From: Guillardia theta CCMP2712 | Lineage: Eukaryota > Protista > Cryptophyta | Direction of reading: 5' to 3' | Assembly (NCBI RefSeq): GCF_000315625.1 | Contig: NW_005434639.1 | Span: 594,134 to 658,133, forward strand | Length of the DNA stretch: 64,000 nt | Shown here: piece by piece, positions 1 to 64,000 of the stretch | Position numbering within the stretch: the first letter of the stretch is position 1 | Layout: every line of letters begins with the position of its first letter | Position numbers and translations under genes: made by a program | Notes under the pieces: model-generated | What the model was told of the DNA's origin: nothing | The model's input: only the letters and a program-made list of their open reading frames with translations | Database searches by the model: none

Positions 1-3000
1 TCGACGCGTTTCCAAACTTCACCACGTCCTCGAAACCTGCGAAGGTGTCGAAAAATTCTCCGGTGATGGTGAGCGAGTCGCCGCCTTGCAGCGGCGCCCC
101 CGGCGGGATGAGAGTACGGAGGATGGGGAGGTGGTAGAACTGGAAAACAGACGAATAGAAGACTTGGTCCCTTCCGTTGATGGTGACAGAGAAGGTCACG
201 TTCTGCGAAGACAACACTTGTGGGCTCTTGCAGGTTCCGTAGTCGGGGGCCTCGACTATGAAGGCGGTCTGGATCGAACCGAAGAAGCAGCGAGCTGAGC
301 TGAAGGAGAGATACCCATACCCGAACACCTGGATCGTCGTACCTCCTTGCACAGAAGAGATGTTTGGGAAGATGCTGGTGATCCCGAGGTCCGAAAAGTA
401 GGTAAACTGGCACTGCACGTTGCTCGCTTGGGGGTAACAGGCGAAGTTGATCCCGTCGAGTGCTATCTGGAACGATACACTTCCAGAAGTGGCGACAGCA
501 GGGGAGCGGCACACGATGTCGGAGCCAACAAGGCTCATCGCACTGACCTGTTCAACGTCAGCCTCCTCCCCCCCCGACATTCCAAGGATACCAGACCCCC
601 GAACGAGCACAGGCTGACAGCGTCGATCAGCATGTTGGCGTGCCCCTGTACTGTCACGAGCGTCCCTCCGGATATCGAGCCGAACGTGGGCGTGATAGCA
701 AAGGGAGATAGCTCGTCGTAGACATAAACATTCTGATTAGATGTCACATAGTCCTGCAGACAATCATTGTCAATGGAACAAATGAACCATCTGCAGTGCT
801 CTTGCCTGCCCATTCGTCGTCATCGCCACTGCGGCATATCCCACGCTGTAAGAGGGAGAGGAGCACTGCGTAACATTGTCATCGCCCACTCCCCCGCCCA
901 CTCTCCACCTCCCAGCAGCGATCATACCAGGGCAAAGGAAGAGGAAAGGAAGACCGCTGGCATGGAGTCGGAGGTTCCATACTGAGTGCGAGAGTGAGGG
1001 AGGGCAAGAGCTCACAAAGTCTCTTACTTTGCATCGCAACGTAAACCGATCATGGAAATTCTGACCGTAGATGGAGACAAGGGAATATCCGGCCGACCGC
1101 ACGAGTGTTGGCCAAAGTTTCGTCACCACCGGCTGAGTCTCGTAGGAGAAGAATCCAGGAGCAGGGAAGTAGGAAGCGCCTGCATCAAACGAGGCCTGGA
1201 GTTTGAGAAGCTGTCAGTGGGAAGCAGAGATGGAGGGAAAGGGGAGTAGGGATGGATGAAGGAGGAAACGATTTGGAAGTTGGTGATGAAAACATGGGTG
1301 GAAAGGTTGATCAACGGGAGGAGAAACAGTGAAAGCAGAGGCAGGGAGGTCAGGTCAAAGGCATAGCAAGTAGCACCTCAAGTTTCATCACGGAGCCGAC
1401 GGTGCCGGCCGGGCAGGAGAAGTAGAGAGCGTAAACGCTGGAATTGTAAGACGCCGGGAACGTCGTGGTGGTCCCTTTGATCCGGACGAGGAGGGAGGAG
1501 CCGCTCCTGGGGGTGAGGGGGGTAGGGTTGTTGACGTACTGGGGATCCGTGTTACAGCACTCCCCGCCAAGGAAGATACCGTAGAGGGATACGATGATGC
1601 TGCCCTGAGGGGGCCCGAAGGCCGGAAAGATCCTCCCAATCTTGGGGATCAGAGAGCAGGCCCGTCCCCAGTAGCCTGACGTGCAGTTGCAAGAGTTCTT
1701 CAAGCACGTGCCGTACTGCCTGCCTTCCCACGAGCACCCCGCTCCCTGCAGGTCGTCGGAAGGGCAGCCCCAGCCGCTAGAGAAGAAGTAGTAGGAAGTG
1801 AAGGCCGAGGACTTGTCGATCCCCTGGTTGTTGCTCATTCGCACTGAGACGGTTCCGATCGGATTCTGCGGGAGGGTCAGGGAAGTTGAAGATGCGGATG
1901 TGGATTACTGGAGGACTTGCAGCCTTGACAAGATCGTGGCGAACGAAAGTTGCTGGGACGTAGGAGTTTCCGAAGAAGGCCTTGAGCCTTGTGTCAACAA
2001 GGGACAGAGAGGATGAGGGAGAGACGGAGATAAGAAAGTAGGAGTGGCGTTGGGACAACATTGGGCAAGGGAGGTTGAGTCAAGCGGAAGAAAAGACGAG
2101 ATGGAAGGAAGACGGGAGGTGCAGAATAGAGCAGGATAAGACAATCTCAACCTGGAGACCAGGACCGGCCACGAAGTAATTGCCAAGTAAGAACATGAGG
2201 GTAGACCCCTCCTCGCTGCCTGATAGCGGCGTTGTTGCATACAGCTCGACCTGCAAGAATAATCAGGTCTGTGCTGGGACTGTTGTGTGTAGAAGAAGCT
2301 CCCTTACCGGTGCATGGATGACAAACCTGGGGCCATTGCTTGTGAACTGCTGGGCGTTGAGAGAGACAGCGAACTCTAGATCGAAGATCGCTGGGAAGCC
2401 ATGAGCGCGCGTACCGCAAGCTCCCTGCAGACTTACCCAGTCGAGTGTTGCGAGGACAGGGACAAAGAAGGTTGCTACTCGCATCCATGAAAGCGCCTGG
2501 AGGTACGACGTTATCATGGGACAGGAGTAGAGCGTAGTCATGAGGTACGCACGAGTGGTCATGAGGGACTGGTCCGGCGGATAGTGGTAGGGGTCGAGGA
2601 AAATTTTATCGCTGTTGGTTGCGTTGGCCGGCCAGAATCTGGAAACTTTAGTGTCAGGTCGATCAAACTTGTGCCGGGCATTCAATCGATCGCACACCTG
2701 CAGCGAAGAGTGTCATTGTATCCACTCTGAATGTGCAATCCATGGACGGTGATAAGTGTGCCACCAATATTCGGACAGTTCGAAGGAGCTGCCACCAACT
2801 GAGTCAGACGAAGGCAAAATGTCGAGTCCTCTCACTTGTGGAGCTGACTGCTGGGTTGCTGTAATATCGGTAGTCAATGACGTGAAAAGACTCGAAGCCC
2901 GTGAAGGTCGCCCGAAGTTCTGCAAGCAGCACTTGCTGGTTGCTTCCAACAGAACTTGTGTTGGTTGCGACCCCCTGGCTGATTGAGGGACTCTGGCATG

Positions 3001-5404
3001 CGATCTGCTTGCACAGGATTCCATCAACTGAAGTCGAGCTGGAGCAGTCATTGAGAAATGCAGCGACTCGAAGGCCTCCAAAGATGCACTGAGCATATGG
3101 TGAAGTTGTGTTGGAACCAATCTTGTAGAAAAATTCACCGAAAATCGTCACCTGTAGAATCGTGAGCGAACTACAAACGTGTATCACACCGATAAAGATA
3201 ATGATTTTCTTTGACCCACCTTTGTTCCTCCCGAGACTGGGCCAAGACATGGACTGACATATGAGAATGTAGGATCTTGAAAGAACAGGAAAGATCGAGG
3301 GGGGGTGAAGTCGATTCCTTGGTTCAACGAGAGTCTGAAGGAGTAGAGGACGGCTTGGTTTGGCCGCGGGGGAGTAATGCAGATGATATTGTTGAAGAGA
3401 CTTGCCCCGATTCTCACGTCGCCTAAGATCGGCACTGGTGATAGGCTGTTGTCAAACCTGCATTGTATGCACTTAGTTCCAACACACGTTGTCTGGTTGA
3501 GAGTGAAAAAAGAGTTGAGCGTGATGTTGATCCTTGATCCTCCCAGAGTTGAAGCAGCGGTTGGAAAGAAGCCGTCAATGACGTAGATGCTTATCTTGAG
3601 CTTGTTGGAACAGTCTTCGCCATTGAGAGTCACGCAGACATCCAGCGATGGACTTGAGTAGACGAGGCTGGGAGATTTGCAATACAGCAAACTCGAAGAA
3701 CTGAAGTCAGCAGCAACAAGCTGAGCCGATCCAAAGTTGCACGCAATCTACACAGAAGATAAGGACACAGGGTCGTGTAAGACCATGGATGCAAACCTGA
3801 TCCGTCGCGATGAAGTTCGTGCCAGTCAAAGTTATAGTTGTTCCCCCGACGATTGACAAGATTGTTGGAGTTAAGGTCGAGATTTGAGGGACCTGGAATA
3901 TCCTGACGGACAAGGAGCCAGTCCATTGCGCATCAAGAACACTGTTCTCAGAGTTGAACGAAATGCTCACTGTGTAGTCCTGGTAGGGGGCAGTCAGGGT
4001 GACTTCGGGGCTGAAACAGAGAAGCCTCGTGGAAGTGACAAATGTTCCGACGGTAAGTTTGTACGCTGACGATGTTTCATACTTGCACGCAATCCCATTG
4101 AGAAGAGAGTTGGGCGGGAACCCGGAGCCAGCGACCGAGATCAAGGTTGAACCGAGTCTCAGGGCCTTGGTTGGAGAGATAGAAAGCACGGAGGGGGTAG
4201 CAAAATATTGGAAAGTGAAGTTCAAGGCAGCAAAAGATTGTCCGTCCAGACTGATCTCCACTGGGTACGACCCGGCTGAGTTTGCGGGTACAGTACATGC
4301 CATGGTGCTGGAGCTGAGGATCTTACCAGCGGCCGTAACGCGGCCTAGGCGGACCTGTACAAGGGACATGTAGACAGTGTTGTAGTATGCATCATACGGG
4401 AAGTAACTTCCTGAGATCATCAAGGGGACAGAACCTTGCAAGAAGGAGCGATCCAGCGATAGCCCCAGTCCTTGTATTGAAGCAAGCTCCAGGTATCTCT
4501 CATCAGACCATCCCGTTCTTGACATGTCCGCACTGACGGACAGTGCCATCTTGTACACGCTTATCTTGGGAGCAAGGGGAGGTGCTGAGCAGGAGAGCTG
4601 ATCTCCCTGCATCTTTGCCGGGTTGAAATATTGCCTAGTCACCAACCAAGGTCAGCTGAACAAATTTTAGGAAACTTGAACACGCACCTGTTGGGATCTC
4701 TCATCGCGCTACTCTGATACCACGGAAGGCTTTGATTTCCCGCAGGAACGAGTCGAAACCTGCAGTACGGAGACAGGGTCTGCTGCTTGCTCAGCGTGAA
4801 GAAGTTGTAGACATTGATTGTGAAAATCGCCTTGCCGTCCGAGAAGGTGACAATCGGGGAAACAAAGTTGGAGATCCCGAATATCCTGATGGGAAAAGAG
4901 CTGTCGAGCACACGCCCATTGATGACAGGTGTTATGTTGAATGAATCATGATTCGATGTGTTGAGGAATGATGGCAAGAGGCAGAGGACCCCATATCTTG
5001 TCTGCGAGAAAGGCTCTACACCAGTAGCAAAGTTGGTTGCAATCGGATCAGCCCTTATCGCCCAGGTCGGCTGCAGACCGTTCAAGGCACAAGTCACGTT
5101 GCTGCTGTTGTCAATGTGCACCCATGTTGGCAGGGGGAGGACAACGCTCCCACCGACGTCAGGGACCGGTGTTTCCTGCGAGGAGAGTATCGGTGCGGCA
5201 GCGCATTGTACCGGGTCTCCGTTCAGCTTTACCCTGCGGTTGCGGTCAGCCGCGAGCTTTCAGACCATCGGCATACCATGAGCTCGACGATCCCAGAGGC
5301 CGGCAGGTCTCGTTGAAGGACAAGACCCTTGCCGACAACAATGGTTGGGCCCACAATGCCAGGAGGAGGAGACCGAGGCATTGGGGCGAGTATGTTGCTG
5401 TCAT
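1..5404 (-). CDS. Large secreted/surface protein with many IPT/TIG (Ig-like) repeats and an EGF-like module; multi-exon, 3' end outside window
   Basis: Signal peptide MTATYSPQCLGLLLLALWAQPLLSA from ATG 5404. Repeated IPT signatures (ISP..G...GGT.ITI.G.NF ... C.SP ... V.VS.NG) in ORFs 3707-4645, 3184-3690, 1350-1844 and 535-813. EGF-like CLKNSCNCTSGYWGRAC. Short GT-AG introns. Confidence 0.8.
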
Positions 5405-6042
5405 TGAGAGAATCTTCGACGTGAGCCTGTCCTCAGTGATGTCTCGATCGACCGGAACGCATAACCCACTGCATGGAAGCTATGGTTCGGCATCCTGGCA
5501 ACGGAAATCAACGAGTCGACCACCCGAGCCTCCACAAACTTCGCTAACCAGCAACCCACGAACACAAACCTCAGGAACTTATCTGAGCATGCTCCCCATC
5601 ACAGCTCTCTCCCCCCCCTGACTCTCTCCTCTGATCCTCTTCATCCTCCCTCCCCGCGACCCTCCTCTAGCATCTTCCATGCCTGCCCCATCCTGCCATA
5701 TCTTCTAACTGCATTCCCGCACATGTCCAGCGGGTCCGCCTCACCTTCTTATCTGCTCTCAGATTTACGAAAAAATGGGGCAGAGCGCTTTCGCTGCTCC
5801 TGCGGGGTCGAAGAAGGGGAGGGGGGAGGAGAGGAAGAGCAGAGGAAGAGGAGAGGAAGAGGAAAAGCGATTTAGAAGAAGCAACTGTAGAGAGGATACG
5901 CGTTTTGAGACCGACCTTGCTGCTGTCGGTTCGAGAAAGGAGAATGAGCGTGTCGATTTGACTGTTTTTGGATTGGAGACTGTCTTGTGTTAGCTGATCT
6001 TGGCGATTGTTGGCGTTAGGAGGCGATCACGAATACAGGATC

Positions 6043-6813
6043 ATGGCTTCATTGAGAACACAGACTTCGGGCATCAGTCAGACCACAACAGCCTCTGTGA
6101 GTTTCATGCTGTCCCAGGATGGTTGCCCTGCAGCTCCTGACAGAAATCTTGACTGCAGGCGGAGCAGGCAGAAAGGTCGCAGGTCACTTTGAGATTGGCT
6201 CCAAGACACAGGGTGAAGTGGAGCGAAGATGTACTTGACAATGAGGTTTGATGCACGCTGGGAGTACTCAGGGACCTCAGTGGCTTGACAGGGCATGGGG
6301 AAGCGAAAGTCGAACAAGTGCTGCATCTTCCACCGCAAGAAGAAGTTTGGAGAGAGCAGCAGCGAGAGCGAGTAAAATTCGCTCTCCTATTCTCCTTGGC
6401 TCTTGATTGATTTGATCCTTCAAGATATTCGAGTGGAGCGGAGAGCGGGAGTGAAAGCCCAAGGAAGAACGGTTCAAAAGGTTCGCTTCTGTCTGTCCTC
6501 CACCCTCAGCCAATGATTCGGGGTTGGCACTCAGGGTCGAGCCGTAAATGCACGTGTGGAAAGGATGCAGAGGAAGCAGAAAACAGCTGCACTTCGAGCA
6601 GGTACGTGCCCATGCACTATCCTCCACGTGCATAACACCCCCGTAGAAAAGGACCTTCATCCCGTCGACAGAAGGACGAAAGCGATGAGGTAGGAATGGA
6701 GACATGCTGTCCTTGCACTTCCTTGCATTGTCTGATGGAAAAGTTCTCCGAGCTAAATGCTTCTTGTTCTGCAGGGGAAGTCCTTGTTTGATCACCTCAA
6801 AGTCGTTCCTTGA
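6043..6813 (+). CDS. PPP1R11: Protein phosphatase 1 inhibitor-3 (PPP1R11/Ypi1 family), multi-exon
   Basis: Manual splicing gives MASLRTQTSGISQTTTAS/AEQAERSQVTLRLAPRHRVKWSEDVLDNE/GMGKRKSNKCCIFHRKKKFGESSSESE. This has the RVxW PP1-docking motif and the DNE.MG....KCCIF family signature. 3' end is approximate. Confidence 0.85.
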
Positions 6814-7099
6814 ATGGTACCTTTCAAACGCAATGTCAGCTGTTGTGTGCACAGCTGCCAACGACAAGCCCCTGGATCCTCTCCTACCGATAGAGCAAGA
6901 GATTGCTCAAAATGATATGGCCCAGGATCATTGCGCCAGCAAGAATCTTGTGTGTCGTACGAGTTGTACATATGGAATGAATTTAACGAAACCCTACACC
7001 ACTGATCTGACATGGTAACAAGAAACAAACAGTTCTGTACAATTTGGACATGTCTACTACTACAAGCACTGAGGACGAAGAGAGCGAAGATGGCATGCA

Positions 7100-8890
7100 T
7101 CATCCTTTCCGTTTGATTAAAGAAGGAATTTCGGAGCCTTCCGGAAGCAGATCTTGCAAACTCTTACTGCAAATCAAGACAGCATGTCAGCCGTTGAGGT
7201 GTCTGTGACAGCAAATGCAATTACGTCAAATCCTTCGACATGTGAATCTTCTTCGCAAGCCTCTTCGGTATCAATTTAGAAAGAATCGACCATGCCGCTC
7301 GGACAAACAGGTTTACGGGCCCGACCTGCGAAAGCACAAGATAAGGACACAAAGCGCATGAATGCGAACAACACCAGCAGCATTCCAAGACGGTCAGGGT
7401 ATGCCTCTGTTGCAACATTCAGAAGTGCCTTGTCCCGGCTGCAGCATCGAAACGTCACGATTCCACATCAATTGTCATCAATCGCGTGCCTGATATCCAA
7501 GTGCTTTCTTCCCAGGTCTGATGCGTCCACAACCAGAAGGAAAGAAGACACCTCCTGAAAGTTCAGAATTAAGACGCAGTACTTTAAATGTCCTTCAAAT
7601 CAAGCTACCTTCTCCATCATTTGGATGCCGCGTTCAATCAGATAAACATGTGCTCGAATATATTCATCGCGGTCATAGGTTTTCAAGTCCATGAGGGCTG
7701 GACGAGCTAGAAAACAACCTCAATCCTGGGATCTACACCACAGACTCGCCCTCACCATAAAGAATCGGTCTTCCGAACTTGTCATAACCAGACCAAAACA
7801 TATGATTTGGTGCAAGCGATCTGCGGGCTGTGTTGGAACAGGGCGCATCAAAAATATCATGAGCAATCACCTGGATACATCCTCGAAGGATATCGAAGCT
7901 GCCCCGTTCTCAACACGCCATCTTAATGATTTCAAGATCTTTTGCGCTACATATTCAAATGTCCTCTGCTTCCCGTCCTTCGTTCCAGACAACACAGAAC
8001 GCAAGTAAGCAGTTGACAGAACTTTCTCGTTGTCCTTGAAACCTTCTTTGCTCAGGAAATTCCTCAAGCGTACCACCAACTCATCGACGTTAGAAGGAGA
8101 AAGCGAATCTTCTACCATGTAGTCCATGTCAAGGGAATTCTCCAACAAATCAATCTCTGCGTCAATGGGGAGTCCGTGGACCAGCTCATCCGTTGCTGGA
8201 CTGCTCAAAAGGCATACTACGCTTGTTGTTTCCTTGTCATACCCCCGATTCTCGGCATCCAAGAACCTTTCAGGAGGAAGACTCTTCGATCTCGTCCTGG
8301 AAAATTCTTGGAAACCTTCTGATGTGTTTGTTTTGCCAAAGATGGATACGTTCACTGCGGAAACGTCGGAGCACATCGTATTCCCATCAAATTGCTTGAG
8401 GGGGAGTCCCTCCATCCGAATCACCGCCGTGGACATTCAGAGGTATGAATCACAAGCTTATAGCATAGACCTGTACAGCAAATCAATCAATCGGGATAAG
8501 ACATTAAGAGATTCTGCATATCGTGCGGGAAAGAAAAGAAGCCTTACGCCTCCATGTCTTAGGGTTAAATTCGATGGGACGTATGCAACCTCGGTTTCGA
8601 TTTCATCGCTTCCTTTCCATCTTAACAATTTCAAATATTTTGACATCCTCATGATCATGCCACGACTCTGACTGAAATCAAGGGCTCTGGAGACATCCTA
8701 CGTTCCTGTCTCTTGCCAGGGAGCTTTCTCAACATGACCCTTCATCCTAACTCTTCCTTCCAACCCTCCACATACTTTCAGCTGATCAGGCTCCCTGAAT
8801 TTTCTCTATCTCATCGACCTGCTATCAGTCTGTCACTTTTCACTGAATCAGCGCAGATCTACATTCTGTTGATCCATCCCTCCCGTCCAT
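7100..8890 (-). CDS. CRAL-TRIO (Sec14-like) lipid-binding protein, multi-exon
   Basis: Exons encode AQKILKSLRWRVENG (CRAL-TRIO N), FLLVVDASDLG, EAYPDRLG and PVNLFVRAAWSILSKLIPKRLAKKI. Stop near 7100; start approximate. Confidence 0.7.
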
Positions 8891-9974
8891 GATCCTGGAG
8901 TAAGAATTCAGGGGAAGGGGAAAATGGGGGTGGGTTTAATGAGCTGATCTGCAGGGGTACTTTTGACAAAACTGAGGTGGATGGTTTCAAAGGGGTAGGG
9001 TACAGGGGGTAGGGTACCCTCATTTGACCAGGTAGAGAAGGGGGGTTGTCAAGGTCAGGGCATGTGAACGCTGGGTAGTTCATACAAGGATCAGGAAAGA
9101 GGGGGTAATTCAACTTGACAATCATGGGAAAGTAAGGGGTTAGCAGAAAAGTCAAAATTTGTGAATGGGTGGGTCCCTGTAGAGGAGTATGATGGTAGAG
9201 AGGGGGTGGTATATATAGCAAAAATGGAGGTAGAAAATCTTTTGTCTCTGTGCGGTGGTTTTAGTGAAAGGGGTGTTGTAGTCGTTTGTCCCCAAAGGGT
9301 GGGGGTACTCGTGGGAGGGGTGAGGGGTATGGTTGATTATGGATGGTGGGTACTATCAAATGAAACAGTGGGTAGGGGTTAATTAGCATTGTCCAAGACC
9401 TAAAGGTACCTTTCGACTGATCACCCTATCAAGTGACCAAAAAACAAAGTTCAAAGGTGGGGTAGCTCATATCCATGGATTGGGTATGTCAGTAAACAGG
9501 GGGTAGTTACAGTGTGTTAAAGGGTAGGGTAGTACAAGAGGCGACACCAGTAGGGTACATGAATTCAGGGGTAGTGACAAGTAAGGGACACAAAAGGACG
9601 GGTGGGGTCCTAGATTTAAAATAGTGAGATGCTAAAAATGGATTGTTAGCTACAGCCTTATACGGATCTTTCAGTACTGAATGCAAAACATGGTACAAAA
9701 TTACAACTAACTTTTTCCACACAAACCACTGGGATCACCCCATCTTCTGGACGTGCTGTGGAAGTACCCTACAGACTACTGCTGTCGGTTTTGAACCCAT
9801 GTCTGGGGTCTGGACTACCCCTGTGTCTACCCCTACCCCCATGATATGAAATCAAAACCAAGAATGGTTTCTGCAAAATGACGTCTAAAATCTAAAAATC
9901 GCTATAAATATTTTAAGTATCTCAACATCTTTCATTTGGAAGTTAGAGGGTCGCATCTCAGCAACACTTGAAGG

Positions 9975-10680
9975 CTAGGCCGGGCGGTCACGCACACTGT
10001 GGCACTGACCGCCGGGCCGCGTCACTCAGTGATTCCGAAGTTCCACCCCGGCCCGGCGGGCCGCGGGGCCTGGCGTCGAGTCCCGGTGACTCTCGGTGAC
10101 CTCACCGGTCGTGCCGCCGTCACCGGGACTGGCTGTGTGAACTTGGTCTTTACTCAAAGTTAAGTGTCCCCCAAACTTAACTGATACCTTCACTTAACTG
10201 CGCGCACTGCAGTGCAGGACAATTCCCCCGCGCCATGCCAGGGATGATCATAGCAGGAGTCCGATCCGATGATCGCTGTGGCCGCCGCCGAAGGAATGAG
10301 ACCGTGACGCATATGATACCGGACTGATGCACAGGGCCCGCGATGATGGCAGCGCCGGAACTGGCGGCGGAACTGGGACAGGGAGGCCTTGAGTTGACGG
10401 CGAAAGATCCTGCCAGTCCGATCCGATCAGAATGCGTTTGCAAGTCGGACTCTCGGCGTCACCAGGCTGCCAGCAGGCTTTCTTGAAGGGGAGTCGGAAC
10501 TCCGGCGGAGGCGCGCAACGGCTGCAAGCGGCCCATCAGCCTAACTAGTCAGAGGAGTCAGTCCGATCCGACGGTCACTGATTCAAAACTGTCGGAAAGC
10601 CTGGCCGGGCAACTGAGTTCTGCCCCGGGCCGGCGGCGGCGGCCGCTCCGAGTCACTGAGGCTGCAAGCCTACTACCTGG
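9975..10680. repeat. GC/CpG-rich intergenic island (recurring sequence class)
   Basis: Dense CCGG, CGGCCG, ACTGAG/CTCAGT and GAGTC words with no credible ORF. Similar tracts at 16380-16600, 27950-28560, 40630-41150 and 46700-47060. Confidence 0.5.
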
Positions 10681-11431
10681 AACAGTTATCGATCCGTTAT
10701 CATTATGCCAATCTTCAAATCCCGCCGATGCGCCATTCCTGATTTCCATCAAGAGAGAAATTAGAGTGGAGGGAGAGGAGAAGATGTGCTGTAACAAATG
10801 CTGATCGGTCTACCGACAGATAGATGGAGACATCTCCAGATGCGGGAAAGTTAATGGCAAGAAAGATTCAAGCCAGAGAAATTCAACTTCTTCACTGCTT
10901 CCATTTCACGCCTTAATTGAAGTCAAAAGTGGAGTTTTTGTGCAAATAGGAAATGAAATACTGGTGAAATAATGGACAGAGAAATATGTCAGGGTCGTTG
11001 TGGCACCCTGATGACATTATGATGAGGAAAGCTAGGACATCATATTGCAGAAAGTCATGTCCATGTGATGTCAGTCTGAAAAGTCTTGTATGAAAGGACC
11101 TGGCATTGCGTTACTTCCCATTATCATAAAACCTGTGTTCGGAGTATTCACCTGAAGTTTTGTCCGTTGAATTTTGAGATAGATCCAAGATTAGAACGAG
11201 GTGCAATAGACCTGATTAAGAGTTCAGAGACTGATCTGCATATTAATTTTGGGAGAACTAGGTTGAAAAAATTGCCAATGACTGACCTTCGTATCAGGCG
11301 ACCATGCCATACACCGAAGAACAAAGGTTAAACTCGATTCTACGATTCACAGACAGTAAGCTGTCGAACTTTGCTGATCAGGTTTACTTTGTGAATTTGT
11401 TCTGTACATTCATGGTACTGATGATACTTTG

Positions 11432-14400
11432 ATGCAGCTTGCTGATGACTTTGCGAGATCTGGAGCTGTGCGACAACGCTTTTTTCCAGATCAGTCGTCC
11501 CAGTCTTTGTATCACGACTTACCTTTGCCATCCATGCCAGAAGGTGGCAGTCAGATGAACAATGAGATGGTGTATTCGCCAGGACCTCACGTAGGTCCAT
11601 TGCCTGCAGAGCAAAGTGCGCTGGATTATTTGATGGAAGAGAAAGAAAACCTGGCGTATCCCATGCTCTCACATCTTAAAATGTCCATTTCAAACTCCGA
11701 GCAGCCTGGCTCCAATGAATGGACGTCAATTGAGAGAAACAAGAGCAGCAAGGTTTTCCCGACCAGTGACGATTTGAATCACGACCTATCTGGGAATCAT
11801 AATCACTTTGCTACACCGAACACTCAAACGCACAAGATGGGCTTGTCAAAGACTCTCAATGGGATCAACGACTGGGAAGTGCGGCCGTCGCCCAAGGATC
11901 TAGGAGATTTTCAGGAACTGTTGGACATCAGCAATGAGCGGCGGAGGGACGTTTCCTATGGAGAAAGGTGGGAGGCAGACAACAAGAGCGACGCAGTCAC
12001 ACCTCATGCACATGACACTGCAACAAAGAACTTCAGGACGGCTGCTCCAGTCATGCATGACGAAGACTGGTATGGATTGAATAGCCAGTTGCAATCGCTC
12101 TCCACCAGAAAGCAGCAGGTCTCAAACGATCTTTCACGTCATCATATGAGTCAGGAGTGTGATGTAAATGATTTGGAAACTCTAGAATCCAAGTCATTGA
12201 TGAATGACATCAACTGGATTGAAAGGCACTTTGCTGCTGACCTCAGCACAGGAGAATCGCCTGAAAGAGCTGCAGACAGAGCAAACGTGAGAAATTCCAC
12301 AATTGAAAACAAGTTGCAGAATAACTCAACAAGCAAGACGGCATTGAGATGGCAGAACTCAATGAGCATGTACGTCAAGCACCTTGGTGATGACGAGAGC
12401 CAAGGAGAATTTGGCAAGAGTCAGAGCGTCGCTGTCTTCCTGTCTTCGGACATGCTCGTCGATGGTACCAAGAATGCCGACAACCTGGCAAACTCACAGC
12501 AGGAATCTTGGACAAATGCGCCCTTCGCAGCGGATGTTAGTGTGCAAGGGATGACGTCATCTCATGGCTGGAAAAGCAACTATCAGGTAGATACTTCACC
12601 CTTGACCAACGATGAGTCAGCAGGGAGTACCTCCTCGCAAGTGAAATTTCAGCTTGGCGATGAGAAAAACTTGGTCAAGTCGAGCGGCGGTCTGGTCACC
12701 AACCAGTCAGGATCAACGAGAGTTGTTCAGCCTTGGACTCCCATCACTCCACTAAACTTCACACCCAGAAAAACGGAATTGGATGACTCCTCCCTCAAGT
12801 ACTTGATGGCAAAGTGGGCTGAGAAAGAACAAAAGATTCAGCACGATTCCTCTGGATTTGAGAAGAGCTCTTTAAGACGCTTCGAGGAGGGCTACGTAAG
12901 CTCGACGTCTTCCGAAGGTGCGACCAAGTCGGGTGGAATGAAGAGAGCAAGCGAGGCTGTTGATGACAAGTGTTGTGCTGATGGGAGCGGCTGCACAACG
13001 GTAAAGATGCCACAGGTTCAAAACAAATCTCCAGGTCAGTCAGTTGTTTCATCGAGTGTACAGCAGAGAACGGTTGAAACCTCAGCATTGAGCGCAGAGG
13101 GGAAGTCACAGTCGATGGTCCATTCAGAGAGTCGCGTGAGCGAGAGGGAGCCTGTGACGGATCGTTCAGAACGCGACATACTTACAAGCCATGAGGAGCT
13201 TTACCTCACCGAGACAAGTAAAGTCCCACCGTCTCGAATGAAATCGTCGGTGAGTGGTCAAGGAGAAACTTTTCGAGAGGTCAACTCGCCCGGATTTTCC
13301 TCCCGAGCGTCGAGGGACAGGATGTCGATGGAGGAGCAGGACGAGCAAAATTCTGAAGGCACCCCATCCATCATAGTGTCCAACTATCAGCAGAATGGCA
13401 GTGACTCATCGATCATCCTGCCGGTTGAAGAAAGCTTCGACTCAAGCTCCTCGGACGCGCCTGAGGAAAACGACGATGACTTGAATCACAAGGTAGACGA
13501 CGATGATAGGGACAGCCTTGCCGACAGTTTGGTTGATTCCGACGGCGAGGCAGTTAAGGATGAGAAGCAGGTGACAAGAATCGTGGGAGCTGAGAGTGAA
13601 GGGAAGACGTCTTGTACGCACATCGAGCCTCCGATCGCACAGGTGGAAGTCAGTTCGACCTCCCTTTGCTTCAGCAGGCAGCACAAAGTCAAACCTCTCT
13701 CGTTCCGAAACGTCTGTGAATATCCCATCCTGGTGATCTTGAGATTTTTGCAGGAAAGCGTCTCCAAATTCTCACTGCCCCAGGAGTTTCTCAAAGAAAC
13801 CACCTTACAGCCCGGCCAGTCGGTGGACATGGCAGTGAAATATCACCCGGATGGCAGCTTGCCCTCCAAGGAAGAAACACATCTTGCCATCCTGTCAATC
13901 CCATTCCACGCCTCCTCCTCCCAACCGAGTTGCTCGTGGGTCTCTATTAAAGCGGAGGAGGAGGAGGAGGTCAACTCCGCGGACAAGTCGAGAGTGAATG
14001 GAGGAGCGCAACGACGAGCGGAGGACCCTCAAGACTCGCACTGGTTCGTCGACGCCATGTCGGTCGATCTCGGCATGGTCTACTGCCAGACTGCAGGAAT
14101 CTTCACACCTCCTGTACATCAGGGCACGTCAGTGGTCAACTCGTCGGGCCATGACGTGTCGTTCTTGGCCTGGTTGAAGGACAAGAGCTCCCCCGCCCGG
14201 TCCACCTTCGGCATCTCTCTCGAGTCTTGCTCTAAAGCTCCCTTCCGTCCAGCTGGCTTCGTCCTCTTTACCGTCCCAGCTCGGCAGAGGAGGCCCTTGC
14301 GGATCTCTGTCGACACCTCGACGTACAAGGGGCCGGGGCAGGAGACGTGCAAGGCAACACTGTACCTCAGGCAGGTCCAGACAGCCCAGCTGGAGGAAGT

Positions 14401-16192
14401 GGCCTCCTTGTTCTCCCAGTCCCAGAGGGCGTCCGACATCCTCCGAGGGTTCGAGGATCGAGCTCGTTGCAGCGACGTGACTACAGTGAAGCTGCGATGT
14501 ACCCTCGGGCATTGCAGACTTCAGATCCCCAAGTCGGTCAAGGAGGTACTTGGCTTGCGCCCTCGTCTTTCTCCACTCTCCTCCCACCTCCTCCCTGTTC
14601 GCTCCTCCTCTCCTCCTCTCCTGCCCTTCCTTCCTCCTCCGATGACTTCTTTTGTAGGTTTACCTCGAGTGCGAGGACAACCAACGAGCTCGTCGCAGCT
14701 TCGCCCTGAGGAACTCCGGCTGCTTCCCTGCCTCCGTTCGGCTGTCCATCTCACCAGAGTCAACGAGCTCCATCGTCGTCGAGCCTCGGAAACTTCACAT
14801 CCCAGCAGGGGGCCAGGAGAAAGTCTCCGTCCTCTTCGATCCAGAGGAGGCTAGTCAACTGAAGGCGAACTTACAGCTTAGGATCGAGGAGGACGTTGGG
14901 GTCTACTTCAATGTGCCAGTCAGGGCCCATGCCCTCCCCGCCCGCCAGGAGAAGCCTTCCTCCACTCCTCCCATGAGAGACCCTGCCAACGAGAGGAAAT
15001 CAGCAGCAGACTCTGCCCCTCCCTGCGGCCCCTCGTCGGCTCACAGGTTCTCTCTCCCTCGACAAACGTCCGGTAATGGAGGTCGGTAGCCTCTTACCTG
15101 CTGCTCACTCCACGCAGAAGACTCCTCCTTGTTCCTTGCTAGCTCCTGCTGCGAGCGAGGAAGCTCGTCTTGCGACAAGGAGAGCGTCTCCGTCGGGAGA
15201 CGCGAGCGCAACGGGGCCTCCCGCTCTCCCCTCAGCATCGGCAAACTGTCAAAAGCAGAGACAGAGCTGAGCTCAAAGTCTGGCCCTCGCCCTGGCTGCC
15301 TGCTGTCTCACTGACTTGATTCCAGTGTCACCAAGGTCAACCTCTCCAAGCTCAACGTCTCAGAGTCTCCTGCCTTGCCGGACGTCCAGTCTGCCATCAA
15401 GGCTCTCAAGCAGTTTGCATCTCAGATGGAGCTCTACAGTAGCGGACAGAAGGTCTCGAGAGTGCCGGTTGCCGCTGCGCAGCCTGTCCTGCTAACTGGA
15501 TCGCAGTCCCGACGACAGACGACGACCAGGACAAGCGCCCAGTCCTCTGAGAGGAGGAGAGATCTAGAACAGGAGGTGGAGGTGGAGGTAGAGCAGGAGG
15601 ACTCTTGCCGGGTGCTCCCCTACTCGACGGCAAGGGAAGAAGCCGCACTTCCTCAGCGCACGAGCACGAGGAGCGGAGGGCCGATCATCTCACTCAGTGA
15701 GCATCCGGTCAAGGTGAGCTGAGGCCCAGCTGGGGTCCTCCCGGCACTTCTGACGAGGCCCGCAAACTGCGCAGGTCGGTGAGCCCGCCTCGGGTAAGAG
15801 ATACACGTGGCTGAACTTCCCCAACACACCAGTTGGGGAGGCGTCGGTGGTCAGACTGGCGCTCTGTAATCGGTCGGGCAAGCCAGCGCACCTGGAGATC
15901 AGCGGAGGAAGAGGAGGAAACTTCCTGATCAAGAGTGTCAACGTGGACATCAGGCCAGGTGCGGGGAAGGAGGCGAGAGTCGGGGATGGTGATGACGCTG
16001 ACGAGCTGGTGGTGTCAGAGCATTACCTCATGCTGCCTGTCTACTTCACCCCCAAGGCTCCTGGCAAGGCGCGTGAGAAGCTTTACATCGGTGCTCCTGC
16101 TCTGTGTCTCTCCTCGCTCTGACTTTGATCCCCCAGCATGCCGTGACGTCGCGTTCCGGAGGAAGCTGGTGCTGGCTGGCGAAGGTTTCTAA
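11432..16192 (+). CDS. Large protein with disordered Ser-rich N-terminus and C-terminal ASH/PapD-like domains (Cep192/Spd-2-like)
   Basis: 1141-aa ORF that reads into an intron near 14547. ASH-like motifs LSFRNVCEYPILV..TLQPGQSVDMAVKYHP and LNFPNTPVGEASVVRLALCNRS..HYLMLPVYFTPKAPG. Confidence 0.55.
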
Positions 16193-16656
16193 CTATATCA
16201 TGATTAAGAGTTTGATGTATGAATCAATGAAAACAAGTTCGCAATCCCTGAGATAGCAGCTCGACGTTGCAGCCAAGCAGGATCGGAGAATCTGTCAGAC
16301 TTGGACTGGCCGGATTCAAGCCGTGCAACTCTTCAACGGTTTCAAGTCTTGACACTGCCAGCATGAGTGCCCTGGCACTGTCCGTGGCAGCGGTGCAGCC
16401 TTCAGCCCCGGCGCCGGGCCCCCGGCCGCCCCCGCACACCGAGATCCGAGTGGACAGTGCCACAGACTCCCGCCACTGAAAGCCCGGCCTACTGCTGTCG
16501 GGCCGGGCCGACCGTGTCGCTATCCGACGGTACAGTACGGTACTGGGCCCGGCGCCCGGGCCTGGTCTGTGTCGACGGTGAGGCGGGGTCTTGGTCCGAC
16601 CTACTGGATTCATTCGATTGAAATCGGGGGCCGTACCTCAAAGTGTGGGGGGAAAC

Positions 16657-18603
16657 ATGCCGGTGTCCTCGTCGCTGTTGTCGGCGATGACGATGGTGGC
16701 GATGACGATGGTGGCGATGGCAGGAGGAGCGACACACATGCATGAAGAGAACTCTCCTCCTCTCCTCTCGCATCATACTTTCCCTGCTCGCTCCAGCACA
16801 ACTCCTTCCTGCTTCGTAACAACAGCAATGCGGCAGGGAAGTAACGTCGGGAGGAGGTGTCAGGCTCTGTGCCCAGTGAGAGCAGGGACAAGGACGAGAC
16901 TGAACCGGCCCTGTGCTCTCCGCATGCAGGAGGACGACTACAAGAGCCTTGGGCTTCCAAGCTACGTGGTGGCTGAGATGGAGGGGCTGAGCAAGGAGGA
17001 GAGGGATTCAATCCTCAGATCTGTAGGGTTGAAGGTAGGCAGGAGCAAAACGAGCAAGAGGAAGGAGACTAGCGCGCAGCGAAGGGAGAGGAGAAAGAAG
17101 AGCCAGGCGACCAAGATCGAGGGCCAGGTCGCACCCCAAGAGCAGGAGCCAAGGAAGGAGAAGCAGCGGGAGCAGCGGGAGCAGCAGGCGACGAATGTTC
17201 GGTCCGAGGACAGCTTCTTCTCGGACAACCTCCCTCAAACTCAGCAGGATCTTGACTTCTTGAGGTACTTCACTATACTCTCTTGCAACGTCGCCGTCAG
17301 GAGCAGCGCTGACATGGATGCCGCAGGAGCATCTTCGGGGACACTGTGGGGCAGGGGGGATACGGATCGGAGAACCAGAGCCAGTGGTTGAGAGAGGCTG
17401 CTGTGGAGGAGGAGAAGGAGGAAGAAAAGGAGGCAGAGATTGCTGAAGAGGAGGAGGAGGAGGAGGAGGAGGAGGAGGAGGAGGAGGGCGAAGCACAGGG
17501 GGAGGAGGGAAGCAGCGGGAGGAAGAAAAGGGTCATGGTTTTCCCTGACGAGAACGACATCGATCCGTACAACCCTCAGGTCCAGCTAACGCTCGAGAGC
17601 AAACAACTCTTAGAGGATTTGACCCATCATGTCAACAGACGTTCGGCTACACTCTGCTGGGGTACGTGCAGGGAGCTCATGGAGTTCGCGGGGAGTTCAA
17701 GATGAACTGTGAAGGTGAGGAGGAGGAAAGAGCAGATGGGAGAGATGAGAGAAGAAGAAGAAGAAGAACATGATGATGATGGAGATGATGATGATGGAGA
17801 TGATGATGGAGATGATGATGATGATGATGATGATGGAGATGATGATGATGGAAATGAAAAAACGACTTGTCCATGACCATGTCTCAAAGGGATGAGCGAT
17901 TCTCCCGACAGAAGAATCAAACAGGGAGCAAGCATCTTCATGCAGGTGAAGTTTGTGCCTGTTTCCTCCCAGCTGAACAGCTGGAAGCTACCGGGACGAC
18001 GCGCCCCTCGACCATGGAAATGCGTCTCGTCGAGGCCAGGTAGGAGGGAAAGTTTTCCAGCCTATCTTTCTCTTCTCTCACCTATCCTCTCCTTTCCTGT
18101 TCCATTCAGTCCTGTCCTGTCCTCCCTCCTTCTCCTCAGTCCTTCGTGCTGTTCTTCCTTCATCTCCTCCTCATCCTCCCCTTCGTCCTCCACCACCACC
18201 TCCACTTCGCTCTCCCCCTCCCCAATCCAGCTCCTTCACCAATTTCCCCTTGCGTTCTCCCGCCTCTCCTTCCATTTCTCCCTCTCCCTCTGTTACCTCC
18301 CTCCTCCTTCCTTCTCGTCCTGACGGCAGACCAGGCACCAAACCTCTCATCAGGATAGTGAAAGTGAAGAAGGTCAGAAGGCAAAGGAGCAAGGCGAAGG
18401 CCCTTACCATTGGCAGGTCAATACAAGGGAAGAAGCAAGTAAACTGCGGGGATCGAAGGTGCAGGAGCGGGAGGAGCAGCGATGGAGATGATGGAGATGA
18501 TGATGATGGAGATGATGATGATGATGGAGATGATGATGATGATGATGATGATGGAGATGATGATGATGATGGAGATGATGATGATGATGGAGATGATGAT
18601 GGA

Positions 18604-18639
<36 letters not shown>

Positions 18640-19683
18640 AATGGAGATGATCATGCTCATGCTCATGATGATGATGATGAGGAGGAGGAGGAGTAACGGG
18701 TCAGAGCAGGTCTATGTGCGGGACATGGACCTTGAGGAGCACTCGAGGTGGCAGATGAGCTGGTGGAGGAGCGAAGTGACGATGATGTAGAAATGCTGAA
18801 GCGAAGGAGGAGGAGTGGGAGCAGAAGATGGTATGTGAGGAGGGAGGAGGGAGGAGGGAGGAGGGAGGAGGGAGGAGGGGGGAGGGAGGATGAGGGAGGA
18901 GAAGGGGGGAGGGAGAGGGGAGGAAGGCGGAGGGAGGGAGGAGAGTTCTCTTACGCTCCTCAGGAATTTTTCGTTGACGAGCTGGTCGGCCTCAAGGCCA
19001 TTCTCCCGCAAGAAGGTGAAGAAAGACTCCAGCTGGTGCTTAGCTGGGGGAGTGATGTCCCTGGTAGACATGCGCGTGCTGGGGGAGGTGGTGGGGGTCG
19101 TGACAAGGGACGAGATCTGCTCCTTGGACGGGTTGGGTCAAGACCTGCTGGAGGTGAAGGAGGGGAAGCAACTGGGCTTCACCTCAACCTCCCTCCTCCT
19201 TCCCCCATCTCCTCCTCCTCCTCCTCCTCCNNNNNNNNNNNNNNNNNNNNNNNNNNNNNNNNNNNNNNNNNNNNNNNNNNNNNNNNNNNNNNNNNNNNNN
19301 NNNNNNNNNNNNNNNNNNNNNNNNNNNNNNACACCAGTCGCCTTTCCCATCCCCATCGCTCTCCTCCTCGCATGCGAATCTGTTCTTTCTGCTCACTCTC
19401 GCTATTTCAGATTCGATTTGGTGATTCATCAGTGGAGTATGTGGACGACGACAAAGCTCTTCGAGTACATCTNNNNNNNNNNNNNNNNNNNNNNNNNNNN
19501 NNNNNNNNNNNNNNNNNNNNNNNNNNNNNNNNNNNNNNNNNNNNNNNNNNNNNNNNNNNNNNNNNNNNNNNNCATATCCCTGCGGATGCTCGGATGAGGA
19601 GAAGGCAAAGGAGGAGGAGGAGGAGGAGGAGGAGGAGGAGAAGGAGAAGGGAGGAGCAGCACGCAACACCTGAGAGCGACTGA
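16657..19683 (+). CDS. rimM: Ribosome maturation factor RimM-like protein, probably plastid-targeted; multi-exon, spans two N gaps
   Basis: LLGYVQGAHGVRGEFK (RimM N-terminal motif), FFVDELVGLKA, VLGEVVGV..GQDLLEV and VEYVDDD..LRV (PRC barrel). Hydrophobic plus Arg/Ser-rich N-terminal presequence. Confidence 0.7.
17772..17850. repeat. Intronic (GAT/GGA)n microsatellite
   Basis: Direct observation; a longer (GAT)n tract lies at 18481-18680. Confidence 0.9.
19231..19572. other. Two 100-N assembly gaps (19231-19330 and 19473-19572)
   Basis: Runs of n; the first directly follows a (TCC)n tract. Confidence 0.99.
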
Positions 19684-19749
19684 GGGGAAGAAGGGAGGGA
19701 GGAGGAGGAGGAGGGAGGAGGAAGAGGATACCTTGAATCGACCGTCTCT

Positions 19750-22228
19750 CATTCCCATCCGCATCCCAACGACCCCCGAAAGTCGGCAATGGCCTGAGCC
19801 AGAGTGAATGAAAGGTGCAAAGGAGGAGGAGGGGAAGAGAGGAGGAGGGAAAATCACGGCAGAGCGCAGAAGTCAAGGAGATGCGGAGGAAGTCAGAGAC
19901 GGCAAGGGGGAGAACGAGAAGAACAATCAGCAGGAGGAGGGAGATCGAGAGGGAGAAGGGGGGAAGAGGAGAGGGAGAAGGAGGAGGGAAGTGACATGGA
20001 GGAAGGGGAGGGAGAGAGGGAAGAAGGGGAAGAGGAGGGACGGGGAGGCCAGACCTCTTCGATGTCCCTCTTGTCGGCACCAAGGGGGATTTTCCCGATG
20101 AAAATGCTATTGACCTGAGAATGAAGAAAGAACATGAGGAGGTAGAAGAAGAGAGACGAGAAGAGTGGGGAGGGAGGGAAGGAGGGAGGACAAGAAGGCA
20201 TGGACGGTGAGGCGGGCGAAGAGAAAGACATGAATGCAAGAGAGAGAGACGCCGACGACAGGAGGGAACAGGAGGAGGAGGACATGGAGAAGGAGGAGAA
20301 GAACAAGGAGAAGGACACAAAGGAGGAGGAGGAGGAGGAGGAGGAGGACACAAGAGGAGGAGGAGGAGGAGGAAGGAGATAGATCTAACATCATCCTCTC
20401 ACCTTGGAGTTTCTCGGCGAAGAGAACCTCGGGTTCTGTCTCTCCCTCATGCCCGACGGCCGACGTTCGGGTTTGATCCCTTGACCCTCCGTTACCTGCG
20501 AGCAGTTGAGCCAAGTGGATTGTGGAAGAGGAGGAAGAGGAAGAAACGGATGGAGAGCAGAAAGAGGAGGGAGGGGAGGGGGAGAGAGCTGGTGGTGGTG
20601 GTGGTGGTGGTGGTGGTGGTGGTGGTGGTGGTGGTGGAGGAGGAGGAGGAGGTGGTGGTGGTGGTGGTGGTGGTGGAGGAGGAGGAGGAGGAGGAGGAGA
20701 AGGAGGTTGTGCTGGTGGTGCAGGAGGAGGACCATTCTCATAGCCTGTCGTGCTGGACGAGACCATGGCGGATAGATCTCGATGGTTCTGATAGAAATAT
20801 ATTGTCAGTAAGCTGAAGGAAGATCATGTTGGTACAAGAAGAATGTGATGTGATGTGATGTGATGTGATGTGATGTGATGTGATGTGATGTGATGTGATG
20901 TGACGGGTTGAGATCGACAAGGGGAGGGAGGAGGGAGGAACGGGAGGGGCGAGAGAAGCGGAGGAGAAGAGCAGACAGTAGCAGTCAAAGTCGACCAACC
21001 TGTCAAGAATCGTCTGGTTGCCGAGCTTGAGAGCTTCTGACGCGCTCAATCTAATCCGAATGATGTCAACGAGTGTTACGACAGAGAAGTTCAACAAAGG
21101 AGGAGGATGATGGAGGAGGTTGGAAAGCAGGATGGAGGGGGAAGAGGATGGAGGAGTGTGATAGTGGTGGTGGTTGTGGTTGTGGTGGAGCAGGAGGGAT
21201 GGAGGAGGCAGAAGGAGGAGGAGGATGGAGCAGGAGCAGGAGGATCAGGAGCACAGACTTGTCTTCAAAGGTGACCCATGCTCTCCCAGACGCCTTTCCT
21301 CCCATGAACATTCCTTCGATCTTCGTCACGGTCCCGCACTGAGACTCGAAGAAGTCCACGAGGTCGAGCGGACGAGCCTTAAAGGAAATGCCGCGCACGA
21401 AGATCTGACTGACTGTCAGGCACAAACTCCTCCTCCCTCCTCTTCTCCTCCCTCTCCTCCTCCCTCCTCTTTTCCGCTCTGCCAACCTGATCCGTGTCAA
21501 GCTCAGCAAACTTCGCATCATCCTCCTCCTCACTCTCCTCCTGCTCAACATGATTCAACCGTCTACCTCTCCCAACAAGAGACCACCTGTTCTCCGCTGT
21601 CTTCCTCCACCCCCGAGCTCTTGACCTCAGTCTCCCCCTCTTCTCCATATGCTTGTGCTCCCCAGCTCTGATCCTCGTCAGATTCCGCCAGCACAGCAGC
21701 GAGGTGAGGATCCGGGATCTTCAGCTCTGCTCCTTCCTCCTCCTCCTCCATCGCCTTGGCAAGTCTCTCCTGCAGCTCCGCCTTCACCCCGCTAGTCTTG
21801 AGGCCCCTGCTCTTGAGCTCGTTCTTGAGTTTTGTCACCGTCATGGAGCTGAGGTCCATCGTCCCCCCGCTGCTCATCCCCGCCGTCTCCCCTCCTCCCT
21901 CCTGCCTCTCTCCATCCTCCTCACTTGAGCTCAAGGTGGAGCTCGCTCCTTCCCCGGCTATGCTGGAGATCCGTTCGATCAGCTCTGCCTTCTTCATCCT
22001 ACTGGTCGGCTGCTCCCCCAGCGTCACTAGCTTCTCCTTCAGCTGTGCCACCGTGAGCTTGTTGAGCTCCGTCATGTCAGAGCTCATGCACTTGAGGAGC
22101 ACAGCTTGTGGCGGCCTCCTGCATGCCGTCGTCCGGAGTGGAAGAGATGTTCTCGCCCATGGCAGGTTGAAAGATTCGGAGAGTCCGAGGAAGCCCAGGA
22201 CAAGCAAGAGGAAGGGAATGGTCGACAT
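19750..22228 (-). CDS. Probably plastid-targeted nucleic-acid-binding protein: two HeH/SAP-type motifs plus RRM domains
   Basis: Signal peptide MSTIPFLLLVLGFLGLSES|F. Motifs LNKLTVAQLKEKL..KKAELIERI and LSSMTVTKLKNELKSRGLKTSGVKAELQERL (SAP). RRM IFVRGISF..GRAWVTF; second RRM begins SIFIGKIP. 3' end approximate. Confidence 0.7.
20844..20902. repeat. (GTGAT)n pentanucleotide microsatellite in intron
   Basis: Direct observation. Confidence 0.95.
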
Positions 22229-23221
22229 CCTCTGCCTAGAGGATTCGGACGAAGTAGAAGATGAGAGAGAAGCGGCGAGGTAGGCAGCCATTCGGTCTAG
22301 AGTGAACTAGCGGGGATGGAGCCAGCAGGGTACAGAGGGCAGACGAGGGAGCGAGAGTATGTGAGAGCTCTTGAGAGGACGGAGGGGAGGACTGAGGGGT
22401 GGTGGACAAGAAACGAGTAGAGAAGGGTGGTGGTTGGTGGGCCGAGGAAGGGTCGGGGGCTCAGGATCCTCTCGCTCACGCTTCGAGCATGGCGGCCGAC
22501 GCCATGGGGGCTGCCTTGTCTACAGAGGGTGGGTAGGGGTGGTGGAGAACCCTGCAAATCGTAAGGGTACTATTAGATGGCCTCATATCGCCGGTGGGGG
22601 TGGTCAATCCAGTATGGGGTAGTTGAAGAGGGGGTGGGGTATCCCGTAATGTAACGGGCCATCCCTCCATTTTCCTTGAACTAAACTCTTCAAACTAAAC
22701 TCAAATTTACCACCTACCCCCATTTCCTGTTTTATCAAATGTCACCCTGTGTGACTACCCCCTGCGGTGAAGTACCCCCATTTATCAATACAAATATACG
22801 GGTACTAGTTGTTTTGGATTGCCTCATCCCCTCCTGGGCCCATTTCTAAAGGCGTCTGTTCTATTTCCGGAGAAGGGCGACAATGCCGCGAGCGGAGGAC
22901 GGGAGCAGTGCCGCTTATGGCGCGTTCAGCACGCAAGATATCGAGGTGAAGATGGCATAATCTGATTGATAATGTTGTAGAGATGCAGATTCTGAGGTTT
23001 GTGAGGTTGCTCTTGTGACATCTATTGTGTGAGAAGCAGTAGAAGTAATGTTGTTAAGATGTGCAACGAATGATAGATGCGCTGTGTGTAGTGGGAAGCA
23101 GACTTTGGTGTTGTTCTGTCCATGAATTGAATATAAGGTGATATTTGGTTTTTTTTTCGATCTATGTCTCTTGATTCTTCTGTAATTCTGGTTTCTCTGC
23201 TGATTCTCTGATGACTTGTCC

Positions 23222-24667
23222 ATGTCTCGTCAAGTTGAATTTGGTGTTTGCATGATCTTCGTTTCTTTCTTCCCATCCTTTCTTTCCATCTTGACGCATG
23301 CACAATAGGCTTTTGGAGCTGTAGCTCCCAAGGCTCCCGCCGCAGACCGCAGATTTCGTGCTGTGTTGTCTGCAGCTTTCGTTGCCATGGCTCTTACCGC
23401 AGTCATCCTGGTCGCGACTTCGTCGTCCCGGGAAAACGTCGAGGCCGCACAGTGGACAGAGTTTGTAGACCCTGAGAGAGTTGCACTTGCCCAGGCCCTC
23501 ATGCGAGGCAACAGCGCCTTGAGGTGGGTCCCTGACCTCTCTGATCGCCTGTGTCTCACTCATGCTGTGCAGAACTGCTATCACCACAAAGCTTCAAGAG
23601 GTTGCTCCTGCTGCTGCTGTTCCCCCAGTTGGCGGACCAGGTTCAGGAGCTCCTGTCACTGCCCCGGAGGCTCCTGCTGGAGGTGATGGGTCAGGCTCCG
23701 GACCAGCTGCTCCAGCTGTAAGAATTCAAATGCATTACATGCTCCATCTGACATTTCGGGTCAAACAGGGAGCTCAGCCCGTGCAGGAGCCAGGCTTCGT
23801 GATCGCCACCACTGATGACTCTGCTCCTCCTCCTGTACGTCAATGCTCTGCTTGATGCTTCTTGACGTAGGGCTGTAGGTTGCGGAAGGAACCACTTTCC
23901 ACCACATCAAGAACTTTGCCGGCACTGAGCAGATGATGAACAACGGTGAGGTTGCCGCCCAGGGTGCTGGAGCAGACTTCCAGAATGGAGAGGTGAGGAA
24001 CGACTTGTACAGTAAGCAGCGTGCTGACTAGGAGCATCAGGTTGTCGGGGCAGGCGTGCATGTGGCCAGCGGAATCGGCTCAGGAGATGGCGTTACCGTC
24101 GGATCCGGAGTGATCAATGGACAAGGAGTCACCGTCGGCTCTGGAGAAGGCATGGGCACCGGCATGTTCGCAGGATCCGGCGAGGGAACCGGTATGATGG
24201 TGGGCGTCGGATCCGGCGTTGGCTCTGGCCACATGATCACGGTAGGAGACGGATTTGTAGAAGGAAAGGGAATTCTGGAGAACTACGAGGGTCACGACAT
24301 GTTCATCGTCTCTGGGTCTGGATCAGGGACTGGCATCAGTGTGACCGACGGGTATGGCTCGGGAACCATGCTCAACATTGGCAACGGCGAAGGATCAGGA
24401 ACCAACGTGGTGGTGGGAGACGGCCACGTTTCTGGATCGGACATTGCTGGAGAGAATGGCGAGCTCTCAGGGGTCGACCTGACAGCGGGACACGGTGAGT
24501 CTCCTCTGCCTCGATCCGATGGAGACTGACCTCTGTCCTCTCTTGTCGCAGGTGAGGGATCGGGAAGTGACGTGTCGGTAGCCAACGGGACTGGAAGCGG
24601 CAGCTCTGTCTTCGTGGGCTCGGGATCCGGAGAAGGAACTGGATTCCTGGTTGGCGACTCTGCGTAG
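23222..24667 (+). CDS. Membrane-anchored or secreted Gly/Ser-rich repeat protein
   Basis: Signal-anchor AVLSAAFVAMALTAVILVATSS, a Pro/Ala linker, then ~12-aa repeats such as GSGEGMGTGMFA, GSGEGTGMMVGV and GNGEGSGTNVVV. Confidence 0.6.
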
Positions 24668-25173
24668 AAGGGGCAAGGAAGCTATCCCAACATCTCTATC
24701 TTAGTGTATCGGAGCCATGTCTGTATGCCTTTCACTGAAACTGTTTTTTGACTACCACGAGCCTCTGAGGCTCGCAGAGGGACTTCTAGTTTGTTATAAT
24801 GAAATATGCTTATCCTTCATGCACTCATTGTGTACAACTGCTTCGAATTACACGTTCTTGGTCGTCAAATCTTTTGTGGCTGATGTGTTTCTCAGGGATA
24901 AATAGCTGATTAACTATTTACGCTAGATAAGATCTTCTCTCATCATCACTGCTTAAACATCCTCCCTTCGTGTTCATTTCACTGTCTTGTGTTGCAACCT
25001 TCTTCCTCCTTGCGTGTTGTTCTTCTTCAGCGTTCCAACTCTTTACGGACGAGGAACGATACACCAGTGTGAAGTGATGGGAACGAAAACACATCAGACC
25101 TCGTCACCTTACTTGTCTCGATTTTACTGAAGAACCCCCGAAAATTTTACACGCATTCAAGATATCGGCATCT

Positions 25174-27258
<2,085 letters not shown>

Positions 27259-27949
27259 TTAGAGCGAACAATGGGGGTCTAATAATATTGACGGGGGTAA
27301 GGGGTACTTGCCGTACCCCTGGTACGCTATAATAGAACACATTATCTGGGTTGGGGTAGTCTACCACCCTTTCATTTAGTACTAAATAGAATATGGAGGG
27401 GTAGTTTTCTAGCACATAAAGTGGGTAGTTGGCTGCATATTTTTGTGGAAAGAAGAGAGCTCTTTGCTTCCGTAAGCTGATTCTGCATGGTAGGGTACAT
27501 GACAATTTGGTGGGGGTACCATGGGTTAGGGGTAGGGTCTAACATCATGGATGGGGGTGGACAGGTCACAGCAGACGTTCTGGAACACGTGAGGGGGGAG
27601 GAGGGTTCTATGATTATAGTGGGTAGGGGTAGTTACCACTACCCCCTTTAACAACGCAAACTTGGTAGCAAAGTACCCCACAGGACCCTACGGCGTTCTC
27701 TAACTTCCAAATCCGTCCGGGGCGTAAGGGGGTCGATGCAATGTTATTGCTCTCGGAAAGAATGTCTAGAGCAAGTGGTGGGGTACTTTGACGTAGAGCA
27801 AGTGGTGGGGTACTTTGACCACCGGTGTGTTTTGATATCCCAAGACGGGGTGTATCACTCTTGTGAAAGACCTAGGAATAGTACCCGTACTACCCTTGGT
27901 TGCATCCATTGAAGCAGGGGTGCAATAGGACGTCCGTCCTCCCTTATAC

Positions 27950-28560
27950 CCACCCCGGCGAGCTGCGAAGGCCCGGTCGGAGACTCAGTGATACTGATAA
28001 CTGATAGTACGGCCGGGCGGCGGCATGACGAAAGTTGATTGGAAAATGACTACTCCAAAAATTTGTTGATTGGAAACTTGATGATTGCCCGTGACGATGC
28101 CCGGCCGCAGTCCCGCCGCGGCCACCGCCCAGCCATGGTTGGGAGTGGGAGGCAGCCTGCCGCACTGCCCAGGGCCGGCACCCCGGCGGAGTCGGCGGCG
28201 CCGTGACTCGTGACCGTGGTACCGTACGGTAGTACCGCCCGGCGTAATGGCGCGGCCGCGTGCGCGTGAGCCCGCGGCGTGACCGTCACAGCCTGGCGGC
28301 CGGCAGTGCGGCGGCCGTCCGACCGGGGCGGCCCGGTCCGACTCAGTGCAGTGCGCCCGGCCGGCGCGCGCCGGCCCGGCCGGACCCATGGCCCGTCAGG
28401 GGCGGCGGCGTCCGACCGGACTTGCACTGCCACCGTGACGCGGCCGTAGTAGGCCGCTCGAACCGTCACGGCCGGGCGTACCCCGGCCCGGTCCGATCCG
28501 CCGGCGGCCGCCGCGGTGAGCGGCCAACTCACTGAGCAAGCCGGGGGGCCCGGTACACCG
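27950..28560. repeat. GC/CpG-rich intergenic island
   Basis: Very high GC with CCGG/GGCC-dense words, flanked by GGGGTA/TACCCC-rich DNA. Confidence 0.5.
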
Positions 28561-28646
28561 TGGCAAACTTTGACAAGAAGATATGACTGTGATTACTTTT
28601 TTTCTAGTACAAGCAAAAACCACACGTTAGCTCTACAAGTCTAGTT

Positions 28647-29429
28647 TCAAAACTTGGAAGTCAATTTGTTCTTGCAGAATTTCTCTATCCTGGAGATCGC
28701 AGATCGCTCGAACTCAGGAGGTCGATCCCAATCCAGCGTTAACTCACCAAACTCCTGCTGGTCCCCAAGTGTGATAGCAAGCTCGTTCAGTGTGAACTCA
28801 GGTCCGCCTGATGGTGCACAATGCTCGGACAGGCCCAAGAATCGCGGATTTTCCTCCTCGGAGGGTTGGAAAGACGGCCCTGAAGCTATCGAGAGCGCTG
28901 CCCCATCACCGTGCAGGGAGCTGATTGTGTCAGTCACAAAGTCACACAGCATTGCCTCCTCCAGTTCCAGTTTCTTGAATTCGTGAAAAAGATTGATGAA
29001 ATTCGACTCATCTGCGTAGACCAGCGCTGAAACATCTTTGCATGCGATGCAAATGAATGGAAAGGCTGATGAGTCAGCAACAAAGCTTGTCCACGATGTT
29101 TGTTCATCATCCTGCTGCATCATACATATTGAGAATTTTTGTTGCCTTCGAGCTTGCATATATTCATAGAAATTTTGCAGTTCTTCTTCCGTATCGCTCG
29201 TGTAATGTGCCAGTACTCTTTCTAGATTCGTGTTAACCGATCCATGCAGCTTCTGCTTGAACAACTCATCACTATTTGCTGATGCATACACAATCCTGTT
29301 GAGTTCCGCAACATTGATGACCAGGAGACTTGAAGTTTGCAAGAGATAACGGTCGACGAGTTTACCGAAGGCTGGCGAGAGGGAGCTCTGAGGCGAACGA
29401 GTCTGTGCCGGTGCGGTCTCGATCTCCAT
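28647..29429 (-). CDS. Hypothetical protein (260 aa, apparently single exon)
   Basis: ATG-initiated ORF of ordinary globular composition; no family recognised. Confidence 0.55.
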   Translation of the reverse strand: MEIETAPAQTRSPQSSLSPAFGKLVDRYLLQTSSLLVINVAELNRIVYASANSDELFKQKLHGSVNTNLERVLAHYTSDTEEELQNFYEYMQARRQQKFSICMMQQDDEQTSWTSFVADSSAFPFICIACKDVSALVYADESNFINLFHEFKKLELEEAMLCDFVTDTISSLHGDGAALSIASGPSFQPSEEENPRFLGLSEHCAPSGGPEFTLNELAITLGDQQEFGELTLDWDRPPEFERSAISRIEKFCKNKLTSKF

Positions 29430-31472
29430 GGTATGATTTTACGCAGTGGTTCGTTGACGTTGACGGGAGTTATTAGAATTCAGCAAATAGTCCTGAGGTC
29501 CCTTGCATACACGATTGCTTGGGAATGTATCGGGCAGGCCAGGTCCCCGCAGGGAATTATTGCTCGACCCTTACTAGAGGAGATTTGAGGAAATGATGCA
29601 GGAGACAAAGGGTGCCACCAAGTTGGCTAATGGAAGAGCGAGTGCAGTAGGGTCTCCTATCAATGGCTTGATAATGCGAAGAGGAGGAGGAGGCGGATTG
29701 TGCCGCGAGCGCGCAGAAGAGATAGCACCTCAGGGGCAAGGTTGCAAAGCGATATACTGTGATCCATATGGGTGGGTAGTAGTACCTACCATACTAAATT
29801 TGTTTCTACAAAGGTAAATAGAGGGGTACGACCGTATTGACTTTGCTCTTCTATTCCTGTGGGGTGGCACATAGGGTGGCACATGTGACTGGGGTAAATT
29901 AATGTTTCACTGCAGTCCGAGGTTGGGTTGCAGGTCTGTGAGGGGTACTTGCAATATTGGTGGTGGGGGTACTTCCACCACATTGATACAATTCATCTCT
30001 TATGAATGCATATTATAAAAACACAGAGCATAACCTTGCTTGCCGTTGATGAGGGGGTGGGGGTTGAAGGTACTTGAAAATTAGTGGGTACTTGAATTTT
30101 TGAGGTGGGGTACGTGACAAAGAGACTATTTTACTATTTTAGTGATGACGTCCAAAAATTGAAAACTACTCTCTTCAAGATGCAAACCATTATCTCTCGG
30201 AGACCACCCCGAACGGAGTACCCACCCCGTGTGGCATCCACCCCCTACCCCTTGTGGACCATTTCAATACCTATGACCCCCTTTGACAGGACTTTTGGTA
30301 CCGAGAATTTCATTTTCTTAACTGAACTACCTACCCACTGTATTCACAACACCCACCCTACCTCGAATATCTTCGATTTCCCGACAATTCCCTTCGATGC
30401 TTACAAAGAGTGATCGTTGCTGACGCACAGTAAAACGGCAATTTCACTATGGGCTAAGGTAGGTATTCTCTTAAGTGAGTAATTAGACAATCAGGGCAAA
30501 GGGTTCAAGCTGCCTCTGATGGGGAAGGGCCACTGTGACTGTAAGGGTAAGCACATGACCCACAGAATGGATACAACATTTATACTATTAGCTGGTCAGA
30601 GATGAAATAAATGAATTAGGTAATTGTATTGGGTGTTCTGTGATTTCTTTTTTCTTTTTTTTCCTTTTTTTTTACAGGGTGTCCATCTCCACATGGACTC
30701 CCGATTCTCTTTCCAGCGCAAACTAGGAGGTGGGGGTCACCATTGAGGAAGTGAAGCATGGATTTGGTGGGTACTTGAATGACAAAACCATGGGTAGTGA
30801 CGACAGGTTCGCTACTAGTTCGTCGCATGGGTGGGGGGTCATCAAGGGTAGGGTACTTTCATGGCTTCGTAGGGGTGGGGGTGATGAATGTGGGGCGCTG
30901 GGGCTGTAGAATTTTGGCTCGGTTTGGTCACGAGCGGCACCATAAATCTGCAAATCTAAATTTTGCCTCTAAATATTGAAGTATTCACTGATTCTTTACA
31001 ATATTCTGCAGGGCACGCGAAATACTTTGGGATGGGGAGGGTGGCCGGAAATCGTACGGGTGGGGCACAAACCCGGCCACCGAAGAAAGCATGCTGTAAG
31101 GATGCGGGCGTAGTTTGCCTTCATTCGCTCTCCTCCTTTCCCTTCCACTTCCCCCCCTCCCCCTCCCCCCCAGCCACCTCCCCATCCTCTCTGCTACTCG
31201 CTCCTCCCCTCCTCTATCTTTCTCTCATCCCCCTTCTCGGCAGTATAGATCAGAGCCTCTTCGTATCTTGGCAAGAAGTACCTGCCCTGTTCTGGCCCCC
31301 AGTTCATCACAAGACTTCTCCCAGTGAGAACCTTGCTGATCAGTTCAGTGACACTCGTAATCGAAGAGAGCCACTTGGTTCTTCCTGAAAACAGGTGAAA
31401 CCCTCGGAAAAAGGATCTACCCCCTGCTAGTTGGTGTACCCTGTATCAAAACAGTAGGGGGTAGATTTTATC

Positions 31473-32440
31473 ATGAAGCTTCCTTCTCCTCAATCTGGTC
31501 GAACATTGGAGGAGGAACTCAGTATTCTCCTGCAGTTTCAGGAGAAACATGACAACGGAGATTCAGGAGAGATCAACGGCGAAGAGTTGAAGAAGCGTGT
31601 GAGGGTGATCAAGAATCGGATCGCTGCCAAGAAGTCAAGGGAGCAAGCGCGGACTTACGTACAGAAGCTTGAGAGCAGCTTGAATGCTGTCATGGCTCAT
31701 AACGATGTCCTTGCGCGGCGCCTTGCCTTGGTTGAGTCCGAGAATCGATCGCTCAAGCATTCAATGTTCATGACTGGCATGAACTTTCAACCCATGAACA
31801 ACTGTAACCGCGTCGACGAGTCTGCGGCACTCTCGACCTTATCCCTGCTGTTGGATGCGGTTCTGTTCATGATCGCCATGGCCTCCAGTTTCCTTCCTGG
31901 TTTCAGTCTGAGAGCATGGGAGGACAACTCTCCGGTGCACCAGCTCCCGGCTACCCTCAAGCAGGAGACGTGCTCGCTAACATGGACGCGTTCAACATGC
32001 CATGGGCGAGGAGCGCGTCGATGTTTGAGATGGCTCAGGATGGCAGGCCTCTTGCAATGCGTTGCGCACTCGTGCCATCGTTGGGACCCCAAGGTGCCTC
32101 AGCCAGCGACAGCAGCATGAGTCCGAGCCCTGTGCAAGGAGCTGGTGCTGGGGCAACGACTGCTCCTCCTTCCTCTCAATGGCAGAGAGGAGCATACACT
32201 AGTGGCGACGAAGGCTCGGAAGCATCAGAACAAGAACTGGACGTGCCCTCCCGGTCCGTGGAGAGTGTTGAGTCCGGAGCTGCTGCTTCTTCAGTGGAGG
32301 CCTGCGATGTTGACTCTTTCCCTTTGCTGTGCCCGAAGGAGGAGACGAATGAGGTGATTGAAGCTGCCGAGGATGATTTGTTAGACCTTCTCTCCTGCGA
32401 CAGCTCTTGCTCCCCGGAAGACGGCTTGGACTTGTTCTAG
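31473..32440 (+). CDS. bZIP transcription factor, XBP1/HAC1/bZIP60-like. Unspliced form 31473-32120 (215 aa, membrane anchor); predicted spliced form 31473-31824 + 31848-32440 (314 aa, acidic tail)
   Basis: Basic region KKRVRVIKNRIAAKKSREQAR and leucine zipper LESSLNAVMAHNDVLARRLALVESENRSL, followed by ESA and the hydrophobic LSLLLDAVLFMIAMASSFL. An overlapping second frame is joined exactly by a 23-nt excision. Confidence 0.9.
31793..31871 (+). other. Predicted IRE1-type unconventional intron (31825-31847, 23 nt) within a bifurcated stem-loop
   Basis: Hairpins GAGT-CTG|CGGC-ACTC and ATCC-CTG|CTGTT-GGAT. Basal stems AACCGCGTC/GATGCGGTT and CATGAACA/TGTTCATG. No GT-AG ends. Confidence 0.85.
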
Positions 32441-32713
32441 GACTTGAAGTCTGTTTGAAGAAGAGAATAAATTCAGAAAATACAAATTTGCCCCTGCCTC
32501 CCTACTCGTCATCCTGGATCCTCGTACTGTTGCTGTAGCTCCCCTTTGTTGTCTCTTCTGCCTCTCCTCATCCCCCGCCCTCCCTCCCTCCCTCCCCGCA
32601 TTGCACCCCGTCTTCACACATTCCGCCTCTTCCATTATTGCGCCCCGTTTCCCCCTCACTGACCCAGCCCCTCCTGCAACAAACTTTCCTGCCCTGTTGC
32701 ACGCACCGCTACC

Positions 32714-36563
<3,850 letters not shown>

Positions 36564-36696
36564 CTTCCACGTATCCTCTTTACTCAGAGAAACATGCAGA
36601 CTCGAGCTCGAAGACTCCCTTCCCCACATGGCCTTTCACTTCAACTCCCTCCTCCCCCCCTTCCTCCCTCCTCCCCCACCCCCCCCCTCCTCGGGC

Positions 36697-39350
36697 TCAG
36701 AGGGGCGTCTCGAAGTTAAGCGCGCTCTTGTCCTGGTCGCTCTCCCAGTCTGACTCCGACTCGCTGTCCGACGAGCTCTCCTTCCCCTTGTGCTCCACCC
36801 CGTGCGCGCTGCTGACCGCCTGCTGGGCGGCGCTCTTGAGGGCAGCAGCCTTGGACGTCGGCTTCTTCTGCTTGGGGTTGAAACACTCGTTGACGTACCG
36901 CTCGAGCTCCCGCAAAGTCGCGTTGTCAAGCATGTCCATATCGATCTCGATCTCCTCGCTGTTCCCGACGATGTTTGACATCCTCTTCTTGATAATCTCC
37001 ACCACCTTCCCCAGCTTGTCTGGCTCCAGCTTGTTGATATTGAGCCTCAGAGTCCTCTTCTCCTCGAACGTCATGGCCTTGTTGCTCGGCGTCGCCCCAG
37101 TCGGCCTCTTCCTCCCCGTGCTCGCCGACTGCTTCTGCGACTTCTGCTTCACCTCCGCCAGGTCTCTCTGCAGGATCTCCACTTCCCGCATCATCTCCAT
37201 CAGCGTCCTCGATTCTGCTGACCTGCCGGCCGGCAGATCCACCCCTGCTGCCTCCTTCTGTGTGCCTGGCACCTTGGGGAGCTTCTTGATCCTCTTTTCG
37301 GTACTGTCCTTCAGTGCCTTGGCACATTCGTGGACGTCCGTGCCAGCAGGGTTGAAGTACATGGCCTGTCTACATGTCAGCAGCTGCAGGATGGAAGAGG
37401 ACGATGACGAGGAGTTGGGACGGAAGGGAAGGTAAAGATAGTGAGGAGGAGGATGAGAAGGAGGAAGAAGAAACGAGGAGGCAGGGGGACGAAAGGGAGG
37501 AGGAGGAGGAGGGGGAGGAAAGAATTAAGAGAGGAACGCAGAGAGGAGGATAACGACGAGCAGCTGGAGCAGCAGCAGGGAAGCAAGAGTCCTCACGTTG
37601 TCCCACACGAGGTTGATATCTGCCGCCAACGCTTCCACATGATCGTAGCACTCGCTCTCCAGCTTCTCCTTCACCGTCCCCAAGTCCATGGGCTTCTTAA
37701 TGATCTCCATGTACTGGGGGATACCAAGGGCGATGGGATCGACGGGGATGTTGAAGTAGGCAACGCAGGCCTTCTCCTTCATGAGCGTCTCCAGCAGCTT
37801 CTCGCAGTGCAGGTACAAGTTCTTCATCTTCCCCTTGGGAGCCAGCCGGTCCGTCTTTTTGGACTTGCGCCGCTTGCTCGACTCAGGCTTGCTCGCTGTT
37901 AACGTACTCGGCTCCTTCCTCTTCCTATCCTGCCTGCTGCTGTCGAAGCTCCCGCCCGATGACGCGTGCGAGAAGGCATCGGCCACATCCCTCTGCCTGT
38001 TGATGGGAGTGCTGTAGAAGGGAGAGCCTGGAGCTCTCGCCCACCCTGCTGGGCTCGCAGCTGGGAGAAACTTGGGGGCTGCAACTACATTGCAAACTCC
38101 TCCGTTGATCTTTTTCAGTTGTGCGTTGATCCTTCTAAGACGATCCTGCAGATGAGGAGTGAGATGAAGAGCGCAAGGAGGAGTGAGGGAGAGGGAGAGA
38201 AGGAGAAGATCAACAGGAGCGAGAGGTGAAGAGAGGCAAGCACCTGCAACTGTTTCTTTCTTTCCGTCCAGGGGTTGTTGCTGACAGGAGGCTCTGCTTG
38301 CAGCAAAGGCCTTTGCGCTGAGACAGCCTTGGGCTTGTGCATCTGCCGGGCTGGAGTCGTTGGCTCGTTAGGCGGACTGTGGCCTGCAGTAGGCATGTGA
38401 GGTAACGCAAGGGACAAGGGAAGAACGGGAGGGAGAGGGAGGGAGGCGGGGAGAAAGGAACGGAGGAGATGCATAGAAGAGACCAGGAGAGATTGAGATT
38501 AAGGAATATGCTGGTCTCACCGAAGTGATTGCTCTTCTTTCTCTCCCTCTTTGCAGGCAGCAGCTCAGGAGGTTTTGACGGATTCTGCAACACAGGCTCC
38601 AGGTTGTATCCTTTCTGCAGTTTCGTACGCTTTGCCTCCTCCACTGTCAGGATGACTTCACCCTTTGCGGGGGTCAAGACCTGTTGGGCAGCCGCTTCAC
38701 TGGACCTGAACATACAATGGCAACTTACAACCTGCTGCCCAGAGTTTTGATCTTGCATTGTCGACTGGGGCACTGAAGGAGAGGACGGCAGTCGCAGTCA
38801 ACTTGGCTCCGTCCGATTTCCTCCTGCCTGATGAGAGACCTTGCAGTACTTGACAGCAAAGTAAGATCTCCCCTTCAAACACAGGAAACAGAGATGAAGC
38901 CGGAAACTGCCCGAGCGGAGGAATACTGTGAGCAAGAGTAGAGCTACAGCTGAAGGGAGAGATAAAGCTGGGAGGCCTCCTTGAAACTCTAAATCGGATG
39001 GAAGGACCAAGAAATCAAGCCTCAGGAACTAAGACCTCTGCTTTGAACCCTGGTTGATGATGGAATTCTAATCCCTCTATGAAAACCAGGCTCTTGCTCG
39101 CTGTTGACCAAAGCTTCCAATCTCGGGGCTACCGCTACGCACACTTCCTCTAAACGAGAATGAGCATAGATGATTGCAGCCTCTTCCTGTTCTGACTCCA
39201 CAGACTGTCAAGCAGACAGATGTATCAAACTGACAACAAAAAGCAGGTAATTGTAATCTAGATGTCCACGTCAGCAATTTGAAGTGACAAATGCAAGCCT
39301 CACCAAGATTGCTGTGATGATCACAATCAGTGAACGCGTCGATACATCAG
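36697..39350 (-). CDS. BET/GTE-family bromodomain + ET (NET) domain protein, multi-exon
   Basis: Bromodomain YFNIPVDPIALGIPQYMEIIKKPMDLGTVKEKL..DINLVWDN/AMYFNP..DVH. ET domain MTFEEKRTLRLNINKLEPDKLGKVVEII..EIEIDMDMLDNATLRELERYV. 5' end uncertain. Confidence 0.88.
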
Positions 39351-40629
39351 ACCGCCGAATTCAGAGAATGTTCTCCCTGTCTCTATCTCTCTCTTTCTCT
39401 TCCTCTCTTGTAGTCGCGAGATTAAACGAGAAGATGGAGATCAGATGCTGACAGGAGTGTTGTCAGCGACGAGGTCAAGGTCGATTGTTGATCTGCAGCA
39501 AGGTCTGAGTCAGATATCACTAGTCTACTTCTTTGATGAATTTTCTGTTCAAAAATCGACATATCTATGAACATACATCAAACATCACTTCTCGTCATTT
39601 GAGTGCAGCTGAAAGAGCAGAAGCAAAAGCACGGTTTGAACAGCTCATCAAACTTGTCTCGTCTGAGGGTTTGTACAAGCTGAGAAATGATGGCTTCTCA
39701 TTCTACCTTCTCATTCTACCTTTCTGGGAGAAAATCAGGCACTGTTTTCGTGTCCTTGCTAACTGTCTTGCTATTTCATACAGCTAAGTCGAACTTCCAC
39801 CCTGTGCACCACCGCCATCACGCATACCCGGTGACACACTTCCTGCCGTTCAAATGATATATACAGTCATCGCGCGACCAAGTGTAGGCTCATCAAGACA
39901 ACACACAGATTATTGAAAAGGAACGATGACACATCAAACAAGAAAGTCAAAGATGGCCATGTTTGAAGCCGTATCAACCGCATTCGGTCGTGCACGATCA
40001 ACGGTTGCGTGCGACCTAAAGCACCCTTCTTTGGTTCGGTCACACCTGCTGCTCAAACATTGTTCAGGCACACCTGACTCCCTTCCTATCGATAGTTATG
40101 AACTACAATGTCTCTTCCTCGCCACGACGGCCGAAATACTCAACATGGTCCCCCTCAACGCCCTCGCAAGCCTGTCCTGCCTTTGAATTGAACTTACTGG
40201 CCCTTCCCTTCCCGTTCAAACTGCCTCTCCTTCCAGTTCTTCAGGTCCTGAACGACCCCTTAGACTCAAGTGAATGAATTCATCTCCTCCGTCGTCCTGT
40301 TCTTCGCCTCCTGCCGCTCCTCCTCTTGCCTCCCCGCCTTGGTCCCCTCCCACCATTGCTGCGCGCCCTCCTCTGAGACCGTTACATCCTTTTAACGCGT
40401 GATTTCATTACTCAATTGATGGTTCAGAGTGGGGTGGGGTACTTATGGAGGGGTAGTAGTGACAGAGGGATACCAAGCATCCTCATAAGTGGGTACTTTA
40501 CAAGGGGTAATATTGGGGTACAAAGAGGGAAGTAATGGGGTCCACGAGCAAGGGGCACACTAGGGGGTAGTCTGAGATGTTTGGGGTTCTGCTGAGATCA
40601 GTGATGGTGGGGTAGGCCCACTGTAGTAA

Positions 40630-41150
40630 ACTTCTGGTGCCCGGGCCCGCATCATCCGAGGCTCAGTCTGCTGTCGGGTTGCCCTCGGATCAACCGGGTT
40701 GGCCGGGCCGCGCCCGCCGGCTGGCCGGGCCCCAGTGGGGCCGGCCCCGGCAGCCGGCGGTGCCCACTGGCCATCCGCCGTCGGAGGCTCACTGAGTCAC
40801 CCCGGTCACGTCGCGGCCGGGGGCCGGCCCCCCCGGGCCCCGGGGCGCGGTTGAAGCCTACCGGGGGGGCCGGTCAGTCAGGGCCGCGCTGAAAGCACTG
40901 CACCCGGTGCCGCGCCGCTGTGCCGTCGGGCCCGGCCCGGACGGCCGACCGTACGGCCCGGTGCCGCCGCGCCCGGCCCGTTCCGACGATCGGGACCCGG
41001 CGACAGTCCGCCGGGCCGCGGGCCGGCCGCATCACTGATCACTGCGGCCCTGGCATTGGCATGTGAGTCAGTTCTTACCGTACCGTGACTGGCGAGTCCG
41101 AGCTCTCAACGTGACCCGGGCGGCGGGCAACTTGCCCTCCGTGACTGGGC
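40630..41150. repeat. GC/CpG-rich intergenic island
   Basis: Extreme GC content, CCGG/GGCC-dense, flanked by GGGGTA-rich DNA. Confidence 0.5.
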
Positions 41151-42905
41151 CAACGGTTTTAGCATAGGGAAGCAAGTACCCCACCTCTCTATATCTCCTG
41201 AAACACACCGGTCATACTATGACTGGAGCGTCGCAACACTGACAGGAGGGGTGGTTGTCTAGACCATTGAGACCTCGAGTAGGGGTGGGGTGATCATGAA
41301 CTGAAACTTTTGAAACGAACTTCTCGTGCCGGAAGGAGTGAAGAGGTGAGGTAAAGTACCCGGTAGTTTCATAGGATGTGGGGTAGGGTAGTGAGAAAAC
41401 TGTGTCTTTGGGGGGTGGGGAAACCAAGGGAGGGATTCAAACCATGGGGTGGGGTACTTCAATTTCTGGAGGTTCTAGCGAAGGGGAGGTCCGTCAACAG
41501 GCACTCAAACAATTAGATTAATTGGAGAATGGAGGGGTGGGTGATTATAACAAACTGTCCATACAGGGGTAGGTACCCCCACCCCCAATTGTATCAGCGA
41601 AACTCCTCCCATCCTCCCAACAAATTCAAATACTTTGCTCCTACCACCCCAAACTTATCGATCTAGATACGTACTTTGTATGGGGTGGAAGGGTGGGTGG
41701 GTAATAAGCTATTTTGTAAGGGGGGGTGTTATTGATGCAACGAGAGGCGGTGGGTAGTCAGAATTTGCCAATTTGTCTCAGGGGTGGTACCCCCTACCAT
41801 TCCCCTTTCACTCCAACTCCGAGTGATATGAATCACCCCCATAAATATATGCAAAAGTACCCCACCTTTCTAGGACACATAGTACCCCAAGGCATCCTGG
41901 ACCCAGGTTCTTGAATTCATTACTTTGCCAGGGAGTAAAGAGGTGGGGTACATGACGGGGAGAAGAAGCAAGGAACGAAAGGGATGATAGTTCTATAACG
42001 CAGCAGAGAAACGAATCCGATCTACCTGGTACTAGAGTGGGAGGCCAAATTCTCCAAGTATGGTACGACACAAGCAAAATAGGTTACAAATAAAGTAGCA
42101 GAGATAACATTAAGACAACGTTTTGATTATATAATACACAATTATAAGAGAGACCTTGCCCGTGTAGGAGAAAATTGAAGTACCGGTAGTAAATACACAA
42201 TAATGCTTGAAATAAGGGGGGGTACCGTCAGTAAAGGATTTGATTCTTTTTTCTCGTTCCTTGAGTATGTTCACGAGATACCGATCCTTGCCTAATGGGG
42301 TCACAACGAAACATCAGGGGTGGGTGTGATACGGAAGTTGATGATGATAGGGTAGGTAGTATCAAAAGCAGTTGGTTCCAGACTAAAAGGTGGGTATATG
42401 ACACATAAATTGGGGGTAGGGGTATAGCACTTGGAGCAAAAATACGGGATTCGTGGGTGTAGGGGTAGTATAGAATGGACGGAGCAAAAGGGTAGGGTAT
42501 CTATAGAAAACGGGTAGGGTGGATTTTCCCAGGGACGCCAGTGGCATGCACATACCAGAGCGAAAAGAACAAGAGAAGAGAAGAGAAGAGACGAGAAGCT
42601 GCGAAGAGAAAGAGGAAGGGACGAGAGACGAAAAAAACAAGTGATTGATCCTCCTGCTCAGAAAGCCAAGGCAACTGAGAACTTTGGTAGTTCGAGAGCA
42701 AAGCGGTTTACCCAGCAAGACTGGATTGAAGTGCATCGGTTGTGGTACCTATCGCACTTGTTCCTTTGGAGACTCCTCGACGGTTGAACTTGAGAAACTG
42801 GTTGAAACAATTACAGGAGATATTCACATCAATCGGGATACAATTCTTTTGATTTGTCACAAATACTTTCAAAACTTATCGCAATCCGCCTACTGCAACT
42901 TCAAC

Positions 42906-43834
42906 ATGTCTAGTTTGGGAGTGCATTCGGGAATGTCTAAAACAACGAAACAACCCAGCAACAGGAGCGTGTCAAAGATCCTCGGGCGCTCGTTGAGGAG
43001 AAGGATCCAAAGAACCAAGAGACAGCTCATTCCGAGAGCAAGCAGGAGAATGTCTCCAACGTTGGACATTTTTGACTATACTGGTAAGATCGCATGCTAT
43101 GTGTAATGTGAACACAATTTGTCTTATCCTCTACGGCAGATTCCACATACGTCCAGCAAGACACCTACCAGTACCCGAGGTCCTTCCAGTCAGACTTCTT
43201 CGACAGCGAGGGGAGGGTGGTTGCTGGCATCGACTACGACGTGAAGGTGATGGAGCCAATGGTGTATCGTCCCATCACAGCGAGAGAAGTTCTCATGGGA
43301 TCAGAAGTGCGCCAACACGGATGGAACGGAAGGATGAGCACAGAGGTTGCCAGCAATTTTCCAACTCGGCGGGACGCTTCCTCGTCGGTGGCTGCCCAAC
43401 ATGACGCGTCAATCGACGCTGGGAGTGACATGAACAGTTATGATGCCGAGACTATGTCTCCTTCGGAAGAGCCTTACGTCGAGACGAAGCAGGAGATGCC
43501 TGAGGAGCAGCCAAGAACATGGCAGGAACCCGACAGGGCCTCGTTCAAGACCGAGACTGAGCGGACTCCCTCGTCGCTGGGAGAAGAAGGTTCCGTGGGG
43601 ACTTCGTTCCCGTCCACTCCCTCCGACGAGAGCATCGTCCCTCCCAGCATCTACTCAGAGACCACGTGCGATGACTTCTCCATGGAGGAGTGCGACCTGC
43701 AAGCCCTGATAGGAGGAGGAGATGACTTCCACTCCACCGAGGACTACGAGCTCATGAACCTCGGAGAGGCCGGAGAAGGTCAGGACGTTCATCCATGGGG
43801 CTGGCTGCAGCCTGACCTCTCCATTCAAACTTAA
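42906..43834 (+). CDS. Hypothetical two-exon protein with basic N-terminus and acidic C-terminus
   Basis: ATG 42906 and a GT-AG intron at ~43084-43139 join ORFs 42645-43106 and 43217-43834 in frame. Confidence 0.6.
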
Positions 43835-43924
43835 TCCCTTGTTGTGTTTCAAGTGTATTCTTTCAGTTTTTGAACGTTTATCCCTTATCCGTCTATGCCC
43901 GTAAGTCAAAGCTCGTCCTGATAG

Positions 43925-44043
43925 GATCCTCACCCACAAACCACATCCCTCCTGCCGTGGACATCCCCCTCCCCGGGCCGCCATTGGTAGCTGCCTCCCT
44001 CCTGTACGTACACCAGCAGCGGCGTCACGGTCTGCATGGCCAT
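43925..44043 (-). pseudogene. Tandem partial copy of the last exon of the TBP-like gene
   Basis: Near-identical to 44110-44223 and to the reverse complement of 54493-54606. Confidence 0.8.
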
Positions 44044-44053
44044 GAATATCATC

Positions 44054-44943
44054 ACAAATAAAGACAAACATTCATTTAATCACACTCGTCAATAATACTT
44101 GATCCCTAGGATTCACCCAAAAACCACATCCCTCCTGCCTTGGACTTCCCGCTCCCCGGGCCGTCAGCGGTAGCTGCCTCCCTCCTGTACGTACACCAGC
44201 AGCGGCATCACGGTCTGCATGGCGAGCGACAGGTCGCCGAGTCTCTTCGCCCCGAAGATCTGCACACTCTGCCGCTGAATGCGCACAGTCACCTGCTCGC
44301 ACGCGTCAGTCGCCCGCTCCCTCCCCTCCCGCCTCCGTCACCTTGAGCCACTCGAGCTTGACCTTGATGCCCGTTGCCAGCTCGGGCTCGTAGGTAGCCG
44401 GGTGCTTGCGGGCGAGGCTGAGGTAGGACCTCTCTCTGTCGATGAAGCCCCTCGTCTCGAAGCCCCCGATCGTGTTGACGAGCCTGAACTTGTCGAAGCC
44501 TCGCACCTCCTCGATGATCCTCGCGATCCTCCTCACCACCCTCCTCATCAGGGTCAAGGCCGCCGACTCGGACTTGGCTCCTGCCAGCCGGATGCTTCCG
44601 GTGTCGAAGACGGTGGCGGAGGCAGAGCAGTCCTTGAACCAGAAAGTGACGGCGAAGCAGTTCTTGAGGTCTCCCCTGTACTGAACGTTCTTCAGCTTGC
44701 GAGCCAGCAGCCGCGTGTCGAGGCGGAGAGGGCCCTTGATCCTGGCGAGCGCGACTACGTTGTGACTGGGAGCGGTACGAGGTCAGCGAGCAGGAGGGAC
44801 GGACGATCTTGGACGACTCACATGCGGATGTGGGGCGAGAAGCTCGCTTCCTCCGACTCGATCTTGACCACGCTGAGACACACCATCACGAGTGTGGCTA
44901 GACGCACACGCAAGCTCACCTGGAGAGTCCGGATGCCATGCTG
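44054..44943. repeat. Left arm of outer inverted repeat (partner 53773-54664)
   Basis: Near-identical reverse complement, including introns and 3' flank. Confidence 0.92.
44164..44939 (-). CDS. Divergent TBP-like protein, left copy (3 introns)
   Basis: Spliced: MASGLSSVVKIESEEASFSPHIRIHNVVALARIKGPLRLDTRLLARKLKNVQY..ATVFDTGSIRLAGAKSE..FRLVNTIGG..TYEPELATG..QIFGAKR..VMPLL. Collinear with both TBP repeats. Confidence 0.8.
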
Positions 44944-44959
44944 ATCGCGATAGAGAGGA

Positions 44960-45130
44960 GAGTAGACGAGTAGAAGATTAGTGTAGACGAGTAGACGAGT
45001 AGACGAGTTGAAGATTAGTGTAGACGAGTAGACGCGTAGACGAGTTGAAAATTAGTGTAGACGAGTGGACGCGTAGAAGAATAGAGGAGTAGATGAGTAG
45101 GAGATAAGTGTAGATGAGCAGACGAGTGAA
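44960..45130. repeat. Degenerate (TAGACGAG)n minisatellite upstream of left TBP-like copy
   Basis: Direct observation. The unit matches intron-1 sequence of the right copy (gtctactcg, ctactaatct). Confidence 0.8.
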
Positions 45131-45137
45131 TAGATAT

Positions 45138-46565
45138 TCAGTAGGCTTGTGCTGCTTCTTGAGAGCTGCTACACGTCTCCGTCAGCCATGTCCACCACTC
45201 CTCCATCCCTCCATCCTCCCCGTACCTGAAGCCGATGCTAGAGACAGAGATGGAGATACCTGTGCGGCTGCCTTGATGCATCTCAGGGTATGAAAACAGA
45301 TCCTTGCTGAGCTCATCGCATCGAGCAGCAGCAACAGCAGAACAGGCTACGAGAAAAGCAGAGAACGATCTTCTCTTTTCCTCAACGACCAAAAAGCTTT
45401 GGGACAAGCACAAACGACCCAGACAGGCCTGCTCTCTATCCCTCGACGCTGTGGACTTTCAAGGGCTCATTGGACATAAAGGATCGGAGCAACAGGTCAC
45501 GTCAAGTCATCTCAACGGCCTCGCATTTTCTCAGTCGATCTCTCGCGGTCTAGACCTACGAGAGACGATCGCTCCTGCCCTCACTTCATCGTGTTGATCA
45601 TCCTTTGCTGCCCGTCCTTCTGCTTCTCACAGGCTGCCTGCAGGCTACCAACCTCCATCCCTACTCGTCACACTACTGCATGAGTGCAGGGAGGAGGAGG
45701 TTTGCAGCACAGGTGATGTGAGATCCGATAAGCACAGCTGTCTGTGAGAGACACAAGAGGTCTGTCTTCCTTCTGCCAGCTTTCTGCTGCATCTCCATGC
45801 TGATGTTATGTCTCTGCGCTACTTCTCGCTCTGCTCTGAATCTTAGAGCGTCGTCGACGTGTCTGCGGAGGAAGAGGGCGAGCGTCACTCGATGGCTCAC
45901 GCCAGGCACGTGAGGGCTGACCTGGAAAAGATATGGGGAGAATAGGCTTGTGGAAGGACGCCAGGTTGCTAGAGGAGTGCTGGGAACCTGCGACGTAAAC
46001 GAATGGTGCAAGGAGGGACATACCTGGAGCTTACGCACCATAGCAGTGGAGGGCTGGGCGGCTTGAATGCCTAACTTTGACCACGCGAGTTAAAAACAGC
46101 TGATGCTCAGGCAAATGACAGGGAAGCAAGATTGTGAAATGTAAAATCCTCTGCTTTCTCTAAAGGCCTCGTCCAATATCCCAACTTTCGTTGCTCCATC
46201 ACTGTTTTTGCTATTGTATCGTATCAAAACGATTTGCTCTGGCCTGAGTCAGAGTCTTGTCTTAGCATCTTCTCTCTTCTCCTTTCCTCCCCCATCTTCC
46301 TTCCTTCCTTTCTTCCCCTCCCTCCTCCTTCTCTCTTCCTCCTTCTCTCTTCCCTCTCCTTCTCTCTTCCTCCTTCTCTCTTCCTCCTTCTCTCTTCCCT
46401 CTGCTGCTCTCTTCCTCCCATGCTCTCTTCCTCCTTATCTCTTCCTCATCCTGCTCACTTCCTCGTTCTTTCCTCCTCCTCTTTCTCCTCTCCTCTTCGC
46501 GCCTACCTTCCGTTCCGCGACCTGCTGCTGAGCAAGGAGCGGCGGCGTCCGACCACCTACCCACT
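45138..46565 (-). CDS. Hypothetical multi-exon protein
   Basis: Coding-like segments (RRHVDDALRFRAEREVAQRH; FRYGEDGGMEEWWTWLTETC) separated by apparent GT-AG introns. Confidence 0.35.
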
Positions 46566-46699
46566 TCTTTCTACTTCCTGGTCCCCTACCCCTTTTCCCC
46601 CATGTAGTACCCCAGAAAATACCTAACTCTACCCACCCCCAGAATCTGAGGTGACTCTTCATCAAAGGCCGCACTGGTTCCTAGCTCAACTCACGTGCC

Positions 46700-47060
46700 T
46701 CATGAGCCCCAGTGACTCGGATTCCCGGACTCCTGACAGTCCAGCGCCGGGCCGGGAGCCCGGCCCCGGGCCCCTATCATCCGATCATCGCGCCGGGCGG
46801 GATCCCCGCCGCGAGACCGTACTTCCGGAGACAGGCTCCCGCCGCCGCGGTACGGTCGGACTCGAGAGCCTTCAGGCTCCGAGTCCGTACGCCGCGGGCA
46901 CGGTTCCGAAGTTCCGGGGGCCGCGCCCGGTCCGCGCGGCACCGTCCGGGGACTGAGTCCGATCCGTCACGTCGGAGTCCCGGCCGCGGCCGGCGGCACT
47001 GCACCGCGGCACCTGACTCGGCACTACTCTGCCTCGACTGAGTCAACCGGATGCCTGCCC
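46700..47060. repeat. GC/CpG-rich intergenic island
   Basis: Same word content as the other islands; TACCCC-rich left flank. Confidence 0.5.
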
Positions 47061-47335
47061 TGACCGTACTTGTGCTTGCAGACGCAAATGCCATGATTGT
47101 CAGGTCGCATCTAATAATGACATTTACTTCAAAGCTAGCCAGTACGCCGTTTGAGCCCGGGCCTCTTCCCTCAGCTCTTGGATGTAGTGGCACTGACTTG
47201 CCTTGCCAGCCTCCGCAGTACCGGCCTGGCTTCGAGGCTGGCCAAAAGACGCAGCTGGACCGTAGTGCAACTCGGCATTCAAAATATGATTGTCACAGAC
47301 TACACACCCCGACAAGGCCCCGGGTCAGCCGCATC

Positions 47336-47833
47336 TGTTACACCCCGAAGCTTTACGGGTTGCACACAAACCAAGCGAATGCTCAAAGAACCTCCGCTGG
47401 ATCACACAGATGGTGCTAGACAGTATTATCAAGCTTTATTGCAGCAACCACACCAACACAGGGAAATGCGTGGTACACAGAGGGAGGGAAGACAGACCAC
47501 ACCTAGAGATGAAGATCTTGATCCTTTTATAGACCTGTGGAAGTCCCAGGGGTAGTGGTCCTCGCTTGCACGAGTCTTCCTGCCTCGTGCCGTCGCTATG
47601 GCCCCTTTGGTCCATGCCCTGCTCCTGTTCTTGTTTCTACCAGAAAGGAGAGCTCCACCGGTGCTTGATAGGGAAGCCGTCCCGGAGGGGTCCGCCAGGC
47701 TTCTGAACCAAAGTAGCCGTTAGAGAATCACTGTCTTTCGTCTGGATAGTTGTAGAGGCTATCCTTGTGCGCTGTCCACATTTCGAGTGTTGACCACTCC
47801 TGTGTTGGGCTCGATATCCTATGAGCTCTGATA
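47336..47833. mobile_element. Probable solo LTR (498 bp) with 5-bp target-site duplication GCATC
   Basis: Flanked by GCATC at 47331-47335 and 47834-47838. Ends TGTTA...TGATA, one base from TG..CA. Absent from the inverted paralog, which has a single GATGC near 50381-50385. Confidence 0.65.
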
Positions 47834-47905
47834 GCATCGCACTGCCCCTCCTACTTGTTGTGACCTCCTGCCGGACCTCCAATGGCCCCTCCCTGCAAGT
47901 ACTCC

Positions 47906-48901
47906 TCACCCCGCCACCCCCAGCATCGACACCACCCACTCGTCTCCTGCCTCGCCTCCCGGCCCCAGCACACTTGCCGTCCTCTCGTCCTCGTGCCCCA
48001 GGATCTCGTGACCCCGCTGGTAGTGCTCCTCGTAGCAAAAGCCCGCCTCGCCCAGCTCTCGGTTCGTCTCCGGCGAGCTCTCCAAGGTCCACAGCGCCTC
48101 CAGCCCTGCCGACGCCTTGCCGTCCGCCCAGAACGCGTCCCCGTCATACAAGCAAGCGCTCAGAGGCCCCAGCCCGTCGTCGCTGTGAAGCCTGACGTCG
48201 AAGGCTCGAGGGCTGCTAGCGGCAGCCGGCAACGACTCGAAGGCTTGCTCTCTCCACTCCACGCACTCGCGTCCGGCGCTGACGCACCTGACGCAGGGGC
48301 GGGACGGCTCGCACCTCGTCTTGGTCTGACGGCAGAGCTCGCAGGCTCGCTCGACTCTCTTCCTCCTCTGCCACGGAAACAACTTGCTCGTCGTCGTGCC
48401 GTCCGCTTGCGAGTCTGCGCCGAGCGGAGCCACGCGCTCCTGCTCGCCAGCCCTCACGACGGCTGTTGTCGCAGCGTACTCCTGACACTCGCTGCAGGCG
48501 AGCATGAAGTTGGTCGTGCAGCGCGTGCAGGGCTTATCCATGCTGCACTTGAGCTTCCGCTGGCGGCATCCTTGGCAAGACCTTCTCTTCTCGGCCCGGC
48601 GGGTCAGCTTGGGCCAGCTCGGGCTATCAGAGGCGAGGCCGACGGCATGCCATGCGCTGTAGGCGAAGCAGACCTGACCGCAGCCCCGGCGGTTGCACCG
48701 CGAGCACGGACGGAAGTCATCGCACTTGACCTTGTTGAACTTGCAGCGGAAGCAGGCGGCGGAGGCTCGACGGGGGGGGGCGATGGCATCTTGATAGGAG
48801 GGGAAGGGGAGGGAGAGAGAGCCAGGAGCAGGAGGACAGGGGGCCTTGATAGGGGAGGAAGAAGGAGAAGTCTGGGCTTCGAGGGGAAGGGTGTGGAGCA
48901 T
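47906..48901 (-). CDS. Zn(II)2Cys6 (GAL4-type) transcription factor with three clusters, left copy
   Basis: ACFRCKFNKVKCDDFRPCSRC, SCQGCRQRKLKCSMDKPCTRC and ACELCRQTKTRCEPSRPCVRCVSAGREC; acidic C-terminus. Confidence 0.85.
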   Translation of the reverse strand: MLHTLPLEAQTSPSSSPIKAPCPPAPGSLSLPFPSYQDAIAPPRRASAACFRCKFNKVKCDDFRPCSRCNRRGCGQVCFAYSAWHAVGLASDSPSWPKLTRRAEKRRSCQGCRQRKLKCSMDKPCTRCTTNFMLACSECQEYAATTAVVRAGEQERVAPLGADSQADGTTTSKLFPWQRRKRVERACELCRQTKTRCEPSRPCVRCVSAGRECVEWREQAFESLPAAASSPRAFDVRLHSDDGLGPLSACLYDGDAFWADGKASAGLEALWTLESSPETNRELGEAGFCYEEHYQRGHEILGHEDERTASVLGPGGEAGDEWVVSMLGVAG

Positions 48902-49365
48902 GTTTCAAGGTGTGGGGGCAGGGAACGCTAGAAGCGGACCGCCACTTCGTGTCGGAGTGCTGCGTCGTCATTTGAAGGCAGCATACTAAAGGGGGGGGGT
49001 ACTGGCGCGTGGGGAGGGGAAGGGGTAAGAAGCAGAGGAGGGATGTGGGAGTAAAGGGGCTGGGGGTCGGGGGTCCGGCGGAGGCAGCGTGATCAGGTGA
49101 GGGGGGGGTATCGGTGACTCTGAAACTCCGGTGTCATCATCCGGAGCGAACCGACGCGTTTTCTCCGAGGGCGACCGTCACTTGGAGAACTCGCAACGGT
49201 TCGCTCCGGGGCCTTAATCCTATGGACACCTATACGCCCCGAGGTCCTAGGCTCCTAGGACTCAAAGGCCCCCTACAACGGTGCTCCGAGCGTCAATCAT
49301 TAAAAAAAATTAGTAACTGATTTTTAACGTGCTCACCTTCATCTCCTTCCTCCCCTCGGTCACCT

Positions 49366-50313
49366 ATGCCCTCCCCATGTCCTCTTGCTCCTGGCTCTCC
49401 CTCCCTCCCCTTCCCCTCCTATCAAGATGCCATCGCCCCCCCCCGTCGAGCCTCCGCCGCCTGCTTCCGCTGCAAGTTCAACAAGGTCAAGTGCGATGAC
49501 TTCCGTCCGTGCTCGCGGTGCAACCGCCGGGGCTGCGGTCAGGTCTGCTTCGCCTACAGCGCATGGCATGCCGTCGGCCTCGCCTCTGATAGCCCGAGCT
49601 GGCCCAAGCTGACCCGCCGGGCCGAGAAGAGAAGGTCTTGCCAAGGATGCCGCCAGCGGAAGCTCAAGTGCAGCATGGATAAGCCCTGCACGCGCTGCAC
49701 GACCAACTTCATGCTCGCCTGCAGCGAGTGTCAGGAGTACGCTGCGACAACAGCCGTCGTGAGGGCTGGCGAGCAGGAGCGCGTGGCTCCGCTCGGCGCA
49801 GACTCGCAAGCGGACGGCACGACGACGAGCAAGTTGTTTCCGTGGCAGAGGAGGAAGAGAGTCGAGCGAGCCTGCGAGCTCTGCCGTCAGACCAAGACGA
49901 GGTGCGAGCCGTCCCGCCCCTGCGTCAGGTGCGTCAGTGCCGGGCGCGAGTGCGTGGAGTGGAGGGAGCAAGCCTCCGAGTCGTTGCCGGCTGCCGCTAG
50001 CAGCCCTCGAGCCTTCGACGTCAGGCTTCACAGCGACGACGGGCTGGGGCCTCTGAGCGCTTGCTTGTATGACGGGGACGCGTTCTGGGCGGACGGCAAG
50101 GCGTCGGCAGGGCTGGAGGCGCTGTGGACCTTGGAGAGCTCGCCGGAGACGAACCGAGAGCTGGGCGAGGCGGGCTTTTGCTACGAGGAGCACTACCAGC
50201 GGGGTCACGAGGTCCTGCGGCACGAGGACGAGAGTCAGACGGCAAGTGCGCTGGGGCCGGGAGGCGAGGCAGGAGACGAGTGGGTGGTGTCGATGCTGGG
50301 GGTGGCGGGGTGA
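49366..50313 (+). CDS. Zn(II)2Cys6 transcription factor with three clusters, right (inverted) copy
   Basis: Near-identical reverse complement of the left copy. Homology continues to ~50535 (partner 47180). Confidence 0.85.
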   Translation: MPSPCPLAPGSPSLPFPSYQDAIAPPRRASAACFRCKFNKVKCDDFRPCSRCNRRGCGQVCFAYSAWHAVGLASDSPSWPKLTRRAEKRRSCQGCRQRKLKCSMDKPCTRCTTNFMLACSECQEYAATTAVVRAGEQERVAPLGADSQADGTTTSKLFPWQRRKRVERACELCRQTKTRCEPSRPCVRCVSAGRECVEWREQASESLPAAASSPRAFDVRLHSDDGLGPLSACLYDGDAFWADGKASAGLEALWTLESSPETNRELGEAGFCYEEHYQRGHEVLRHEDESQTASALGPGGEAGDEWVVSMLGVAG

Positions 50314-50529
50314 GGAGTACTTGCAGGGAGGGGCCATTGGAGGTCCGGCAGGAGGTCACAACAAGTAGCAGGGGCAGTGCGATGCGGCTGACCCTTGTCG
50401 GGGTCCGTGTGTAGTCTGTGACAATCGTATTTTGAATGCCGAGTTGCACTACGGTCCAGCTGCGTCTTTTGGCCAGCCTCGAAGCCAGGCCGGTACTGCG
50501 GAGGCTGGCAAGGCAAGTCAGTGCCATTA

Positions 50530-51620
50530 CATCCAGTAAACAACATTACAAAATGCTACCTGACACACACCCCTGAGCATATGCCTTGGATCCGCCATAT
50601 GCATATCCATGGAAAGCCCAGATTCGAGGCAATCGAACATCACACAGCAGTACAGGAGCACGTGGTAGATGGAGTGAGGATCATGGAACAGGCTCCCATC
50701 CTCCTTATCACGGTCCGCTGGACCATGGCGTTTACCCTGAGGCTGTTACGGCAACTACAGAGGTTCATCAAGACGGAGGCCACGATGCCCTTGGGCTCCA
50801 TCCACTTCGCAAACCTCTCAAAGAAGCGCATGGGAAGATGGGAGTCCATCCTGCCCAGCGCATCCTCGTGATCGTAGAGGTCTTAGAGGATATCCCTCCT
50901 CCCGGTCCTGAAATTATCCCTGTAGAGAAAGTCGAAGCCGCCCTCAGAGCCGGGGACCAGCGGCGGTAATACCCATCCGCCCCGCGGACATAGGCCGTCC
51001 CCTCCCGATTCACATCGAAGGGATGGCGGAGCTCGAGGTTCTTCATCACCGCCCCAAAGCCCGAGGAGCTCGCAACCCTCGCAAGCCTCTCGTTCGACCA
51101 GTAGCAGTGCCAACCGCAGCCAGTGAAGCACACCATCACGTCGTTCCTGAAGCTGGAACCGAACCTCTTCTTGCCAAGCTTCGAAGCCCCATACACAGGC
51201 TTGAAGCCATCCACCAGCTCCCGCATTGCGATATCATGGCTATACACCGCGCCGAAGTGGAAGGAGACCAGACGATTCCCCATCTTCTTCATGAAGTCCA
51301 ACACGCTTATGTTGTTCTTCTTCAGGAGCATTGGAAGGGGATAAGGCACGCGGAGTTCAAGAAAAAGGAGCATCAAGACCATTTATGGAATGGATACCAT
51401 GGGAATGGAGATGAGGAACGGGACCGGGATGGTCCAGACTTCCGCAAGTCCCGTTGTGGAGACCGGGCAGACGCTCCCCTGCAATGTCATCGATGCCCTG
51501 GAGGGGGCGATGTTTAACGTGAGCTGCTCGGGGAGGGTGGATTTCATGGTGGACATCCTGGACCGGAGGGGAGATCCAGTGGTGGTGAGGTGCTTCCACC
51601 GGGCCTGCTGGATATTAAGC
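50530..51620 (-). pseudogene. Decayed coding-like sequence of unknown family
   Basis: Coding-like ORF 50768-51382 continues in another frame (GFDFLYRDNF..*..DSHLPMRFFERFAKW) with stops and frameshifts. Confidence 0.35.
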
Positions 51621-51672
51621 ATAAGTTTCTCACCCCTGTCGATCTAGAACAGACTCTTGCACATACATCTAG

Positions 51673-51673
<1 letters not shown>

Positions 51674-51705
<32 letters not shown>

Positions 51706-51742
51706 AGGGAGGGAGGCAGGCAGGCAGGCAGGCAGGGAGCGA

Positions 51743-51806
<64 letters not shown>

Positions 51807-51898
51807 TGGGAGGGAGGGAAGCAGGCAGGGAGTGAGCGAAGGCAGGCAGGGAGGCAGTGTGCAGGCAGAAAGGCAGGGAGGCAGGCAGGCAGGCAGGC
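51674..51898. repeat. (GCAG)n tetranucleotide microsatellite
   Basis: Direct observation. Confidence 0.95.
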
Positions 51899-52018
51899 AT
51901 ATAGACAGACATATGAGTCTGTATTAGAGAAACATTGAAAGGTTTGTATGGGTGGGGTTCAAGTACTAGGAGGCTTAGACATGTTGACAAGGATGTTTCA
52001 ACAATCATTGAATTCACC

Positions 52019-53375
52019 TCAGGGGCGACGTAGGTGATTCGGTCTTTCAGGAAACACCTTGAAACAAGCGAGTGTATTCAGTGCCGCATTCCAGTCCCGG
52101 GATTTAATCGGCTTTTCTTTGCAACTGCCACGATAATAGTCAGACGAAAAGGTGAATTACGCCAGTATACAAAATATTACCTCGATGATCTGGACTTCTC
52201 CTTGTTTCCAACCTCCAGGTCCCGTCTGGTTTTTTCCTTTTCATTTCAATCCGTCGAAGTACATAGAGCTCAGAACCACAATCGTTACAGCACTTCGTAG
52301 TGCGATATTCGTCAATATCGACGACTCTGTAATGATTCTCGAATCCCCTTCTGCTCCTCCTGACTGGTACCAGCCGTTCTCCTTAAAGTCCTGAAGACGG
52401 GAACCTTGCATTTCCATAGGCGACAACAGGTTCTATTTCTCCCAATGTTTTCATTCGGCGGATAAACCTGTCGACTAACTTTCGTTTCGAAATGTAGATG
52501 TCGAATTTCATTCTGGCATTCCTTCGCTTTGAATAATGCGTTGTTAACTCTTCCCAATGAGTTGCAATTACACGAAGGTAATCTTCGAATCTTGATAGAC
52601 TGCCGCCGGACTTTCTCGGGGATGCCGTGAAGGTCTTTTTCGAGAGACCACGATCTTCGAAGAATTTCAACATAAACATTTGTCTCGATTATCTCGAACA
52701 GATTTTTCTGCAACCTCTGATCAAATTTGTCATATGAGAAACTAAAGAATTCGTCGTCCATTGATAATCCAATAAGTTGCCTTATAGAATGAATGAAGAT
52801 TCCTATCTGCTATGAATTATCCCTGTTAAACACGCCTGTCTTCAGCTTGTAGTCTTTCCTTTGAAACAATACATTCTTAACGTCTTCGATTTCTTGCTGA
52901 TGATTAATATGTAACTCTCCTTTGCAGAATTGGGTAATGAACGTTCCCAATCGGTTTGTAAAATTTGCTTTCAGGTCTTGGTAGAAATTCGTTCCATATT
53001 GATTTGCAGCGAATACAATTGCTTGTGAATCCCTTTTGATTCTACACAGGTCAACGAAAAGATGTTTTTTCTCTGACCAGAAACGGTGTAGAGTTGGATA
53101 CTTGTCATCTTTACGGTTTAATTGTTCCATTCCAAGCGTAAAAACAGTCCAGAAGAACGTTGACTTCGCTCTCTTGATTTCATCGACTACACCTTGTAAG
53201 TTCCCTGTATCTCTTCCCCATATCAGAAAACAGTTGAATATCATACTGCCTCTTAATGTGATCTGACTGATATGTAGTACCCATCTATCGATCACGTCCA
53301 AGATTGATCTATTCTCTACCTTTAGTATGGAATACAAACCACACTTGACGACTCTTGTAAACGGGTATGCTAGTC
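52019..53375 (-). pseudogene. Degenerate Fanzor1 (eukaryotic TnpB-like RNA-guided nuclease) gene, internally deleted
   Basis: N-terminal TRVVKCGLYSIL..ISQITLRGSMIFN and QAIVFAANQYGTNF..NFTNRL. VVAYGNARF, RuvC-II VDIDEYRTTKCCNDC, RuvC-III SRDWNAALN and terminal ERPNHLRRP*. In-frame TAA at 52383, frameshifts, no RuvC-I segment seen. AT-rich relative to host genes. Confidence 0.85.
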
Positions 53376-53644
53376 TGGTGAAAACGAAATCATGCTAGAA
53401 AGTAGACGGTCACTACATTGTTCCATTACCGTCGTTTCAGTGCATTGAACCGTGGGCCACAAACTTTTCTGAGGGCGGGAAGACAGGAGGCCTACCACAA
53501 ACTTTTGTGGGTGCTGTATGAGGGCCTAAAACAAACCGGTTTGATTTTGATTCTATTCTTAGTGCTTACTACATGACTTTTAGCATTTTAACTCGACTTT
53601 TTCCTCCTGTACAATACTTTTAAGAGAGGTTTTCCCTGCTAGAG

Positions 53645-53655
53645 TCTATTAAAAC
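53645..53655 (+). promoter_or_regulatory. Possible TATA-like element for the H3-tail/TBP-like gene
   Basis: TCTATTAAAAC about 40 nt upstream of ATG 53691. Confidence 0.3.
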
Positions 53656-53690
53656 TTCGTTCATGGATGGAGGAGGCACCAGCCCACGCT

Positions 53691-54612
53691 ATGGCACGCA
53701 GCAAGCAGATCGCCCGCAAGTCGACCAGGTCTACTCGTTTCCTCCCCTCCCTCTACTAATCTCTACTTCGAACAGCATGGCATCCGGACTGCCCAGGTGA
53801 GCTCGCGTGTGCGTCTAGCCACACTCATGATGGTGTGTCTCAGCGTGGTCAAGATCGAGTCGGAGGACGCGAGCTTCTCGCCCCACATCCGCATGTGAGT
53901 CGTCCAAGATCGTCCGTCCCTCCTGCTCGCTGACCTCGTACCGCTCCCAGTCACAACGTAGTCGCGCTCGCCAGGATCAAGGGCCCTCTCCGCCTCGACA
54001 CGCGGCTGCTGGCTCGCAAGCTGAAGAACGTTCAGTACAGGGGAGACCTCAAGAACTGCTTCGCCGTCACTTTCTGGTTCAAGGACTGCTCTGCCTCCGC
54101 CACCGTCTTCAAAACCGGGAGCATCCGGCTGGCAGGAGCCAAGTCCGAGTCAGCGGCCTTGACCCTGATGAGGAGGGTGGTGAGGAGGATCGCGAGGATC
54201 ATCGAGGAGGTGCGAGGCTTCGACAAGTTCAGGCTCGTCAACACGGTCGGTGGCTTCGAGACGAGGGGCTTCATCGACAGAGAGAGGTCCTACCTCAGCC
54301 TCGCCCGCAAGCACCCGGCTACCTACGAGCCCGCGCTGGCAATGGGCATCATGGTCAAGCTCGAGTGGCTCAAGGTGACGGAGGCGGGAGGGGAGGGAGC
54401 GGGCGACTGACGCGTGCGAGCAGGTGACTGTGCGCATTCAGCGGCAGAGTGTGCAGATCTTCGGGGCGAAGAGACTCGGCGACCTGTCGCTCGCCATGCA
54501 GACCGTGATGCCGCTGCTGGTGTACGTACAGGAGGGAGGCAGCTACCAATGGACGGGCCGGGGATGGGGGAAGTCCACGGCAGGAGGGATGTGGTTTTTG
54601 GGTGAATCCTAG
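53691..54612 (+). CDS. Divergent TBP-like protein with N-terminal histone-H3-tail-like exon, right copy (4 predicted introns)
   Basis: Exon 53691-53728 encodes MARSKQIARKST. A 47-nt GT..CTAAT..CAG intron (53729-53775) joins it in frame to SMASGLPSVVKIE..IHNVVAL..VFKTGSIRLAGAKSE..VNTVGG..YEPALAMG..IFGAKR. Confidence 0.8.
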
Positions 54613-54664
54613 GGATCAAGTATTACTGACGAGTGTGATTAAATGAATGTTTGTCTTTACTTGT
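53773..54664. repeat. Right arm of outer inverted repeat
   Basis: Reverse complement of 44054-44943. Confidence 0.92.
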
Positions 54665-54879
54665 TTTGTTCTTCTCCTCGATCTAGTAATGAGTGAGATT
54701 CCTTGACCAGGCACTATCAAATCCGAGCATTTCTGTTGGACTAGAAATTAGATTACAAGTCCACAACACAACTTCCGAAAGCTCTGTAGTGAAAGAAAGA
54801 TTTACTTTTTACAAAGCGGAATATTACATATCAAAATCTGTATGCATGCCTCTTGTATATTCAGTTCACTTAAGAACAC

Positions 54880-55255
54880 CAGAACCAAGCAACTCCACGA
54901 TTATCAGGACGATGGGTCAACAAAGCAATCAGGCAAGCATGCACATTCATTGTAAGGGAGCATTTTCCTCCGGTGTTCTGCCATTTTTTGGGAACGGCGT
55001 CGCCATGTTGAAATGCTCACACCAATAGTCCGTGTAGTTCTTGAGCAAATGAGGCTCTGACGTCTTGTCGTAGTCGTCATAGAGCTTTGCGCAGTATTCT
55101 CGATCGATGTCTCCTCCGAGCAGCGCGGTGAACGAAGCAAACATCCACGATATCAGCTGATCAGTCCTCCAGGTGGAACTCCTGTCTTTAGAAAAGTCAT
55201 TCTTCCTTTTGATACAGCCCCCCCCCTGCTCCTGCTCCTGCTGCTGCTTCTGCTT

Positions 55256-55353
<98 letters not shown>

Positions 55354-55439
55354 CCCCTACTCCTCCTGCTGCTTCTGCTCCTGATGCTCCTTCTCATGGT
55401 CCTCCTCTGCTCCTCCGGCTGCTTCTGCTCCTGATCCTT

Positions 55440-55504
<65 letters not shown>

Positions 55505-55589
55505 TCTCATGGTCCTCCCTTACTCCCCCTGTTCCTCCTGTCTCTCCACTTCCTGCACTTGGACAGTCCGACCGAACCAACCAGCCATG
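54880..55589 (-). CDS. Small hypothetical multi-exon protein with a (CAGGAG)n-filled intron
   Basis: Exon FASFTALLGGDIDREYCAKLYDDYDKT..YWCEHFNMATPFP; possible first exon MAGWFGRTVQ. Confidence 0.35.
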
Positions 55590-56203
55590 AACTGCATATA
55601 TTCCATTTTAATTTTAAGTATTTCATACAAAAATATTTCAAAATGGTTTTATTGAAGTTATATTTGTCTAATTTTCTGTAACTGTATTTCTTATACATTA
55701 TATATACAGTCAAAGTGTAAAAACACTTTTTGAAGCTATTTTCGGTACTGCCCTCCCGCACCATGGCGATCAAGGCTCAGGTCAGTTTCAGCACTGGCGG
55801 CCACGGGGTGACAGACTGCTGGGGAGGGGATGAGCCTCTGGGGGGGGAGTGAGGAGGAGGAGGAGAAGGAGGAGAAGGAGGAGGAGGAGGAGGAGGAGGA
55901 GAATATGGTTATGGCTGTGGGATAGTTGTAAAGGACTGAGGAGTAGGCACAGAGTGAATTGTCAGGAGTCATGAATATAGAGATTCGTCGAGGCATCGAG
56001 AGTAAGGAGATGCAGAACGATCAGGTCTTTCTTTGGTCGCCATATTCGCTGCTGATGTCTACCCGCACATCTCGGCGACGACTGACCGTGTGCAGCAGGG
56101 GCAAGAGGGCTATGGCTCGACGAGCATGCGGCAGGGTGACCATGTCATCTATGTGAGCATCGGAGATGCCCAGGGTCGCAGAAGACATTTTGGTGAGAAT
56201 CGG

Positions 56204-57457
56204 ATGGGAAAGGCTGTGTTGGGAGGCCTTGCCTTGGTTCTTTGTGCCTGCCTCCTCGTTTCTTCAGCCATGGAGGAACGAAAGTATGTACCCTTCTCCA
56301 GCGTTCTTGCGGTGTGGAAGGAGCAGATGGCAAACATCAAGAAGCTTGAAATGCAGCTTGCTGCCAAGGAGGTGAAGAAGGACATGGTAAACAAGGCTTC
56401 GATGCACCTGCGCGCTGCGGACAAAGCGATCGCATTTCAGCTGGCAGCTCAGCCGGTCACAAGCAAGCTTGCAGTAGACTGCGCAAAGAAGGACTCGTAT
56501 GACATCCTGAAGAACGCTTTTACTGGCCTTGCAACCAACATCTCAGCTGAGAATGCAACCTTGTTTGCCAAGGACCAGGAGCTGTACGCGGCTGCCACAG
56601 AGGCCAAGGAAAAGTGGCTCACAGCTGAATCCAAGTTTCGCAGCGCAGAATCCGATCACAAGTCAGCTAAGGAAGCTGCAGCCTACGCAAGGTCAAAGTA
56701 CGACTTTTACGAGTCGGCGGTGACTCAGGGCCAGAACGAGTATGATGCGGTCAAACCCCAACTTGATTCTGAGAAGAGTCAGTTGTCTGCAGAGCTCCCA
56801 ATCTTGCAGCAGATCAAGGCCCTGATTAGCTCGATGAACGGAGCATCGACTAAGGCAGCCCCTACTTCTCTCATGCAGGTTGGCAACTTGAAGTCGCTCA
56901 TCCTCTCGCTCTCCCCACCGTCCCGGAACAAGAAGATCGCGAAACAAATCACTCACGTTCGAACGGTTCTGGCAGAGACTAACACAGTCGGCACCATGGC
57001 TAGCATGCTTTCAGTCATTGACGGGATTGTTTCTCACATTGAAACCCGAGTCACCGAGATCAACAACGATGTCGCCAGGATGGAGAGCGATCTCAACGAC
57101 AACAAGGGAAAGAGAGAGTCTTGGCAAGAGAAGGTCGTGGATCTCTCAGACGCTGCTGATAAGGCCGAGAACAAGATGAACTCGGCTGGTTTGGTCCGCC
57201 AGCAGCTCGGTAAGTGATAGAGAGGAGGGGGTGTAAGGGTTGAAGAGCAGTGAAGATTCATCCAGGTGGAGATCACTTGGTCAAGCAACAGGACTACGAG
57301 GACAATCACGCTACCTTCTTGGACGAGGCTGAGAAGGTTTGTGACTGATGAATTGTCAAACGGACAGCTGACATAAACTTTGCAGTTGACCAGACAGTCG
57401 ACAGCCATTGCAGTCATTCTGAAGAAGATCAATGATGCAATCAGTCAATGCGGCTAG
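56204..57457 (+). CDS. Secreted or anchored coiled-coil protein
   Basis: Signal peptide MGKAVLGGLALVLCACLLVSSA, long Ala/Lys/Glu heptad-rich ORF, two short 3' introns. Confidence 0.7.
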
Positions 57458-57755
57458 GTTGCAAAGCGCCATAGCTTTGCCATACTTTCAAACACATCTT
57501 TCTTCTCACTCGTCAAGTTTGAGTAAAGTTTTTTTACTTGCATCACAGCTCTGCACTCGCAGCACTGAATTAGCAAAACCTGTGTAATCACCAACACACA
57601 AGTGTCTTCTTTCAACAGTAATAATACACAATTCATTTCTCTTGTTTCAATTGCACACTGGTTAGCTTCATCCACCTTGCTCGAACCCTGCGAGCCTTAT
57701 GATCAGGTAGAGGAACTATCAGTAAGAGTTCGCACATGTCCGAACGGCAGGCCCC

Positions 57756-58495
57756 TCAGGCATCGTCGTCTGCCGCGCCTCCACTGACGTTCTTGAACTC
57801 ATGCAGCGTGTGGTAAATCGTTCTGAACGCAATGTCGATATCCCTCTTGTTCTTGGCACCCGTAAGAACAATTTTCCCCGAGACGAAGATAAGGAGCACA
57901 ACCTGAAACTCTCTCAGCACATCCTTGTACCATCAGCAAGAGGGCAGTCAAACCTTGGGTACCAACATTCGGTAGATGAGACCAGGGAACAGCTCGGGCT
58001 CGTAGCTGCAGTAGTTCTGATGAGCATATGCAAGCTTCTCCAAGCGGATGGGAAAGCGAACATCGCACGATCCCACGATGTTCTGTATCTTGAACTCTGT
58101 GAACTTGGCGCTGAATCCAAGCTTCTGGATGATGCGAGCAAATTTTCTGGAGGCTAACCTTGCACTCTCTTCGCTCTTGGCTCCTGTGCACACCATCTTC
58201 CCCGAGGCAAAGATGAGCGCTGTTGTCTTAGGCTCTCGAATTCGCATGATCACTGCTGCAAATCGCTTGGGATTGTACTCGGCGTTTCTGGCCTGAAGCG
58301 TGATAGTCTTCAAGTTCAAGCTGCAGTTGAGATTCACTGTCGCAACGATGTTTCTGCACAATCAAGTTCAACGAGTGGTCAAGTCAGACAACGAGCAGCT
58401 TACTGCAAGGACGGCGTGATGCCATTTGTCATGTCCAGATCATTGTCATACTCATTCATCATTCCATTATCACCCATGTCATCGTTCATCGACAT
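57756..58495 (-). CDS. TBP: Canonical TATA-binding protein
   Basis: [91 protein letters not shown]. All four DNA-intercalating Phe present. Confidence 0.97.
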
Positions 58496-59713
58496 GTTGA
58501 TGCTGATCAAACTTTGAGATCTCCAGAGAATCCGTCCGTGGAGAACTCAGGCGAGCAAGTTCAGGTTGTGCAGTGGATAGGGCTGTCTGGTTACAAGCTA
58601 TAGCGCCATGAATCTCACGCTCTGACCGGTCCAAGTCTGTAGTGACCAGTAAGAGAGATGGAGCTAACAAAATAATGGGCAAGAGAAACATCGTTTGGGC
58701 ATGCGGTGACAGAAACATAGCACGAGACGAAACAATGACGGGTATGCACGCATGCCGGTACACCAATAGCGCATAAACATGCACTGTAATACTCCCTATA
58801 CAGCGATGAGAAACCAACTAGTCATGTCAAGTGAAATAACAATCATTCACTCGATATGCAAAGCGATTGACCCTATGGCTGCCCCTTCCTAACGAAAAAC
58901 CTTTCACACGCATATTTCCCTTTCATCCGATGCTACATAAAGAATAAACCACTTTTCCTACCATTTCATCACAAAATGATTCTTCGCCATCACAAAAATG
59001 TTTTCAGTGAGGACTAATATCCTAATCCTCCTCCATCCTCCTCCCTCCCATACACGATTTCATCCCGCTGCCGCCGCATGGCGACAACCACATCGATCCA
59101 GGAATTGCCAAGGGGGTCTTTTGAAGACATGGACCCACCCCTCTATCCACATAATCTCCTAAGGAGCTAGGAAAATCAGTTGACACTTATACTAATTTAT
59201 TTTTATCAAATATGTCATCGGCAATGTAGACTAAAACATGTGAGGGGTAGGACAGACCACCCACTAGTAATTTTGCACCCACCCCGGTAATATTTATACT
59301 GCTTTCCGCGTGGGAAGGAACAAAAATAACGACAAATTGGTTTTAAATCCTCTAAATGTATTTCTGGTACACAAATGCAATTGAAGTTGAAAAAATAAGA
59401 ATTGCTTAATGTTATGTCATGTACAAATTAATATATCTATTGTATAAATTCGTAATAAATTTAGTACACGAATATCCTTATATCGAGTATATACACAAAT
59501 ATGATGAAAAATAATCAGATTACAGTACCAATTTGAGTAGAGTTTATTTGTACCATTTTTAACATTTGTACAGAGTAGAACAATAATATTTTTGAATGGT
59601 ACAAGGAGCCCAAAAATGTAATTGAGTTAGCTGTGAGTGCACGGCTTTGCTCGTAGAATGCAAGTAGAGCGGGGGCAAAAGGGGGATGAGGGTAAAACAG
59701 GGGTTGTCGGGGC

Positions 59714-62478
59714 ATGGCCGGGGCTGACTGGATAGCGAGATGCAGGAAGCAGGGGGAGGAGATCAAGAAGATCGTGAGAGCATGTGAGGAGGAGGGGAGG
59801 AGCTTCGTAGACCCGCTCTTCCCTCCTTCCCCCTCCTCGCTCGCTCGATGCACAGGGCACGAGGAGGTCTGGTCGTGGAGACGACCGTCGGAGATGTGCG
59901 ATGGAGAGCCCTCGTTGTTCTCAGGTGGGATGGGAGCTGGAGATGTCGTGCAGGGGAGGCTCAGGGACTGCTGGTATCTTGGAGCGCTCTCCATCATGGC
60001 AGGGAGGAGGAGGGAGAGGCTGGAGGCTCTGGTGTGCTTCGGCTGGGTTGCTCGAGGGGTCCATGCGGTACGGTTCTTTGTGGAAGGGAGGTGGGTGGTG
60101 GTGGTGGTAGACGATCTGATCCCGTGCGATCGTTTCGGAAGGCCCATCTTCGGGAGGTGCAGGAAGATGGAGCACTGCTGGGTTCAAATCTTCGAGAAGG
60201 CCTTCGCAAAACTCTGCGGGTCGTACGCTGACATCGAGGGTGGGTCAGAGGAGGAGGCCCTGGTTTGCTTGACTGGGGGGATGCCCAAGATTGTTGACCT
60301 GCGAGAGGTTCGTTAACGTGTCAGCATGCCCTCCCACCCCTCCTACCCACCCCTCTTACCCACCCCACACACCCACCATCCCCGCTCGCTCTTGCTGCTT
60401 ATCTCGGCTTGCGCTGTGTTGTAGTGGTTGATGATGATGTGTTGGCCGCCGTCAGAGGGAGGAGCTGCTGCTGGACGGGCAGATGTGGGTCAAGCTAGTC
60501 AAGTACTCCGACAACGGGCACCTCATGGGCTGTGCCAACCATGTGGCCGCAACCAGCGGCAACATCATCCGGGATCACGCTTACTCCATCCTGTCAGTCT
60601 ACTCAGGTAGTGAGGTGAGGACCTAGTGCCCCATGTTTGATGCGTTCTCCTGCAGTTCCGCACGTTCCAGGAGACGGGCTGCTGCTCCTTAGGAACCCTT
60701 GGGGCAAGCATGAGTGGACAGGACGCTACTCCCGGGAGTCTCCGTCGTGGGAGGATGTCGACGACAATATCCTGAGCATGCTGGGGCTGACGCGCGAGGC
60801 GTTAAGACGGGAGGTATTCGAGGATGGCAGCTTCTTCATGTGCTGGGAGGATTTCTACTCCCACTTCGACAGGATCTACGTGTGCAAGCTGCCCAAGTCA
60901 GGATCTTCCCGCCTCACGCTGGAGGGGAGCTGGAGAGGGGAGAGAGCGGGGGGCTGTCTGAACCATCCTACCTTCTCCGACAATCCCCAGTACCATCTCA
61001 CGGTCCCGTTCCCTTCCACCATCCTCGTTCAACTGTTCCAGAAGCAGGATCAGAGCGATCAGAGCTGGAGGCTGTCCACCAGCCCAGCTCGGCATATCGG
61101 TGATCCGTGCTGGGGTGCTTGGTGAGGCGCGGCTGAGCGTGCCCTGCAGGCCTGTATGTGGTGGTTGCCAACGACCTGCCCGAGGAGAGGGCGCTGTGCT
61201 ACGTGAAAGATGCTCCGGGGATCATGGTAGCGAAGACCAAGGTCTTCTTGAACGCATGGCAGACTTCGGTCAAGTTCAGGACCGCTGGGTACGAAAAGTT
61301 TGTGATATTCCCCTGCACCTTCACGCCGGGGGTCGAGGGTCAGTTCGCGGTCTCCGTGCTGACCCTGGGGGCCTCTCGCCCCGTCGTGCTCAAGGAGCTG
61401 ACGCTGCGCCATGAGAAGGTAGCGGTGGAGGGAGAGTGGGGGCTGGAGAGCTGCGGGGGGTGTATGAATCATGCTACATGGCTGGAGAACCCAGCGGTGC
61501 TCTTGCACGTCAAGACCCCAGGGGGCAAGGCCTCCCTCTTCCTCCAGCTCAGCATCCAGCTGCAGGCGTCGACAGGGATGGGACTCTACGTCTTCGCCTA
61601 TGAAGGGGAGCCGTCCATCGGCAGGAGGAACCTCGTCCGCTCGACTGAGCCCTTCATGGTCGCCAGACAGGTTGAAAGCCGAGGCTCCTCCCTGTACCCT
61701 CCAGAACCTCTCAATACACCCTTCCGCACCATCCTCGCCCTCCTCGCCCTGCTCCTCTTCCTCCTCCTCCGCCTCCTGATCTGAGCTTCAGGTCTCCCTG
61801 GATGTGTCAGGCCTCGTTGGCTCCTTCCTCGTCCTGCCATGCACCTTTGAGCCGATGCAGCACATGGGAGCTTTCACTCTCACGCTCTTCAAGGACCCGG
61901 AGGTGACGGAAGTCTCACCCCCTTACAATCCTCTTCTCATCTTCTTCCTCTCGCTTTCATCGTCCTTGTGCCCTCCTCTCATCCTCTCCTCCTCTCCTCT
62001 CCTCCTCCTCTCCTCCTCCTCTCCTCCTCCTCTCCTCCTCTCCTCCTCTCATCCTCTCCTCTCTTCTCCCTGCTCACTGTTTCTTCCTCTCCCCGCAGAT
62101 CGAGGCTAGCATGGAACTTCTCTCCTGCTCCTGCAGGCAGCTCTTCTCGCACGGGGAGCTAGGGAGGGTCTTCTCCATCCCCGATCGATCGCTGCTGCTA
62201 CAGGAGGTGAGCAACGGTCAGCATCGTATCCTCCCTGACGCTGCTGCAGATCCATCGCCTCCTCCAGCTCCCTGCCCGCCTCTCTGCCTCCAGCCAGACA
62301 CCGCGAGAGAGTCATGGGCATAGAGTGAGGGTAACAAAGGTAGGAGGAAGGAGTAAGGAGGAAGGAGGAAGGAGGAAGGAGGCGGAGTCGCTCACTTGGT
62401 TTGAAGGAGGACGAGGACGAGGACCTTGAGCTCGCTATCGCCCTGTCGCTGAGTGAGAAGGAGGCAGGGAGCTCGTAG
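59714..62478 (+). CDS. Calpain-family cysteine protease with tandem domain-III (C2L) modules and a C-terminal UIM
   Basis: Catalytic triad in QGRLRDCWYLGALS, DHAYSIL and LRNPWG. Two domain-III starts (GSWRGERAGGC..NPQY and GEWGLESCGGC..NPAV). Terminal EDEDEDLELAIALSLSE. Confidence 0.88.
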
Positions 62479-62739
62479 GTGGCGAGGGGAGCGAGATGTG
62501 AAGGATGGGAGGGGGCAAAGATGCGAGGGGGGTGAGGAAGGCAAAGAACGGGAGAGGAACATGCGAGCAAGGGAGCACAGGGAGCGGGAAGTAGAGAGTA
62601 CAGGGAGCAGGGAGGAAGGGAGCAGAGAGCAGGGAGCAAGGGAGCGGGGAGCAGGGCAAGGGGGGGAGAAGAAAAGTATCACTGTAAACTATACGATCTT
62701 AATGAAACAATAAAATTTTGAGAGCTTGACAGGGTTGAC

Positions 62740-63477
62740 CGCTACAGGGTCAACCAGTAGTCTACGTATGGGCAATCAGAAGGCTTGGGAGGGAAGGAGG
62801 ATTGAGCAGTCTGCAGGAGGAACAGGTCAGGTGCAGCTGGGAAGAGAGGGTGTCATACCGGGCAGATGGAGGTGGGAATGGAAGAGAGATGGTCGAGAGA
62901 AACCTTAGGGCGATTGACAACGCGGAAAGTTGCTTCGCCGGGAGAGACATTCTCGCTGAGATGAGAGGTGAGAGGAGAGGAGGAGAGGAGGAGGGAGGAA
63001 GAGGAGAGGAGAAAGGAGGAGGAGAGGAGGAGGAGGAGGAGGAGGAGGAGGAGAGGAGGAGGAGAAGAATTGGAGAGGAGTAGGAGATGTAGAGGCTGGG
63101 GAGCATGGGACAGATAGAACGGAGTGCAGGGGAGGAGGGGATAGGAGGAGGAGAGGAGAAGGGAGGAAGGTAGCAGAGAGATGAGACAAATCTTGTGGAA
63201 GGAGCAAATTGAAAACCAGGGAAGGAGGACGTCTCTGGAATGTAAGGAGCAGAAGGGAGGGAGGGAACGAGGTGGAAGAACGAGGAGGAGGAGAAAGGAG
63301 GACAGCGAACAACCTTCGGACTCGTTCTACTTGCCCGTCGTAGAGGAGAGTCTCTACAAGCTGAAAGACTTCCTCCATCGTCAGATCACACTTGATCACG
63401 TCTGCACCATTGTCAGTTGCAGGTGGTGAGGCAGCGAAAGATGACAAGGAAAGTGGAGGAGGGAGAAAGAGTAGGGG

Positions 63478-63513
<36 letters not shown>

Positions 63514-63858
63514 AAGGACGAGGACAAGGACGAGGACGAGGACGAGGACGAGGACAAGGACAAGGACAAGGACAAGGACAAGGACAAGGACGAGGACGAG
63601 GACGAGGACGAGGACAGGAAGTTGCAAGAGAAAGGGCGGGGGACGAGAGGCGGAGGAGGAGCATGGAATACCCTTGGCTTTCAGAAAGTCCCTGACCTCA
63701 GCTACCGAGCCTCCCTTCCTCTGTCTCATGTTGAAGAAGCAGAGAGCAATCTGTGCGCTGCTTTCGACCATCTCCGTGTCCAGCTCGCCGGACGTGTACC
63801 TTGCAAGCAGCATGAGGACAGCAACAACCATCCTCCTGCTGCTCCTTCTCATCCTGCT

Positions 63859-63920
<62 letters not shown>

Positions 63921-64000
63921 TCACAGTCTCGTGCTCCTGCTCTTGCTCTTGCCCTTCCTTCTCCTGCCCCTGCCCCTGCTTCTCTTGCTCCTCCTGCTCC
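62740..64000 (-). CDS. POLR3F: RNA polymerase III subunit RPC34/RPC6, 3' part (5' end outside window)
   Basis: YTSGELDTEMV..EVRDFLKAKG/..CDLTMEEVFQLVETLLYDGQVE matches the Rpc34 C-terminal winged-helix pattern. Introns are filled with simple repeats. Confidence 0.7.

Follow-up and report, generated by a model that had tools for sequence, protein, structure and literature searches.

The window analyzed here, a 64,000-nucleotide stretch of genomic DNA of Guillardia theta CCMP2712, a cryptophyte as supposed in the initial annotation, contains a gene for a basic leucine zipper (bZIP) protein that encompasses two overlapping coding frames and, downstream of the zipper, two short RNA hairpins that mark the boundaries of an unconventional intron (Table 1; all positions are those of the window). 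The mRNA of this gene includes no spliceosomal intron, and its 5' UTR is free of upstream ATG codons; a JGI transcript contig (L010) spans positions 31163-32486 of the locus, and in the raw 3'-end reads, runs of A extend past 32486, with zero depth in the flanks of the transcript. The bZIP domain was readily identified by Pfam search, with E-values of 1.4e-7 for bZIP_1 and 7.5e-8 for bZIP_2, both above the curated cut-offs. Comparison of the protein with the ESM Atlas yielded look-alikes from generic bZIP clusters only, none specific to the XBP1, HAC1 or bZIP60 subfamily.

Table 1 Genomic and RNA features of the G. theta bZIP locus
Feature	Position	Strand	Basis or comment
bZIP gene mRNA	31187..32486	+	starts of transcriptome contigs at 31187-31239, ends up to 32486
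Unspliced-form CDS, 215 aa	31473..32120	+	bZIP, hydrophobic region, then basic conserved C-terminal peptide
bZIP domain (basic region and leucine zipper, residues 37-96)	31581..31760	+	Pfam bZIP_1, bZIP_2
Basal stem, 5' arm AACCGC	31806..31811	+	pairs with 31857-31862; RNAfold; compensatory changes in orthologues
5' splice-site hairpin	31812..31837	+	RNAfold and orthologue covariation
Unconventional intron, 23 nt	31825..31847	+	CG..TG ends, no GT-AG; gap in the contig of run X9 and frame arithmetic
Hydrophobic region of the unspliced product, residues ~120-141	31830..31895	+	Kyte-Doolittle; conserved in all orthologues
3' splice-site hairpin	31841..31856	+	RNAfold and orthologue covariation
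Exon 2 in the spliced frame, 196-aa tail	31848..32440	+	30 D/E vs 7 K/R; end DDLLDLL...EDGLDLF
Basal stem, 3' arm GCGGUU	31857..31862	+	RNAfold; compensatory changes in orthologues
Conserved unspliced-frame peptide RRCLRWLRMAGLLQCVAHSCHR, residues 182-203	32016..32081	+	alignments of orthologues and tails
AATAAA signal of the bZIP mRNA	32466-32471	+	poly(A) site near 32486

The second coding frame (+2 relative to the bZIP frame) is open from 31808, directly after a TAA at 31805, to a stop codon at 32438-32440, that is, over 211 codons, and contains an ORF with its own ATG (31916-32440). The intron starts at codon 118, downstream of the zipper, and its excision yields a 942-nt coding sequence for a 314-aa protein with an acidic C-terminus; the acidic tail contributed by the second exon is likely to be an activation domain. 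The hydrophobic segment is encoded by the unspliced mRNA only and is gone from the protein after splicing: the Kyte-Doolittle mean over 19 residues is 2.13 at residues 123-141 of the unspliced product, and the spliced product nowhere exceeds 0.85. Because CTG is repeated at both edges of the intron, excision of 31825-31847 is equivalent to excision of 31822-31844. The initial annotation of the locus had described an excision of 23 nt without GT-AG ends, between loops closed by the stems GAGT/ACTC and ATCC/GGAT, that converts a 215-aa protein with a hydrophobic anchor into a 314-aa protein with an acidic C-terminus; re-reading of the sequence and recomputation of the frames and of the hydropathy profiles reproduced this description. 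For this gene, the databases contain only the 215-aa form of the protein (in Hanusia phi, 213 aa); when the +2-frame ORF was used as the query, the spliced G. theta protein was not detected, and the search returned only ORF fragments, from an unspliced transcript contig (P0001) and a close relative (P0002).

RNA folding places both ends of the intron in the loops of adjacent hairpins, with the basal stem enclosing the two to form a three-way junction. In the 5' hairpin, a GAGU/ACUC stem (31818-31821/31829-31832) closes the 7-nt loop CUG↓CGGC (31822-31828; the arrow marks the predicted cut, between 31824 and 31825) and is extended by GUCGA/UCGAC pairing (31812-31816/31833-31837), with a bulged C at 31817. 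In the 3' hairpin, an AUCC/GGAU stem (31841-31844/31853-31856) closes the loop CUG↓CUGUU, CTGCTGTT, at 31845-31852, with the predicted cut between 31847 and 31848. Thus, the originally proposed placement of both sites in CNG↓CNG hairpin loops holds, except that the 3' loop, at 8 nt, exceeds the canonical length of 7 nt by one. Over the two strands of the 64-kb window, this is the sole pair of CNGCNG hairpins (stems of at least 4 bp, hairpins 15-40 nt apart), compared to 0.21 in shuffled sequences; taken alone, this count is weak evidence, and the case is carried by covariation and RNA data. The folding energy of the single sequence is not significant alone (z = -1.34), so that the structure is supported by covariation and not by energy. 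A scan of 31700-31980 against Rfam, with E-values up to 10, revealed no matching family.

About 20 orthologous loci retain the CNG↓CNG loops within a three-way junction, and the C, G, C and G of the motif are invariant in both loops of the 20 sequences compared. Given these 20 sequences, RNAalifold finds the three-way junction unprompted; 91.9% of the cells in the paired positions are compatible with pairing vs 33-46% when the partners are slid, and compensatory changes are found at 12 of the 16 pairs, values that were not reached in any of 500 shuffles. The 3' loop is 8 nt long in most of the orthologues and 7 nt in one group (L029-L032). The introns of the orthologues comprise 17, 20 or 23 nt, all 2 modulo 3, and ORFs of about 200-260 aa become ORFs of about 290-440 aa upon splicing in silico. 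Several orthologues lack an ATG-initiated counterpart of the downstream ORF, and the frame junction is present in all. The loops and the dual reading frame, which the initial annotation had singled out for comparison across orthologues, are conserved, as are the helices. In the comparison with a close relative (L009), substitutions amount to 2.9% where the two frames overlap, 9.4% where only the spliced frame is coding, and 18.5% in the 3' UTR, and the indels in exon 2 of the spliced frame are multiples of 3; the low rate in the overlap is, judging from these alignments, attributable to dual-coding constraint. Three orthologous contigs deviate from this pattern: one (L026) has no long spliced frame, and its frames downstream of the site appear to be swapped, and two others (L027 and L028) have shortened tails, probably owing to downstream spliceosomal introns in genomic DNA.

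The predicted excision was sought among G. theta transcripts and found in exactly the expected form. A contig of 1274 nt from run X9 spans 31197-32486 and differs from the genome solely by the absence of 23 nt at 31822; the unspliced form was recovered from runs X8 and X10, so that the spliced form is represented in one of the three contig-level runs. The only run available as raw reads (X23) consists of 3'-end-biased, 60-nt reads with no depth over 31513-32025 and, with the junction not covered, gives no splice ratio. The appearance of the deletion in a single G. theta run, along with the 3-nt direct repeat CTG flanking the deleted segment and the structured character of the region, would be compatible with an artefact, either skipping of the reverse transcriptase between the CTG repeats or misassembly. 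We nevertheless consider such an artefact very improbable. The deleted form in X9 is the contig kept by the assembler, with a depth of 36.8, and not a rare variant, and assembly from 31-mers requires reads that span the junction. Furthermore, an artefact would leave unexplained both the conserved second frame of some 200 codons and the fact that the orthologous introns are always 2 modulo 3.

Independent evidence comes from a second species, for which 6 of the 10 cDNA contigs on record were fetched (L044-L049), originating from two JGI metatranscriptome samples and four sequencing runs. In all six, the excision at the homologous loops is precisely that of the predicted 20 nt, which the genomic DNA retains, again arguing against an artefact; in addition, a 297-aa protein from this species (P0042) is the in silico spliced product of the genomic contigs L019 and L020. 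In the same cDNAs, a GT-AG intron in the 5' UTR is removed, and one of the contigs examined ends in a poly(A) tail. These observations also bear on the possibility that the deletion is an allele or strain polymorphism at the DNA level, with the downstream ORF translated separately from its ATG at 31916. The presence of that ATG and the fact that the RNA nature of the Logan runs is only guessed would be compatible with this possibility, but the ends of the G. theta contigs are those of the transcript, including the poly(A) site, from which we conclude that they derive from RNA, and in the second species, the genomic contigs keep the intron that is missing in cDNAs from which the GT-AG intron has been removed as well. 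Moreover, 0.99 of the sampled words are found in run X3, which was obtained from the sample of X9 and, by implication, very probably includes the unspliced form, and the frame junction is common to all orthologues, including those without an ATG-initiated equivalent of the ORF. A polymorphism is, accordingly, very improbable.

The genome of G. theta encodes the machinery that such splicing would require, a check named in the initial annotation. An IRE1 gene on contig C31 includes a PQQ_2-like, propeller-type luminal exon, kinase exons and exons encoding Ribonuc_2-5A (the KEN RNase), and a second kinase-plus-RNase copy is present on C559 (E-values of 5e-44 for the kinase and 1.6e-23 for Ribonuc_2-5A). 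As for the ligase, RtcB is encoded on C6 (E = 1.2e-76) and also on C98, and a Trl1-type ligase domain, tRNA_lig_CPD, on C26 (E = 1.8e-11). Conceivably, the 23-nt excision is real but is due to an enzyme different from IRE1, such as the tRNA-splicing endonuclease, and has no tie to ER stress. The 8-nt 3' loop departs from the canonical length, and the link to IRE1 is inferential, both of which leave some room for this alternative; however, both cuts divide the two CNG triplets (CNG↓CNG) of hairpin loops that share a basal stem, which is the defined IRE1 substrate motif (PMC11077094), and the bulge-helix-bulge motif is absent. The substrate is also of the XBP1 and bZIP60 type, namely, a bZIP mRNA that encodes a hydrophobic region and undergoes a frame switch, and the genome encodes IRE1. 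Excision by another nuclease therefore appears unlikely. With considerable confidence, we regard the G. theta gene as an IRE1-regulated bZIP factor of the unfolded-protein response, the counterpart of XBP1 in animals, HAC1 in fungi and bZIP60 in plants. This reading, originally proposed from the sequence, gains support from the spliced transcript, the encoded machinery, the orthologues and the second-species cDNAs; dependence on IRE1 and induction by ER stress are its presumptive components.

Under the IRE1 scenario, the unspliced mRNA would be translated into the 215-aa bZIP protein, and, as in XBP1u and AtbZIP60u, the hydrophobic segment and the basic peptide would probably recruit the mRNA to the ER membrane during its translation. 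Upon ER stress, the KEN RNase of IRE1 would cut after G31824 and G31847 in the loops of the three-way junction; the positions of the cuts follow from the excised sequence, and the identity of the enzyme is suggested by the motif. The exons would then be joined by an RNA ligase, presumably RtcB or the Trl1-type enzyme, both of which are genome-encoded. Loss of the 23 nt causes a +2 shift that would give rise to the 314-aa protein, in which the bZIP domain is kept, the hydrophobic segment is gone, and the acidic tail would act as the activator. The 800 nt upstream of the transcript contain no ERSE (CCAAT-N9-CCACG), UPRE (TGACGTG[GA]) or ACGT-core motif.

Comparison with the known IRE1 substrates reveals a mixture of shared and distinct features. 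The 5' hairpin of human XBP1 has what we take to be almost the same sequence as that of G. theta (GAGUC-G-C-GCACUC, with the encoded peptide ESAAL), and beyond this hairpin and the bZIP domain, there is no sequence similarity between the two genes. In XBP1, as predicted for G. theta, splicing shifts the frame onto an activation domain, but the XBP1 intron is 26 nt long and causes a +1 shift, unlike the 23 nt and the +2 shift in G. theta. RtcB, the metazoan XBP1 ligase, is found in G. theta as well, along with the Trl1-type ligase domain. The fungal HAC1/Hxl1 mRNAs resemble the G. theta gene in that IRE1 cuts two loops and the spliced tail is a stronger activation domain. In Saccharomyces cerevisiae HAC1, a 252-nt intron pairs with the 5' UTR and blocks translation, and no hydrophobic region is encoded (see also PMC11077094); in contrast, G. 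theta has a very short intron and an unspliced mRNA that appears to be meant for translation. The XBP1u product combines a hydrophobic region with a C-terminal pausing peptide, which together target the mRNA to the ER (PMC11077094).

In the plant mRNAs of bZIP60 and OsbZIP50, the bZIP-coding part precedes two stem-loops that carry CxGxxG loops and rest on a flanking stem, and the intron of the Arabidopsis gene comprises 23 nt (PMC3216516, PMC11077094, PMC12781897), the same length as in G. theta; in both cases, the spliced product lacks a hydrophobic or transmembrane segment and has a new C-terminal region. The differences are that the cryptophyte genes belong to Cryptista, not Viridiplantae, that most of their 3' loops are 8 nt long, and that the intron length varies within the group (17, 20 or 23 nt). 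The initial annotation had portrayed the G. theta gene as a hybrid of a plant-like intron and anchor with an animal- and fungal-like gain of an activation tail. The gain of a C-terminal tail through the frame switch stands, but the hybrid framing is overstated because this gain is not only an animal and fungal trait: splicing provides plant bZIP60, too, with a functional C-terminal region (PMC12781897). In the green alga Chlamydomonas, the CrbZIP1 mRNA is spliced by IRE1 at twin stem-loops with incomplete CxGxxG motifs (PMC11077094), in contrast to the cryptophyte genes that strictly follow CNG↓CNG in both loops (20 of the 20 sequences).

IRE1 is present in most eukaryotes, and in the literature we searched, descriptions of its mRNA substrates are confined to animals, fungi, green plants and green algae; the search yielded no substrate for cryptophytes, in line with the initial annotation, which knew of no such description, or for any other protist lineage. 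The gene analyzed here provides Cryptista with a probable IRE1 substrate, backed by strong covariation and by transcripts of two species, and implies a correction of the gene models, with the 314-aa form placed beside the 215-aa form. It would also supply a ready splice-based reporter of ER stress for an ecologically important algal group, and a covariance model of the intron structure finds further copies. Both the frame switch of the twin-loop bZIP type and, probably, the layout with the hydrophobic region and the downstream peptide would be older than the split between very distant eukaryotic groups.

Two observations are new compared to the initial annotation, namely, a conserved peptide in the unspliced frame and a predicted second, paralogous switch gene on contig C53 (site at C53:463706-463783). 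The peptide is located about 40-60 aa past the hydrophobic region and has the family consensus RRSRRxLRRAGLLxCxxHxC, with RRCLRWLRMAG in G. theta and RRCLRWLRMAGLL within the peptide region. Across its alignment, the mean entropy by codon position is 1.10, 0.91 and 1.37, that is, the third positions of frame 0 are the most variable, a substitution pattern that indicates selection on the unspliced frame. The arrest peptide of AtbZIP60u, RRCKxxRxRMK, lies about 50 aa past the hydrophobic region and is similar to the G. theta motif; by analogy, the conserved peptide may be a candidate ribosome-arrest or ER-targeting peptide, with stalling at this site as in the plant protein. Extrapolating further, one could tentatively envisage, although we consider this doubtful, that the XBP1u/bZIP60u design, in which a hydrophobic segment and a ribosome-pausing peptide deliver the mRNA to IRE1, is ancestral to a very deep eukaryotic node, and that cryptophytes run two paralogous IRE1-spliced bZIP switches (C35 and C53). 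The upstream regions of the bZIP gene and the C53 paralogue share no convincing motif. With z = -0.56, the folding energy of the paralogue is, like that of the bZIP gene, not significant alone, and a protein database search for the spliced form of the paralogue gave only a 158-aa fragment (P0055).

The mRNA of the bZIP gene of Guillardia theta CCMP2712, a cryptophyte as the initial annotation supposed, extends from ~31187 to 32486 and lacks introns, as indicated by transcriptome contigs and 3′-end reads; there is no ATG in its 5′ UTR, and the 3′ end is marked by A-runs after 32486, with AATAAA 15 nt upstream. The unspliced form, encoded by ORF 31473-32120, is a protein of 215 aa in which a Pfam scan identified bZIP_1 and bZIP_2 at residues 37-96, each above the curated cut-off. 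In the +2 frame, a TAA at 31805 is immediately followed by an open stretch that begins at 31808 and ends with the stop at 32438-32440. The 23 nt at 31825-31847 start with CG and end with TG, and none of their four equivalent registers gives GT-AG; deleting them joins the two frames into a 314-aa protein. This form retains the bZIP domain, loses the hydrophobic residues 123-141 (Kyte-Doolittle mean 2.13) and gains a tail of 196 aa with 30 acidic vs 7 basic residues. The ORF, deletion, frame change, loss of the anchor and acidic new end described in the initial annotation are thus all borne out by the sequence. The 314-aa protein would presumably be the active form.

Removal of this segment is seen in RNA. 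Four public sequencing runs were compared with window positions 31000-32700. Run X9 contains a 1274-nt contig (depth 36.8) that spans 31197-32486 with 0 letter differences and exactly 23 nt missing at 31822, the anticipated deletion; since the segment has CTG at either edge, a gap that left alignment places at 31822 is equivalent to removal of 31825-31847. The unspliced form was found in runs X8 and X10. All three contigs stop at the transcript ends, with zero depth in the flanks, and therefore represent RNA. The spliced form in G. theta comes from a single assembled contig of a single run (X9), and the gap could be read as a deletion in DNA; run X3, from the same sample, contains 0.99 of the sampled words and very probably includes the unspliced form, which argues against a DNA deletion. 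Raw reads of run X23 are 3′-biased and do not reach the junction.

Excision is also observed in a second species. A profile of in-silico spliced tails from one orthologue group (alignment A4) was searched against 1.84 billion representatives, and the top match was a 297-aa protein, P0042 (E 9e-77), with the bZIP part in its N-terminal 107 residues; splicing the genomic metagenome contigs L019 and L020 in silico yields exactly this protein. Ten short contigs on record encode P0042, and six of them were fetched (L044-L049; two JGI metatranscriptome samples and four Logan assemblies). These match L019 near-perfectly, with a canonical GT..AG 276-nt 5′-UTR intron gone and, in L045, a poly(A) tail at the contig end; the exact 20 nt predicted as the intron (AAGCCCG|...CCCCG|CAGTTGG), kept in L019 and L020, are likewise missing from them. 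Mature mRNA in this family is therefore free of the twin-loop intron, which is cut out at the predicted phosphodiester bonds. The GT-AG intron of L019, an environmental cryptophyte orthologue, lies at 2082-2357; spliceosomal introns are absent from the G. theta gene.

The RNA around the intron is predicted to fold into a three-way junction, with the CNG|CNG sites in two hairpin loops, as initially proposed. This is the sole twin hairpin pair of its type on either strand of the 64-kb window, compared to 0.21 in shuffles, so the count alone is only mildly unusual.

Elements of the predicted RNA junction and the conserved peptide of the unspliced frame
Feature	Position	Strand	Description	Basis
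Basal stem	31806-31811/31857-31862	+		predicted RNA fold
5′ hairpin			4-bp stem, 5-bp extension, bulged C, 7-nt loop CUG|CGGC	predicted RNA fold
3′ hairpin			4-bp stem, loop CUG|CUGUU, 8 nt not 7	predicted RNA fold
Conserved unspliced-frame peptide	window 32016-32081; homologous places in loci L011-L034		G. theta RRCLRWLRMAGLLQCVAHSC, residues 182-201	

Another line of evidence comes from orthologues. Protein search identified ~36 of these (187-244 aa; the Hanusia phi member is 90% identical), and 28 loci came from scanning contigs of metagenomes and metatranscriptomes. In nearly every locus, two hairpins with CNG|CNG loops are present at the homologous position; the introns are 17, 20 or 23 nt long, always 2 mod 3, and in-silico splicing extends ORFs of ~200-260 aa to ~290-440 aa, with mostly acidic or aromatic C-termini, so that both the loops and the dual frame expected of orthologues are conserved. 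From the junction alignment A3 (20 sequences, 78 columns), RNAalifold recovered the three-way junction without guidance, with compensatory changes in 12 of the 17 predicted pairs. For a 16-pair structure, 91.9% of the cells are paired, and shifting the partners by 1-3 columns lowers this to 33-46%; 12 pairs have changes at both partners, and neither the observed pairing nor the observed covariation score was reached in any of 500 shuffles. Within each CNG|CNG, the four C and G positions do not vary in A3. In one locus, L026 (Ga0228707_1014404, around 466-519 and downstream), the twin hairpins are present and the two frames beyond appear swapped, with the RRAGLL motif in the in-silico spliced frame; an assembly error or an indel of 1 or 2 nt is the likely cause. 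The spliced tails of the A4 group (L012, L013, L018, L019, L021, L022) share the conserved C-terminus DLW..HEGSPF..EEFxPF and an invariant KRKR that looks like a nuclear localisation signal; the G. theta protein has no KRKR.

The unspliced frame is constrained as well. Compared to L009, an environmental close relative (ENA ERZ930071 contig, 806 nt; 91.6% overall identity), substitutions amount to 2.9% where the two frames overlap (31808-32120), 9.4% in the part read only in the spliced frame, where indels are multiples of three, and 18.5% in the 3′ UTR. Identity to the window is 99% over the first 200 nt of L009, which take in the splice region and the beginning of the dual-coded part; the tail and 3′ UTR diverge. 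The unspliced products have a common hydrophobic segment followed, about 45-60 residues later, by RRSRRxLRRAGLLxCxxHxC. Across 13 orthologues, codon-position entropy in this motif, in the unspliced frame, is highest at third positions (1.37 vs 1.10 and 0.91), which indicates selection on the peptide of this frame. In plants, ribosomes stall ~50 aa downstream of a hydrophobic region, with RRCKxxRxRMK as the arrest peptide in Arabidopsis (PMC11077094). The cryptophyte layout matches this geometry and the peptide resembles that of AtbZIP60u, a likeness that is a lead, not a test; by analogy, the peptide might pause ribosomes and serve the same purpose.

The candidate machinery that the initial annotation anticipated, an IRE1 kinase-KEN RNase and an RtcB or Trl1 ligase, is encoded in the G. 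theta assembly (87.1 Mb, 669 contigs). Ribonuc_2-5A (the KEN RNase domain) was detected at two loci: on contig C31, the exon order is PQQ_2 (a match like those of IRE1 luminal domains), Pkinase, Ribonuc_2-5A, and on C559, a contig of 4 kb, the RNase follows a complete kinase domain (E 5e-44). RtcB is found at two loci (best E 1.2e-76) and a Trl1-type tRNA-ligase CPD domain on contig C26. IRE1 would be the enzyme of excision, ER stress its presumed inducer, and a ligase of this kind would join the ends. The C559 copy (L039, G000:C559:1-4011) contains a 446-N gap; it may represent either a genuine paralogue or part of an allele of the C31 gene that was left unplaced.

The design is closest to plant bZIP60: in both, the intron has 23 nt, a hydrophobic segment is lost, the C-terminal region is new and the unspliced form has an Arg-rich end; XBP1, with its hydrophobic region, pausing peptide and RtcB as ligase, is also close. 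In contrast, S. cerevisiae HAC1 differs in its long intron and translational block. The loop motifs of Chlamydomonas CrbZIP1, also different, are degenerate (PMC11077094). At the sequence level, the G. theta gene shows every hallmark of the IRE1-spliced bZIP class. In agreement with the initial annotation, the searchable full-text literature describes no IRE1 substrate for cryptophytes or any other protist, an absence that does not prove that none is published, and a cross-eukaryote survey of the pathway mentions neither protists nor algae (PMC4891664); the gene would thus extend the class to a eukaryotic supergroup for which the searchable literature describes no member.

Run over the whole G. 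theta genome, R1, a covariance model derived from A3, matched the window locus (66.6 bits) and C53:463706-463783 (67.2 bits, slightly above the window's own locus); the next match scored 19.7 bits. The C53 locus (L041, G000:C53:462206-465283) is a paralogous bZIP gene, 50% identical across the bZIP region, which shares the three-way junction and likewise has an intron of 23 nt with CNG|CNG sites, a hydrophobic segment and a +2 frame of 190 codons with an acidic end; no RNA evidence of its splicing was found. It groups with the environmental loci L034-L037, both on long branches. Elsewhere in the window, ORF 32714-33292 contains a perfect 12-nt tandem repeat at 33140-33258 (CTCCTCCGCTCC, 9.9 copies) that reads as an LLRS repeat in one frame.
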